DNA of 64,000 bases, taken from Azolla caroliniana. Taxonomy: Eukaryota; Plantae; Polypodiophyta. A model generated the notes under the pieces. That model saw only the letters and a program-made list of their open reading frames with translations, was not told the DNA's origin and searched no databases. This document shows positions 1 to 64,000 of the stretch, in pieces. The translations under genes were made by a program, and so were the position numbers. The first letter of the stretch is position 1. Each line of letters begins with the position of its first letter. The stretch spans positions 17,546,001 to 17,610,000 of the forward strand of contig JBHGNT010000006.1 in the NCBI GenBank assembly GCA_043228905.1, in the 5' to 3' direction.

Positions 1-1907
1 CGGTCAACCGATACAAGGCCCGGTTAGTGGCAAAAGGTTACGCCCAGAAACACGGCATCAACTACGATGAGACGTTTGCGTCGGTCGTGAAAATGAGGAC
101 CGTCTATGTTTTGCTCGCAGTAGCTGCGGTGAAGGGGTGGCACTTACATTAGATGGATGTAAAGAATGCGTTCCTGCAAGGTGACCTTGAGGAACAGGTG
201 TACATGGTACAACCCCCCGGATTTCACTCTGGAACGAACTGCTCGGCAGTATGCCGACTGAAGAAGTCCCTTTACGGACTAAAGCAAGCCTCGCGTGCCT
301 GGAACGCGAAGATCACGCAACAGCTGCGTCGGATGAGCTTCGTCATGTCAAAATCGGACTCTTCCCTGTTCATCCGGAAAGGTCCACTTGGACCGGTTAG
401 TATTTTACTATATGTTGATAACTTGGTCATCACCGGCGCCGACCTAGATGAAATCGACTATGTGAAGCTCCAGCTTGCGGCATCGTTCGACATGAAGGAT
501 CTGGGGGACCTTCATTACTTCCTCGGGATCGAAGTGATCCGTACCCCCAAAGGCCTATTGATCAGCCAACGTCATTACGTGCTGAGTATGCTCTTCAAAT
601 TCGGGATGGCCGACTATAAGTCCCTCTCGACTCCTCTGGACAGAACCATCAAGCTTCGTCCCGATACGGGAAAGGTATGCGACCCGACGAGGTTCTGACA
701 AATTGTCGGAAGCCTCATATACTTGACCATCACCCGACCCGACCTCAGTTATCCGGTCGGAGTGATCAGTCAGTTCATGGCGCGACCTACCGAGGAGCAC
801 CTCCAGTGTGCGCAACGTATACTTCGGTATGTCAACAACACTAAGGACCGGGGACTGCTATATTGGACCGGTGCAGCCGCGCAGTTAGTCGGCTACACCG
901 ATGCTGATTGGGCTGGCAATGCCGCCGATCTCGGATCCACGTCCGGATACGCGTTCTCCCTCGGGAGTGCCGCGATCGCGTGGAGCAATAAGAAGCAGCC
1001 GACAGTTGCACTGTCGAGCACCGAACCTGAGTACCGAGGAGCGTCTGTCGCGACATGCGAAGCCATATGGTTGAAGCGGCTACTTAGGGACCTGCAAGAA
1101 GAGGTGTCAGATCCGACGACGATCTACTACGACAACCTCAGCAGCGTCCAGCTCGCGAAAAACCCTGTTTTCCACGCACAGACCAAGCACATTGAGGTGC
1201 ATTACCATTTCGTCCGTGAGCGTGTCCTTTCCGGTGAAGTCGAACTTCAGTACGTTCCGACGGATCGGCAGACTGCCAACATCTTCACCAAGCCTCTTGG
1301 TTTGGACAAGTTGCGACAATTCTCAGGTGCGCTTGGGTTGCGTCACCTCGACGTGCCAAACATGAGGGGGAGAACAGTCCCGAACGACAAAGCAAGGCAG
1401 CAGAAAAGGAGTGGAGACCGCGACACCGAGTCGGTTGACTCGGTTGTTGAGTTTGACTTCGGATTGGCTGAAGAAGCCGAGGGCGGATCCCAGGAAAAGT
1501 CCAGAGGTGGACAGAAGGGGAGCAGCCGAAGGAAAGAGCCGAAGCCAACCACGCATGGGGAAGATGACACCATCGAGGGCGAGAAGACCGAAGACAAGTT
1601 GGAGACAGGCAACTCGAACGAGAGCGAAAACCGATCGGAGGTAGCCGAGTCGGTTCGGATGTTTGATTCAGGTACGCTGAATCAACTGAGGCCCAAGCGG
1701 AAGAAAAGGCAGCAAGAGAAGCGTCAGCACCGCAACAGCAGAAGAGCTGATAAGGGCCACATGAGCAGACAAGCCGACCGGAAGGGTCGAAGCGCGCGGA
1801 GTCGAACAGGTTGTGGAGCGCGAGCGAGGCTTGAAGCCAGGAGGAACCGGAGCTGTGAGCCCAAAGATCCCGAAGAGCCTCAAGTTGAGCTTGAGGGGGA
1901 GTGTTGA
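1..1907 (+). pseudogene. pol: Copia pol (RT-RNase H plus ~185-aa charged extension) with in-frame stops
   Basis: ORFs 153-698 and 723-1907 share a frame and are separated by TGA at 696-698 (CGA in copy E). Confidence 0.92.
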
Positions 1908-2356
1908 GAGACAAGCTCAACATTGGCCGGATCAGCTGAAGAAACCGAGGACCGGATCGGTTGGGACCGATCGGTTAGGCCGAATGCGTAAACCGGTACG
2001 CAAACCAGTGCGTAGGTAGAGCCAGATTGGTGCGTAAACCGGGAGGCCGTTAGGAAAGATATTCCGTGAGGAATATATTTGGGAGTTAGTGTAGGAGCTC
2101 TTAATGAGCATTGAAGTACTGTCAGTACTTCGGTCAGTCCTTCTAGGACTTGTATAAAAGTGTTCATTGAACACACATATGTATAGAGTGTGGTGAATAG
2201 AGACTTTGTACTGCTGTTGAATATAGTTCTTGTTTTTCCTCTCTCACTCTCTCTGTCTCTCCCGCGTATACTGCGTAAGCTCAAGCTCTCCATTAAACCT
2301 GAGTTTTCTTCCTTCTGTTCCTTCTTCATACTTGCTTCCGCACGTTACTTTTTACA
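1902..2356 (+). repeat. 3' LTR of Copia A (455 bp, TG..CA)
   Basis: Starts tgttgagagacaagctcaaca right after the PPT, ends tttaca; matches LTRs 50810-51212 and 56022-56424 apart from a ~50-bp insertion of tgcgtaaacc-like repeats. Confidence 0.95.
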
Positions 2357-4547
2357 ATTTTGTGCCAATTGATCATGGCATTGGATCTCTTGCAAAATAC
2401 ATCTAAACCACTTTCTAGCTTTTGTAGATTTTCCAAGTCCCCTTGTAGGTAGACTACGGTTTCATCTGCAAATTCTATCTCCAGGGGGCTTCAGTGAGAA
2501 TGCGGCACACGAAGACCACGTAGGTTTGGTTGTCGCAAGTTGAGAAAACTAGAGAGTGCTTTGGCGTATAAAAAAAAAAGGATGGAGCCAGTGGGCATCC
2601 CTGTCGTACAGACCGCGATAGTCAGAAAAACGGGCCCCTTTCATCTGCTAATGAAACACAACTACATGCATTCCTATAAAGTCCTGCAATGTCTTGGATC
2701 CATCACTCCTGAAAGCCGAGTTTCCCCATCACACTTTCTAGAAAGTTCCAGCATACCCTATCATATGGTTTCCCAAAATCTAGGAGCACCACAACTACCT
2801 TGTTGTTGGTACGCTTGGCAAGGGCTACTGCTTCCCAAAATGAGAAAAGGTTGTCTAGGATGCTCCGATTTCTAACGAAACCAATTTGGGACGGATGAAT
2901 GACTTGAGGGAGAAGTGATGTTAAGCAACATGCTGCGGTTTTTGTAAGCAAGTTATAGACAGTATTGAGAAGAGTTATGGGCCACCACTACTGATATCAT
3001 TGGCACTCCCACCACTTTTAGGAATGAGATGTATCATCCCCTATCCAAATTCCTCCGCCATGTTTCCAAAGGTGATGATCTCCTCATATGCTTGGAGGAG
3101 GTCGCAAAGGCACATGAAAAAGTGAGGACTGAGGCCATCGATTCCGGGGCAACTATCGGCATCCAAATCGGAGAGGGCCTCCCATATCTCGATATTTGAT
3201 AAGGGACGCATGAGCCATGTATTCATTTCCTTTGTGACTTTCTCCGGTATGCTCTGGAGGATAATATATTTTCATGTGTCTTCCCATGTGGCCATATTAT
3301 CTTCGGTAAGTTGTCACCTGTAGTAACTTGTGGCAATATTCCTCATTTTGTCGCCATCCTCAGTGGTCATTCCATCCTCTCGGTTGAGGCTACGCATCAT
3401 TGTTCTAGCGTGCCTCGGTCCCTTGGATTAGAAGAATTCCTTCATGGGTTTGTCTCCTACTCGAATCCATTGAGCCATGCTTCCATGAAACTCCATGTCA
3501 TAGATTTTCTTTTCCGCCATGATGAGTTCATGTTTGGCCATGAAAACCTATCCCGCGATCCAACTACATGTCGGATATCTTTGTGGGAGTCGTTGTAAGG
3601 CTATTAGTTCCCATTTTTTCCTCTACCGCTTTTCCTGAGCATCCTTGCATCTGGTCTTGACAATCTTGTGTAGTAGAGTTGAAGCTCTTGTTAATTTAGC
3701 TATAATTTTGTCAGATGCTAATGAGGCATTGACAGGTAATGACCCTTGGCTGGCAAGTTGTTCCTTCACCTCTGTGATTGTGTAGATAATGTGCGGGATT
3801 CGAGGTTGAAATGGGCCCCACTTTCGGTTTAATTGAAAGTGACCAATTACCGGGTAATGGTCGGAGAAATTCATGCCTGGAGGTATGTGACACCACCCTT
3901 CCTTCGGTTCTAGGGCCTCGCCTACATAAATTCATTCAATGTGAGATAGGGTGGGTCCACTATTTCGCCCATCTGATCGGGAGAATAAGAGTGAGTCCCT
4001 TTTTCGTTGGAAGTTGTCTGAGTGCCATAGATCTCTCAGATTAAGATGTAGACATAACTTCTCCCATTGTTTTCGTTCCCTTCCTTGTAGAACTATGAGC
4101 TTGTTGATAGAGCTATCATGAAGGGATTCGATCATATTAAAATCCCCTCCAATGTTGCCCTTTCTGTGCTGTTATTTGGAGCATAAACATTCATAAAACT
4201 CCAGCGTTGCCCTGGGATGGCCAACGTGCAAAAATGTGCCCTAACAGGTATAAGTGATTCTTGATGTATTAAGGCTTGGGCTAGATGTTCCCGAATTAAA
4301 GTGCAAATACCACCATGATTTCCATCCTCCCCTATTGTTGGCTCCCAAATTGTTCGCCATGATCATGGTAGAAGGTCTCTGACTTCCTTTGAACGAGTAC
4401 TATCAAGGTGGTGTTTGTGCAACATGATTATGTCAGCTACACCCCTAATATATATTCCTCAAAATCCCTTCTCAATTTCCATCTATTTTGTTGGTCTAGT
4501 CGACTCCTGAGCCCTTGGACGTTCCATGTTACAATTTTCATACTCAT
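2357..4547 (-). pseudogene. LINE ORF2 (AP endonuclease + RT), fragmented
   Basis: Starts MSMKIVTWNVQGL; SDHYPV endonuclease motif; CPGIDGL; SQIGFVRNRSILDN; LLDFGKPYDRV; QGCPL; FADE. Confidence 0.88.
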
Positions 4548-4549
4548 GG

Positions 4550-6289
4550 AATAAGGTGGGAGATTTCCAGTTGTCCTTGAGGCTTTGCACAACAGGTCGT
4601 GAATGGAGAGCACTTAGCATTTAGACATCCAGTCATTTTCACTGATGTGATGATGGTCCAAATCCATGAGTGGAGTTTGTGGGCTATCCGGTGAGCTTCA
4701 ATTGCTTCTCATAGAAATAGAAAACGCCTGGAGTTAGTTGGGTGTCTATAACAGTCCGCAGGTGGATGTGGTAGAGATGAGGATCATCTTCATCCATGGT
4801 GCACCAGAATTTAGTGTTATTCCAATGCTTCTTTAGTTCATTCATGAGGTCTTCATCTTTTATTTTTCTTATAGAACATGTTGCTTGGCTACATAGCGTA
4901 TCGTTAATCTTGGATTTGGACCAGTCTTCTTATACCAGTAGCAAGAGTGGAAAGGAGATTGAGGTCGTTGGTACTCCTTTATTGTGTATTGTCGATACAT
5001 GTACCCTTATTTTTTCCACTGTCTTATGCCCAATTCCTAGCCATTTCAAGGCGTTTTGTGGGTGTCGTTCAAGGTCCCGACTAGAGGTATGACACTCATT
5101 TGTGTGTAGGAAGACTATGATTTGATGCATGATATTCAAACTTCGGCCTTGATTTATTGCTTCTCCATTGGGTGTAGTTCAATGCAAGCTCCGCATTAAG
5201 GTCTTAACATGACTTATCCTTCGTCGCTTTCCTAATTTGTAAGATTTAACGAGAATTTTCTCCTGTGTGCTTGGTGTCACCTTAGGCCGTTCCTTTGGGC
5301 TTAAGAAAGAATGAGGGGATTGTTCATCCGCGGGGCGGAGCTCTTGCAGTAGATCAAATCGATTGGGGCTCAAAGGAGATGGAGGATTTTGTGCCTGTGG
5401 AGTTATGCGGAAGGCATGGGTTTTCCCCACCACTCGCCATTCCATGATAGCCTTATCAGGTCGTGGGGTGGGGGGGGGGGGGGGGCTTCTCATGGCCTAT
5501 GGTGCCATGACCTTGTCATGTCTCCTTGGTGGGATCTTTAGTGCCTCTCGTGGGGCAATTCTTTTTTAAATGATCAAATTTTTTGCATGCAAAACATTGC
5601 CCCGGTGCATCGATCACTTCTATGTGTTGTTCAATCTGCACTCCGTTTTTTCCAGGAATGAGGATCTTGGATGGAAGTTTGTTGATGTTCGGAACCAAAA
5701 GGCGTATAGAGAGAGGGATTAGTTGCTTCTTTAGCCTGTCCGCTAGCCTTAGGTCCTCGTCTAACATCATACCAAAGGATTTTCCAATAGTAGGAAGTAA
5801 CATGTTGTATTCTAAGTATAAACCAGGAAACAACATTGTTACCTTTTTCATGGAGTCATCATGTTGCGCAACCTTCTCTGGGTTAAAACCATGTGTCCAT
5901 TTACGCATGAACAACCATGTGTTTCAGATCTGGCATGGAGACATTGTTATGAGTTTCGCTAAGGCATCCTTGTCCTCTAGGACGATTTGATAAAAACCTT
6001 TACGAAGCAGTTGGACTTCCTTTATTCCACATACTTGTGCATAGTACTTGCGTTGCAACATATCTCGTAGTAAGCCTCTATTTGGGAGGGAGCCCACCAC
6101 GCAACATATGACCACTTTTCACGCAAGACGTTCTATCTCCTGCTCCAATAGTAACATTTCTTCGCTAGTGAAACTAATCTCAATAGGACTCTCGCTACCT
6201 GGGTTGTATTTATCTTGCATTTTCTCTTTATCAAACGAGGGGCCTGTGACAGGTGCGTGTTCAGTAGTGGCGATGCCCGGTGCTTCCAT
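4550..6289 (-). pseudogene. LINE ORF1 (DUF4283-like region + CCHC-type knuckle), fragmented
   Basis: Fragments 5924-6115 and 5516-5914 (MRKWTHGFNP...CFACKKFDHLKKNC) are typical of plant L1 ORF1. Confidence 0.75.
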
Positions 6290-6493
6290 GCTTGAGGCAA
6301 TCTTCTAATGTTTAAAAAGGCTTCTCTTGTATGTATATATATATATATATATATAAATGATTGGGGAAGGGAGGATAGTCGTATTTTTTTTAAATTTAAA
6401 TATATAACTTTTGAGTTTTTAATTTTACTTTATTTATTATTTATTATTTATATTATATTTATTTATTTATTTATTTCGGGGGGGGAGGGGGGG

Positions 6494-6618
6494 TTGCCCA
6501 CTCCTTGAACTTTGGGTTTGGAAAGGGGGGGGGGGGGCAGGCCCACTCTTTGAACTTTGGGTTTGGAGAGAGGGGGGCCCACTCTTTGAACGCACTCCTT
6601 GAACCCACTTCTCGAACT
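6494..6618. repeat. Short tandem array of CCACTCYTTGAAC-type units with poly-G spacers
   Basis: About five copies of (c)cactc(c/t)ttgaac; two longer units continue tttgggtttgga. Confidence 0.7.
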
Positions 6619-6669
6619 TTGTTGGGGTGTAACCCTAACGACTCTACACGGTGACTGAATCAGTTCTAC

Positions 6670-7190
6670 ATAATCAGTATTGAATCAATTGAACACCAAA
6701 GAATGCAATGTAATCAATAAAGTTAGTACTGAATAAACAAAAAAGGAAATTGAGGGAACAATACTAAACCACCTGGACACACATATCTATGTGTTAAAGA
6801 ACAATGTTAGTACTAAATAGCCAAAACCTTCATGCCTATTTGCTTTACACCCAGAGCCTAAGTCAACCGGAAACAAAACGTACAATGTAATGAACAATGT
6901 TAGTACTAATACAAGGTATAGAACAAAACATTTAAGATCATCAGTACTAAATAATCAGTACTAAATCAACTGAACACCAAGGAATACAATGTAATTAGTA
7001 ATGTTAGTACTGAATCAACAAAAAAGGAACTTGAGGGAACAATATTGAACCCCCTCAACACGTATATCTAGGTGGTAATGAACAATGTTAGTACTAAACA
7101 TTCAGGACCTTCACACCTATTTGCTCTACATCCGGAGCCTAAGTCAACTGGACACAAAACGTACAATGTAATGAACAATGATAGTACTAA
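6670..7190. repeat. Diverged tandem duplication (~280-bp period) rich in AGTACT palindromes
   Basis: 6670-6910 aligns with 6953-7190 (e.g. gagcctaagtcaac, acaaaacgtacaatgtaatgaacaatg). Confidence 0.8.
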
Positions 7191-7871
7191 ATGTTGAAAA
7201 TGTAGGAGGTAGTACTAACCAACCTAAATATACAATGATACTAGTACTAAAGGAGCTATACACCTAATTCCAGAATAAAATGGGTATTGTGCTAGGTTGG
7301 GCCAACATTTAATATACAATCGATTCTAGTACTAAACCAACTATAAACCTAATTGCACATAAATTTTGATGCATGCATATGCATTTTTGGTGCAACACCA
7401 GAACCAGATGTAAAATTATGGAATCATAGTGTACAAATTACATAATAGCTTAATCACATACCATAGGAGTGAACTTTCAAACCCCAAGCTAAGTACCATT
7501 TGAGTCCAACTATACTTTTACAGTCCAAGAATATGTTTTCTTTCTCAAAATGGTACTTAGCACATAACAAATGATATGTGTGCAAGCATGGTGTAATGAT
7601 AACATCCATAGCCTCAAGCTTGAGTCCAAGGCCACAGAATACACACCTTCAATAACGAGACACAACATACAATACATTAGCAGTGATGATATTTTATACC
7701 ATGGAAGGTCAAAAAGGAAAAATATAAACCATTACCGAGATATGGTAATATACCTGTAAAGGTACTTTCCATGCAAGTGGGGTGCTCAACTACATATGGA
7801 CACAAAGTATCTAAACCTTTCACTTTTAGACCCTAAATTTATCAAACATGCAAGGTTCTCATAATGTAGCT

Positions 7872-8846
7872 TTAAGGCTGACAACATTGAGAAGACCTCC
7901 ATGTCTCAAGATCGATCTTATGTGCGCATAGTTGAGTACCCATATTTGTCAACTCCTTCAACTCCTCTTTCAACACATGGCTTTCAGAATTTTGGATTGT
8001 TGATGCAATCCATTTGTATGTAGTCCATAGAGATGAGAATTGCTTCTTTGCCAACTTCTCACATGATGTAACTCCTTCCAAGTTGGCAAGCAATGTTTGC
8101 ATGGCAGTTATGCAATGCAACAATCGCTCTTCATGCTTTTCTATTAGTGTGGCTCTTTGTTTTGCACTCTGTTCATTCAACACAGGTGTCCTAGATGGGA
8201 TTTCAATATGAGAGGTACCCTCAGACTTCATAGTACTGTTGGTACTGGAGGACCCTATGTAATGTGATAATCGATGATGAACAAAATCTTCCCAATCAAC
8301 GTCAATGCCGCTATGAAGTTTACATGCAAATGCACATGCAAATACAGTTCCTACCTCATCGTTTAGGACATGTTTTGTATCATAAACTTGTTCATATTGT
8401 GACTTCACCTCAGTGATATACTCCTTCTTCAAGCAGTTGATGTGGAAACCTCTCCTTGTATCAGGTTTTGATGAGCCCCAAGTTTCCATCATCCACATGT
8501 CTACGTCTTCATAAGTGTTAGGTCGTGCACGAAGGAAATAACCCCATCCTAATTTTATACCTCGAAGTATGGTTGTGTACATCTTCTTGCCCTGAGTTGT
8601 TGAAATCTCCGACCCCTCTCTGGTGGGGATCAACATACTTTCTTTGATGGGGGTTCTTTTTCTTTCCTTGCATGGTGTCTTGACTTTTTCTTTAACCATT
8701 GTCTTCCTCGTGGGTGTATTCTTTGTCATTTTTGTCCTGTCTCTCTTTTTCGGCACAAATGCAAGTTGGCACAACAACAACAATAGCAGAAAATAGTAAA
8801 TCAGGCACAATAGCACAACAACCCTAGAGAAGAACAATAAGAACAA
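7872..8846 (-). CDS. Orphan ORF (~285 aa from ATG at 8729); basic N-terminus, helical C-terminus; possibly TE-associated
   Basis: Stop-free 324-codon frame in AT-rich DNA; no recognisable family motif; may be one exon of a larger gene. Confidence 0.45.
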   Translation of the reverse strand: MFLLFFSRVVVLLCLIYYFLLLLLLCQLAFVPKKRDRTKMTKNTPTRKTMVKEKVKTPCKERKRTPIKESMLIPTREGSEISTTQGKKMYTTILRGIKLGWGYFLRARPNTYEDVDMWMMETWGSSKPDTRRGFHINCLKKEYITEVKSQYEQVYDTKHVLNDEVGTVFACAFACKLHSGIDVDWEDFVHHRLSHYIGSSSTNSTMKSEGTSHIEIPSRTPVLNEQSAKQRATLIEKHEERLLHCITAMQTLLANLEGVTSCEKLAKKQFSSLWTTYKWIASTIQNSESHVLKEELKELTNMGTQLCAHKIDLETWRSSQCCQP

Positions 8847-9641
8847 TAACTAGACGTGACAACCGTAAACATCTTAGCAAAAACATGTTGTGAACAGAAG
8901 ACAGAACAACAACGTATGTGAACCTGTACAAGATTCAAGCATGTACAAGACTCTCTTGAAAGTGAACATATGAGAAAAACACAAACATCAAAAACAAATA
9001 AAACAATAACATTTAACTTCATCCACAAGAACAACACACCCTCTTTCTATATGTCAACATTTACAAAACTCAAGCAAATGTAGAACATGAAACATAATCT
9101 TAACTCCCGATAAAAAACATATACATGTCATCATAATAGTACTAAATCATGTAGAAAAACATGTACAATAAGAATGACAAGAACAACAAAAAGGACAACA
9201 ATAGATAGACAAAAACAAGTACAAGAACAAGATCATTTAACACAATTGACAAGAACATTGCATTGTACAATCATGCCCTCTTTCAATATGTCAACATGTA
9301 CAAAATTCACATGACATATACATATACAAGACTCTCAAATTCAAGCATATGCTTGTACAAGGCTCTCAAATGATCAGGGGAGAACAACACAAACAACAAA
9401 AACAAAAACAAAAACAACAACAACAGATAGAATCAAACATGTAGCAGAACACGAAGGTAAGCTTAGACTAGGGTAAACAACAAGTGTACTATTGTTGAAG
9501 AGAGGACACGATGAGTAGAGAATGATTGGAGTTTGCAAAGGGGTCACAACAAGCAGAGTGAGTAGAGAACGTGGAGAAACCTCTACCAAGCTAAAGGTGG
9601 AAGAGAGAGAGATAGAGAGAGTCCAAATGTTTCGTGAGGGA

Positions 9642-9654
9642 AGAGAGAGAGAGA

Positions 9655-9698
<44 letters not shown>
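9642..9698. repeat. (GA)n/(GT)n compound microsatellite
   Basis: Seen directly. Confidence 0.85.
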
Positions 9699-9701
<3 letters not shown>

Positions 9702-10248
9702 TGACTGACTAATTGAATGATTGACTGACGGGTCAAGATCTTGTAAAGTTAAGAACTTGTACAACATTACCTAGGATTGTGAACTGACTACCTCGAATGA
9801 AATTGACTACAACAGGGACACTTGGACACAAACATAACAGTGGAAGGATGTGCAATGTTTTTTCATATTTGAAATCCATAACTCATTGAATGCGACTTTT
9901 AATTTTAATACAAGTGATGATCAACTTTTTAGACCCAAATATTGGATTATTTTCAAATTTTTAAGTTTTTCCTACTCATCTAATTAGTACTAAAACTTTG
10001 GCCAAAAGTTGGTACTCCTAGCTTGCTTTAACCCTAGACCCCCCCATTCTTTCTCTTGTAACTTATTTAATAATAGAGTTACACCTTGTTTGCCTCTCTG
10101 TCTCATTTTCTCTCTATTGCTAATCTTGTTAAGTTGTCTCATACATTAATCTTGTATGTCTATCAATATGTTGTTCATCATACTATAGTGTTGTTCTTGT
10201 TTCCATTGATGCACTTATCTTCAACAAGGTGTAGTGGTTCTACTCTAT

Positions 10249-10619
10249 TGTTGAGTGACCAATCTCAACATGATCCGGATCGATTGAATAGCCAAGAGTT
10301 GGATCAGTGTCCGGGATGGAATGTAACCAATAGGCCATTAGAGGCCTACGATCCTAACCTAGTACGTAGGAATATCTTTTAGAGTTAGTGTTAGTCGCTC
10401 AGTACGAGCATTGAAGTACATGTTAGTACTTTTTTCAATCCTTTTCAGGACTTGTATGAAAGTGCTCACAAAGCACTTTGTATGTGTAGAGTGTTCATTA
10501 TTTGAAATTGAGGTTTTGTTGTCTACTCCTACTTTGTGTATTCCACTCTTTGTGTTTCTGTTGCAATCCGGCTGAACCGGTAGAGATCTGTGTTTAGATT
10601 CTGCATTATTTCATTTACA
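10249..10619 (+). repeat. 5' LTR of Copia B
   Basis: tgttgag...tttaca followed by a tRNA-Met-type PBS; similar to 19670-19766. Confidence 0.85.
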
Positions 10620-11391
10620 TGGTATGAGACTGCGAGGGTTAGAATATCCTCTACTGCCGATCTCAACACAAGCGAACCCTAACTTTCAGACAAGGTAAGA
10701 TGAAAACGAGAAATGGACATAGGCATGGGAAGCTCGCTTGGGACTCAGAAGCTCAATAAGAGCAACTACGCATCTTGGTCATACAAGATGCACCAATATC
10801 TGTTGGGATATCGATATTGGAGTTATGTTGAAGGAGCAAATGATGTAGCACTAGATTCGACACACAGGAATTTCCAGCTTGGGAACAATCGGCAAGCAGA
10901 GTTCTCTACTGCTTCACATACAGTGTTGGTGAGCACCTGCTCAGCTACATCCGGGACACAAAGATGCCTAAGGAGGCTTGGGGAAATCTAAAGAAGATTT
11001 TCGCTGCAAGCACCACAACTAGAAAGCTTCAGCTCAGGCAGGAGCTCAACAATGTTCGATAAAGAGACATGTCGGTGGCTGACTACACCTCCCTGATCAA
11101 GGACATCTGCGACTCTCTCGCCTCCACCAACGTGACCTTTAAAGAGGAAAAAATGGTGCAGGTCTGTCTTGGAGTATTGGCGCAAAAGTTCGGACAATAC
11201 GTCGTCATTCTTTGAGTTGCAATCGATGCTTCTGGTTCAAGAGAACCACGCGTGTGCATCGACAAATATGCACACCAACAACAAGATGTTGCACACGAAG
11301 GAAGATAGAGGTGGCCCACAGGAGCAAAACAGAAGGCATAATCGAAATGCCGACAACAATTCCAGACCCTCCAGAAACAGGGGGAGTCAAG

Positions 11392-12021
11392 TCTTGGGAG
11401 ATAGGTCCCTCCGGATGGGAAGGGAGAAGAACAGTGCCGACGAACAAACTCGGCCGAGGCCGACAGGCCTCGGCCGAACCGGTATGAACCGGATGGGGAG
11501 TACCCGACTGCGGAGAGCCGGATGGTGTAGGCCCGGTATGAACCGGAGGAAGAGACATATTCGTAAATATGTTTCTGAGAGCCCATCGAGGCTACATTTG
11601 TAAATAGCCGAAAAGTCATATTAGTATAAATATGACTTAGGGCAAACTTTTAGTGTGTGTCGTTTTGTTGTTGTCATTCTTCCTTGTTGGTGCAAGAAGG
11701 AGAGAGAGAGCGTAACTGTACAGAGAGAGAGAGAGAGAGAGAGACGAGGTCGTTGCCTCTGTTGTAACCGCCGCCTGTGGCGAAGATCTGAGAGCACGAG
11801 GTCATTGCCTCAGTGAACTCACTGTTGTATATTCCTACATAGTGACAGTTTGCAGCCTGTGGGCTGCCGTGGTTTTTTACCCTATTTTGGGGTTTTCCAC
11901 GTAAACCTCCTGTGTACCATTTCTCTCCTTTGTGTCCAATCTCATCACCTGTTTTTCTGTGTATGAAAAGAATCTCGGTTGTGGCCGAGCGTCGGACATA
12001 AGGAACGTCAAGTTCTCGACA
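11392..12021 (+). repeat. 5' LTR of Copia C (starts TC, mutated from TG)
   Basis: Direct repeat of 16109-16724; contains a (GA)n tract. Confidence 0.95.
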
Positions 12022-12051
12022 AGTGGTATCAGAGCGAAATCAACACAGAAA

Positions 12052-15000
12052 ATGGACGAATCGTTTGGCGGCATGTTCAAGCTCACCGGCTCCAACTATT
12101 CAGTGTGGAAGTCGAAGATGAGGGACATGCTCGTGGTTAAAGACCTCTGGCTGCCGGTTCAGTTCGGGGACAAGAGACCGGACAAAATCGACGCCGTGAT
12201 ATGGGAGGTGATGCACATGAAGATAACGGCGTACAGACGGTGCTTCATCGACATGAGCCTGTACAACAACTTCAATGAAGAGAGCAAGGCTCATGAGCTC
12301 TGGGAGAAGATCGGCATAATGTTCCAGAACAAAAATGCTGTCAATCAGGTGTCGGTATTCCGGAAGCTAGTAAGACTCCGGTACCAAGATGGCTCCAGCA
12401 TGGCGGAGCATATGAATGCCTTCTAGGGGCTGATCCACCATGCAACGTTATTGGAAGTACCTCTTGCCGATGAGGTCCTAGCGCTACTCCTGCTCGGTTC
12501 CCTCCCGGATAGCTGGGAGACGTTGGTTGTCACTTTGGGCAACGCCGGGCCGGAAGGAAAACGGTTATCCCTAGCAAGAGTAAAGTCGAGCTTGCTAGAT
12601 GAGGAGGCTCGTCGGAAAGACAAAGATACGAGCTCCGACTCCAAAGCGCTCCTTACCGAATCGGAACACGGAAGACATAGAAACCGTAGTCCCCAGAACC
12701 GGGAGAAGTTGGGGACACGGTCAAAGTCAAGGGGGAGGCCTACTTGCTTCTATTGCGGCAAGCCGGGACACTTCCAAAAGAACTGTCGGCATTTCCGTAA
12801 AGACAAGGAAACCGACGGTACCGATTCAAAGCAAACCCCAAACCGGAACGGTAAAGACCGGAGGGGGCCGGACCGGAAGGGAACGACTGCAATTGCGGCA
12901 AGTGAAGAGGAGTTGATGCTCATCACCGAGGAGAGTGAGATAAACCATGCCGGCGACGAGATAACCTGGGTGGTAGACTCCGGAGCATCGTTCCACCTTA
13001 CCCCGGACCGGAAATGCTTCTCATCCTACTCAGCCGGTGATCACGGTTGTGTCCGGATGGGGAATGAAGGAACATGCCGAATTGTCGGCATAGGAGATGC
13101 GTGGCTGACAACACCAACCGGATGCAAGTTGTTGTTGAAGGATGTTCGACATGTTCCGGAAGTTCGTCTGAACCTGATATCAGCCGGTCGGCTAGATGAT
13201 GAAGGCTACACGGGTAGCATCCGGAACGGTATCATGAAGTTCAGCAAAGGGAGCCTGATTGTGGCTCGGGCCCGGAAGGTAAACACACTGTACCTGATGA
13301 ATGCCCGGTTATGTCCGGAAGAAGTGAACGTGGCTTCCGACACTACCGGTGAGCTGTGGCACAAGAGGCTATGTCACATTAGTGAGAAGGGGATGAAGAG
13401 GCTTGGAGACGACAACCTCATTCCAGTGAAGAACGTGCACTTAGAGAAGTGCACTGATTGTCTGGCCGGTAAGCAGAACCGGACCTCCTTCCGACCAAGG
13501 CCACCGATGAGACGTAATGCACCACTGGAGTTGGTGCATACGGATGTTTGTCAAGTAGACACGAAGTCACATGCCGGAGCGCAGTACTTCGTGACGTTCA
13601 TAGATGACCACAGCCGGAAGCTGTGGGCCACACCGCTGAAGACGAAGAATCAGGTGTTATCAGTCTTCAAAGAGCTCCACGCGAGAGTGGAAAGAGAAAC
13701 CGGCCGGAAGCTAAAGGCGGTTCGAGCAGATAACGGAGGAGAGTACCGGGGGCAGTTCGAGGAGTACTGCCGCTCGAAGGGAATCCGGCTCGAATTTACC
13801 ATGCCGAAGACGCCGGAACTAAACGGACTGGCCGAGAGGATGAACCGGACCATAATGGAGAGGGTCCGGAGTATGCTAGCGCATGCAAAACTACCCAAGA
13901 AGTTTTGGGCTGAGGCACTGTCGACGGCGACATATGTGATAAACAGATCACCCTCAGTACCCTTGGACGGAGACACGCCACAGAGAGTATGGACCGGTAA
14001 GGAAGTGTCCTACCGGCATCTGAGAGTGTTCGGGTGTCTCGCATACGTGCATGTAGCAAAGGACCGGAGAGGAAAGTTAGATCCAAAGACCCGGCCATGC
14101 ATATTCCTCGGTTACGGTGACGATGAGTTCGGCTACCGAATGTGGGACCCGGTCGACAAGAAGGTATTCCGGAGTCGAGATATTATCTTCATGGAGGACA
14201 AGACGCTCGCCGACTGGGAGTCGGAGAAGAAGATAATGAACTCCGAGTCGACCGGTAAGGATAGACTCTACAATGAGCAGACCCAACCGGCAAGAGACCG
14301 GTTAGCACTCGAGGAACCAGCCGGTTACGGTGAGGATACCGAACCGACAGAAGAAGAAGTAGAGGAAGCTGAGACCGGAACCGGTCAAGACCCCGAATCG
14401 GATTCGGATGAAGAGCAAATGGAGGAACCGGTTACCGAAGCCCGAAGACGTAGATATCCTCTCAGAGAGAGAAGGGCGCCCCGGAGATTTCCAGATGCAG
14501 AGCATGTCCTGCTGACCGATGAGGGGGAGCCGGAAAGCTTCGAAGAAGCGAAAGAAGACACCCACAGCCGAAAATGGTTAAGTGCCATGCAGGATGAGAT
14601 GGATTCCCTGCATGAGAACCATACGTACGAATTGGTGGTGCTGCCGAAAGGAAAGCGGGCACTCCGAAACAAGTGGGTGTTCAAGTTGAAACCGGGAGAT
14701 GCCGGCAACCCCCCGAGATACAAAGCCAGGATCGTGGTGAAGGGGTTCCAGCAGAAGAAGGGCGTGGATTTCGACGAAATATTCGCACCGGTAGTAAAGA
14801 TGACCTCCATCCGGACAGTGCTGAGTATAGCAGCAAGCATGGATCTCGAGGTAGAGCAACTGGACGTGAAGACGACATTCCTTCACGGCGACCTCGAAGA
14901 GGAAATCTACATGCAGCAACCGGAAGGATTTGTGGAGAAAGGGAAGGAGCACCTGGTATGTCGGTTGAAGAAGAGCCTGTACGGACTGAAGCAGGCTCCC

Positions 15001-16098
15001 TGGCAATGGTACCGGAAGTTCGACTCCTTCATGACCGATCAAGGGTACCATAAGACGCAGGCCGATCACTGCGTGTTCGTGAAGAAGTTCGAAGGAGGGG
15101 ACTTCCTGATACTTCTCCTGTATGTGGATGACATGTTGATCGTCGGACGAGACCAAGGCAAAATACGGATGCTGAAGAAGGCTCTCAACCGGACCTTCTC
15201 AATGAAAGACTTGGGTCCGGCAAGACAGATGTTGGGGATGCACATCATTCGGGACCGGTCAGTGAAGCAATTATGGCTGTCACAGGAGAAGTATGTGACA
15301 AAGGTGCTTCACCGGTTCAACATGTCAGATGCAAAACCGGTTGGATCGACACTTCCGGAAAACTGCAAGTTGTCCGGCTACCAAAGCCCGAAGACAAAAG
15401 GAGAGAAGGCAGATATGATGAAGATTCCATATGCCTCTGTCGTCGGGAGCTTGATGTACGCAATGGTTTGTACCCGACCGGACATTGGATACGCAGTCGG
15501 AGTGGTGAGTCGGTTCATGAGTAATCCCGGCAAGGAGCATTGGAACGCGGTCAAATGGATACTCCGGTATTTGAAGGGCACTTCAAATATGTGTCTCCGA
15601 TTCGGCTCCGGGAAACCTCAACTGGACGGTTTCACCGATTCGGACATGTCGGCTGATGTGGATACCAGCCGGTCTACATCCGGGTATGTGATGACATATG
15701 CAGGGGGAGCTGTTTCGTGGCAGTCGAGGCTGCAGAAGACGGTTGCATTGTCAACCACAGAGGCGGAGTACATGGCGGCTGTAGAAGCCGGCAAGGAAAT
15801 ATTATGGATGAAGGACTTCATCGGAGAGCTCGGTATCCGGCAAGAGGAATACCAACTCTACTGCGACAGTCAAAGTGCCATCCACCTTGCTAAGAATGCG
15901 GCCTACCATTCCCGGACGAAGCATATCCAGTGGAGGTATCACTGGATCCGGGAAAGGGTAGATGACTAGGAGTTCGCACTGACGAAGATCCACACGGCCG
16001 AGAACGGGTCAGATATGCTGACCAAAGTGCTGACACCCGACAAGCTGGACGCATGCCGGAAGAGGATCGGGCTGGAAAGACACCCCATGCCGGAGTGA
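12052..16098 (+). pseudogene. gag-pol: Copia C gag-pol polyprotein, single frame with two in-frame TAG stops (12424, 15967)
   Basis: CFYCGKPGHFQKNC knuckle, VDSGAS protease, HHCC/DDE integrase, YVDD RT, RNase H TDSD; ORFs 11932-12426 and 12451-15969 share a frame. Confidence 0.95.
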
Positions 16099-16108
16099 AG
16101 GGGGAGTT

Positions 16109-16724
16109 TGTTGGGAGACAGGTCCCTCCGGATGGGAAGGGAGAAGAACAGTGCCGACGAACAAACTCGGCCGAGGCCGAGGCCGAACCGGTATGAACCG
16201 GATGGGGAGTACCCGACTGCGGAGAGCCGGATGGTGTAGGCCCGGTATGAACCAGAGGAAGAGACATATTCGTAAATATGTTTCTGAGAGCCCATCGAGG
16301 CTACATTTGTAAATAGCCGAAAAGTCAGATTAGTATAAATATGACTTAGGGCAAACTTTTAGTGTGTGTCGTTTTGTTGTTGTCATTCTTCCTTGTTGGT
16401 GCAAGAAGAAGAGAGAGCGCGTAACTGTAGAGAGAGAGAGAGAGAGACGAGGTCGTTGCCTCTGTTGTAACCGCTGCCTGTGGCGAAGATCTAAGAGCAC
16501 GAGGTCGTTGCCTCGGTGAACTCACTGTTGTATATTCCTACATAGTGACAGTTTGCAGCCTGTGGGTTGCCGTGGTTTTTTACCCTATTTTGGGGTTTTC
16601 CACGTAAACCTCCTATGTACCATTTCTCTCCTTTGTGTCGCGTCTCATCACCTGTTTTTCTGTGTATGAAAAGAATCTCGGTTGTGGCCGAGCGTCGGAC
16701 ATAAGGATTGTCGAGTTCTCGACA
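16109..16724 (+). repeat. 3' LTR of Copia C
   Basis: tgttgggagac...ctcgaca followed by TSD tcaag. Confidence 0.95.
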
Positions 16725-17499
16725 TCAAGGTGGCGCCGGAAATCGGCAAGCAAAGGCCGACACGAATGCTAGTATTGTGGCAAGAAAGACCACAAGGAGA
16801 GTGAGTGGCAAGAACGGACAAGGGAGCTAGCACAGATCGCATTACGTTGAAGGATCGGAAGGATCCAGGACCGAAAAGACCGAAAATGGATCGGGCGCAA
16901 CCTTTGTGATGAAGCACAAGGCTAATTCGATGAAGACAAGCACCTCGAAACCGAACGAGACATGGTATATTCATTCCCGTGTGTTGAACCATGTGATGAG
17001 CCACGAGGAGTGCTTCTCGTATTTGGAGAAACCAGAACAACTGGGGGTCGTTGAAACCACTAACGACACCCCCAACAATAACGAAGAACATGGTGTAGGC
17101 TAGACAAATTGTTGACCAAGGGATGCAGGTCTGGTTCACACATCTCGGATGCTTCATCGAAGAAGAAGGCAAAGTCATTGAACAAGGGCACCAAGAAGGG
17201 AGGATGCTTATCCTCACAACAAATGAAGTCCGAACCGTGATATTTGCAAAAGGGCAAAAGGTTGAGTCGGACATTGACCAATGGCACAAGAGATTCGGCC
17301 ATATCAACTTCCCACGGTTTGGGGAGATTCAAACAAAGAATATTGTCTTCAGATTACAGAAATTCAGTGGCTGGAATGGCCAAGTTTGTGACGCAACCAA
17401 TTAGGGAAGCAACACTGACTTCCATTCCCCAACGAGTGAAAACAAAGCCGGAACAAACTAGATTTGATGCATTCGGATGTGTGGGAACCGGCATAGAAC

Positions 17500-17814
17500 C
17501 TTGAGCAAGAGTTGCCCTTCGATTCTCGAGGACCCAAGTATCACCATCTAAAACACAGTCTTGTATAGAGAATGAGAAACGGAAACAACAGACCAATAGA
17601 CATAATACCAAGATCAGAGAAGATAAAACTATATTAAAACGGCGCTCTTACAATATGCCCCCTTTTACAGTGGTCTTTCACCCCTTATATACACAGGGCT
17701 TCCAATCAGTTACGCTCCCTGTGTGAACCGTTACCCATGTTACATTAACGCTTCTGCTATAATACTCTATTTTCCATGTGTTATGTCTGGCGGTTACAAT
17801 TCCGGCGGACAACA
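17500..17814 (-). repeat. Truncated LTR related to the LTR at 36945-38338, replacing most of the Copia B integrase
   Basis: Shares agagaagataaaact, ttatataca.aggg, gtgaaccgtt and the terminus attccggcggacaaca with 38130-38338; left end missing; host sequence jumps from early integrase to RT. Confidence 0.75.
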
Positions 17815-19766
17815 CCGGTCGCGAAGATGACAGCAATTCATGTCTTGCTCGTCGTAGCTGCGGCAAAGAGGTAGCACTTACATAAAATGGATGTAAAGAA
17901 TGTGTTCCTGCAAGGTGAGCTTGAGGAACAGGTGTACATGGTACAACCCCTTCGATTTTTGTCTGGAATGAACACGTCGGTTGTTTGTCGGTTGAACAAA
18001 TCCCTCTACGAACTAAAGCAAGCCCCACGTGTCTAGAACGAGAAGATCACGCAGCGACTGCGTTGGATGGGGTTTGCCACGTCGAAATCAGACTCTTCAC
18101 TTTTCATTCGGCTAGATCGGAATGGGCCGGTTAATATTTTACTTTACATTGATGATCTAGCCATCCCTAGAGCCGACCAAGAAGAAATCAACTGCATGAA
18201 GTCCTAGCTAGCGATATCATTTGACATGAAGGATCTAGGGGACCTTCATTGCTTACTCGGGATCGAAGTGATCTGCACCCCCGAAGGCATAGTGATAAGC
18301 CAACGACATTATGTGTTGTGTATGCTCTTCAAGTTCAGAATGACGGAGTGCAAATCCATCTAAACTCCTTTGGATAGGAATGTGAAACTTCACCCCCACT
18401 CTGGAACGGCATGCGATCGAAAACAGTTCCAACAGATAGTCCGAAGCATTATCTACTTGACTATCACCCAGTTCGCCCTCCGCTCTCTGGTCGGCCTGAT
18501 TAGTCAATTTATGGTGCATCCGACCATGGAGCAACTTCAGTGTGCACAACGTATACTCAGGTATGTCAGCGGCACTAAGGACCGGGGGTTTCTATATTGG
18601 GTTAGTGTAGCCGAACAATTAGTCTTCTACACGGATGCTGATTAGGACGAAAACGTTGGCGATCGCAGGCCTACATCTGGCTATGCATTTTCACTTGGAA
18701 AAGCCGAGGTCGTCTGGAGGGACAAGAAGCTGCAGTCATCTGTTGAGCATCGAGGCCGAGCATCGAGGAGTGTCTATCGCGACATGCAAAGCCATATGGC
18801 TCAAGAGGATATTGAAGGATCTACAAGTGTCCAATCCGATGACGATCTACTGTGACAACCTCAGCAACATCCAACTTGCGAAGAACCCCATCTTCCGTGA
18901 CCGGACCGAGAACATTGAGGTGCACTATCATTTTGTCCGCAAGCAAGTCCTTTCCAATGAAGTCGAACTGGTGTATGTTCCGACGAATCGGCAGACTGCC
19001 GAAATCTTCACCAAACCCCTTCGCCTGGACAAGTTGTGGCTATTTTCGGTTGCTCTTGGCTTGCAGCATGTCGACGTGCCAAACTTGAGGGAGAGAAATA
19101 GAGAAAGGAATGGAAGAGGCCAAAAAGCCAAGTCGGATGAGGAGTTCATCTTCGGGTCAATTGAGGAAGCCGAAAATGGATACGGGGAGCCATAGGGGCG
19201 AGCCAGAGCTAGAGTGAACCGAATAAGGGGGAGATAAAGCCAAGAAGGGCAAGAAGGAGAAGACTCGGACATGGTCTAATGTGGTAAAGGCCTACAGGAT
19301 GAGGACTAATTGGAGACAACCATTTGGGACAAGAGCTAGAACGAATCAGAGGTAGCCTATTCGAAAGAGGTCATTTATTCAGAGGAGTCGAATCAACTGA
19401 AGGCAAAACGGACACGAAGGCAACAGAAGTCGTCGACGACACAAAGGAACAAATGGGCTGAGAAGCGCCGAAGTCACAATAGTAAAGGAGCTAAGATGGG
19501 CCTGATGAGAAGATGAGTCGACCTAGAAGGATGAGGTGCGCGGGTGGGTCGTGGAAAGCTAGATTGGACGTGTCAAGGAGCACGAGCAAGGAGTGAAAAT
19601 GCCAAAAGGAGCCAGAGGAAATGACCGGTTGACACTGACACAACGATCTGACCTCAAGTTGAGGGAGCAAGCTCAACATGATCCGGATCGGCTGAATAAG
19701 CCATGAGCCGGATTGGTGTCCAGATCGGTATCCGGATCAGAGTGTAACCGGTAGGCCATTACAGGT

Positions 19767-20152
19767 TGTTGAGAGACAAGCTCAACATGGGCGGAGGGCT
19801 GAGAGCCGAGAGTCAGAAGCCGGATTAAAAGGATTTCAAAAAGGCCATTGAGGGGCTATATTCGTATTATCATAGATAGGAATATTGTAGGCAGAATTAG
19901 TGTCAGGCTCATTTATGAGCATTGAAGTACTAATGGTACTTGTGTCAGCCCACTCGTGAGGGGCCTGTATAATAAGTGCTCACTGAGCACAATGTATGTA
20001 TAGAGGGCTCATTATTCGAAATAGAAGAGGTTGGCTGCTCTCTTTGTCTCTCTCTCTCACCATTCTCTATGTTTACCTAAGTGTCGAGTTTCCGAAAGCA
20101 ATTGTGTACGCAATGTTTATCGCACACATTGCCGCACATGTATCCTTTTACA
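19767..20152 (+). repeat. 5' LTR of Copia D
   Basis: tgttgagagacaagctcaaca...tttaca followed by PBS-Met. Confidence 0.9.
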
Positions 20153-20666
20153 TGGTATCAGAGCGTGAGGGTTGACACTCCTATGCAGCCGAAAGAAAAG
20201 CAAGCGAACAAGGCAGAAACAAGTTTTCTCGTTTTTTAGAAAAGGAAAAGAGAGGAACATGGACAGAGGAATGGGAAGCTCGATTCTAACCGAAAAGCTC
20301 GATGGGAGCAACTATGCATCTTGGTCATACAAGATGCACAAGTACCTGCTCGGGCACAGTTACTAGATTTACGTTGAAGGAGCTCATGATGTAGCACCCG
20401 AGTTGAGACACAAAGATTTCCAAGCCTGGGAACAGGCGGCAAGTAGAGTTCTCTACTGCTTTGCATCCTATGTGAGCGATCAACATTTGAGCTACATTCG
20501 GGATGCTAGGATGCCGAAGAATGATTGGGGAAATGTGAAGAAGATTTTCGCCACAAGCACCACAGCCAGAAAGCTTCAGCTCACATAGGAGTTGAGCAAC
20601 ATCCGACAAAGAGACATGTCGGTGGCTGCCTACACCTCTAAGATCAAGGAGATCTATGACTCTCTC

Positions 20667-21132
20667 TGTTACGGGCATGACCATATAATATCCCGTGGTG
20701 AGAATTGTCGTAGTATTCTATACACGTGGATAAGTGTGAGGGTTAAACAAAGAGTCTAAAGAAGGGGAGGATTACTTTTAATCCTCGGGATTGAGACAAC
20801 CCATGAGGCCAAGTGTGAACATGGCTGGGGGCCTTGAGAATTACTATAAATAAGAGGCCTAGCTACCCTCATTTGGGGCATGCATTGACTACGTCGAGAC
20901 TCTGTCCGTGAGTGGAACGACTCTTGTAGCAAGCGCGCTATCGTCCAGGTACGACTCGACGCCAAGGCGGTGGTATGGGACGCCGATCGAGGCTCGAGTC
21001 CGTCTCGATCCCTTCGCTCGGGGGTGGTCGGGTGGATCGGCACCCTTCTTTCTCTCTTTTCTCTCTATTCTTTCTAGATCTATCATTGATATATCCTTAT
21101 TTTATGCTTACTTTAGTACCTGATCTCTAATA
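20667..21132 (+). repeat. Solo LTR of the chromovirus family at 41863
   Basis: TSD ctctc (20662-20666, 21133-21137); homologous to the reverse complement of 41863-42317. Confidence 0.92.
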
Positions 21133-22329
21133 CTCTCGCCTCCATTAACATGAACGTCGAGGAGGATGAAATGGTGCAAGTTTGCCTTGGAGGGTTGGCA
21201 TCAAAGTTCGGGGCATTCCGAACGACGGTCTGCATGAGGGAGAATACACCATTGTTTTTCGAGCTACAATTGATGTTGCTCATAGACGAGTACGCACACT
21301 GGCCGCAAGATGTTGTACACGGAGGCGGACTGGCCCCGTCATCGTGGTGGATAAGGCGGGTCGATGCATTCTAGAAGCGACCAACACGAGCAGAACTCGA
21401 GGCATAATCGAAATGCTGACAATAGTTCCGGACTCTCCACGAGTAGGGGGAGTCTAGGCAGCGCTGGAGCTTGGCAAGGAAAGGCCGAGACAGACTATTG
21501 GTATTGTGGCCGGAAGGGCCATAGAGAGAGCCAATGCTTGAAAAAGCGAGTTGATTCAGACAAAGCCACATCGAGTCTAGGAGACGTGGATAGGCGTCAG
21601 AGATCGCCCTACGTTGTAGGCTCAGGGCGAGCCAAAATGGGCCAGCCTTCCTCATGAGGCACAAAGCCAACTCAATGGCAGTGAGCACCTCAAGGTTGAA
21701 CGAGGTGTGGTATGTGGATTCGGGCACGTCTAACCACATGAGGAATCATAGCGAGTGGTTGTGAACTCTAGAAAAGCCTGAGCAACCGAGGGTCGTCGAA
21801 ATAGGCGGTGACACCCCTCACCCCATCGAACACATCGAAGATGTCAGAGATGTCCCTCTGAGCCATGTCAGCCCGAAGCGAATCATGAGGAATGTTTTGC
21901 ATGTTCCCACAATCACCAAGAAGTTGGTGTCGGTCAGACAAATTGTCGATCAAGTTTGATTTACTCATCTCAAACGCTTCATGAAGAAGAAGGCAGGATC
22001 GTCACACAATAGTGCCGAGAAAGGAGGATGTTCATCCTCGTCAGAAACGAATGACGTAGGCACTGTTATGTTCGCCAAGGGGTAAAAACTCAAATCGGAC
22101 ATCGACTTGTGGCACAAGCGGTTCGGCCATGTCAACTTCCCGCGGCTTCAGGAGGTGCAGACGAAAAACATCGTTTTCGGCTTGCCAAAATTCATTGGCT
22201 GAAATGGCCAAGTCTGCGAAGCCTGTCAATTAGGGAAGCATAACTGACTTCTGTTCCCCAATCAAAGAAATCGTAGCCGAAACAAGCTCGATTTGATCCA
22301 TTCGGATGTATGGGGACCAACACATAACG

Positions 22330-22780
22330 TGTCAAGAATAGTACTAAAGCAGAGATGGAATTAGTACTAAAGAAGAGCAGTACTATTAGTACTAACGGGA
22401 CGGGACTGCGTAAGATTCCCGAGAGAGGAAGTGAGAAGAGGAGAGAGAGAGAGAGAGAGATAACGAGAATGAGAGAGAGAGAAGGATGATGACAACAACT
22501 CTTATATTATGTGAAAAGATAAGTACAAATCGGCTAAGAGGCTTAAGACTGGCGTTGAACCAATTTGGTTCAAAACAATGCCTTGTGCCTCCTTTTATAG
22601 TGTTTTTAGGAATAATCCTGAAGCTTCTAGAATGTTCTAGAGAGATCTGGAATATACATCAATTTTCTATGATAAAGCATAAATGAAAATAATATCTTAC
22701 AAATTACAATTCATAGTCTAATGGTAAGAGCTCGACCCATGTAGCATAAGTTCATGGGTTCAAGTCTTGCCATATCATGA
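22330..22780 (-). repeat. 3' LTR of the Tcn1 element (terminal dinucleotide and PPT deleted)
   Basis: Direct repeat of 27462-27910 with about ten differences; fused directly to the chromodomain. Confidence 0.93.
22714..22772 (+). promoter_or_regulatory. tRNA-like Pol III A-box/B-box module in the Tcn1 3' LTR (antisense to element)
   Basis: tagtctaatggt ... ggttcaagtc with tRNA spacing. Confidence 0.65.
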
Positions 22781-25700
22781 TCCTGTGCATTGGCAACATG
22801 CTCGACGGGTTCCCAAGTACGTTCGCTCGGACTATAACTGAGCCAATCGACCAAGTAATAATGTTTGTTGCGAACAAGTTTGGAATCGAGGATGGCAACA
22901 ACTTCATACTCCGGGCCGACGTCCAACTCCAACGAGGGCGGCGGTGGTGTCACACGATCAGGAATGGTGTTTGCTTTATAAGGTTCAAGAAGAGAACAAT
23001 GGAAAACTGGATGTATCTGAAGCTGTGGAGGGAGATCAAGGTAGAATGTGACATCATTAATCTTACCCGTAATATGGAAAGGACCGAGTCGTGGATAATC
23101 CAACTTGTCACACGATCGAGTAGTCTTGATGTGACGACGTAAGAGCCATACTCGATCTCCGATGGCAAAAGAGGAGGGAATCCGATGACGATCCGCATAA
23201 GTCTTCTGTGTGTTGAGCATGACGAAGGTGAGTAGAGAGATCCATCTGGATCTTGTGTAGCCTCTCCAAATGATCCTCAGCACGAGGGTTGGTAGGTAGC
23301 TCCGGGGTGTCGATCACCGACCAACGAGGATGGAAACCGGTATAAGCGAAAAATGGGGAGACTCGAATCGAGTGAATAGCATTATTATACGCAAACTCCG
23401 CAAAGTGGAGAATCTCGGCCCAATCGTCCTGTTGATAACTCAGGAAACACCGGAGATATTGCTCCAGCGTTTGGTTTGTTCGTTCCGCCTGCCCGTCGGT
23501 CTGAGGATGGTAGCCGGAGGAGAGATTGCAGGAGACCTTGAGCATCTTGAAGAGATGTTGCCAAAATTTGGAGACAAATTGCGGTCCTCGGTCACTGATG
23601 ATACTGTCTGGGAGGCCATGATGTCGAAATACCTCACGCATAACAAGGGCGGTGGTTTCCTCGCTAGTGATGGCTTTAGTACACGGCACACAATGTGCCA
23701 TCTTCATATATCAATCGACGACGGTTAGGATAGCATCGAACCCCTTCGAGACCGGCAGAACTGTGATAAAATCAAGACAAATAGACTGCCACGGCTTACT
23801 TGGAATCGGTAAGGGTTCCAACAAGCCATATGAATGGTGTCGTGGCATCTTTGCTCGGCAGCAAGCATCACAGGTCCGAACGTAGTCATCGACAAAACGG
23901 CGCATGTGGGGCCACCAAAAAGATCGTTGCACTAGCTCCAACGTCTTAGTACTACCGAAATGTCCCGCCGTATGGGTGTCGTGACAATGTTGGACAATTT
24001 GAAGGTGACAGGAGCAATCGGGGACATATACGCGCTTTTTGAAGAATAACAAACCATCATGATATTCGAATTGTCGGTAGTCAATACCTGGTTGTTGAGA
24101 CTGAGAACAGGATGCCCGAGAAGTATCAATGTGCGCCAGGATGTCTTGAGCAAAACTATCCGTCTTCAAGGTTGCACGTATGTCATCGGTAATCCGTGAA
24201 TCCATCGGGGTGTGAAAAATCCGCGTCGTGTGCAATCGTGTTGGTTCCAAGATTACTTGCTTTTGATTATCAAATGTTGCATCACCAGGACGAGGTGCAA
24301 GATATGAACGCTGTGATAGTGCATCTGCTTTTCCTTGCTGCTTCCCCGGTCGATATGTGATTTTGAAGTCGAAACGCGTGAGGACTTGCGCCCACCGAGC
24401 TTGCCGTCGATTTAGTACGCGAGCGTTCTGAAAATAAGTAAGATTTTTATGATTGCTAAAGACAATGGCCTGATGTGGAGAGCCCTCTAAGAAATGCCGC
24501 CATTGTACAAATGAATCCACGATGGCTAATAACTCCTTGTCATGTATTTCGTAGTTGATTTCTGCGACATCGAATTTGTGCAAATGGAAAGCCACCGGAT
24601 GCAACTCTTCTTTATCTCCTTGTTCAGAAAGGATGCTACCGAGGGCGAAATCTGATGCGTCGGCCTCCATGATGAATGGTTTGCTTGTATCCACATGAGC
24701 TAGAATCGGTGTTGATGTAAAGGCTTTCTTAAGATGCCGAAAAGCCATATTTGCGTCTATGGACCAAAGAAATGCTTGGCCCTTCTTCGTAAGTTGTGTG
24801 AGAGGTAAAATAATATTCGAGTAATCCTGTATAAACTTACGGTAGAAGTTAGCAAAACCTAGAAAACATTGTACATCTCGTACCGACCATGGAATTTGCC
24901 ACTCTAGTACAGTTTGGATTTTAGCTGGATCCATGGCGATGCCCTTTGAGGAGATGACGTAGCCTAGAAATTCCACTTGCTTGCAGTCAAAGCTACATTT
25001 TTCTAGCTTGGCATAAAGACCATTCTCACGGAGTCGCTTTAGTACTAATAGTACATGAGAATCGTGCTCTTCCTAGGTCTTCGAATAAATCAATAGATCA
25101 TCCAGATAAATGATCAAACAGATATCCAAGAGGTCTCTTAATATATCATTTGCCATGTGTTGGAAGACTGCGGGTGCATTGGTTAGGCCGAACGGCATAA
25201 CAGTATACTCGAAATGCCCATACCGTGTGCGAAAGGCGGTCTTCCATTCATCTCCCGGTCGGATCCGCACGAGGTTATACGCTCCTTGTAGGTCGATTTT
25301 AGTAAAAAACTTGGCACCATTAACTCGCTCTAAAAGACTTGATATAAGAGGAAGTGCATACCTATTCCGGATGGTGACTTTATTCAATCCGTGGTAATCA
25401 ACGACAAGACAAAGTGAGCCATCTTTCTTCTTGACAAAGAAGATGGGTGCACCGGCCGGAGATTTCGAATGACGGATGAACCCGCTTGCCAAGTTCTCCT
25501 CTATGTAGGCTCGAAGGACTTCTAACTCGGTGGGTGATAGGTTGTAAATTGGTTCCCATGGTGGCTCGGTTCCTGGTTGTAAATCGATGGGACAGTCATA
25601 AGGACGGTGATGAGGAAGGGTACCGGCTTTTACCTTGTCAAATACATCGGCATAAGGATGATATTTTGCTGGAAGTTGTACTGAGGAGTCCTTCTTAATA

Positions 25701-26266
25701 GTGTTGGAAGGATGTACTGATATTGCAAATAGGAACATTGCCTCCTTGGGTCCTTCTTCGCGTAGTTGATGGAGTGAAATGGTCGAAACTCGGTGAGTTG
25801 GTTCTTGGGGTGGTCGATATCGGACTTCTCTTGTTCTCCAATCTATGGTTGGATTATGTAATTCAAACCAAGGTAATCCTAGGACAATGGGATGCTCTAG
25901 ACTGCTAATTATATTAAAGGATATTACACACACAAAACTACCTAGGACAACTTGAATGGGTTCTGATTCTTCTACAATATTCCCGGAAGCAATGGGACGA
26001 CCATCAATGACTACTACAGATGCGGGACAAGGAAGTTTTCTTAAGGATATCTGAGAAGCTTGGGCAAAATTTCGATCCATGAAACAGGAATTAGCTCCGG
26101 AATCTAAAAGTGCTAGGATGGGTATTAGGGGAGTACTTTTAGTACTAACAATGACTTGGGCTAGGAACACATTGCTAACTTGCTTGGAAGAAATGGAACC
26201 ACTAATGGGTTGTACAGATCTAGGGCTGTTGTCCAACCAAACGGCTCCTATTTTGGATGGACTCAA
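22781..26266 (-). pseudogene. pol: Tcn1 pol (PR, RT, RNase H, INT, chromodomain) with stops and a frameshift
   Basis: LLDSGA, YLDD, EADASD, SDRGPQF, GPF, YEVVAILD..YLVDW..ERTWEP. Confidence 0.93.
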
Positions 26267-26433
26267 TCGTTTAACTCTTCATCTAATTGACTAAGGATTT
26301 CAAATTTATTTGAGATACTTGGGCTATTAGTACTATGAATACTATCAAACACTCTATTGGTACTATTAATACTATCAGACACTCCTAAGGGAAGAATTGA
26401 CTCGGGTTTAGTACAGGCTACAATTTGATTTAC

Positions 26434-27420
26434 CTATCTTCTTGGCCTATGGGGACAATTGATTGCGATATGCCCTGGTCCACCGCAATAAAGACATAAT
26501 CGATTTGCACGTCGTCGTTGCTTTTCTTCTTCCGATAACGGGCCGTGTCGACGCATGGTATCGATCTCCATCGGTGTCGAAGTATTTGCTTGAGGTATAT
26601 CTCGTGCAAACGGTTTAGCCACGACTACGGCGTAAGCGGGCTCCGGCCTAGCGCGTGGTATCTGTCATTGACGTTCCGAATGTCGTTCGAAAAGGCGGTT
26701 GTCACATCAGACCGCTCGACTGATTGCCTCCATAAGAGACTTTGGTTCTTCGGGGAAAGTTAGAAGTAGATCTTTGACATCATTTCGCAGGCCATAGCGA
26801 AACGGCTCCATTAGTGCTTGATCATCCCAGGGTATGTCTGAAGCGAGTAGGCGGAAATCCGCCGCGTAGGCAGAGGCTGGACGATCGCCTTGACGCAATC
26901 GCCGGATCTTGTTGATCGTCGTCCTGATGTTGTCGGTGTCTCCAAAGCAGGCTTTCAACTCACTAATAAAATCTTCAAAGTTATTAAGCAAGGGCGATTG
27001 TTTTTCTAGAAGCGGAGAGAACCATGTTAAGTCTGAGCCGCTAAGCAATGTGCCTATTAAGCCGACTCGGGATGCATCAGTGGGGTATCGGGAAGGATGC
27101 ATTTGGAGAACTAATCGTACCTGATTAAGGAATCCCCTGAATTGCGATCGCGTTCCATCAAATTTCACAGGAAGTCCAATCTTCGGCTCTTTATGAAATC
27201 CTTGGGGACTTGATCCTTGTTGTTGCAATGCCTCTTCGAGTTGTTGCACCCGTAACGCTAACTCCCCATGTTGTTGTTGTGTTTGTTTCTTTTCTAGAGC
27301 GATTTGTTGCAGATCCCCTATCAGCCGTTGGTTTTCTTGTTCCAAGGCAACAAATTTTTCTTTTAAGCACTGTAGCTCGGAGAAAACGGATTGATATTCC
27401 TGGGCGCTAACAGTAGCCAT
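26434..27420 (-). pseudogene. gag: Tcn1 gag (coiled coil, capsid, CCHC knuckle) with internal stop
   Basis: KFDGTRSQFRGF, LRQG, PMEID, CLYCGGPGHIAINC. Confidence 0.9.
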
Positions 27421-27448
27421 AGTATAGGGAAAAGGGTAGGAGGAGGAA

Positions 27449-27459
27449 AATTGGTTCAA
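27449..27459 (-). promoter_or_regulatory. Self-priming PBS (TTGAACCAATT)
   Basis: 11-nt perfect complement of LTR sequence 27693-27683 near the predicted transcription start. Confidence 0.8.
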
Positions 27460-27461
27460 AT

Positions 27462-27910
27462 TGTCAGGAATAGTACTAAAGCAGAGATGGAATTAGTACT
27501 AAAGAAGAGCAGTACTATTAGTACTAAGGGGACGGGACTACGTAAGATTCCCGAGAGAGGAAGTGAGAAGAGGAGAGAGAGAGAGAGATAACGAGAATGA
27601 GAGAGAGAGAAGGATGATGACAACAACTCTTATATTATGTGAAAAGATAAGTATAAATCGGCTAAGAGGCTTAAGACTGACGTTGAACCAATTTGGTTCA
27701 AAACAATGCCTTGTGCCTCCTTTTATAGTGCTTTTAGGAATAATCCTGAAGCTTCTAGAATGTTCTAGAGAGATCTGAAATATACATCAATTTTCTATGA
27801 TAAAGCATAAATGAAAATAATATCTTACAAATTACAATTCATAGTCTAATGGTAAGAGCTCGACCCATGTAGCATAAGGTCATGGGTTCGAGTCTTGCCA
27901 TATCATGACA
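27462..27910 (-). repeat. 5' LTR of the Tcn1 element
   Basis: TGTCA..TGACA termini; TATA box on the minus strand at 27727-27721. Confidence 0.95.
27842..27900 (+). promoter_or_regulatory. tRNA-like Pol III A-box/B-box module in the Tcn1 5' LTR (antisense to element)
   Basis: tagtctaatggt ... aggt ... ggttcgagtc. Confidence 0.7.
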
Positions 27911-29379
27911 TAACGTGAGTATCGGTGGAAGTCATCGATTATTACACTCGGCACACTTGGACATTGCTTGATCGAGAAGAAGAGCCTTGCTAAATGGGAG
28001 GAGGGCCAAAAAATCAACTGCCTAAGGTTCGATGGCGGGAAACTAAGGTTCGATGGCGGGAAAGAGTATTTTTCCAATCAGTTCTCTAGCTATCCGCAAA
28101 AGGAAGGAATTCTGCGTGAATTCTCTTGCAAATACATGCCGCAGCAGAATGGCATGCCCGAGAGGAAGAACCACACGATTGAAGAAGCGATGAGGGTGAT
28201 GCTTGACGAGAAGCATATGCCAAAAATATATTGGGCCAAAGCTGTCAAAACAGCGGTATACCTACAAAATCGGACTTCTACAAATGGAGGAGTGTCACCA
28301 CACGAGATGTACTCCGGGAAGAAGCTGAATTTGGCACACTTAAGGGTTTTCGGTAGCGTGGCATATATGCATGTGCTGAAGGACAAGCGGAGGAAACTAG
28401 ATGCGCAAGCTGAAAATTGTATCCTGGTCGACGACTCGGATGAGTAGAAGGGTTATACATGTTATAACCCCCGCATGAAAGAGGTCCGAGTAAGCTGAGA
28501 TGTCATTTTTGACGACTCGGCTTCGTGGTACGTGCCTTCACCTCCAACTCACATCCAGTCAAATTCTGAATTCTGAGGATGAGGCAGTGAGGCCGAGATG
28601 CCCCTTGATGAAGAGGAAATCGAAACTCTAGAAGAGAGTCCGATCTCATTTCAGCTAAGTGGGCCGAATGAACGACTGAGTCAAATGGTCCAGTGAGATG
28701 AAGAGCCGGGGAGTAGGGGAGACTTGGCCGTGAAATCCCCATGCCAAAAATCGAGAATATGAAGATACTGGAATATCGCATTGAGGCCGAAATGTCAGAT
28801 CAAAGTGAATCCAACACAGCTAGAACCAAGGAGGGACCTCCGAAAACTAGGTCGAAGTCGACCAAGAGGGTCACGAAATCGCCAAACTAGAAGTTGCACG
28901 GATCCACCCGCCAAATGAATCCCGTATTTTGGTACGTATACAATGAGTATATGACGCATCATTATGCGTATATGGAGAAGGTGGCAAATGTGCATCATTA
29001 ACCAGAAGTGCTCAAGGACGCAAATTGGTGTGCCTCTATGGAGGAAGAGATGTGCACGCTAACGGACAACGAGACTTGGGACCTCGTTGATGCCAATCGG
29101 ATGAAGGTGGGTGTACACGGTGTCGTGAAGAAAAACGTCCCTTAGCGCAATCGGTGCATAGAGCGCGTGATTCGTTAATATACAAACACTTGCGTCTCCC
29201 TGTCTCTGTGTCCATTCGCATCTTCTGTGTTGACGGGCTGTGCCCCCTGTGTTTCTTTGCTCATACGTGACCGGGCGTCTCTCTCTTTCTCTTTCCCCTT
29301 CTATCCCCTGCTCTTCGGTGCAAGACCCCGGTGGTCCCGCCTCGTTTCTCCACGCACGCGTGTAGCAACGCGACATATT

Positions 29380-29397
29380 TGGTGAACCCGACGTGAA
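29380..29397 (+). promoter_or_regulatory. PBS complementary to the 3' end of tRNA-Trp
   Basis: TGGTGAACCCGACGTGAA is the reverse complement of the plant tRNA-Trp 3' end as I recall it (TTCACGTCGGGTTCACCA); also at 43675-43692 and, with one mismatch, at 59465-59482. Confidence 0.85.
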
Positions 29398-29419
29398 CAA
29401 GGCGGCAGAGGAGCAGAAG

Positions 29420-31560
29420 ATGAGGGGGTCGGATCTTGCAGAGGCTATGGCTTCGGCCGTGGACCGGATAGTGAGCGCGCGCGAGGGCACCGGTGCCCTT
29501 GACAGGGCTATTGAGGCGATCGTCGGTATGATCGGCCGGTTCAGTGGAAAGGATGCCACGAGTTATTTGGCGTCCTACCGGGCGGAGATGTTGATGAGGG
29601 ATATTCCGGAAGAGAGGCGTCTTGCCAGATTTCCTCGAGTGGCGATGCCGGGCATCCATGCGGAGGTGCTCGAGGTCCGGGCGGAGAGCCGAACCTGGGA
29701 GGACTTCAAAGGACGGCTCCTAGAGAAACACGAGCTGGATGACGCGCTTCGACTTTCGAAGCGGGGCCTCATGGAGTGGGTGGAGTCCCCCAACAAAAGA
29801 AGAAATGCGTCAGTACTTCTCCGGGAGTTTGAGGAATGCTTTGCGCACCTTTCGGCACTCGATCGGACCGTCCTGGACACAAGTCGTGTCCTACTGTTTG
29901 TCAAATCGGTTGACGCACGGGATCGGGGGCAAGTTGGCTCCTTACTGGAAACCGAAGATGGGCTGACGGCCGACTGGGCCGCGGTAAAAAGAGTCTGCGG
30001 CCGTTTTGACAAACGGTGGGAGTGGGCTGATACAGAGGCGACCGGGCTGATACAGAGGCGATCGGGGCGGGACCTGTCGCAGCAAGGAAGCTCGAACCGA
30101 TACCGCAGGCGCGAAGGGAAGAGGAGTGGCTCGAAACCGGTTCGTCTTCGACCGGCGTGATCAGAGGCTCGTCCGGGGGAACAGCTCTGGAGGAGTTGAC
30201 ACGAGCGGTAAAGGATCTCCAGATCGCCCAGGCTCGGAGGGAAGGCGGCGATCAGGCTCGTGACCGACGGCCTCCGGAAGGAAGTAGGTGCATGTGGTGC
30301 GACGAGGTCGGCCACATCCGGAAAAACTGCGGGGACTTTATGGAGGTTTTGAGAAGCCGGGTAGTGTACCTGTGGGAAGGTCGGGTGCACGCCAGTGATA
30401 CCCGGAGGGCCCTGAACCGAAATGACGGGCGAGAAGGAATGAAAAGGCTGATGGAAGAGGCGGCAACCCGGCACGCGGAGACCGTCCACTACTCAGCGTC
30501 AGCCGGTATTCGGGTCGGAGGCAGCGAGGCCCGGAAGGAGAGCAAAGCCGGGTTCTGGCCGACGGTGCTGGAAGGCCTCGCCGGTGCCCGACTAAAGAGA
30601 GACGAGGCGGACCGCGCGGAGAAGCGGGTCGAGGAGGTAACCGGGTGGAGTGACCCGGTCGAAGAAAAAATGGGTTTCGTCGAAGCAGCTTGCCAGAACT
30701 ATGAGGCTCTGGTTGAAGACAAACGGGTAGGTAAAACCAAAGGGGCCGGACCCTCACAGAGATACGAAACCGGATTCGGGCCGAAACGGAACGAGGCCGG
30801 TTAGTCCAGTGCCTGGGATAACCACAAGAAGGGCAGATACCGTTTGGGCACGGAGATCGAAAGGGCCACGGACCTACGAAAGGTCTTGGAAGAACGAATC
30901 CTCGACAGCAAAGTAGATTTGTCGTTGCGGGAGGTGCTCGGAATCGCCAAGAAGGAGTTCCACGACTCCATCGTAGACTTGGTGAAGGGGAAGAGGCTGT
31001 CGACGGAGGCAGAACCGGAAAGGCCGGCGGAGGTGCGGACGGCGCACATAGAGGACATGGCACTGGAAGACGAGTGGGCGGAGAGCCACTATTCGAGGCC
31101 ACACTGGGCCCGAGCGACCACGGAAACCCCGGTGAAGATCGGAGACGTTCAGGAACCGGTGGTGGCGCTGGTGGACCACGGTTCAGAAATAAACCTGATG
31201 TCCATGGACTTCTACAAGAAGGGGAAATGGCCGATCAACACCAAGCACGGGTGGAAGTTACGGGCAGCGACGCGCACCACCGAGGAACTACACGGGGCCT
31301 GCCCAAACGTGCGAGTCAAGATCGGCAACATCGAGATAGACCAGCACTTCTTTGTGCAGGAGACGTCCTCGCACCCGGTCATACTGGGAGAACCGTACAT
31401 TACGGCAGCGCGAATGGAGACCAAGGTGCTGCACAACGGGTCGGCTTATGCGAGGGTCAAGAGTCAGGACGAGCATCATTCGGTCCAGTTCCTGACGGTG
31501 CGACCGAACCACGAGCGAAACCGCGAGTCCCTCAGTGGCAAGAACCGAGAGGATTTTTAG
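29420..31560 (+). pseudogene. gag: Phygy copy 1 gag-protease ORF (frameshifted, one stop)
   Basis: GRFSGKDATSYL capsid region, CMWCDEVGHIRKNC knuckle, LVDHGSEIN protease, ILGEPY; ends GAT TTT TAG. Confidence 0.85.
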
Positions 31561-34500
31561 AGAGGGTTGTCAAGGCATGGGGCCGCGACAGTCCGGACAC
31601 TCCGGGAAAACCCCACAAATGTACGATAGAGGCGAAACCGAAGAAACCCCACAAATGTACGATAGAGGCGAAACTGAAGTTTTGTTTCTCCAACAACGGA
31701 GGGTGTACGATAGTCGGCGTCGTAGGCCGAGAAAAGACAAGGGCGGAAGAGCGACTTCGGGCGTGCGGAGTTCTCGGGCCCAGCGAGGAAATCAACGGAG
31801 CCGTGGAGGCGGTCTCCTTCGACGATACCTTGGGAATACTGCGAGAGGTGGTCAGAGAGGGCCTTAAAGAGGACCGGACGATACCGGTTTGTCCAGAAGA
31901 GATGTACGAAGTCATCGCGGACTTCAGTCGAGGGCTCGAGTTGGATCGGACGGCACGGGTTAACATGAAGTACAAGACTGTGGACCGGAAGGTAAGGCCA
32001 GTCGCGGCACCCTTACCGGAGGGCAGCGAGTTGCGAATCAAGGGGGTCGCGTCGGACCCCAGTTTACGAGATCCGGCCTGCATAGGGCACGCCTTCACCG
32101 ACAGAACGCTACGGGAGCTCAAAATCGGTTTCGGAGAATGCTCGGAAGGCACGGGAAAGCCTTCGCATTCTCACCGGAGGAGATCGGGTGCGTAGACCCG
32201 ATAGTCGTGAAGCCGATGGTGATATTCACGGTACCGCATGTGCCGTGGAATCTCAAGCCAATTTCGGTACCAAGAGCTCACATCCCGGAGCTGATGGAGC
32301 TATTGAGGCAGAAAGTCGATATGGGCATCCTCGAACCGTCGAGTGCCCCGTACTCGAACCGGTGGTTTACCGTACCGAAGAAGAACGGGACATTGCGCTT
32401 CATTCAAAACCTGCAATCGGTCAACAGAGTGACCATTCGGAATGCAGGAATCGGACCAACGATAGACGAGTTCGCGGAGGCCTTCGCCGGAAGGTCGATC
32501 TACTCGGTCGGTGATCTGTACTCGGGGTACGACCAGTTCCAACTAGCCGTAGAGAGCAGAGACATTACGACGATGCGGACTCCTCTCGGCCTAGTGCGGA
32601 TGTGTACCCTGCCACAAGGAGGGACGAACTCGGTGGCCCACATGGTGAATGCGATGAACAAGGTGTTGAGGGATTGTATCCCGGACATCACCATGCCATT
32701 CTTAGACGACATCCCGATCAAGGGATGTCCGGTGGAGAAAAAGGACGAAACGATCGGGCCGGACGGATGCCGGAAATTCGTGGTGACACACATTGACGAC
32801 TGCGAGAGGGTACTGCAGAGGCTAGAGGACGCGAGGCTCACCTTCTCCGGGGAGAAATCGGCCTTCGGGCAATCGGAGATCATGGTCGTCGGACATCTAT
32901 GCGGAGCGTATGGCCGGAAACCGTCTCCGGCTAAGGTGGAAGCCATCTCCGCTATGAAGCCCGATTGTAACTCGGTCACAGAAGTACGAAGGTTCGTGGG
33001 AGCATGCGCATTCTACCACATATGGATCCCGCATTACGCCCACGTTGCCGAACCGCTATATGGGTTGCTGAAAAAGGGGCGAAGATTCGAGTGGCGAGAC
33101 GAGCATACGGAGTCGGTCCGGAAGATGAAGGAGGCTCTTGCTGCAGCTCCAGCACTCCGGAAGGTTGTCTACGAGAAAGGCACTCCCATCTACATAACGG
33201 TAGATACAAGTCCAACCGGGATCGGATGGGTCGTCAACCAAGAAGATGAGGACGGCATTGAGTTCCCAATCCGGTTCGGTGCGAAGGTCCTCAGCGAGCG
33301 ACAACGAGGATCGCCCAGGTTAAACGCGAACTCTGGGGTATCATTTCAGCAGTGAAGGCCGATAAAGACTATCTGGTCGGGACAGAGGTGATTATCGAGA
33401 CGGACTGCCTGCCGATTCTCGGCATGGTTTCCGGATGCGCAACCCCGGACCTGGCAATGCTCAGGTGGATAGCGTACATCAAGTCCCTGGATCCGGAAAT
33501 ACGACACATTTCCGGGAAAGACAATGCCATGGCCGACATGCTTTCGAGGGTGCGATTCGACGACGAGGGCGGCATGGTTTCGGAGGATGAGGAAGTCGGC
33601 GTGGACTTCTTCGAGGCGGCTTACGTAACAACCGAGGGGGGGAGCACTCCGGCGCTTAACAATTTCAACGAGAGCAAGTACGATGGGGAGTGGCTGCAGA
33701 TTGGGGGATTCTTGAGGACGATGACACCGGACGTGTCATGGACAAAGGAAGAGGCCAACCGGATCCGGAAGAAAGCGTACCGATTCTTTCTTCGGGACGG
33801 ATACTTGTGGAAGCACCCGAAGAAGAGAAACGACATCCCGCTCCGAGTAGTGGCGATGAAGGAGGAACAGAAGGAGTTACTGAAGGCCTACCACGACAGC
33901 CCCTGGGCTGGACACCGTGGAACGTGGGCCACGTTCGAGAAACTAAAGGGGAAGTACTGGTGGTCGGGACTGTACCGGGACGTGCATTGGTTCGTGATGA
34001 CTTGTGAGAGCTGTCAGATACACTCCATAGTCCGACATCGGGACGAGCTTCACCCTACATACCCTCCGGCCATCCACTTCAAATGGATGGTAGATTTGGT
34101 GATGACACCGATGGGCGTAGGGCAGATGCAATATCTGGTGCTGGCCCGGGAGGACCTGACGAACCAGGTGGAAGGCCGAGCCTTGCAGAACAAAACAACC
34201 GCGGTCATGTGTCGGTTCCTGATCGAGGACGTGATATGCCGGTACGGGTGCGTCGGAAAGATCGTGGCTGACCGCGGGGAGTTGGACGCCGAAGAGGCCG
34301 AGGAGTTGTTCGACCAGTTAGGGGTCAAGCTCTCGCTCACCACAGCGTACAATCCAGAGGCAAACGGGAAGGTGGAGCGCGGGCACAGACCGATCGTCAA
34401 AGCGCTAGTCCGGGCGTGCGAAGGACAGGTCGGGAACTGGCCACGACTGTTACCCTATGCCTTGTGGGCGGACCGGACAACGCACAGTTCGGTAACCGGG

Positions 34501-35000
34501 TTCATGCCGTCAAAGCTCATGTTCGGACAGAAGCCGATCATGCCGATGGAACGGACGATCTCCTCTTGGGCGACAGTAGACTGGAGAGACTGCTAGCGGC
34601 GCATATACGGCAGCTCGAGCGGAGGCCAGAGGACGTGGAACGAGCGGCGGAGAGACTTTGGACGGCGAGGATAAGGAACAAAGCCCGGTTCGACCGAACG
34701 CACCGGCTCTGACCAAAGAAAATCGAGGAAGGCGACTGGGTGCTAGTCTACGACAACAGCCTCGATAACCAGCACCGGGCAACACGGAAGTTTGCAAAGC
34801 GGTGGTTCGGGCCTTAGGTGGTAACGAGCGCCAACGACAACGGGACGTATCACTTGGCGGAACTCGACGGTACAAGGATGGCGATACCAGTGGCGGGGAA
34901 GCGGATCAAAGCGTTCAAGAAGTGCCAACGGCGAACCGGACCTAAGAGGCCTGGACAGCGGCGACGAACAGTCCGAAACGGAGGACGAAACAATGGACGA
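31551..35000 (+). pseudogene. pol: Phygy copy 1 pol (RT, RNase H, integrase), starting in the -1 frame, with secondary frameshifts
   Basis: DLYSGYDQ, LPQG, FLDD, TVDTS, ETDC, HHCC, ADRG, EANGKVE, WFGP. Confidence 0.88.
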
Positions 35001-35083
35001 AGAACTGGAACTCGGGCCGGTTTTCTCCAACCAGAGCACAATTTTGGCGCATACCGGTGGATGCGTGGTTAGGTGGGGGCGGA

Positions 35084-35736
35084 TGTCGTGAAGAAAACCG
35101 TCCCTTTGCGCAATCGGTGCATAGAGCGCGTGAACTGGCTCTTCACGCGTGCGCGCCCTTTAATGTATATAATAGGGAATTTGGTACATAGGCATATCCG
35201 GGGGTAGTTAGATTCAGTAGGTAGGAAGTAAATGAGGGAGACGGCTCCCTTCCTTAAGCTATAAAGGAGAGGGAGACGCGGGGAGAAAGGGATCGCGCAT
35301 TAAGGAGGACGAAGTGTTGTCGGACCGTAACCGAACGCTTCTCCTCTGTTCGTTCTCCATCGCTCTTCTCTGCAGGGTTTCGGGAGGCTCGCGCTGCTTC
35401 GAGGAACGCCCATGTGCTTCCGGCAGCACCTCCACCCTTTTCTCCTTTTGTGCGCAGACGAACAGGCATCGGCATCTGTTCGCCAGCCTGTTCGGTTGTA
35501 ACCGCTCGCGTGCTCTGTTATGTATTTGATATTCGTTAATATACAAACACTTGTGTCTCCCTGTCTCTGTGTCCATTCGCGTCTTCTGTGTTGACAGGCC
35601 ATGTCCCCTGTGTTTCTTTGCTCATAGGTGACCGGGTGTCTCTCTCTTTCTCTTTCCCCTTCTATCCCCTGTTCTTTGGTGCAAGACCCCGGTGGTCCCG
35701 CCTCGTTTCTCCACACACGTGCGTAGCAACGCGACA
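35084..35736 (+). repeat. 3' LTR of Phygy copy 1 (653 bp)
   Basis: tgtcgtgaagaaaa...gcgaca; both ends match 29121-29375. Confidence 0.92.
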
Positions 35737-37040
35737 ACGGTGCAATACAACACCGACGACTCGGTCAACCGATATAAGGCCCGATTAGTGGCGAAGGGCT
35801 ACACGTAGAAACACTGCATCGATTATGATGAGACCTTCGCACCAGTCGTGAAGATGAAGACTGTGCATGTATTGTTGGAGGTAGCAACGGCAAAAGGGTG
35901 GCACTCACATCAAATGGATGTAAAGAATGTGTTCCTACAAGGCAATCTTCAAAATGGTACAACCCCTTGGATTTCTATCCGAACGAAACACCTCGACAAT
36001 TTGTCGATTGAAGAAGTCGTTGTATGGACTGAAGCAAGCCCCGCATGCCTAGAACGCAAAGATCACGCAAAGGTTGCGTAAGATGGGGTTAGCTTCATCA
36101 AAATCGGACTCTTCATTGTTCGTTCGGCCGAGTCGGACTACCGATAAGCATTCTACAATATGTCGATGATCTAGTCATTGCCAGTGTTGACCTTAGAGAA
36201 ATCGGCCAAGTAAAGTCTCAGCTTGCGGCATCATTCAAAATGAAGGACCTGGGGAACCTTCATTACATCCTCAGGATCGAAGTGATCCGAACCCCCGAAG
36301 GCATATTGATCAACCAATGCCACTACGTGTTGAATATGATCTTCAAGTTCAGGATGGCAGAGTGTAAGTCCATCTCAACCCCTCTGGACCAAAACATGAA
36401 GCTTCACCGAGATTCAGGAAGGCTTGCGACCAGACACAATTCCGAAAAATTGTCGGGAGCCTTATCTATTTGTCTATCACTCGGCCGGACCTCAGCTACC
36501 CGGTCGGCCAGATGAGTCAATTCATCTCGCAACCAAAGGTTGAACATTTGCAGTGCGCACAAAGGATATTGCGATATGTGAGCGGCACTAAGGACAGGGC
36601 GTTGTTTTATCGTGCAGGAGTAACTGAAGAGGTAGTGGGCGATAAGGATGTCGATTGGGACGGAAATGCCGACGATCGCAAGTTGGCGTTATATTGGGAA
36701 GCACTGCGATCACGTAGAGCAGTAAAAAGCAGTCAACACTGGCACTGTCAAGCACTAAGGCTGAGTATCGTGCGAAGCCATTTTTCTCAAAAGTCTACTA
36801 AGGGATCTACATGTAGAGGTGTCCAAACCGACAGGCATTTTCTGAGACAACCTCAGCAACATCCAGTTAGCGAAGCATCCTTTCTTCCACGCCCGGACAA
36901 AGCACATCGAGGTGCACTATCATTTTGTCTGTGAGTGTCCTCTCTGTTACCGATTAGGAACACGGTCTTCAGTCAGTCCTTCGACCTAGACCTCAAGGTG
37001 ACTGCGTTGCTACGAATGGTACCGTCGTACCGTAATACGT

Positions 37041-37949
37041 TGTCGTAGTGTAATTCGCACACTACGTGAAAAATTACATTTTTGGTCTCTCCGGATAGGA
37101 CATGGAGTACCCGGTGAGAACCGGAAGAAGGAACCGGTAAGGACCGAAACCGGTAAGGAGACGGCAAGAGCCGGATGAAGAAGGCCGGAGAGAGTCGGTG
37201 AGAAACGAACGAAGAGATTAGTAAGGAGGTCCTGGTAAGAACCGGACAAAGAAAACTAGCAAGCACCGGATGAAGCAGAACCGGAAAGAGCCGGATGAAG
37301 AAGGCCGGTGAGAGTCTCTCACCAGATGAAGAGACATATTTGTAAATAGAAGAAAGTATAAAAAATATATATATTACTTGCATAGGGCAAGATTCGAACC
37401 TTGCACCTCCATGTTAATAATGTTAAGCCTTATCGTTATACTAACGTATTATGAATTTTAAATTTATACTAAACTTTATCCCATGTAAAATTTCTAGACA
37501 TGCATGGTACAAAAAGTTATTCATGCAGAGACACTCGAGTTAAAAGAAAAGATGAGATAGAAAGTTAATCATGCACATGCAGTGTGCAGGAAAACTAAAG
37601 ATAGGAAAAACATGATGCTTGCATGTGATAAACTTGGACTCTTCCAACACTATATAAGGAAGAGAGAAAGATGTATAGAGGTTGTTGATTATTTTACAAG
37701 GATTTTTATCAATCTAATATATTCGTGGGATTCACGATTTTTTTTCCATCTATTTCTCTCTTACATTCTAAGTATCAATTAATACACTATACTCGTGGGA
37801 TTCACGAGTTTCATATCTTCTTTCAAATATTTCTCTTTCTTGCAATCGATTCATAAGGAGCCTTATCTGATATTCTTCTTTCTCCTAGTCCAAAACCTCA
37901 GCGGTTCCCACCCGACTCACGAAACGATCCGGAGCCGAAAGGCACGACA
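37041..37949 (+). repeat. Solo LTR related to the gag-only element at 58672 (909 bp)
   Basis: tgtcgtagtgta...gaaaggcacgaca termini shared with 58672-59460; 4-bp TSD acgt; extra purine-rich repeat block 37090-37335. Confidence 0.92.
37381..37443 (-). promoter_or_regulatory. tRNA-like A-box/B-box module in solo LTR (antisense)
   Basis: Minus strand tagtataacgataag...aggtgcaaggttcgaatcttgccctatg; A box degenerate, B box perfect. Confidence 0.6.
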
Positions 37950-38338
37950 ACGTAATGGGATAACTCTCCATATACTAGTAGCGTATAAGAGAGACGGCTA
38001 CAACCAAACTCTCTAGACAGTGCACTAGTCGCAACACTTGCACTCACGCCTACGCTTCTTACGATTACAGCGATTACAATACGCCACCAAGAATCACAGA
38101 CACAGTAGATTAACCGCAGATCTGCACAAGATATTAGAGAAGATAAAACTCTATTAAGATACGCTCTATGCATCGAAATTTACACGCTACCTCTATTAGA
38201 GGATTTCTGCCCTTTATATACATAGGGTCTTTTAGCTGTTCACGCTTCCCGCGTGAACCGTTTACATGCGTTACGGTTTTTTACTATACTCTATATTTCT
38301 GCGCTCCTTTCCGTTGGTTACTATTCCGGCGGACAACA

Positions 38339-41300
38339 CCTAGCACGCCTATGGGACAGTGCCATGGCACGTCAGACCCACCCCTTTAATCTTCCTCCAA
38401 AATGGCCCTGATGTTTGGTTCTGCTCCAGTGTCTGGGTCCGGGGATGGCGTAGTGTTCGTAGGCACCTCGTTGTGTGGTTGCACTACTTGCTCGGTAGGG
38501 CTTCCCATGGTGTCGATGACTTCTTGTGTGGGCGGTCCGGGCTCTACTGGCTCGTCTTGTGCTATTGTGGTTGGTTCGGCCGCCTGTGGACTCGTGGTAG
38601 GTCGAGGTTCCATCTCGTCCATAATCTCCTCCGTGGTGTCGGTCGTAGTCGTACGCTCCGGTGAATGGGGTTGGGGTTCCTCTTGGTCGGCGGTTTCGCT
38701 TTCTGGTCTCGCAGGGGGGTCCGCTTGCCATTCTGTGTTGTCCACGGCAGCGGTTACTTCCAGTGACATGGGCTGAGGTTCCTCTTGTTCGGCAGTATCC
38801 GGAATTGGTATCGCGATGGATTCCTCGTTTGTTCGCGTGCTACCGGCTTGCATGATCTGGTGAAACAGGTCCTCTTGACTTTCGCCAAAATCGTTCAATA
38901 GCTGCACGAGTTCTTCGAAGTGTTGGTCCACTAGCGTGCAATAGTCTTGCGCTAGGTCCTCACGTACTGCCGCAATGCTTTCCTCATTGAGCTTGTAGAA
39001 CCCTCGGTCGTCTTTCCTTGTGCGGTTCTCCCAGTCCGCCCGGTATGTATGCAATTCCGCTGCTTGTGCGGCCCACCCCATCCAGCCTTTGTCTAGCGCC
39101 GCTTTTAATTGCGTCGTAAACCTCTCCCGATTTGTTTGAAGAAGTATGCTCACGTTGTCGGTTTTTGCTTGGCAACGGTTGTGTGCTTCTTCTACGGTTT
39201 TCTTGAGGTTTTGGATTTCTACTTTACTAACAGCCACCGCTGCCTCATAAGTACTCTGCATTCCTGCCCATAGCTAAGATTACTTCGCATTTAATTCTTC
39301 CAGCTTTCCCATTTCATTGTTTAGGCGGATTTCGAATTGATGCCTCCTCTCCTGTTCCCCTACCAGCTGCTTGTCGAACCATGCTTTCTTCTTGTCTAAT
39401 AATGCCTGGAGTCCCGTAATCGCTGCTTTCGATTTTTTCTCTTCCTCCCGTAGTTTGGCGTTTTCTTCTTTCGAGCAGGTGTGTTGTGCTGCCTCCGCTA
39501 CGAGTTTCTCTTCCAAGGTCTTCACTGCCTTTCAGCCATTCGCCCGGATGTCCTTTTCTCTGTCCGAGGACTGGCAAAGTTCGCAGCGGAGACGGTCAAT
39601 CTCTTATTCCGCTAGTTGCATGGCCCGTTTTGCTTTCGAGGCAATGGCAGTCTGGGCTTCAATTTCTTTTCTGAAGGCCTCGACAGCGTTGGCTGTTGGT
39701 TGTGCTACCTGTTACGCTGTAGTCGCGTTACATTCCAACTTCGCGATGCGTGCGTTGGCCTTTTGTAGCTCGGCTTGGGTCAGTTCAACAGTCTTCCAGA
39801 CATTTTTATTTTTAATCGCCATATCCTTGGCACCCATACTAACCTTCGCCAGTTCCCTATGAACTTCAACAAGGGCCACGTTTAATGGGGGTAGTTCCAT
39901 CCCCATTCGGTGTATACCGGCGTTCCGCTGTCTGCCGACTCTGGCCAACTGCTCCTCATCATCACTTTCTGTCGTTTGTGTTAGCGCACGCTCGATCATT
40001 TGGCGCTCCGCGTGCTCCTCGACCATACGTTGTGAGACTTTTATTTGTTGTGTGGCCAAAAATTCCATGAGTTCAAAAGTGGTTCCGAACTGTAATAGTA
40101 TGCCGAACTCATGGGCCGTGTCCGGAATGTCCAGATATGCCAGGACCTCGCTTTCTTCCGTAAATACGCCTTTCCCCCGTTGTGACTGGGCCGTAATGAT
40201 CAGTCGTGGTTCCGTAAATACACCTTCAAAGGTGGTGTTGGGCTCCGTAGCTATGGAGTTGTCGACCACGGTCGTCGTCTCTATGGCTGCGAGTGTGTCT
40301 TTAACTAACCCGCGCCCATCTTTCCTGTCTAGCCTCCGCCGTTTCGGCCTTAGGCTTGCTTGACTTGGCTCGGCTTCTAGGTCCTACGCAGCTTGCTCAC
40401 TGCACTCCGCCCGTTCTTCCTACGTTGTTCGCGTGTTTGTCTGGGCTGATTGGGGTTCATCTTCCCACTCTATGGTGGCCAACTCTACTAACCTTCGCTT
40501 CGCGGATCGTGGCGGTGGCGTGGGTTTGCTGGGTTGCGGTGCCGGCAGTCCTCGGGGTGGGAATAGTATCGTCAAATATTGTTGAATGATAGGCCTTAAT
40601 TTTTTGCCTCCTTGATACACGTGTAGGCCTTCCTGTAACGCGGGTCATGTAATGACCCCCGAATTGACCGTGCGCCCTTCAAAGGTATCAATGATGATAC
40701 CTGCCTTTTCCTTGGGCATCCCATATGCGTTTACATGTACGCATCCGACCTCCAACAGGAACTTGGCTATTTCGCGGAAAAAGGGGTCGGGGATTTCCTT
40801 CGTTCTGTAGGCCTTAGCGGATGCCGAGTATGGCCCGAAATATCTCTACAAAGTTTCTGCAGGAGGGATTTCGAAATGCCTTTCACCTAGTGATGATAGG
40901 TCAAGCTTTTTCCGGATGGATGTGTTGGTGACAGTGTCGATATTGAGCTTCCTAGCGATGTCCAGTGCGTCAGGGTGGGGAGGTGCCTCGGCGACTTTGA
41001 TATATCCATCCAAGTGTTTCTCCACGAGCCATCGACGCAAGATGGCAGAAATAGGTATCGGCATAGTCGGATGGTTAGGTTCGTGGTTGATGGGTGAGGA
41101 TTGTTGGCTATGGTGAACTTGAGCTCTGTGATAAGATGGAGAAGAGGGTGAGGGAGGGGAGCGATGAGAGCGATGAGAGCGATGAGAGTTAGAAGGTTGG
41201 TTTCTGTACTATGTAGAAAACCTTCTTTTTCCTTCTTTTTGTGGCCTAGGGTTCATTGGTCGGTAAGCCATCGTGGTGCTGCGTGTTCTTGATCTAGAAG

Positions 41301-41862
41301 TCTGTGCATGCCTTAAGTCCTTTTAATAGCGTCGCTATCTTCTCTTGTTTTTTTTTTTTCGTAATGGTTACATAAAATATTCTTTTTACATTAGAGTACA
41401 AATGGAGCCCAATACTTACTCCACGGATTTCCCGGCTTTGTCCTGTCCGACGGGAAACGAGTTGGGTGGCGTAGGTCCCAGATACGGTTTAACGTGAAAC
41501 CCATTCACTATTTGTTGCAACACTTCCCCGGCCAACGTGCCAAGTTGAAACATACCCTGTTCCACTCCTACTATCCAGTACGGGCCTGTCCAATGGAATC
41601 TTAATTTTCATGGCAAATGCCCCATGCGTGTTTGGAAAACTAATAACACTTTCCCAACCGTAAAATCTTTTTCCCGCGTATGCCGGTGTCGGTTTATGAA
41701 TGCTTTGCGCCACTGCTATTCCTGCTCCAATATGGCCATACTGCGTAAGCGTGTTTCACCTAGCTCCAGCAATTGTTGTAGTTGTATTTGCTCAGATTTT
41801 CCCTTTGGTAGCCGGGCTCGTACTTGAATTTGCAGACTGGGTACCTGGAATTCGACTAGCAT
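38339..41862 (-). mobile_element. 3' portion of an Athila/Tat-like Gypsy element: integrase C-terminus, extra 3' ORF, PPT-like tract
   Basis: Minus strand 41862-41440 encodes VEFQVPSL...KLRFHWTGPYWI...VNGFHVKPY; PPT-like aaaggggtggg at 38387-38377. Confidence 0.8.
38386..41064 (-). pseudogene. Extra 3' ORF (~850 aa if joined): globular N-terminus, long coiled coil, Pro/Thr/Glu-rich tail
   Basis: Fragments 40846-41064, 39712-40269, 39280-39525 and 38386-39261; the last three share a frame. Confidence 0.65.
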
Positions 41863-42317
41863 TATTAGAGATCTAGGTACTAAAGTAAGCTTAAGATAAG
41901 GATAAACTAATGATGGATAGAAAGGAGAAAGAGAAAGAAGGGTGTTGATCCACCCGACCACCCCCGAGCGAAGGGATCGAGACGGACTCGAGCCTCGATC
42001 GGCGTCCCATACCACCACCGTGGCGTCGAGTCATACCTGGTGCTGGCGCGCTCCCTACAAGAGTGGACCCACCACAAGAGCAGAGTCTCGATGTAGTCAA
42101 AAGATGATCAAATGAGGGTAGCTAGGCCTCTTATTTATAGCGATACCCAAGGCCCCAAGGCAAGTTCACACTTGACCTAATGGGTTGTCTCAATCCCGAG
42201 GATTTAAAGTAATCCTCCCCTTCTTTACACTCTCGTTTAACCCTCACACTTATCCACGTGTATAGAATACTACGGTAAATTCTCACCACGGGATATTAAA
42301 TGGTCATGCCCGTAACA
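41863..42317 (-). repeat. 3' LTR of the chromovirus
   Basis: Homologous to solo LTR 20667-21132; adjacent PPT. Confidence 0.9.
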
Positions 42318-43024
42318 TACTCCCCTTCTTTAACACATTGCACTCTTCCAATGGAATGTTAGGGAAGTTTGTTCTTAGAGTACTCTTGCGTTCCCATGTG
42401 GCATCTTTGATAGATTTGTCCATCCATTTTATTTTAAATTCCCAGATTTCTTTAGTACGTAACTTTTTTGTTTTAACATCAAGAATTCTTTCTGGTACAT
42501 GTGGTTTCGAAGATAAATCTTCAGAAGTAACCAGAGTTTCAATTGTAACTGTGTTGTCGCTAGAACCTAGAAGTTCTTTTAGACGACTCACATGGAAGAC
42601 TGGATGAATTCCAACACCATCGGGAAGAGCGAGACGATAGGCTGATGACCGAATGCGTTTGAGGACTGTAAAAGGTCCACAAAACCGTGAGGCTAACTTA
42701 GCGCACTTACCCGTAGACAATGTCTTAGAATTGTGAGGTACACGTAAAAATACCTTCTGTCCAGGGTTGAATACACGAGGTTGCCTATGATGGTCGGCAT
42801 AAAAACGCGCTCTATCTTGAGTTGTTTTTATATTATCTCGTGCAATATGCAACATATCATGCATATCCTGAAGAAATTTTTGCATACTTCACAACTCATC
42901 ATGATGTATATTAACATCAATCGGGGCTCCTGGCTGAAAACCACACATCAACATAAAAGGACTATATCCCGTCGACGTATGCTTGGAGCTATTATAAGCA
43001 AACTCCAAAATTGGGAGATAACGT

Positions 43025-46000
43025 TGTCATGAAGAAAACCGGCCATAGGCGGATTCGGACAAAGAGGCGCATGAACCGGCTCTTACACGGATGGACGCAT
43101 GACTTGATATAGATTCATAAATGGATCAACTGATGTAAATACTAAGTAGTGCACATTTATTAGGAGGGATTGTGCGTATCTCTGTCAGAAGGGACAGGGA
43201 ATAAAGCGATTTCACTAGGGAAAAGGGCACCCCTTTTTTTGGAAACTATTTAAGGAGAGGAGAGAAGGAAGAGAAGGGGGATCGCGCGTTAAGGAGGAAG
43301 TGCTGTAGGACCGAGAGCGGAACTCTCTCTCCTCCTCCGACCGTCATTCTCTGTGGGAGCGGGGAGTTCGACGCCTCTACTTCGTGGGTAGCCTGTGCGC
43401 TGCCAGCAGAGGCTTTTCCTTCTGCGTTTCTCTGGGTCCAGTGTGTTCCGTTTGTGTGTGTGAGTAGGGTCCCCGTGTCGGGCCCATCGCCGCCTTGCCA
43501 ATTGTAACCGTCGGAGTTTGTAATCTCTTGTTATTGTAATCAAGTGTTCCGTTTATATCTCTCCTTCTCGCTTCTGCGTGTCTGTGAATCTCTCTCTCTC
43601 TCTCTCGCTCCTCGGTCCAAGACCCCCGTGCTCCCGCCCCTTCTACGCGCACACGCGTAACAACACGACATATTTGGTGAACCCGACGTGAAACGGGCGG
43701 TAAAGGAGTCGAAAGATGAGGGGATCGGAGCTAGCAGAGGCAATGGCGGTAGCCGTCGACTGGTTGGTAAGCGCTCGTAAGCGGACGGGTACCCTCGACA
43801 GAGCCATTGAATCGATTGTCGGCTCTATAGGCCGGTTCAGAGGAAAAGACGCCACAAGTTATTTGGAGGCTTACCGGGCCGAAATGATCATGAGGGATAT
43901 CCCGGTGGACAGGCGGCTGTCCAGATTCCCTCGGGTGGTGACGTTGGGCATCCACGCGGAGGTGCTCGAGGTGCTGGCCGGATGCCAGACTTGGGAGGAA
44001 TTCGAGCTGTAGCTCCTCGAGAAGTACGGGTTTGACGACTCGCTTCAGCTGTCGAGGAGGGACTTCATGGCGTGGGTGGAAAGCCCCGGAAAAGGGAGGA
44101 ACACGTTGGTGTTCCTCCAGGAGTTCGAAAAACGGTTTGTGCGGCTGTCGACGCTGGACCGGCCAGTGCTCAAAACGAGTCGAGTACTACTGTTTGTCAA
44201 GTTGGTGGACGCGCTCGACAGGGAAAAGGTGGGTCCCCAATTGGAAACGGACGAAGGGCTCACGGCAAACTGGGCCGTGGTAAAACGGGTCTGCAGCCGT
44301 TTCGACAAACGGCGCGATTGGAACGACAGAAGCTCGTCGGGGTCAGGGCCGGTCCCGGGGAGGAGGCTCGAGGAGCCGGTATCGGTGCCGGCCGGTAGGA
44401 AGGAAGAGACCCAAATCTGGCTAGAGGCCCATCCGGAGGAGCGGCTCTAGAGGAGCTGACACAGATGGTGCGCGACCTGCAGATCACACAGGCCCGGAGA
44501 GACAGCGGCGAACAACCTCGCGACTGGAGGCCGCCGGCTGGGCAGCGGTGCATGTGGTGTCATGCGATCGGTCACATTTGGAAGGATTGCACGGATTTCG
44601 CTGGCGCACTCAGGACCAACGTGGTGTACCTCTGGAACGGGCAGGTGCACGCGACCGAGACCCGGAGAACCCTAAAACTGAATACGGGGCGCGGCAGAAT
44701 GAAGAAGTTGATGGAAGAGGCCGCGGCACAGCATGTAGAAGCCGTTAACTACTCAGTGTCGGCGGGAATTCGGGTCGGAGGTGAGCAGACCCGGAAGGCG
44801 GAGGACTCTGGATTCTAGCCGCTAGTGCTAGAAGGCCTCTCCGGAGTTCGGTTGAAGAAGGAAGAGGCGGACTGCGCGGAACAACGGGTCCTTGAGGTCA
44901 CCGGATGGGACGATCCGGTCGAAGAGAAAACAGGCTTCGTAGAAGCCGCTTGCCAGAACTACGAGGTTCTGGTGGAGGACAAACGGGGAGGAAAAGCCGG
45001 AGGGGTCAGTTCCCCGCAGAGGTATGAGACCCAGTTCGGACCGAAACCAACCGGTGCCGGCAACCCAAGCGCGCCGGACGGAAAGAAGCAGGCGGGGTTT
45101 CAGTTGAGCACCGAAATCGAAAGGACCACAAACCTGCAAAAGGTCCTGGAGGAACGTATCCTCGACAGTAAAGTGGAGTTGTCGTTGCGGGAGGTGTTGG
45201 GAATCGCCAAGAGGGAGTTCCATGACTCCATCGTAGACCTGGTGAAGCTGAAGAGGCTCTCGACGGATCCAGAACCGGAGAAGCCGGTGGAGGTGCGGAC
45301 TACGCACTTAGAAGACGTGGCCCTAGAAGACGAGTTGGCGGAAAGCCACTACGCAAAGCCGCATTGGGCCAAGGCAACTACGGAAACCCCTGTACGGATC
45401 GGCGACATTCTAGAACCGGGGGTGGCCTTGGCAGACCATGGATCCAAAATCAACCTTATGTCCATGGATTTCTACAAGAGGGGTAAATGGGCGATCAACA
45501 CCAAGCTACGGAGGAGCTGCATGGCGCGTGCCCGAATATACACGTAAAGGTTGGTGACGTCGAGATAGATCAACATTTCTTCCTGCAAGAAACATCCTCG
45601 CACCAGGTGATTCTCGGCGAACCATACATTACGGCAACACGCATGGAGACGAAGGTGCTGGACAACGGTTCGGCGTATGCACGCGTCAAGAGCCAGGACG
45701 GTCGGCATTCCATCCAATTCATGACCGTACGTCCGAACCATGAGAGGAATCGCGAGACCCTCGGCGGCAACAACCGAGGGGATTTTTAGAGAGGGCTATC
45801 AAGGCATGGGGCTGCGGTAGTCCGGACATACCAGAAGAACCCCACACATGTACAGTACGTAGGAAGTTTTGGTTTTCCGAAAACGGAGGTTGTTCTATAG
45901 CCAACGTCAGCGGCCGGGAAAGGAAGCGAGCGGAGGAGCGGCTGAGGGGATGCGAAGTCCTCTCCCCCGACGAAGAGATCAGCGGCGCCATGGAGGCGGT

Positions 46001-49000
46001 CTCTTTTGATGACACCTTGGGCGAGTTGCGGAAGGTGACCAGTGAAAACCTTAGAGAACACTGGACCGTTCTGGTTAGTTCGATGGGAATGTACGAAGTC
46101 ATCGCGAACTTCGGGGAAAGGATCTGGTCGGATCGGATGACCCGCGTGGATACAAAGTACAAGACTGTGGACCGGAAGGTGAGGCCAGTCACGGCACCCT
46201 TGCCGGAGGGCAGCGAGGAGCGGATAAAAGGGGTCACGTCGGACCGAGGTTTACGGAATCCGGCGGGCATAGGGCACCAGCTCACCGACATAACGCTACG
46301 GGAGCTCAAGGTCGGTGGGGGTGGCTTCCTACTGCCAGCAGAGGAGGATGGGTTTCGGAGAATGCTCGAAAAGCATGGGAAAGCCTTCGTGTTCTCACTA
46401 CAGGAGATTGGGTGCGTGGACCCGACGATCGTCGAACCGATGGTGATCTTCACAGTACCGCATGTACCGTGGAATCTCAAACTGATTCCGGTGCCGAGAG
46501 CTCACATCCCGAAGTTGATGGAGCTTCTAAAGCAGAAGGTGGAGATGGGCATCCTCGAACCGTCGAGTGCCCCGTATTCGAATCGGTGGTTTACGGTGCC
46601 GAAGAAGAACGGCACGCTACGCTTCATTCAGGACCTGCAACCGGTCAACAGGGTGACCATCCGTAATGCAGGAATCGGACCGACCATAGACGAGTTCACA
46701 GAGGCCTTCACTGGAAGATCGATCTATTCGGTCGGTGACTTATACTCGGGGTACAACCAATTCCAGCTAGCCGTTGAGAGCACGGATATCACGATGATGC
46801 GAACTCCTCTCGGCCTGGTACGAATGTGTACCCTACCACAAGGAGGGACAAATTCGGTGGCGCATATGGTGAACGCAATGAACAAGGTGCTCAGGGACTG
46901 CATCCCGGACATCACCATGCCATTCTTCGACGACATCCCGATAAAGGGGTGTCCGGTGGAAGATGCAGACGAGACTATCGGGACAGACAGATGCCGGAGG
47001 TTCATCGTGAACCACATCAACGACTGCAAGAAGGTGTTGCAGAGGCTCGAAAACATACGACTCACCTTCTCCGGAGAAAAATCGACGTTCGGGCAGTCGG
47101 AGATCCTGGTGGATGGACACCTGTGCGGGCCTTACAGTAGGAAACCGTCTCCGGCAAAGGTAGAGGCCATCTCCGCGATGAGGAACGATTGCGGGTCGGT
47201 TACAGAGGTCCGCAGATTCTTGGGTGCATGCGCGTTTTACCACATCTGGAGCCCGCACTATGCACATGTCACGGAACCCCTGTACATACTATTGAAAAAG
47301 GGGCGTAGCTTTGAGTGAGGACGGAGCACACAGAGTCGGTACGGAGACTAAAGGAGACGCTTACGGTAGCACCGGCTCTCTGAAAAGCGGTTTACGACAA
47401 GGATGCCCCCATTTGCGTGACGGTGGACACGAGCCCGACTGGGATCAGGTGGGTAATCAGCCACGAGGACAAGGACGACGTACGGTTCCCAATCCGGTTC
47501 GGGGCGAAGGTATTGAGGGAGCGGCAGTGAGGATACGCCCAAGTTAAGCGCGAGCTTTGGGGTATCGTTACGACAATCAAGGCCGACAAGGACTATCTGA
47601 TCGGGATGGAGGTGATCATCGAGACGGACTGCTTGCCGATACTCGGCATGGTTTCCGGATGCGCGACGCCAAATCTAGCAATGCTCCAGTGGATAGCGTA
47701 CGTTAAGTTCTTGAACCCGGAGATACGGCACATATCAGGAAAAGATAATGCCATGGCCGACATGCTTTCGAGAGCGAGGTTCAATGACGAAGATGGCATG
47801 GTTTCGGATGACGAAGAAGTCGGCGAGGACTTCTTCGGGTCGGCTAACGTAACAACGAGGAAAGGGGACACTCTGGCGCTTAACGAATTTGAAGAAAATA
47901 GGTACGACGGGGAGTGGCTCCAAATCGGGAGGTTCCTACGGGCGATGATGCCGGATGCAGCGTGGACGAGAGAAGAGGAGAGCCGGGTACGGAAGAAGGC
48001 GTATGATTCTTCCTACAGGACGGGTGTATATGGAGGCACCCAAAGAAGAAAAACGGCATTCCGCTCCGAGTAGTGGCAAGGAAAGAAGAACAAGGGGGAC
48101 TACTGGTGGCATTTCACGAGAGTCCCTGGGCCGGGCACCGCGGAACATGGGCCACATTCAAGAAGCTGAAGGAGAAGTACTGGTGGCTGGGGCTGTACCG
48201 GGACGTGCATCGGTTTGTAACGACTTGCGAAAGTTGTCAGATGCACTCCGTGGTCCGACATCGGAACGAGCTACACCCGACCTACCCGCCTACGGTCCAT
48301 TTCAAGTGGGTGGTACACTTGGTGACGATGCCGATGGGAGTAGGACAGATGCGATACCTGGTGCTTGCGCGAGAAGACTTAACGAACCAGGTGGAAGGCC
48401 GTGCCCTACAGAACAAGACAATCGTGGCGGTATGCCGGTTCCTGATCGAAGAGGTAGTGTGTCGGTATGGGTGCGTCGGGAGGATCGTGGCGGACCGGGG
48501 AGAGCTGGATGTGAGGGAGGCTGAGGAGTTGTTCGACCGGCTAGGGGTCAAACTCTCCCTCACTACGGCATACAATCCGGAGGCGAACGGAAAGGTAGAA
48601 CATGGGCATGGGCCGATCGTAAAGGCGTTGGTGCGTGCATGAGGAGGGCAGGTCGGGAATTGGCCGAAACTCCTTCCTTACACACTATGGGCGGACTGAA
48701 CTACGCACAGTTCGGTAACAGGGTTTATACCGGCAGAGCTGATGCATGGACAGAAGCCGATCATGCCAGTGGTACGGACGGTTTCTTCGTAGGCGGCGGT
48801 AGATTGGAAGGATGAGATGAGTCGGGAGGACGCATGACTTGATATTGATTCATAAATGGATCAACTGATGTAAATACTAAGTAGTGCACATTTATTAGGA
48901 GGGATTGTGCGTATCTCTATCAGAAGGGACATGGAATAAAGCGATTTGACTAGGGAAAAGGGAACCCCTTTTTTTGGACACTATTTATGGAGAGGAGAGA

Positions 49001-49324
49001 AGGAAGAGAAGGGGGATCGCGCGTTAAGGAGGAGGAAGTGCTGCAGGACCGAGAGCGGAACTCTCTCTCCTCCTCCGACCGTCATTCTCTGTGGGAGCGG
49101 GAAGTTCGACGCCTCTACTTCGTGGGTAGCCCGTGCGCTGCTAGTAGAGGCTTTTCCTTCTGCGTTTCTCTGGGTCCAGTGTGTTCCATCTGTGTGCGTG
49201 AGTAGGGTCCCCGTGTCGGGCCCTTCGCCGCCTTGCCGATTGTAACCGTCGGAATTTGTAATCTCTTTTCATTGCAATCAAGTGTTCCGTTTATATCTCT
49301 CCTTCTCGCTTCTGCGTGTCTATG

Positions 49325-49389
<65 letters not shown>

Positions 49390-49450
49390 CCTCAGTTCAA
49401 GACCCCCGTGGACCCGCCCCTTCTATGTGCGCGCGCGTAACAACATGACA
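43025..49450 (+). mobile_element. tRNA-Trp-primed Phygy-type Gypsy, copy 2 (related subfamily, degraded)
   Basis: 5' LTR 43025-43670, PBS-Trp at 43675, gag/PR/RT/RH/INT homologous to copy 1, 3' LTR remnant 48828-49450; 4-bp TSD acgt. Confidence 0.93.
43716..48827 (+). pseudogene. gag-pol: Phygy copy 2 gag-pro and pol remnants
   Basis: ORF fragments 43716-45789 (gag-PR) and 45780-48827 (pol); multiple stops. Confidence 0.88.
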
Positions 49451-50809
49451 ACGTTCCCATTTTGTTGGTTTTGCACCAACGTATGCTCGAACCATGTCCT
49501 CAATAATTTGATTTACTCGTTCTATCTATCCATCGAATTGAGGATGATCCGTGGAGCTCATGCTCAATGTAGTTTCTAACTTTTTAAAGACTTGCGTCCA
49601 GAAGTCACTAGTAAACTTTGGATCTTGATCACTCACGATATCCATCGGTAACCCATAAAAACGAAATAATTCGTCAACGAATTGGTAAGCCAATTCAGGA
49701 GCTGTTACCGTGGTTTTAGTAGCAATAAATCTGGCCATTTTAGTTAGTCGATCAACGACAACCTAGATGGCATCATGACCTTTTTGGGTGCGAGGAAGGC
49801 TAACAATAAAATCCATGGATATACTTTCCCACTTATTATTGGGAATGTCCAAGGGATGTAAAAGTCATGCGGCTTTAAGTCGCTCAGCTTTGTTAACCTG
49901 ACACTGGTGACATTTAGTCACATAGCTATGTATGTCAGGATGCATCTTAGGCCAATAAAATTGAGTGGATATGAGAACGAGTGTATGATGTATTCCAGGG
50001 TGCCCTAGTGAGGGTGCATCATGGCATTAAAAAAGAATCCTCTTTTTGACCTCGGGTAAATCTAGAACACAAACCTTCCCATTACGGTAGAGCAAACCGT
50101 TCGCAATGTGGAAGTATTCCTTTGAGGATGTGGTGGTGTTTGTTCCAGACTCAACTCTTGCCCAGTATTTTGAAAAATAACTGTCATCATGATACTTTCC
50201 TCGAAGGTGATGTTATTTCAGTGAAGCTAAGCATGTTAACTTCACGGATGCGACTTAGTGCATCAGCAACAGTGTTCATGGAACCTTTACGATATCGTAT
50301 GGAAAAATCAAAGTCCTGGATGAGATCAGCCCATCGTGCCTTACGACCTTTCAGGTCTAGTTGGTCACAAAAATATTTCAAGGACTCATGGTCCGTAGGT
50401 ACTAGACAGCGATTTGCATAAAGATAATGGCACCATGTTTTGAGCACATGTATAACTGCAAATATATCCTTTTCTTGAATGGTATACCGACATTGAGCAG
50501 AATCAAGTTTCTTACTCTCGAATGATATTGGTTTACCATCTTGATACAAGACAACACCTATAGCATAATTGCTTGCATCGGTTTCAACCTCAAAAGGTTT
50601 TGAAGGATCGGGTAAAAGAAGGGAAGGAGCCTTGCAAAACCAGGTCCTTGAGTTCCTTAAAGGCGAGGTCTAGTGTAGCATTCCACACAATAGGTTTTGT
50701 AGACTTACGTGTTTGACCTTTTAAAAGATCAGTAAACGGCGTCGTCAATTGGGAGTAATTACGAAGAGACTTTCGCAAAAACCCGACAAAACCAAGGAAT
50801 GATCGAACT

Positions 50810-53800
50810 TGTTGAGAGACAAGCTCAACATCGGCCGGATCGGCTGAAGAAGCCGAGGACCGGATCGGTTGGGATAGATCGGTTAGGCCGAGTGCGTAAA
50901 CCGGGAGGCCGTTAGGAAAGATATTCCGTGAGGAATATATTTGGGAGTTAGTGTAGGAGCTCTTAAAGAGCAATGAAGTATGGTCAGTACTTCGGTCAGT
51001 CCTTCGAGGACTTGTATAAAAGTGTTTATCGAACACACATATGTATAGAGTAGTGAATCGAGATCTTTTGTTGAATATAGTTCTTGTGTTTTCTCTCTTT
51101 CACTCTCTTTGTCTCTCCCGTGTATACTGCGTAAGCTCAAGCTCTCCATTAAACCTGAGTTTTCTTCCTTCTGTTCGGTCTTCATACTTGCTTCCGCACG
51201 CTACTTTCTACATGGTATCAGAGCGCGAGGGTTGAGAACCTCTCTGCAGCCGACACAGCTTGATGAAGAAGAACAAGAAGAACGATGGATAGAGGCATGG
51301 CGAGCTCGCTTCCAACAGAGAAGCTCGACAAAACCAACTACGCGTCTTAGTCTTACAAGATGCACCAGTACCTGCTCGGGCACGGCTACTAGAGTTATGT
51401 CGAAGGAGCTATTGACGCGGCACCCGAACCGATACACAGAGACTTCCCGTCGTGGGAGCAATCGGCGAGCAAGGTATTATACTGCTTCGCGTCATGTGCG
51501 AGCGAACAACTATTGAGCTATGTTCGGGATGCAAAGACGCCGAAGGGTGCATGGGAAAATCTGAAGAAGATCTTCGCCGCGAGCACCACATCCAGGAAGC
51601 TTCAGCTCCGACAAGAGTAGAGCAACCTACGACAACGCGACTTGTCGGTGGCGGACTATACCTCGAAGATCAAGGATATCCGGGACTCCCTCTCCTCCAT
51701 AGAGGTGAACATCGAGGATAGCGAGATGGTCCAAATCTGTCTCGGAGGTTTGGCGTCGAAGTTCGGAGCGTTCCGAACGGCTGTGTGTACCCGGGAGAAT
51801 ACGCCGTCCTTTTTCGACTTACAGTCAATGCTCCTGGTAGAGGAGAACCACGTGGGTGCGTCTACAAGCACGCACACCGACAGCAGAATGTTGTACACGG
51901 AGGGAGATAGGCCCCGTGGACGTGGAGGACGAGGCGAGTCGGTGCGCAATGGAGGCGGCCGACGAGATCAAGGAAGAAGGCACCGAAGTGATGCCGACAG
52001 CAACTCCGTACCCTCCGGAAACAGGGGGAGTCGAAGCGATGAGAACCGGCAAGGGAAGGCCATCACGGAGTGCTGGTACTATGGCAAGAAAGGCCACAGG
52101 GAAAGTGAGTGCTGGGAGAAGCGCGCCGATTCGGAGAGAACCGGTTCCGGAAACGGCTCCGGACATACCGACAAGGGAAATCGGCAGGGATCACACTACG
52201 CCGAAGACTCCGGGAGAGCCAGAGAAGGGTCTGCCTTCGTGACGAGACACGAAGCAAAGTCAATGAAACGGATCACCCCAAGATCAGACAAGGTGTGGTA
52301 CATAGACTCCGGCGCGTCAAACCACATGACGAGCCATAAGGAGTGGTTCTCGTACCTTGACAAAACCGATACAACTTGGAATAGTCGCAATTGGAGACGA
52401 CACTCCGCATCTGATCGCGAATGTCAGAGAAGTTCCCCTTAGCAAGGTCGGGCAGAAAGGGAAACTCATGAACGTGCTGTATGTTCCGACAATCACGAAG
52501 AACTTGGTCTCGGTCGGACAGATCGTCAACCAAGGGATGGAGGTTCGGTTTACACACCTCGGGTGCTTCATTGAGGACGAAGGCCGTGTGATTGCGCAAG
52601 GGTGCAGAGACGGGAGGATGTTCATCCTCGACTCCACTGACGGCGGTACCGCAATGTTCGCGAAGGGAAGAAAAACCGAGTCGGACATCGACTTGTGGCA
52701 CAAGCGGATAGGCCACGTCAACTACCAGCGGCTTCAAGATCTGCAATCGAAACAGGTAGTGTTCGGATTGCCCAAATTTAGTGGCCGAAAGGCACAAATT
52801 TGTGAAGCCTGCCAGCTCGGGAAGCAACACCAACTTCCTTTCCCCAACGAGCAAAACCGGAGCCGGAATAAGCTCGACCTTATACACTCCGATGTATGGG
52901 GGCTGACACAAAACGTTAGTCTTGGCGGGAGCCGATATTTCGTCTCCTTCATCGACGACCACACGCGGCACACGTGGATCTACCTCATTGAGAGGAAGAG
53001 CGAAGTCTTCCACTGTTTCCGGAACCTCAAAGGGTTCGTGGAAACAAAAACGGGACGAAAGATCAAGTGCCTGCGGTCGGATGGCGGGAAAGAGTACTTT
53101 TCTGGTCAATTCAACGGTTATCTACAACAAATGGGAATTCGGCGCGAATTTAGTTGTAGATACACGCCAAAGTAGAACGGCGTGGCCGAGAGGAAGAATC
53201 GGTCAGTTGTGGAAGTGGCACGGGCAATGTTGGAGGAGAAGAGCTTGCCCAAGTTCTACTGGGCCGAGGCGGTAAGGACCGCAGTATACATCCAGAACCG
53301 GATCGGAGACAAAGTGTCGGCGCACGAGCTATATTTTGGAACGAAGCTGAACTTGCGACACTTGAGGGTGTTCGGTAGCATTGCGTATGTGCATGTACCG
53401 AAGGAGAAAAGCAGGAAGCTGAACGCAAAGGCCGAGAAATGCATCTTGGTCGGTTACTCGGACGAGCAGAAGGGTTATAAGTGCTATAACCCTCGCACCA
53501 AATAAGCGCGTGTTAGCCGTGACGTTGTGTTTGACGAGTCCGCGTCCTGGTACCAGCCCCCGACTCCGAACCCCGACTCCAATCCGAACTCTGACGATGA
53601 GGTCAGCGAGGCCGAGATGCCTCCGGATGAGCCCGAAATCGAGAACCGCGAAGAGAGTCCGATTTCACTCTGTTTAAGTGGACCGATTGGATGACTGAGT
53701 CGGTACGACCAGTCCGATGAAGAGCCGGCGAGTACAAGAGACTCGGTCGTGCATTCCCCGCGCAGGAAGCTGAGGAGACGACTTACACGCAAAGAGAAAG

Positions 53801-56424
53801 GGAAGAAGGAGGTGTCGGATTCTGGCATGGATAGGAACGAGTCCGACCGACGCGAGTCCGACTGCGAGGGAACCGGTGACAGGTCATTAAAGGTGAAGAC
53901 CGCGTCAACCGAGAAGGCCTCGACATCGGCTAATGTGAGATTACGCCGATCTACCCGCCAGAAGAATCCTGTTTTGCGGTTCGGACACAACGAGTACATG
54001 GCACATCATTATGCGTACATGACCCGTGTAGCGGAAGTGCGTGAGCCGGAGAGCTACGCAGAAGCGGCTAAAGACGCGAATTGGCGTGCCGCAATGGAGG
54101 AAGAGATGCACGCATTGGCGGAGAACGAGACCTGGGACCTGGTTGACGCACCAAGAGAGGTAAAACCGATCGGGTGTAGGTGGGTGTACAAGGTCAAGTA
54201 CAAAACCGATGGCTCGGTCAACCGGTACAAGGCTCAACTAGTGGCAAAGGGCTACACGCAGAAACACGACATCGACTACGATGAGACGTTTGCGTCGGTC
54301 GCGAAAATGACGACCGTCCGTGTTTTGCTCGCAATAGCTGCGGTGAAGGGGTGGCACTTACATCAGATGGATGTAAAGAATGCGTTCCTGCAAGGTGACC
54401 TTGAGGAACAGGTGTACATGGTACAACCCCCCGGATTTCACTCTGGAACAAACTCCTCGGCAGTATGCCGACTGAAGAAGTCCCTTTACGGACTGAAGCA
54501 AGGCCCGCGTGCCTGGAACGCGAAGATCACGCAACAACTGCGTCGGATGGGCTTTGTCACGTCAAAATCAGACTATTCCCTGTTCATCCGGAAAGGTCGA
54601 CTCGGACCGGTTAGTATTTTACTATATGTTGATGACCTGGTCATCACCAGCGCATCGTTCGACATGAAGGATCTGGGGGACCTTCATTACTTCCTCGGGA
54701 TCGAAGTGATCCGTACCCCCGAAGGCATGTTGATCAACCAACGTCACTACGTGCTGAGTATGCTCTTCAAATTCGGGATGGCCAACTGTAAGTCAGTCTC
54801 GACTCCTCTGGACAAAACCGTCAAGCTTCGTCCCGATACGGGAACGGTATGCGACCCGACGAGGTTCCGACAAATTGTTGGAAGCCTCATATACTTGACC
54901 ATCACCCGACCCGACCTCAGTTATCCGGTCAGAATGATCAGTCAGTTCATGGCGCGACCTACCGAGGAGCACCATACTTCGGTATGTCAACGACACTAAG
55001 GACCGGGGACTGCTATATCGGACCGGTGCAGCTGCGCAGTTAGTCGGCTACACCGATGCTGATTGGGCTGGCAACGCCGCCGATCGCCGATCCACGTCCG
55101 GATACGCGTTCTCCCTCGGGAGTGCCGCGATCGCATGGAACAGTAAGAAGCAGCCGACAGTTGCACTATCGAGCACCGAAGCTGAGTACCGAGGAGCGGC
55201 TGTCGCGACATGAGAAGCCATATGGTTGAAGCGGCTACTTAAGGACCTGCAAGAGGAGGTGTCAGATCCGACGACGATCTACTGCGACAACCTCGGCAGC
55301 ATCCAGCTCGCGAAAAACCCCGTTTTCCACGCACGGACCAAGCACATTGAGGTGCACTACCATTTCATCCGTGAGTGTGTCCTTTCCGGTGAAGTCGAAC
55401 TTTAGTACGTTCCGACGGATCGGCAAACTGCCGACATCTTCACTAAGCCCCTTACGTTCCGACGGTTGCGGCAATTCTCCGGTGTGCTCGGATTGCGTCA
55501 CCTCGACGTGCCAAACTTGAGGGGGAGAACAGTCCCGAACGACCAAGCAAAGCAACAGGAAACGAGCGGAGGCCGCGACACCGAGTCGGTTGACTCGACT
55601 GTTGACTCGGTTGTCGAGTTCGACTTCGGATCGGCTGAAGAAGCCGAGGGCGGACCCGCGGAAGCCAACCACGCATGGGGAAGATGACGCCACCAAGGGC
55701 GAGAAGACCGAAGACAAGTTGGAGACAGCCAACTCGGACGGGAGAGAAAACCGATCGGAGGTAGCCGAGTCGGTTCGGATGTTTGATTCAGATACGCTGA
55801 ATCAACCGAGGCCCAAGCGGAAGAAAAGGCAGCAGGAGAAGCGTCAACACCACAACAGCAGAAGAGCTGATAAGGGCCGCATGAGCAGACAAGCCGACCG
55901 GAAGGGTCGAAGCGCGCGGAGTCGAACAGGTCGAGGAGCGCGAGCGAGGCGTGAAGCCAGGAGGAATCGAAGCTGTCAGCCCGAGGATCCCGAAGAGCCT
56001 CGAGTTGAGCTTGAGGGGGAGTGTTGAGAGACAAGCTCAACATCAGCCGGATCGGCTGAAGAAGCCGAGGACCGGATCGGTTGGGACCGATTGGTTAGGC
56101 CGAGTGCGTAAACCGGGAGGCCGTTAGGAAAGATATTCCGTGAGGAATATATTTGGGAGTTAGTGTAGGAGCTCTTAAAGAGCATTGAAGTACGGTCAGT
56201 ACTTCGGTCAGTCCTTCGAGGACTTTTATAAAAGTGTTCATGGAACACACATATGTATAGAGTAGTGAATAGAGATCTTTTGTTGAATATAGTTCTTGTG
56301 TTTTCTCTCTCTCACTCTCTTTGTCTCTCCCGCGTATACTGCGTAAGCTCAAGCTCTCCATTAAACCTGAGTTTTCTTCCTTCTATTCGGTCTTCATACT
56401 TGCTTCCGCACATTACTTTTTACA
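50810..56424 (+). mobile_element. Full-length Copia element E (same family as A), multiple stops
   Basis: 403-bp LTRs 50810-51212 and 56022-56424; TSD gaact; PBS tggtatcagagc at 51213; PPT ttgagggggag. Confidence 0.97.
51285..56027 (+). pseudogene. gag-pol: Copia E gag-pol with C-terminal extension
   Basis: WYIDSGASNHM, WHKRIGH..CEAC, SDGG, YVDD, RNase H; frameshifts and stops. Confidence 0.92.
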
Positions 56425-58774
56425 GAACTTCTCGAATATTCCGAAGAGTGAGCCAAAGCTTGATTTTCTCAATGCGAGAAGGATCAATTTCAACTCCTCG
56501 TTCGGTTATGAGATGTCCTAGATAAGTAATTGATTTCTTGAAGAACTCACATTTTGAGATCTTCTCATAAAACTGTTTGTCACGCAATGTTTGTAAAACA
56601 AAGCGGACATGTCTAGCATGTTCTTTTAATGTATGGCTATAAACTAAAATATCATCCAAGAAAATAACGACAAATTTTCCAAGTTGTTCTCGGAAAATGT
56701 CATTCATTTCTTGTTGAAAAGTAGCCAGAGCATTGGTCAAACCAAAAGGCATAACCAAAAACTCGTAATGGCCATAGCGCGTATGAAATGCCGTTTTAGA
56801 AACATCATCCTAACTTATTCGTATTTAATGGTAGCCAGTACGGAGATCAAGTTTCGTAAAATACCGAGCTCCCTGGAGACGGTCAATTAGATCGTAAGCC
56901 CGGGGCAATGGGTACGAATTCTTGATCGTCACTTTATTCAAGCATCGGTAATTAATACACATACGCCATGTGCCCTCTTTCTTTTTTACCAAGAGAACTG
57001 GTGCATCCCATGGAGATTTACTATAACGTATATAACCCATTCGTAAATAGTCCTTGAGTTGCTTAGATACCTCATCTTCTTCGGATCGACTTAAGCGATA
57101 CGGAGGTATACTTATTGGTGCAACACCAAGTACAATATCTATACGATGGTCTATATTACGTTTAGGAGGTAACCCATTAGGTAGTTCACTTGGAAAAACA
57201 TCATGAAAATCATTTAAGATTTCATCAAGTTGTTGTTGTTCAAAATATGTTAATTGAACCGGGACATTATCGATATTGTAAACGTGAATGTCCGGATCAA
57301 GTACTCAATAAAATAACGTAGAATAAGACAACTCGGATTTTTATGAACATGAGGAAACAATCGAGAGGGATTGTTTTTTGATACATTGAATAAAATGCGT
57401 ACAATCGTTCAGTACAAAAGAAATGGAATGGCGAACCCAATCAATAAATAAAGAAGAGTTTCTATTATAAAACCAGGGATAACCCAGTATTACATCGGTG
57501 GAAGATTCATTACATGGAAGTCTACTTCCTCTATATAAGTATCAATAGAAATTCCTAATGAATGAATCGCCTCGTTGATATATTGTACTCTTCCATCAAC
57601 CAAGTGCATCGTATAGGTGTGATCACTTACGGTGGGTTGGATTCCCCATATCTGAACCAAACGATCATTCACAAAATTGTGTGAGCTTCCCAAATCAAAT
57701 AAAAATTGTACAGGAGATCCCTTGATATACCCGTTTGCACGTAGTAAATCATTGGGACCCAATACATAGTGAGGGAAAGAACATTGACAATTACTTAAAT
57801 GATGTGTATAGACCTGAAGGACATTAGGAATCTGACCTTTATGGTCTGCAGCTTTAGCTTTGTTGTCGTGATCTTTTCGTTGGAGCTTTCAACATTGATC
57901 TTTTGTATGACCCTTCTTTTTGTGGAATACGCAAAAAGGATGTTGTCGCTTACAATCGCGATCCATGAATTCGTTCGGTGTCTTGCGTTTCCCAACGAAT
58001 TGCGATTGCTTAGTCCCGGGCGCTTCATTGGGTTGGTTGTGCTCCTTCTTCGAAGTGCGTTGATAGCGAAGAACTATTTCAACGACGTCTTCGAAGGATT
58101 TTGGATCCTTATCGTGCACTATCCAGTGATAGTCCGAATTGGGGATGCCATTGACAAAACAAGCTATTAACCAATTGTCCCCTTCTAGACCCGATTTTTG
58201 GATTTGGGTTCTAGCATGGTGAACATAGCCTTCTAGCAAGGAAAATTTCTTGCTAGAGAGGTTCATTAAAGCTTGTGCTACCTCGGCTCGAGAGGGAGGT
58301 TGCAGAAATTGGCCCTTAAAAACCGTGACAAAATCTGTCAAGGTATCGAGCAATTTCCCCATAGTACGAAGCCCACGCCACTGTTACCGGCCGGCAAAGG
58401 AGTCCAGAGTGGGAAACGGAGAGCTAATTAAGTAGTAGGAATGTGGTTGTAATTAAGCTATGAGTGTGGACGGACGAACCGGAATCGGTATGCCATTCCG
58501 GATCCGGACCGATCCCGAACAGGTGCGGATGGCACCGTTTTGTAATACAGACCGGAAACCTATTTAAAGGCCCGGATACAATGTAATAGGGAGCTGTTAA
58601 TTAATGAAAGCTTAAGCGTTGTTATCTCTCTGTGTTAATTGCCGTTCTGTCTTAATTGTTATATCTTACGCTGTCGTAGTGTATTTCGTACACTACGTGA
58701 AAAAGTAAAAATAATATAACCGATTTAATTACATATAAATAAATAAAATAATATATCAAGATATTTATCACGTG

Positions 58775-58837
58775 CATAGGGCAAGATTTGAACCCTGTAC
58801 CTCCACGTAGCCAAACCTCAACTTTACCATTATACTA
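58775..58837 (-). promoter_or_regulatory. tRNA-like A-box/B-box module in the 5' LTR of the gag-only element (antisense)
   Basis: Minus strand tagtataatggtaaag...aggtacagggttcaaatcttgccctatg, then T4 at 58748-58745. Confidence 0.7.
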
Positions 58838-59498
58838 CCTTATCTTTAGTGTTCTATAAATAGATTTAATAACTATAAGTGCTTTATTTGCGCCTACCTT
58901 TATTAAAAGGTAAATCGTGCATTTTTAGAGTGTGTGAATATTTTATAGAAAAAACGCAAGCAACTAAAAAGTGACTCGTGCACATCTAGCGTGCATGAGC
59001 ACTATATTTAGCAAATAAAAGCAAGGATTAGAAAAGCATCACATGCACATTTAGTGTGCATGAACATATTAGAAAAAAAGCATGTAGCTATGCTTAGTCT
59101 CTCCCATCACTACATAAGGATGGGGAGCACAATGTAATAGGTGTGTGAAATATTTGGAAATTGGATATATTTCCGAAAACACCAACCGATTAATATAATC
59201 GTGGGATTCACGAAAATAATATAATCTATACTTGTGGGATTCACAAGTTTCTTATATATTTCTTTCAATCTAAATACATATTCTTATCTAAATATTGATT
59301 AATCGAATACAATACACTCGTGGGATTCACGAGATTTCTATCTCTCTTTCTAATAATCTATTCATTACTAGCCTCATCTCATATTCTTCTTTCTCCTAGT
59401 CCAAAACCTCGGCGGTTCCCACCCGACTCACGCAACGATCCGGAGCCGAAAGGCACGACACAGTTGGTGAACCCGACGCGAAGGCGGGTGGCAAGGAG

Positions 59499-60881
59499 AT
59501 GGAGAATCAACAAGAGACAATGAGCATAACGATGATGATGATGTTCGAGCGGATGCTACAAGAACAACGAGTGATGTCGGAGATCACGGGGGCAGTAAAG
59601 CGGCTCGTACAACGAAACGGACAATTCGACGGAAAGGATGTGTCACGCTATCTACGTGACTACAAGGCGGAGATGATACGATGTGGGATACCGGAAGGAT
59701 TGCAAGTGACATCCTTCAATCGGGTGGCCACGGATGAGCTACAAGAGAGAATCCACAAGATACGGCAACAAAACTCGACATGGGGGTCATTCGAAGAAGC
59801 TTTACGAGAGGCATATGATTACAAGAGATCAAAGGGACAAGATCGGCGAAAATTCGACGAATGGGTGGCATCGGAGAAGACCCACCGAAGTGCAACACAA
59901 GCATTCCTAGAGTTCGAGCATCGTCTTGCTCAACTCTCGGAGCGGGAACAACGATTGGTGGGAGAAGATAAAGTCCTAATGTTCGTAAAATCGATCGATC
60001 GAAAAGAAAGGATGGACATCGGGATCGAACTCGAAGACGATGAAGGTACGAATGGTCTTACTGAAGATTGGGCCGAAGTCCAAAGGGTATGCCGGAGACA
60101 TGATGAGAGGAAGATGAGAATCTTGTCAACGACATGGCCGATGAAGGATGGTCGATTGAAGACAAACGATGGAGCCGATATGAAGGCCGAAATACAACAT
60201 GATGGTCCGACGGAAGAGGGTGTAAAACACGCTACCCTCTTGTCTTGCGAAAGAACAATGACAAAGGATAAGGCCGATAACCCAAGTGTAGAAGAAGATT
60301 TCAGAATACAAGTGTCCGAAACATCGGGTGAAAAAGGGGTAAGCATAATTGATGCAGTGAAAGAGAGCAAAGAGGACTTGATTGAGGAGGTCGCCACGAA
60401 AGATGACATCGAATCGAAGGTGGCTATGGACGAATCAACGACGGATGGCCATATCGAGACTTCCCCACCACTGATTCTAGAGACTCCGGCGGTTGCGTTC
60501 GAAAGGCAACGTGAGACCGAAGAGACGGAAGGTGGCGGAGAGAAAACAAAGGTCGAAGTCGATGCATACAACGGAGAGATAGCCGAGAATATGGCTATGG
60601 GTGAAACAATGGAGGATGATAATACCGAGGATTCCTACCCATTAATTCTAGAGACTTCGGCGGTTGTGTCCGAGAACCAACGTGAGACCGGAGAGACGGG
60701 AGGTGGCAGCAAGAAAGGTAAAGTCGGAAGCCGGTTTGGATGGAAGGTGATCCGGACGGGATTCCGATCCGAAAGAAAGCCGAACCAGGTAAAAGAGGAT
60801 TCGACCCGAAAGAAAGCCGAACCGAAAGGAAGAGAATTCGGCCGAAAGACGACACAAACGAAAGCCGAACCGGACGAATGA
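59499..60881 (+). CDS. gag: Gag-like protein, 460 aa: Phygy-type capsid region plus acidic repeated tail
   Basis: GQFDGKDVSRYLRDYKAEM..VLMFVKSID..GLTEDWAEVQRVCRR aligns with GRFSGKDATSYLASYRAEM..VLLFVKSVD..GLTADWAAVKRVCGR; open frame; no CCHC knuckle. Confidence 0.85.
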   Translation: MENQQETMSITMMMMFERMLQEQRVMSEITGAVKRLVQRNGQFDGKDVSRYLRDYKAEMIRCGIPEGLQVTSFNRVATDELQERIHKIRQQNSTWGSFEEALREAYDYKRSKGQDRRKFDEWVASEKTHRSATQAFLEFEHRLAQLSEREQRLVGEDKVLMFVKSIDRKERMDIGIELEDDEGTNGLTEDWAEVQRVCRRHDERKMRILSTTWPMKDGRLKTNDGADMKAEIQHDGPTEEGVKHATLLSCERTMTKDKADNPSVEEDFRIQVSETSGEKGVSIIDAVKESKEDLIEEVATKDDIESKVAMDESTTDGHIETSPPLILETPAVAFERQRETEETEGGGEKTKVEVDAYNGEIAENMAMGETMEDDNTEDSYPLILETSAVVSENQRETGETGGGSKKGKVGSRFGWKVIRTGFRSERKPNQVKEDSTRKKAEPKGREFGRKTTQTKAEPDE

Positions 60882-61603
60882 GGATTCGGCCGAAAGACGA
60901 CCCGAAAGAAAGCCGACCCGAAAAGGGGTCGACTCGGTCAAAACCGATCGATCGAGTCTGACTTGGCCGAACGCGAATATGGATGGAAGCCGACCTAGCC
61001 GAAAGCCAATCGGACGAGACCGATCCGGAAAGAAGCTAATCCGACTCAACCGAAGGTTGGACCGGTCGAGGCTGGTGAAAACGAGGAAAAGAAAGCCAAC
61101 CAAAACCAAAACCGATAGATCGAAACCGGGTTGGAAGGAGACCAACTCAATCGAAACCGAACAACCGATTCCGATTCGGCCGAATACGAATCCGATCGGA
61201 AGCCGATCAAACCGAAAGTCGATCGGACGAGAGCAATCTGGAAAAAAGTCAAGGTTGATGAAGACAAGAAAGAGGCTAGTAAAAGACACTACCACGAATG
61301 ACAAGGGCCAAGAATATGACGAGAGAGAACAAAGAATATGGTGGATCGGATGGCGACAATGGTTCGGGTGGAAAGAATGGGTCTACTCAAAATGGAGAGA
61401 CAAAGTTGACATAGCGGGACAAACGGAGGATGAAGGGGAGACAACGAGCATCGGCAACTTCGGCACATACCGGAGGATGTGCGGGTTCGGAGGGGGCGAG
61501 TGTCGTAGTGTATTTCGTACACTACGTGAAAAAGTAAAAATAATATAACCGATTTAATTACATATAAATAAATAAAATAATATATCAAGATATTTATCAC
61601 GTG

Positions 61604-61666
61604 CATAGGGCAAGATTTGAACCCTGTACCTCCACGTAGCCAAACCTCAACTTTACCATTATACTA
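61604..61666 (-). promoter_or_regulatory. tRNA-like A-box/B-box module in the 3' LTR of the gag-only element (antisense)
   Basis: Same sequence as 58775-58837. Confidence 0.7.
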
Positions 61667-62371
61667 CCTTATCTTTAGTGTTCTATAAATAGATTTAATA
61701 ACTATAAGTGCTTTATTTGCGCCTACCTTTATTAAAAGGTAAATCGTGCATTTTTAGAGTGTGTGAATATTTTATAGAAAAAACGCAAGCAACTAAAAAG
61801 TGACTCGTGCACATCTAGCGTGCATGAGCACTATATTTAGCAAATAAAAGCAAGGATTAGAAAAGCATCACATGCACATTTAGTGTGCATGAACATATTA
61901 GAAAAAAAGCATGTAGCTATGCTTAGTCTCTCCCATCACTACATAAGGATGGGGAGCACAATGTAATAGGTGTGTGAAATATTTGGAAATTGGATATATT
62001 TCCGAAAACACCAACCGATTAATATAATCGTGGGATTCACGAAAATAATATAATCTATACTTGTGGGATTCACAAGTTTCTTATATATTTCTTTCAATCT
62101 AAATACATATTCTTATCTAAATATTGATTAATCGAATACAATACACTCGTGGGATTCACGAGATTTCTATCTCTCTTTCTAATAATCTATTCATTACTAG
62201 CCTCATCTCATATTCTTCTTTCTCCTAGTCCAAAACCTCGGCGGTTCCCACCCGACTCACGCAACGATCCGGAGCCGAAAGGCACGACAACGCGTGTTAT
62301 GAAAGACGATCCTAATAAGTAACTTAACTAAGTCGGATTAAGCGTTGAAGTCTAATCCGGTTGCCGTAACA

Positions 62372-62770
62372 CCCTTTGGTGAAGTGTCTCACGTAGACAC
62401 CCTGTGTTAGGCCATTGTCCGGCCCGAAGAGTTAACAGCCACCAGGCGGCGGCCTTACCCCCGAGTTCTCGGCCGACATATGCAATCTTCGTACTATCTA
62501 ACGTGGGATAGAGCTCAAAATGAGAGTCCCATCGTCCCAAGCATGTGCAGATTGCTTCTTCGGTTCTTTCCTTTTTTGTCTCTCATAAATGGCTTAACAA
62601 CAAATGATGGTTCACCTTGTCGCTCATCAGGTCTATTAGTCTCACGTTGTAGACTAATGACACGTGCCTCAAGAGCACTCTGAGATTGTCGAAGTTCGGT
62701 CATTTGTTGAGCGGTGAAACTAAGGTATTGGCTTATTTGTGCCAAATACATTTCGGTGGACATTTGTCCA
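62372..62770 (-). pseudogene. gag: N-terminal gag fragment of another Ty3/Gypsy element
   Basis: VVKPF..WDSHFELYP..KIAYVGRELGGKAAAWW is a retrotransposon gag motif; frameshifted. Confidence 0.7.
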
Positions 62771-64000
62771 GGAGGATTCCCTTGAGTTCCTTCCCTTGAG
62801 CAGATGACATCGGGTCGTTAATTTGAGCCATTAAAGATTATTTCTGGAAAAGAAATAGGATAAGGTCAGAGAGATAGTCATAACATCATGTCGTGATGTA
62901 AACATATCATGGGCAAACATTAATCGATATCATGATCTCACGTCAATACCCCTCTAGACGTATGAGATGAGGTTCAAGATCAGGTTACTATGGTAACACA
63001 AAGGTGTTTTAAAAACCATGGGGGTGACAATTTAATGTCTTTCCCTGATCTCTATATCGATTTTTTCATGGCAGCTCCCCAAGGCTCAACCATGTATGTT
63101 CGCGTCATGAGTAGTTTATACACGAAAAAAATGTTAACAATAAACTATGTTTCTTTGCCCACATATGTGGTTACAGCTCTTTAAGTCCTATTACGAGGAC
63201 CCCGAGGTGCACTTAGACCTTAAGTCTAAACATGTGTTATAGTCATATGTATCAAGGATGTTGTATGGTCTTGGTCATATTTGAAATCGAGACCTTGAGA
63301 ACAAACACATTAAACACTTGAGCCAACCAAGTAAGTTGCTCTTCTCGAATGCTTAATGTTTGATGCGTGTAAGAGATATGCGAGGCATTTGATCATATAT
63401 GTTTTTTTTAAAAGAACATATATGTCAAGGGTCCTTATTTCGCCCTCATTTACCAAAACTATGTTGGTACGTTACCTAATCTCAAGTCTCGTAATTACGA
63501 TGGCATACGCCAAAGTGCAACCTAATGGTCAAGCCAAATGAGCCCTCGTTTCATAGTAGGCCCATGTGGCCCATCACATGGTCACGTCATTACGAATGCC
63601 TCTCGTAAGAACGAGCTCATGGTGGCATTGTATCCATGTAACGAGGGAGGGATGTTGGATACGTGTGTCATTGGAGCGACCTCACTTGAAGTGGGTCATC
63701 AACGGGGTTGTCAACAATAAAAAATTGTTGAAAAAGGGATGGTGACAACGCCATTCTCACAAAAATGTGAGGACGGCCACCAACATCCTTTTCCCGACAA
63801 GGACAACTTTCGATATAATCACGTAATAATGAATATGCACATATGTTTACTTATCACATATATACGATCAAATACGTATATACGTGACCACATATGCCTA
63901 TATTAAACATATCGTTATATTAAATAGCCACAAATGATGTGAGCGAGATACGTAATCGAGGTATATACCTCTACGCACACGAAACATCCACAAATAAGAG

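Follow-up and report, generated by a model that had tools for sequence, protein, structure and literature searches.

The window, by which we mean the whole 64-kb stretch of DNA that was analyzed, is a stack of LTR retrotransposons. One of these is a 5.6-kb gag-pol element on the minus strand, whose family is called Tcn1a in this report and whose LTRs each carry a short module with an A box and a B box as in Pol III promoters. The parts of this element were as follows.

22330 to 27910, minus strand: Tcn1a element with gag, PR, RT, RH, IN, and a chromodomain; LTRs at 27462-27910 and 22330-22780; 5-bp TSD
27448 to 27459, minus strand: self-priming site of 12 nt, the perfect complement of 27683-27694, the predicted R start
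27721 to 27727, minus strand: Pol II TATA box, facing away from the module
27748 to 27765, no strand assigned: HSE-like array, between the TATA box and the module
27842 to 27899, plus strand: module of the 5′ LTR, with the A box at 27842-27853, the B box at 27885-27894, and a tail to 27899
22714 to 22771, plus strand: module of the 3′ LTR, the second copy

Tcn1 has been described as a clade of self-priming chromoviruses of mosses and club-mosses (PMC6317226, excerpts). Since a self-priming site, a 5-bp TSD, and a chromodomain are marks of this clade and all three were found in the element at 22330-27910, it was taken to be Tcn1-like; the named homologues were three fungal proteins and one algal protein. 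The transcript start is palindromic (27683-27701), and the self-primer resembles a T-loop core and pairs weakly with the U3 module (-7.0 kcal/mol versus -12.0 kcal/mol for the PBS). At 22780, this copy lacks the last 2 nt of its 3′ LTR along with the PPT and the chromodomain end, yet its TSD is perfect. Positions 27748-27765 form a heat-shock-element-like array. The same array was present in a distant Tcn1 LTR (L084), and its occurrence in the U3 of Tcn1a suggests that transcription may be heat responsive; Physcomitrium RLG1, in contrast, is reported to be repressed by heat (PMC7466625).

The second group of hosts consists of Phygy-like elements.

58672 to 62289, plus strand: gag-only Phygy-like element; LTRs at 58672-59460 and 61501-62289; PBS at 59465-59482; 4-bp NCGN TSD
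58780 to 58837, minus strand: module of its 5′ LTR, a hairpin with the B box in the loop; first T4 at about 58745-58748
61609 to 61666, minus strand: module of its 3′ LTR
37041 to 37949, plus strand: solo Phygy-like LTR; 4-bp NCGN TSD
37386 to 37443, minus strand: module of the solo LTR, with G19 changed; T6 at about 37360-37365

Phygy elements are non-chromoviruses with an NCGN target preference and a 4-bp TSD (PMC6317226, excerpts), and the hosts in the window showed a 4-bp NCGN TSD, no chromodomain, and a tRNA primer site. With a length of 3.6 kb, LTRs identical at 789 of 789 positions, a single ORF of 472 codons, and no pol, the gag-only element is very young and was probably mobilized in trans. 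Its PBS (59465-59482) resembles RSV_PBS of Rfam and is taken to be of the tRNA-Trp type. Among named sequences, the RT relatives of the Phygy-like elements in the window came from liverworts, a fern, and Chara, from which the host is likely to be a moss or some other non-seed plant. A sequence-only reading of this DNA had listed three different LTR sequences with the module. The two Trp-group LTRs belong to related families (76% identical blocks), and therefore two lineages are represented rather than three independent ones.

The Phygy LTRs also contain repeated RY-like palindromes and 11-nt direct repeats (58990-59330 and 37500-37810), and one RY-like palindrome is the only other block common to the window Phygy LTRs and those of a distant relative, L023. 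A stretch of purine-rich repeats, about 200 to 250 nt long (37100-37335 in the window), separates the module from the LTR edge both in the solo LTR and in a second element from outside the window, L055, and is missing from the gag-only LTR. Similar purine-rich words occur in a Copia LTR at 11390-11560, which belongs to a young Copia element (11390-16724) with a pol ORF of 1180 codons and a single stop between gag and pol.

A strict scan for A plus B boxes returned five matches in the window, and these were the five modules that had been claimed; 60 shuffles averaged 0.017 matches, with never more than 1. The boxes stand at tRNA-like spacing, as in a type 2 Pol III promoter, with G10 variable in Tcn1a. 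The claimed T-loop geometry was recovered in all three distinct copies, with TTC starting at position 46. The claimed placement in U3, antisense and pointing outward, was also confirmed, in that the R start lies 33 nt downstream of the Tcn1 TATA box (27721-27727), the Tcn1a 5′ LTR module is antisense to the element and ends 11 nt inside the outer LTR edge, and in Phygy the TATA boxes are located 3′ to the modules. Two details required amendment. The AGGT variable loop said to be shared by all modules reads AGTT in the 22714 copy, and the oligo-T said to follow the Trp-group modules after 15 to 30 nt was found at +21 in the solo LTR and had to be corrected to +32 in the gag-only LTR. The expectation that the modules would be pseudo-tRNAs held: ARAGORN found no tRNAs over the window, and Rfam gave no tRNA match in the window or at any of the eight module loci tested, with both tRNA-like control loci matching. 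A functional tRNA gene was rejected since no cloverleaf with acceptor and anticodon stems could be formed; the modules are tRNA-derived A/B-box units and not tRNAs. Not every element in the window has the module; it was absent from both Copia elements, from a second chromovirus family, and from two further Phygy-like families.

A metagenome scan with a pattern made of both boxes and the tail returned 85 loci. Tcn1a LTRs accounted for 46 of these (41 distinct insertions) and Phygy LTRs for 8; the other 31 were tRNA- or SINE-like sequences of no relation to them (19 distinct). The moss-type loci listed by name (51) all come from one accession series and are thus not independent samples, and because the copies were selected on the boxes, their box columns prove nothing about conservation. 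Coding sequence adjoined the LTR in four Tcn1a loci and in two autonomous Phygy loci (L023 and L055), and the module was antisense in all six. Copies found without the pattern also carried the module; these comprised one Tcn1a copy and both of the Phygy LTR copies so found, the latter two being decayed, with damaged boxes. The Tcn1a LTR was present in 2605 to 4214 contigs in each of four DNA runs with four organism labels, and the module region was present in 795 contigs of a fifth run. In a single RNA run, 2 contigs matched the Tcn1a module region at a depth of about 3, which is no evidence either way.

A tRNA-derived SINE insertion with its own TSD and tail had been named among the findings that would overturn the proposal. 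A stray SINE insertion was rejected in favor of a fixed part of the LTR, since all 54 moss-type metagenome matches lay within sequence of these LTRs and 11 copies had no TSD-like repeat in common. Several copies have unusual outlines. L025 and L056 contain the module and the LTR end with only 2 to 13 nt of LTR upstream, a structure for which deletions, insertions, and retroposed Pol III transcripts are all possible explanations. L022, the same insertion as in L032 and L101, is a fold-back Tcn1a LTR end in which a copy of the inverted terminus and A-box side stands ahead of the module; this is probably a template-switch product. No pile-up of insertions was apparent before the module (foreign sequence upstream in 3 of 33 copies, with no pattern), and an upstream CAA motif was found at one of eight Phygy loci. 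Five loci (L072, L076, L077, L083, and L103) belong to a tRNA-like family of no relation to the two lineages, in which T-runs come after the same tail and no retrotransposon protein match lies nearby. Searches of viral and prokaryote collections with module or Tcn1 patterns gave nothing useful, and a looser tail pattern that returned 20 viral loci was discarded, 19 of these having annotated tRNA genes and the match falling on tRNA-Arg.

Plant tRNA genes need both an A box and a B box and end at short T-runs (PMC13578239, excerpts). Of 12 Phygy copies, 11 had the first run of at least four T's at +16 to +21 past the tail, and in the twelfth it stood at +32. T4 was found inside the unit in none of 12 copies, compared to all 11 upstream and all 12 downstream flanks of equal length. 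When the variable middle was shuffled alone, the P value for T4 avoidance was 0.06, and the avoidance is therefore taken as support rather than proof. The predicted Phygy RNA would be about 90 nt long. In Tcn1a, T4 was likewise missing inside the unit (0 of 41 copies versus 18 of 26 upstream flanks), and no terminator was found within the LTR: the first T4 stood at +44, +48, and +527 in three 3′-LTR copies and was absent from a fourth, and it ranged from +19 to +1189 in 37 flank-facing copies. From such sequence features, the module is a candidate live, outward-facing type 2 Pol III unit, tRNA derived and antisense in the U3 of both lineages, a reading that we hold to be evenly poised between right and wrong.

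The modules are also predicted to fold. According to the sequence-only reading, the anticodon-arm region does not pair; this is true of a cloverleaf only, as the predicted Tcn1a fold is a 20-bp rod with this region paired to the B-box arm.

27849 to 27901, plus strand: Tcn1a rod hairpin, about 20 bp predicted, with the 3′ half of the A box plus the D/anticodon region on one side of the stem and the B-box arm plus the tail on the other

The Tcn1a module is a near-perfect inverted repeat of 20 pairs with three single bulges, with z scores of -5.24 on the plus strand (the module strand) and -3.88 on the minus strand. Across 40 distinct rows of the alignment, 96% of cells were paired, with no compensatory (two-sided) change. 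In contigs not chosen by the pattern, a variant at a level of at least 10% was seen at 1 of 22 stem positions versus 15 of 30 other positions (Fisher P value = 0.0006, with columns that are not independent). The Phygy module forms a different fold, a 13-bp hairpin with the B box in the loop, for which 89% of cells were paired and five cells were changed on both sides, a count as high as in 1 of 500 shuffles; this covariation draws on few lineages, as the tree needs about two changes and 1 of 9 branches is supported. Single-copy z scores of the Phygy hairpin ranged from -0.2 to -3.3. The tail common to the two lineages forms the 3′ arm of the stem in each. Conserved hairpins, compensatory changes, and a T-run at a fixed place together point to either a transcript or a single-stranded structure.

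The second of these options has its own form, in which the hairpin is selected in the 3′ U3 of the genomic RNA or in minus-strand cDNA, for strand transfer, plus-strand start, dimerization, or end processing, and the boxes are relics of the source tRNA. Several observations fit such a replication hairpin. The conserved block of Tcn1a is the stem, and the unpaired 5′ half of its A box varies freely; the rod folds on both strands as RNA and also as DNA (-16.4 and -13.8 kcal/mol on its two strands) and starts 9 nt from the U3 edge; and the LTR of the distant Tcn1 element L084 has a terminal foldback of its own. Moreover, when the LTR of L023 was compared with other Phygy LTRs, the hairpin scored 40 to 54 and the A-box side only 16 to 22. 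On the other hand, the pairings differ between the two lineages, yet the box sequences and their spacing are the same, and a structure in the sense strand does not explain an antisense T-run at a fixed place or the lack of T4 inside the unit. The LTR starts of Tcn1-like families without a module also fold only weakly (z of -0.3 to -2.2), a further point against this reading. We consider a pure replication role unlikely, and a Pol III unit whose RNA is structured remains our preferred reading.

It had been expected that the boxes would be better kept than the flanking U3, and this was true in part. The module outlasts the rest of U3 between distant Phygy LTRs: the gag of L023 is only 29% identical to that of the gag-only element in the window, and the alignment of its LTR, which was itself found by the module pattern, to those of other Phygy elements was largely confined to the module (E of about 1e-9 to 1e-12), followed by a palindrome of 22 to 26 nt (E of 1e-4). 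In Tcn1a no such excess was seen, as those module bins that the pattern had not selected (mean minor-allele level, 0.066 to 0.081) were no better kept than other U3 promoter bins (0.058 to 0.11). A large Tcn1 subfamily has a changed A box: A replaced G10 in 19% of contig depth in X1 and in 51% in X12, and G replaced A14 in 7 to 8%. Variants of the Tcn1a module region were listed from 36 nt after its start to 40 nt before its end, and neither the blank over the B box nor the peak in depth on the B-box side was used as a measure of conservation; in the variant listing for the whole LTR, no B-box variant was among the 40 of 101 rows listed.

These data bear on the possibility that a tRNA or SINE head was inserted once and hitchhiked as a passive relic with families that were successful, with apparent conservation resulting from recent expansion, LTR recombination, and template-switch repair of a quasi-palindrome. 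The level of variation in the Tcn1a module relative to other promoter bins is consistent with this, as are the damaged boxes of the two unselected Phygy copies and the L022 fold-back, which is a case of template switching at this very LTR end. So too is the loss or decay of the module in sister families. Chara served as the root of an RT-RH tree that had unlabelled, liverwort, and Chara homologues as its reference set, and in this tree the module-less Phygy-like families of the window nested among relatives of L055 (support of 94/89, below the star threshold), and this nesting suggests that the module was lost in them. A passive relic would not be expected to persist where the remaining LTR no longer aligns, to keep boxes, hairpin, and T-run while its middle diverges, or to have its Phygy stem maintained by two-sided changes, and we regard this explanation as unlikely.

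Either exchange between a chromovirus and a non-chromovirus or independent capture had been proposed for the shared module, and exchange was somewhat favored by two observations. The tail that follows the B box in both lineages was found after none of about 206 B-box cores in the supplement on Helenus elements (families that are not independent, and line breaks in the text may hide a few); it was present in the 19 distinct unrelated metagenome sequences. In addition, L084, a distant Tcn1 element with 51 to 52% amino-acid identity, has a 3′ LTR homologous to that of Tcn1a (reached by 0 of 500 shuffles), and its outer edge was the best match to the Phygy module, ranking first of 2165 AT-rich windows, with none of 3000 shuffles reaching its mean score. 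This edge appears to hold a decayed Phygy-like module at the same place as in Tcn1a. The variable middles of Tcn1a and Phygy scored 0.9 against each other, within the range of -5 to +8 given by 15 families of no relation, and 0.9 was reached by 21 of 300 shuffles; outside the boxes, the two were no closer to each other than to unrelated tRNA-like sequences. A Phygy covariance model missed both the window Tcn1a copies and the L084 relic. Because L084 is one decayed copy and was first noticed by eye, a common origin of the Tcn1a and Phygy modules is taken as probable and no more firmly than that. A look-alike of the Phygy hairpin arms inside the gag of L078 was absent from L028 and from the window and was therefore treated as chance.

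Pol III promoters are known from other LTRs. Those of Cassandra, Helenus, and Ajax drive short nonautonomous elements in sense, and Helenus elements, which are noncoding and 311 to 1263 bp long, contain a tRNA-derived unit in sense that is proposed to transcribe the element (Kojima 2024, PMC10886601, excerpts). The same source expects autonomous elements to use Pol II and remarks, giving no detail, that tRNA-like parts are present in "not a few" LTRs of Repbase. The modules described here resemble those of Helenus and TRIMp3 in having tRNA-derived A and B boxes without tRNA function, fixed in both LTRs. Unlike those short noncoding TRIMs, the hosts here are a 5.6-kb gag-pol element, a 3.6-kb gag element, and the autonomous Phygy elements L023 and L055. 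In contrast to a sense unit, the module is antisense in all five window copies and at the six loci with adjoining coding sequence; the Helenus supplement contained 206 sense versus 13 antisense B cores, with Helenus-1_SMo in sense. The hosts here also differ from Helenus in having their own TATA boxes and in sharing the module between two Gypsy lineages. Membership in Helenus or TRIMp3 was rejected because the host elements are long and coding and the unit is antisense. What appears to be new is that two distant Gypsy lineages have, in their autonomous elements, a Pol III-type unit that is both antisense and conserved. The module was not described in the literature searched, most subscription papers and the Repbase annotations lying outside that search; the excerpts of Neumann 2019 (PMC6317226) mention no Pol III-type module for Tcn1 or Phygy LTRs, the terms "tRNA" and "Pol III" do not occur in PMC7466625, and PMC12789967 contained nothing relevant. 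A tRNA-like relic that may be present in the U3 of HIV-1 was not found in this literature either.

Yeast Ty3 offers a different parallel, as tRNA-complementary sequence in the U3 of this Gypsy genomic RNA serves as part of a bipartite PBS (PMC5371799, excerpts). If the module were a second, 3′ primer-binding segment of this type, the primer tRNA would pair through its T and D arms with the U3 of the genomic RNA. The orientation of the module would suit such pairing, as tRNA arms have their complement in the sense RNA, and the T-loop complement is exposed in the loop of the Phygy hairpin. The Ty3 segment matches its own primer tRNA, whereas the match is poor here: Phygy modules match the primer T stem, as read from the PBS, at 1 to 2 of 5 and 2 of 5 positions, and the other host, Tcn1a, primes itself and needs no tRNA primer. 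This makes a Ty3-type role highly improbable.

Two further systems concern what a Pol III unit in an LTR might do. In foamy viruses and BLV, hairpin units with A and B boxes are expressed by Pol III and processed to microRNAs in animals (Kincaid 2014, PMC3993851, excerpts). The Phygy module is similar in combining a candidate A/B-box Pol III unit, a hairpin, and a putative T terminator in the LTR of a Pol II-driven element; it differs in that a 13-bp stem would make a rather short microRNA precursor, no terminator is present in the Tcn1a LTR, and the units here are known from sequence. At cen1 of Schizosaccharomyces pombe, a tDNA barrier that needs both TFIIIC and the Pol III complex to be assembled blocks heterochromatin spread irrespective of orientation (Scott 2007, PMC2040200, excerpts); the cen1 barrier differs in being a host tRNA gene of yeast and not part of a mobile LTR, and no test of such a barrier in plants was found in the literature searched.

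The form preferred in the sequence-only reading was a platform or insulator that binds TFIIIC without making a meaningful transcript. The B-box side is the best-kept part of the module, and Tcn1a, which has no terminator, tolerates changes in its A box, both of which would suit such a platform. Barriers at TFIIIC sites in yeast, as reportedly described by Simms in 2008, were also counted in its favor. As originally stated, this proposal did not stand, since it does not account for the conserved hairpins, including a stem arm of Tcn1a that lies outside the boxes, for the two-sided changes of the Phygy stem, or for a T-run at a fixed place, and we now judge a bare TFIIIC platform very unlikely.

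A Pol III unit that is both bound and transcribed could work as follows. TFIIIC would bind the boxes and position TFIIIB on the stretch that separates the module from the Pol II promoter. In Phygy, the product of Pol III would be a structured RNA of about 90 nt. In Tcn1a, it would be an RNA headed by the rod and extended into flanking DNA from the 5′ LTR or, from the 3′ LTR, antisense into the PPT and the integrase end; the hairpin may stabilize or process the transcript. The likely benefit would be an occupied, open patch at the outer LTR edge that slows silencing from flanking heterochromatin. The cassette may have arisen once, moved between two Gypsy lineages, been refolded in Tcn1a, and been lost or decayed in sister families. 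An antisense unit in full-length, Pol II-driven elements would need another purpose than transcribing the element, such as insulation from silencing or a small regulatory RNA, and the modules offer a compact, high-copy test of plant Pol III barriers and of retrotransposon activity inside heterochromatin. They also point to an exchange of U3 parts between a chromovirus and a non-chromovirus. In a bolder form, which we think doubtful, the module would be a tradable antisilencing cassette that unites a portable heterochromatin barrier with a structured small RNA, in Tcn1a a Dicer-sized rod, acting as a decoy or small-RNA precursor, comparable to the Pol III RNAs of foamy viruses. If this were true, TFIIIC sites and outward transcripts would be spread over the host genome by thousands of copies. 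Runs with five organism labels contained Tcn1a in abundance, and the family could thereby supply those genomes with many TFIIIC sites.
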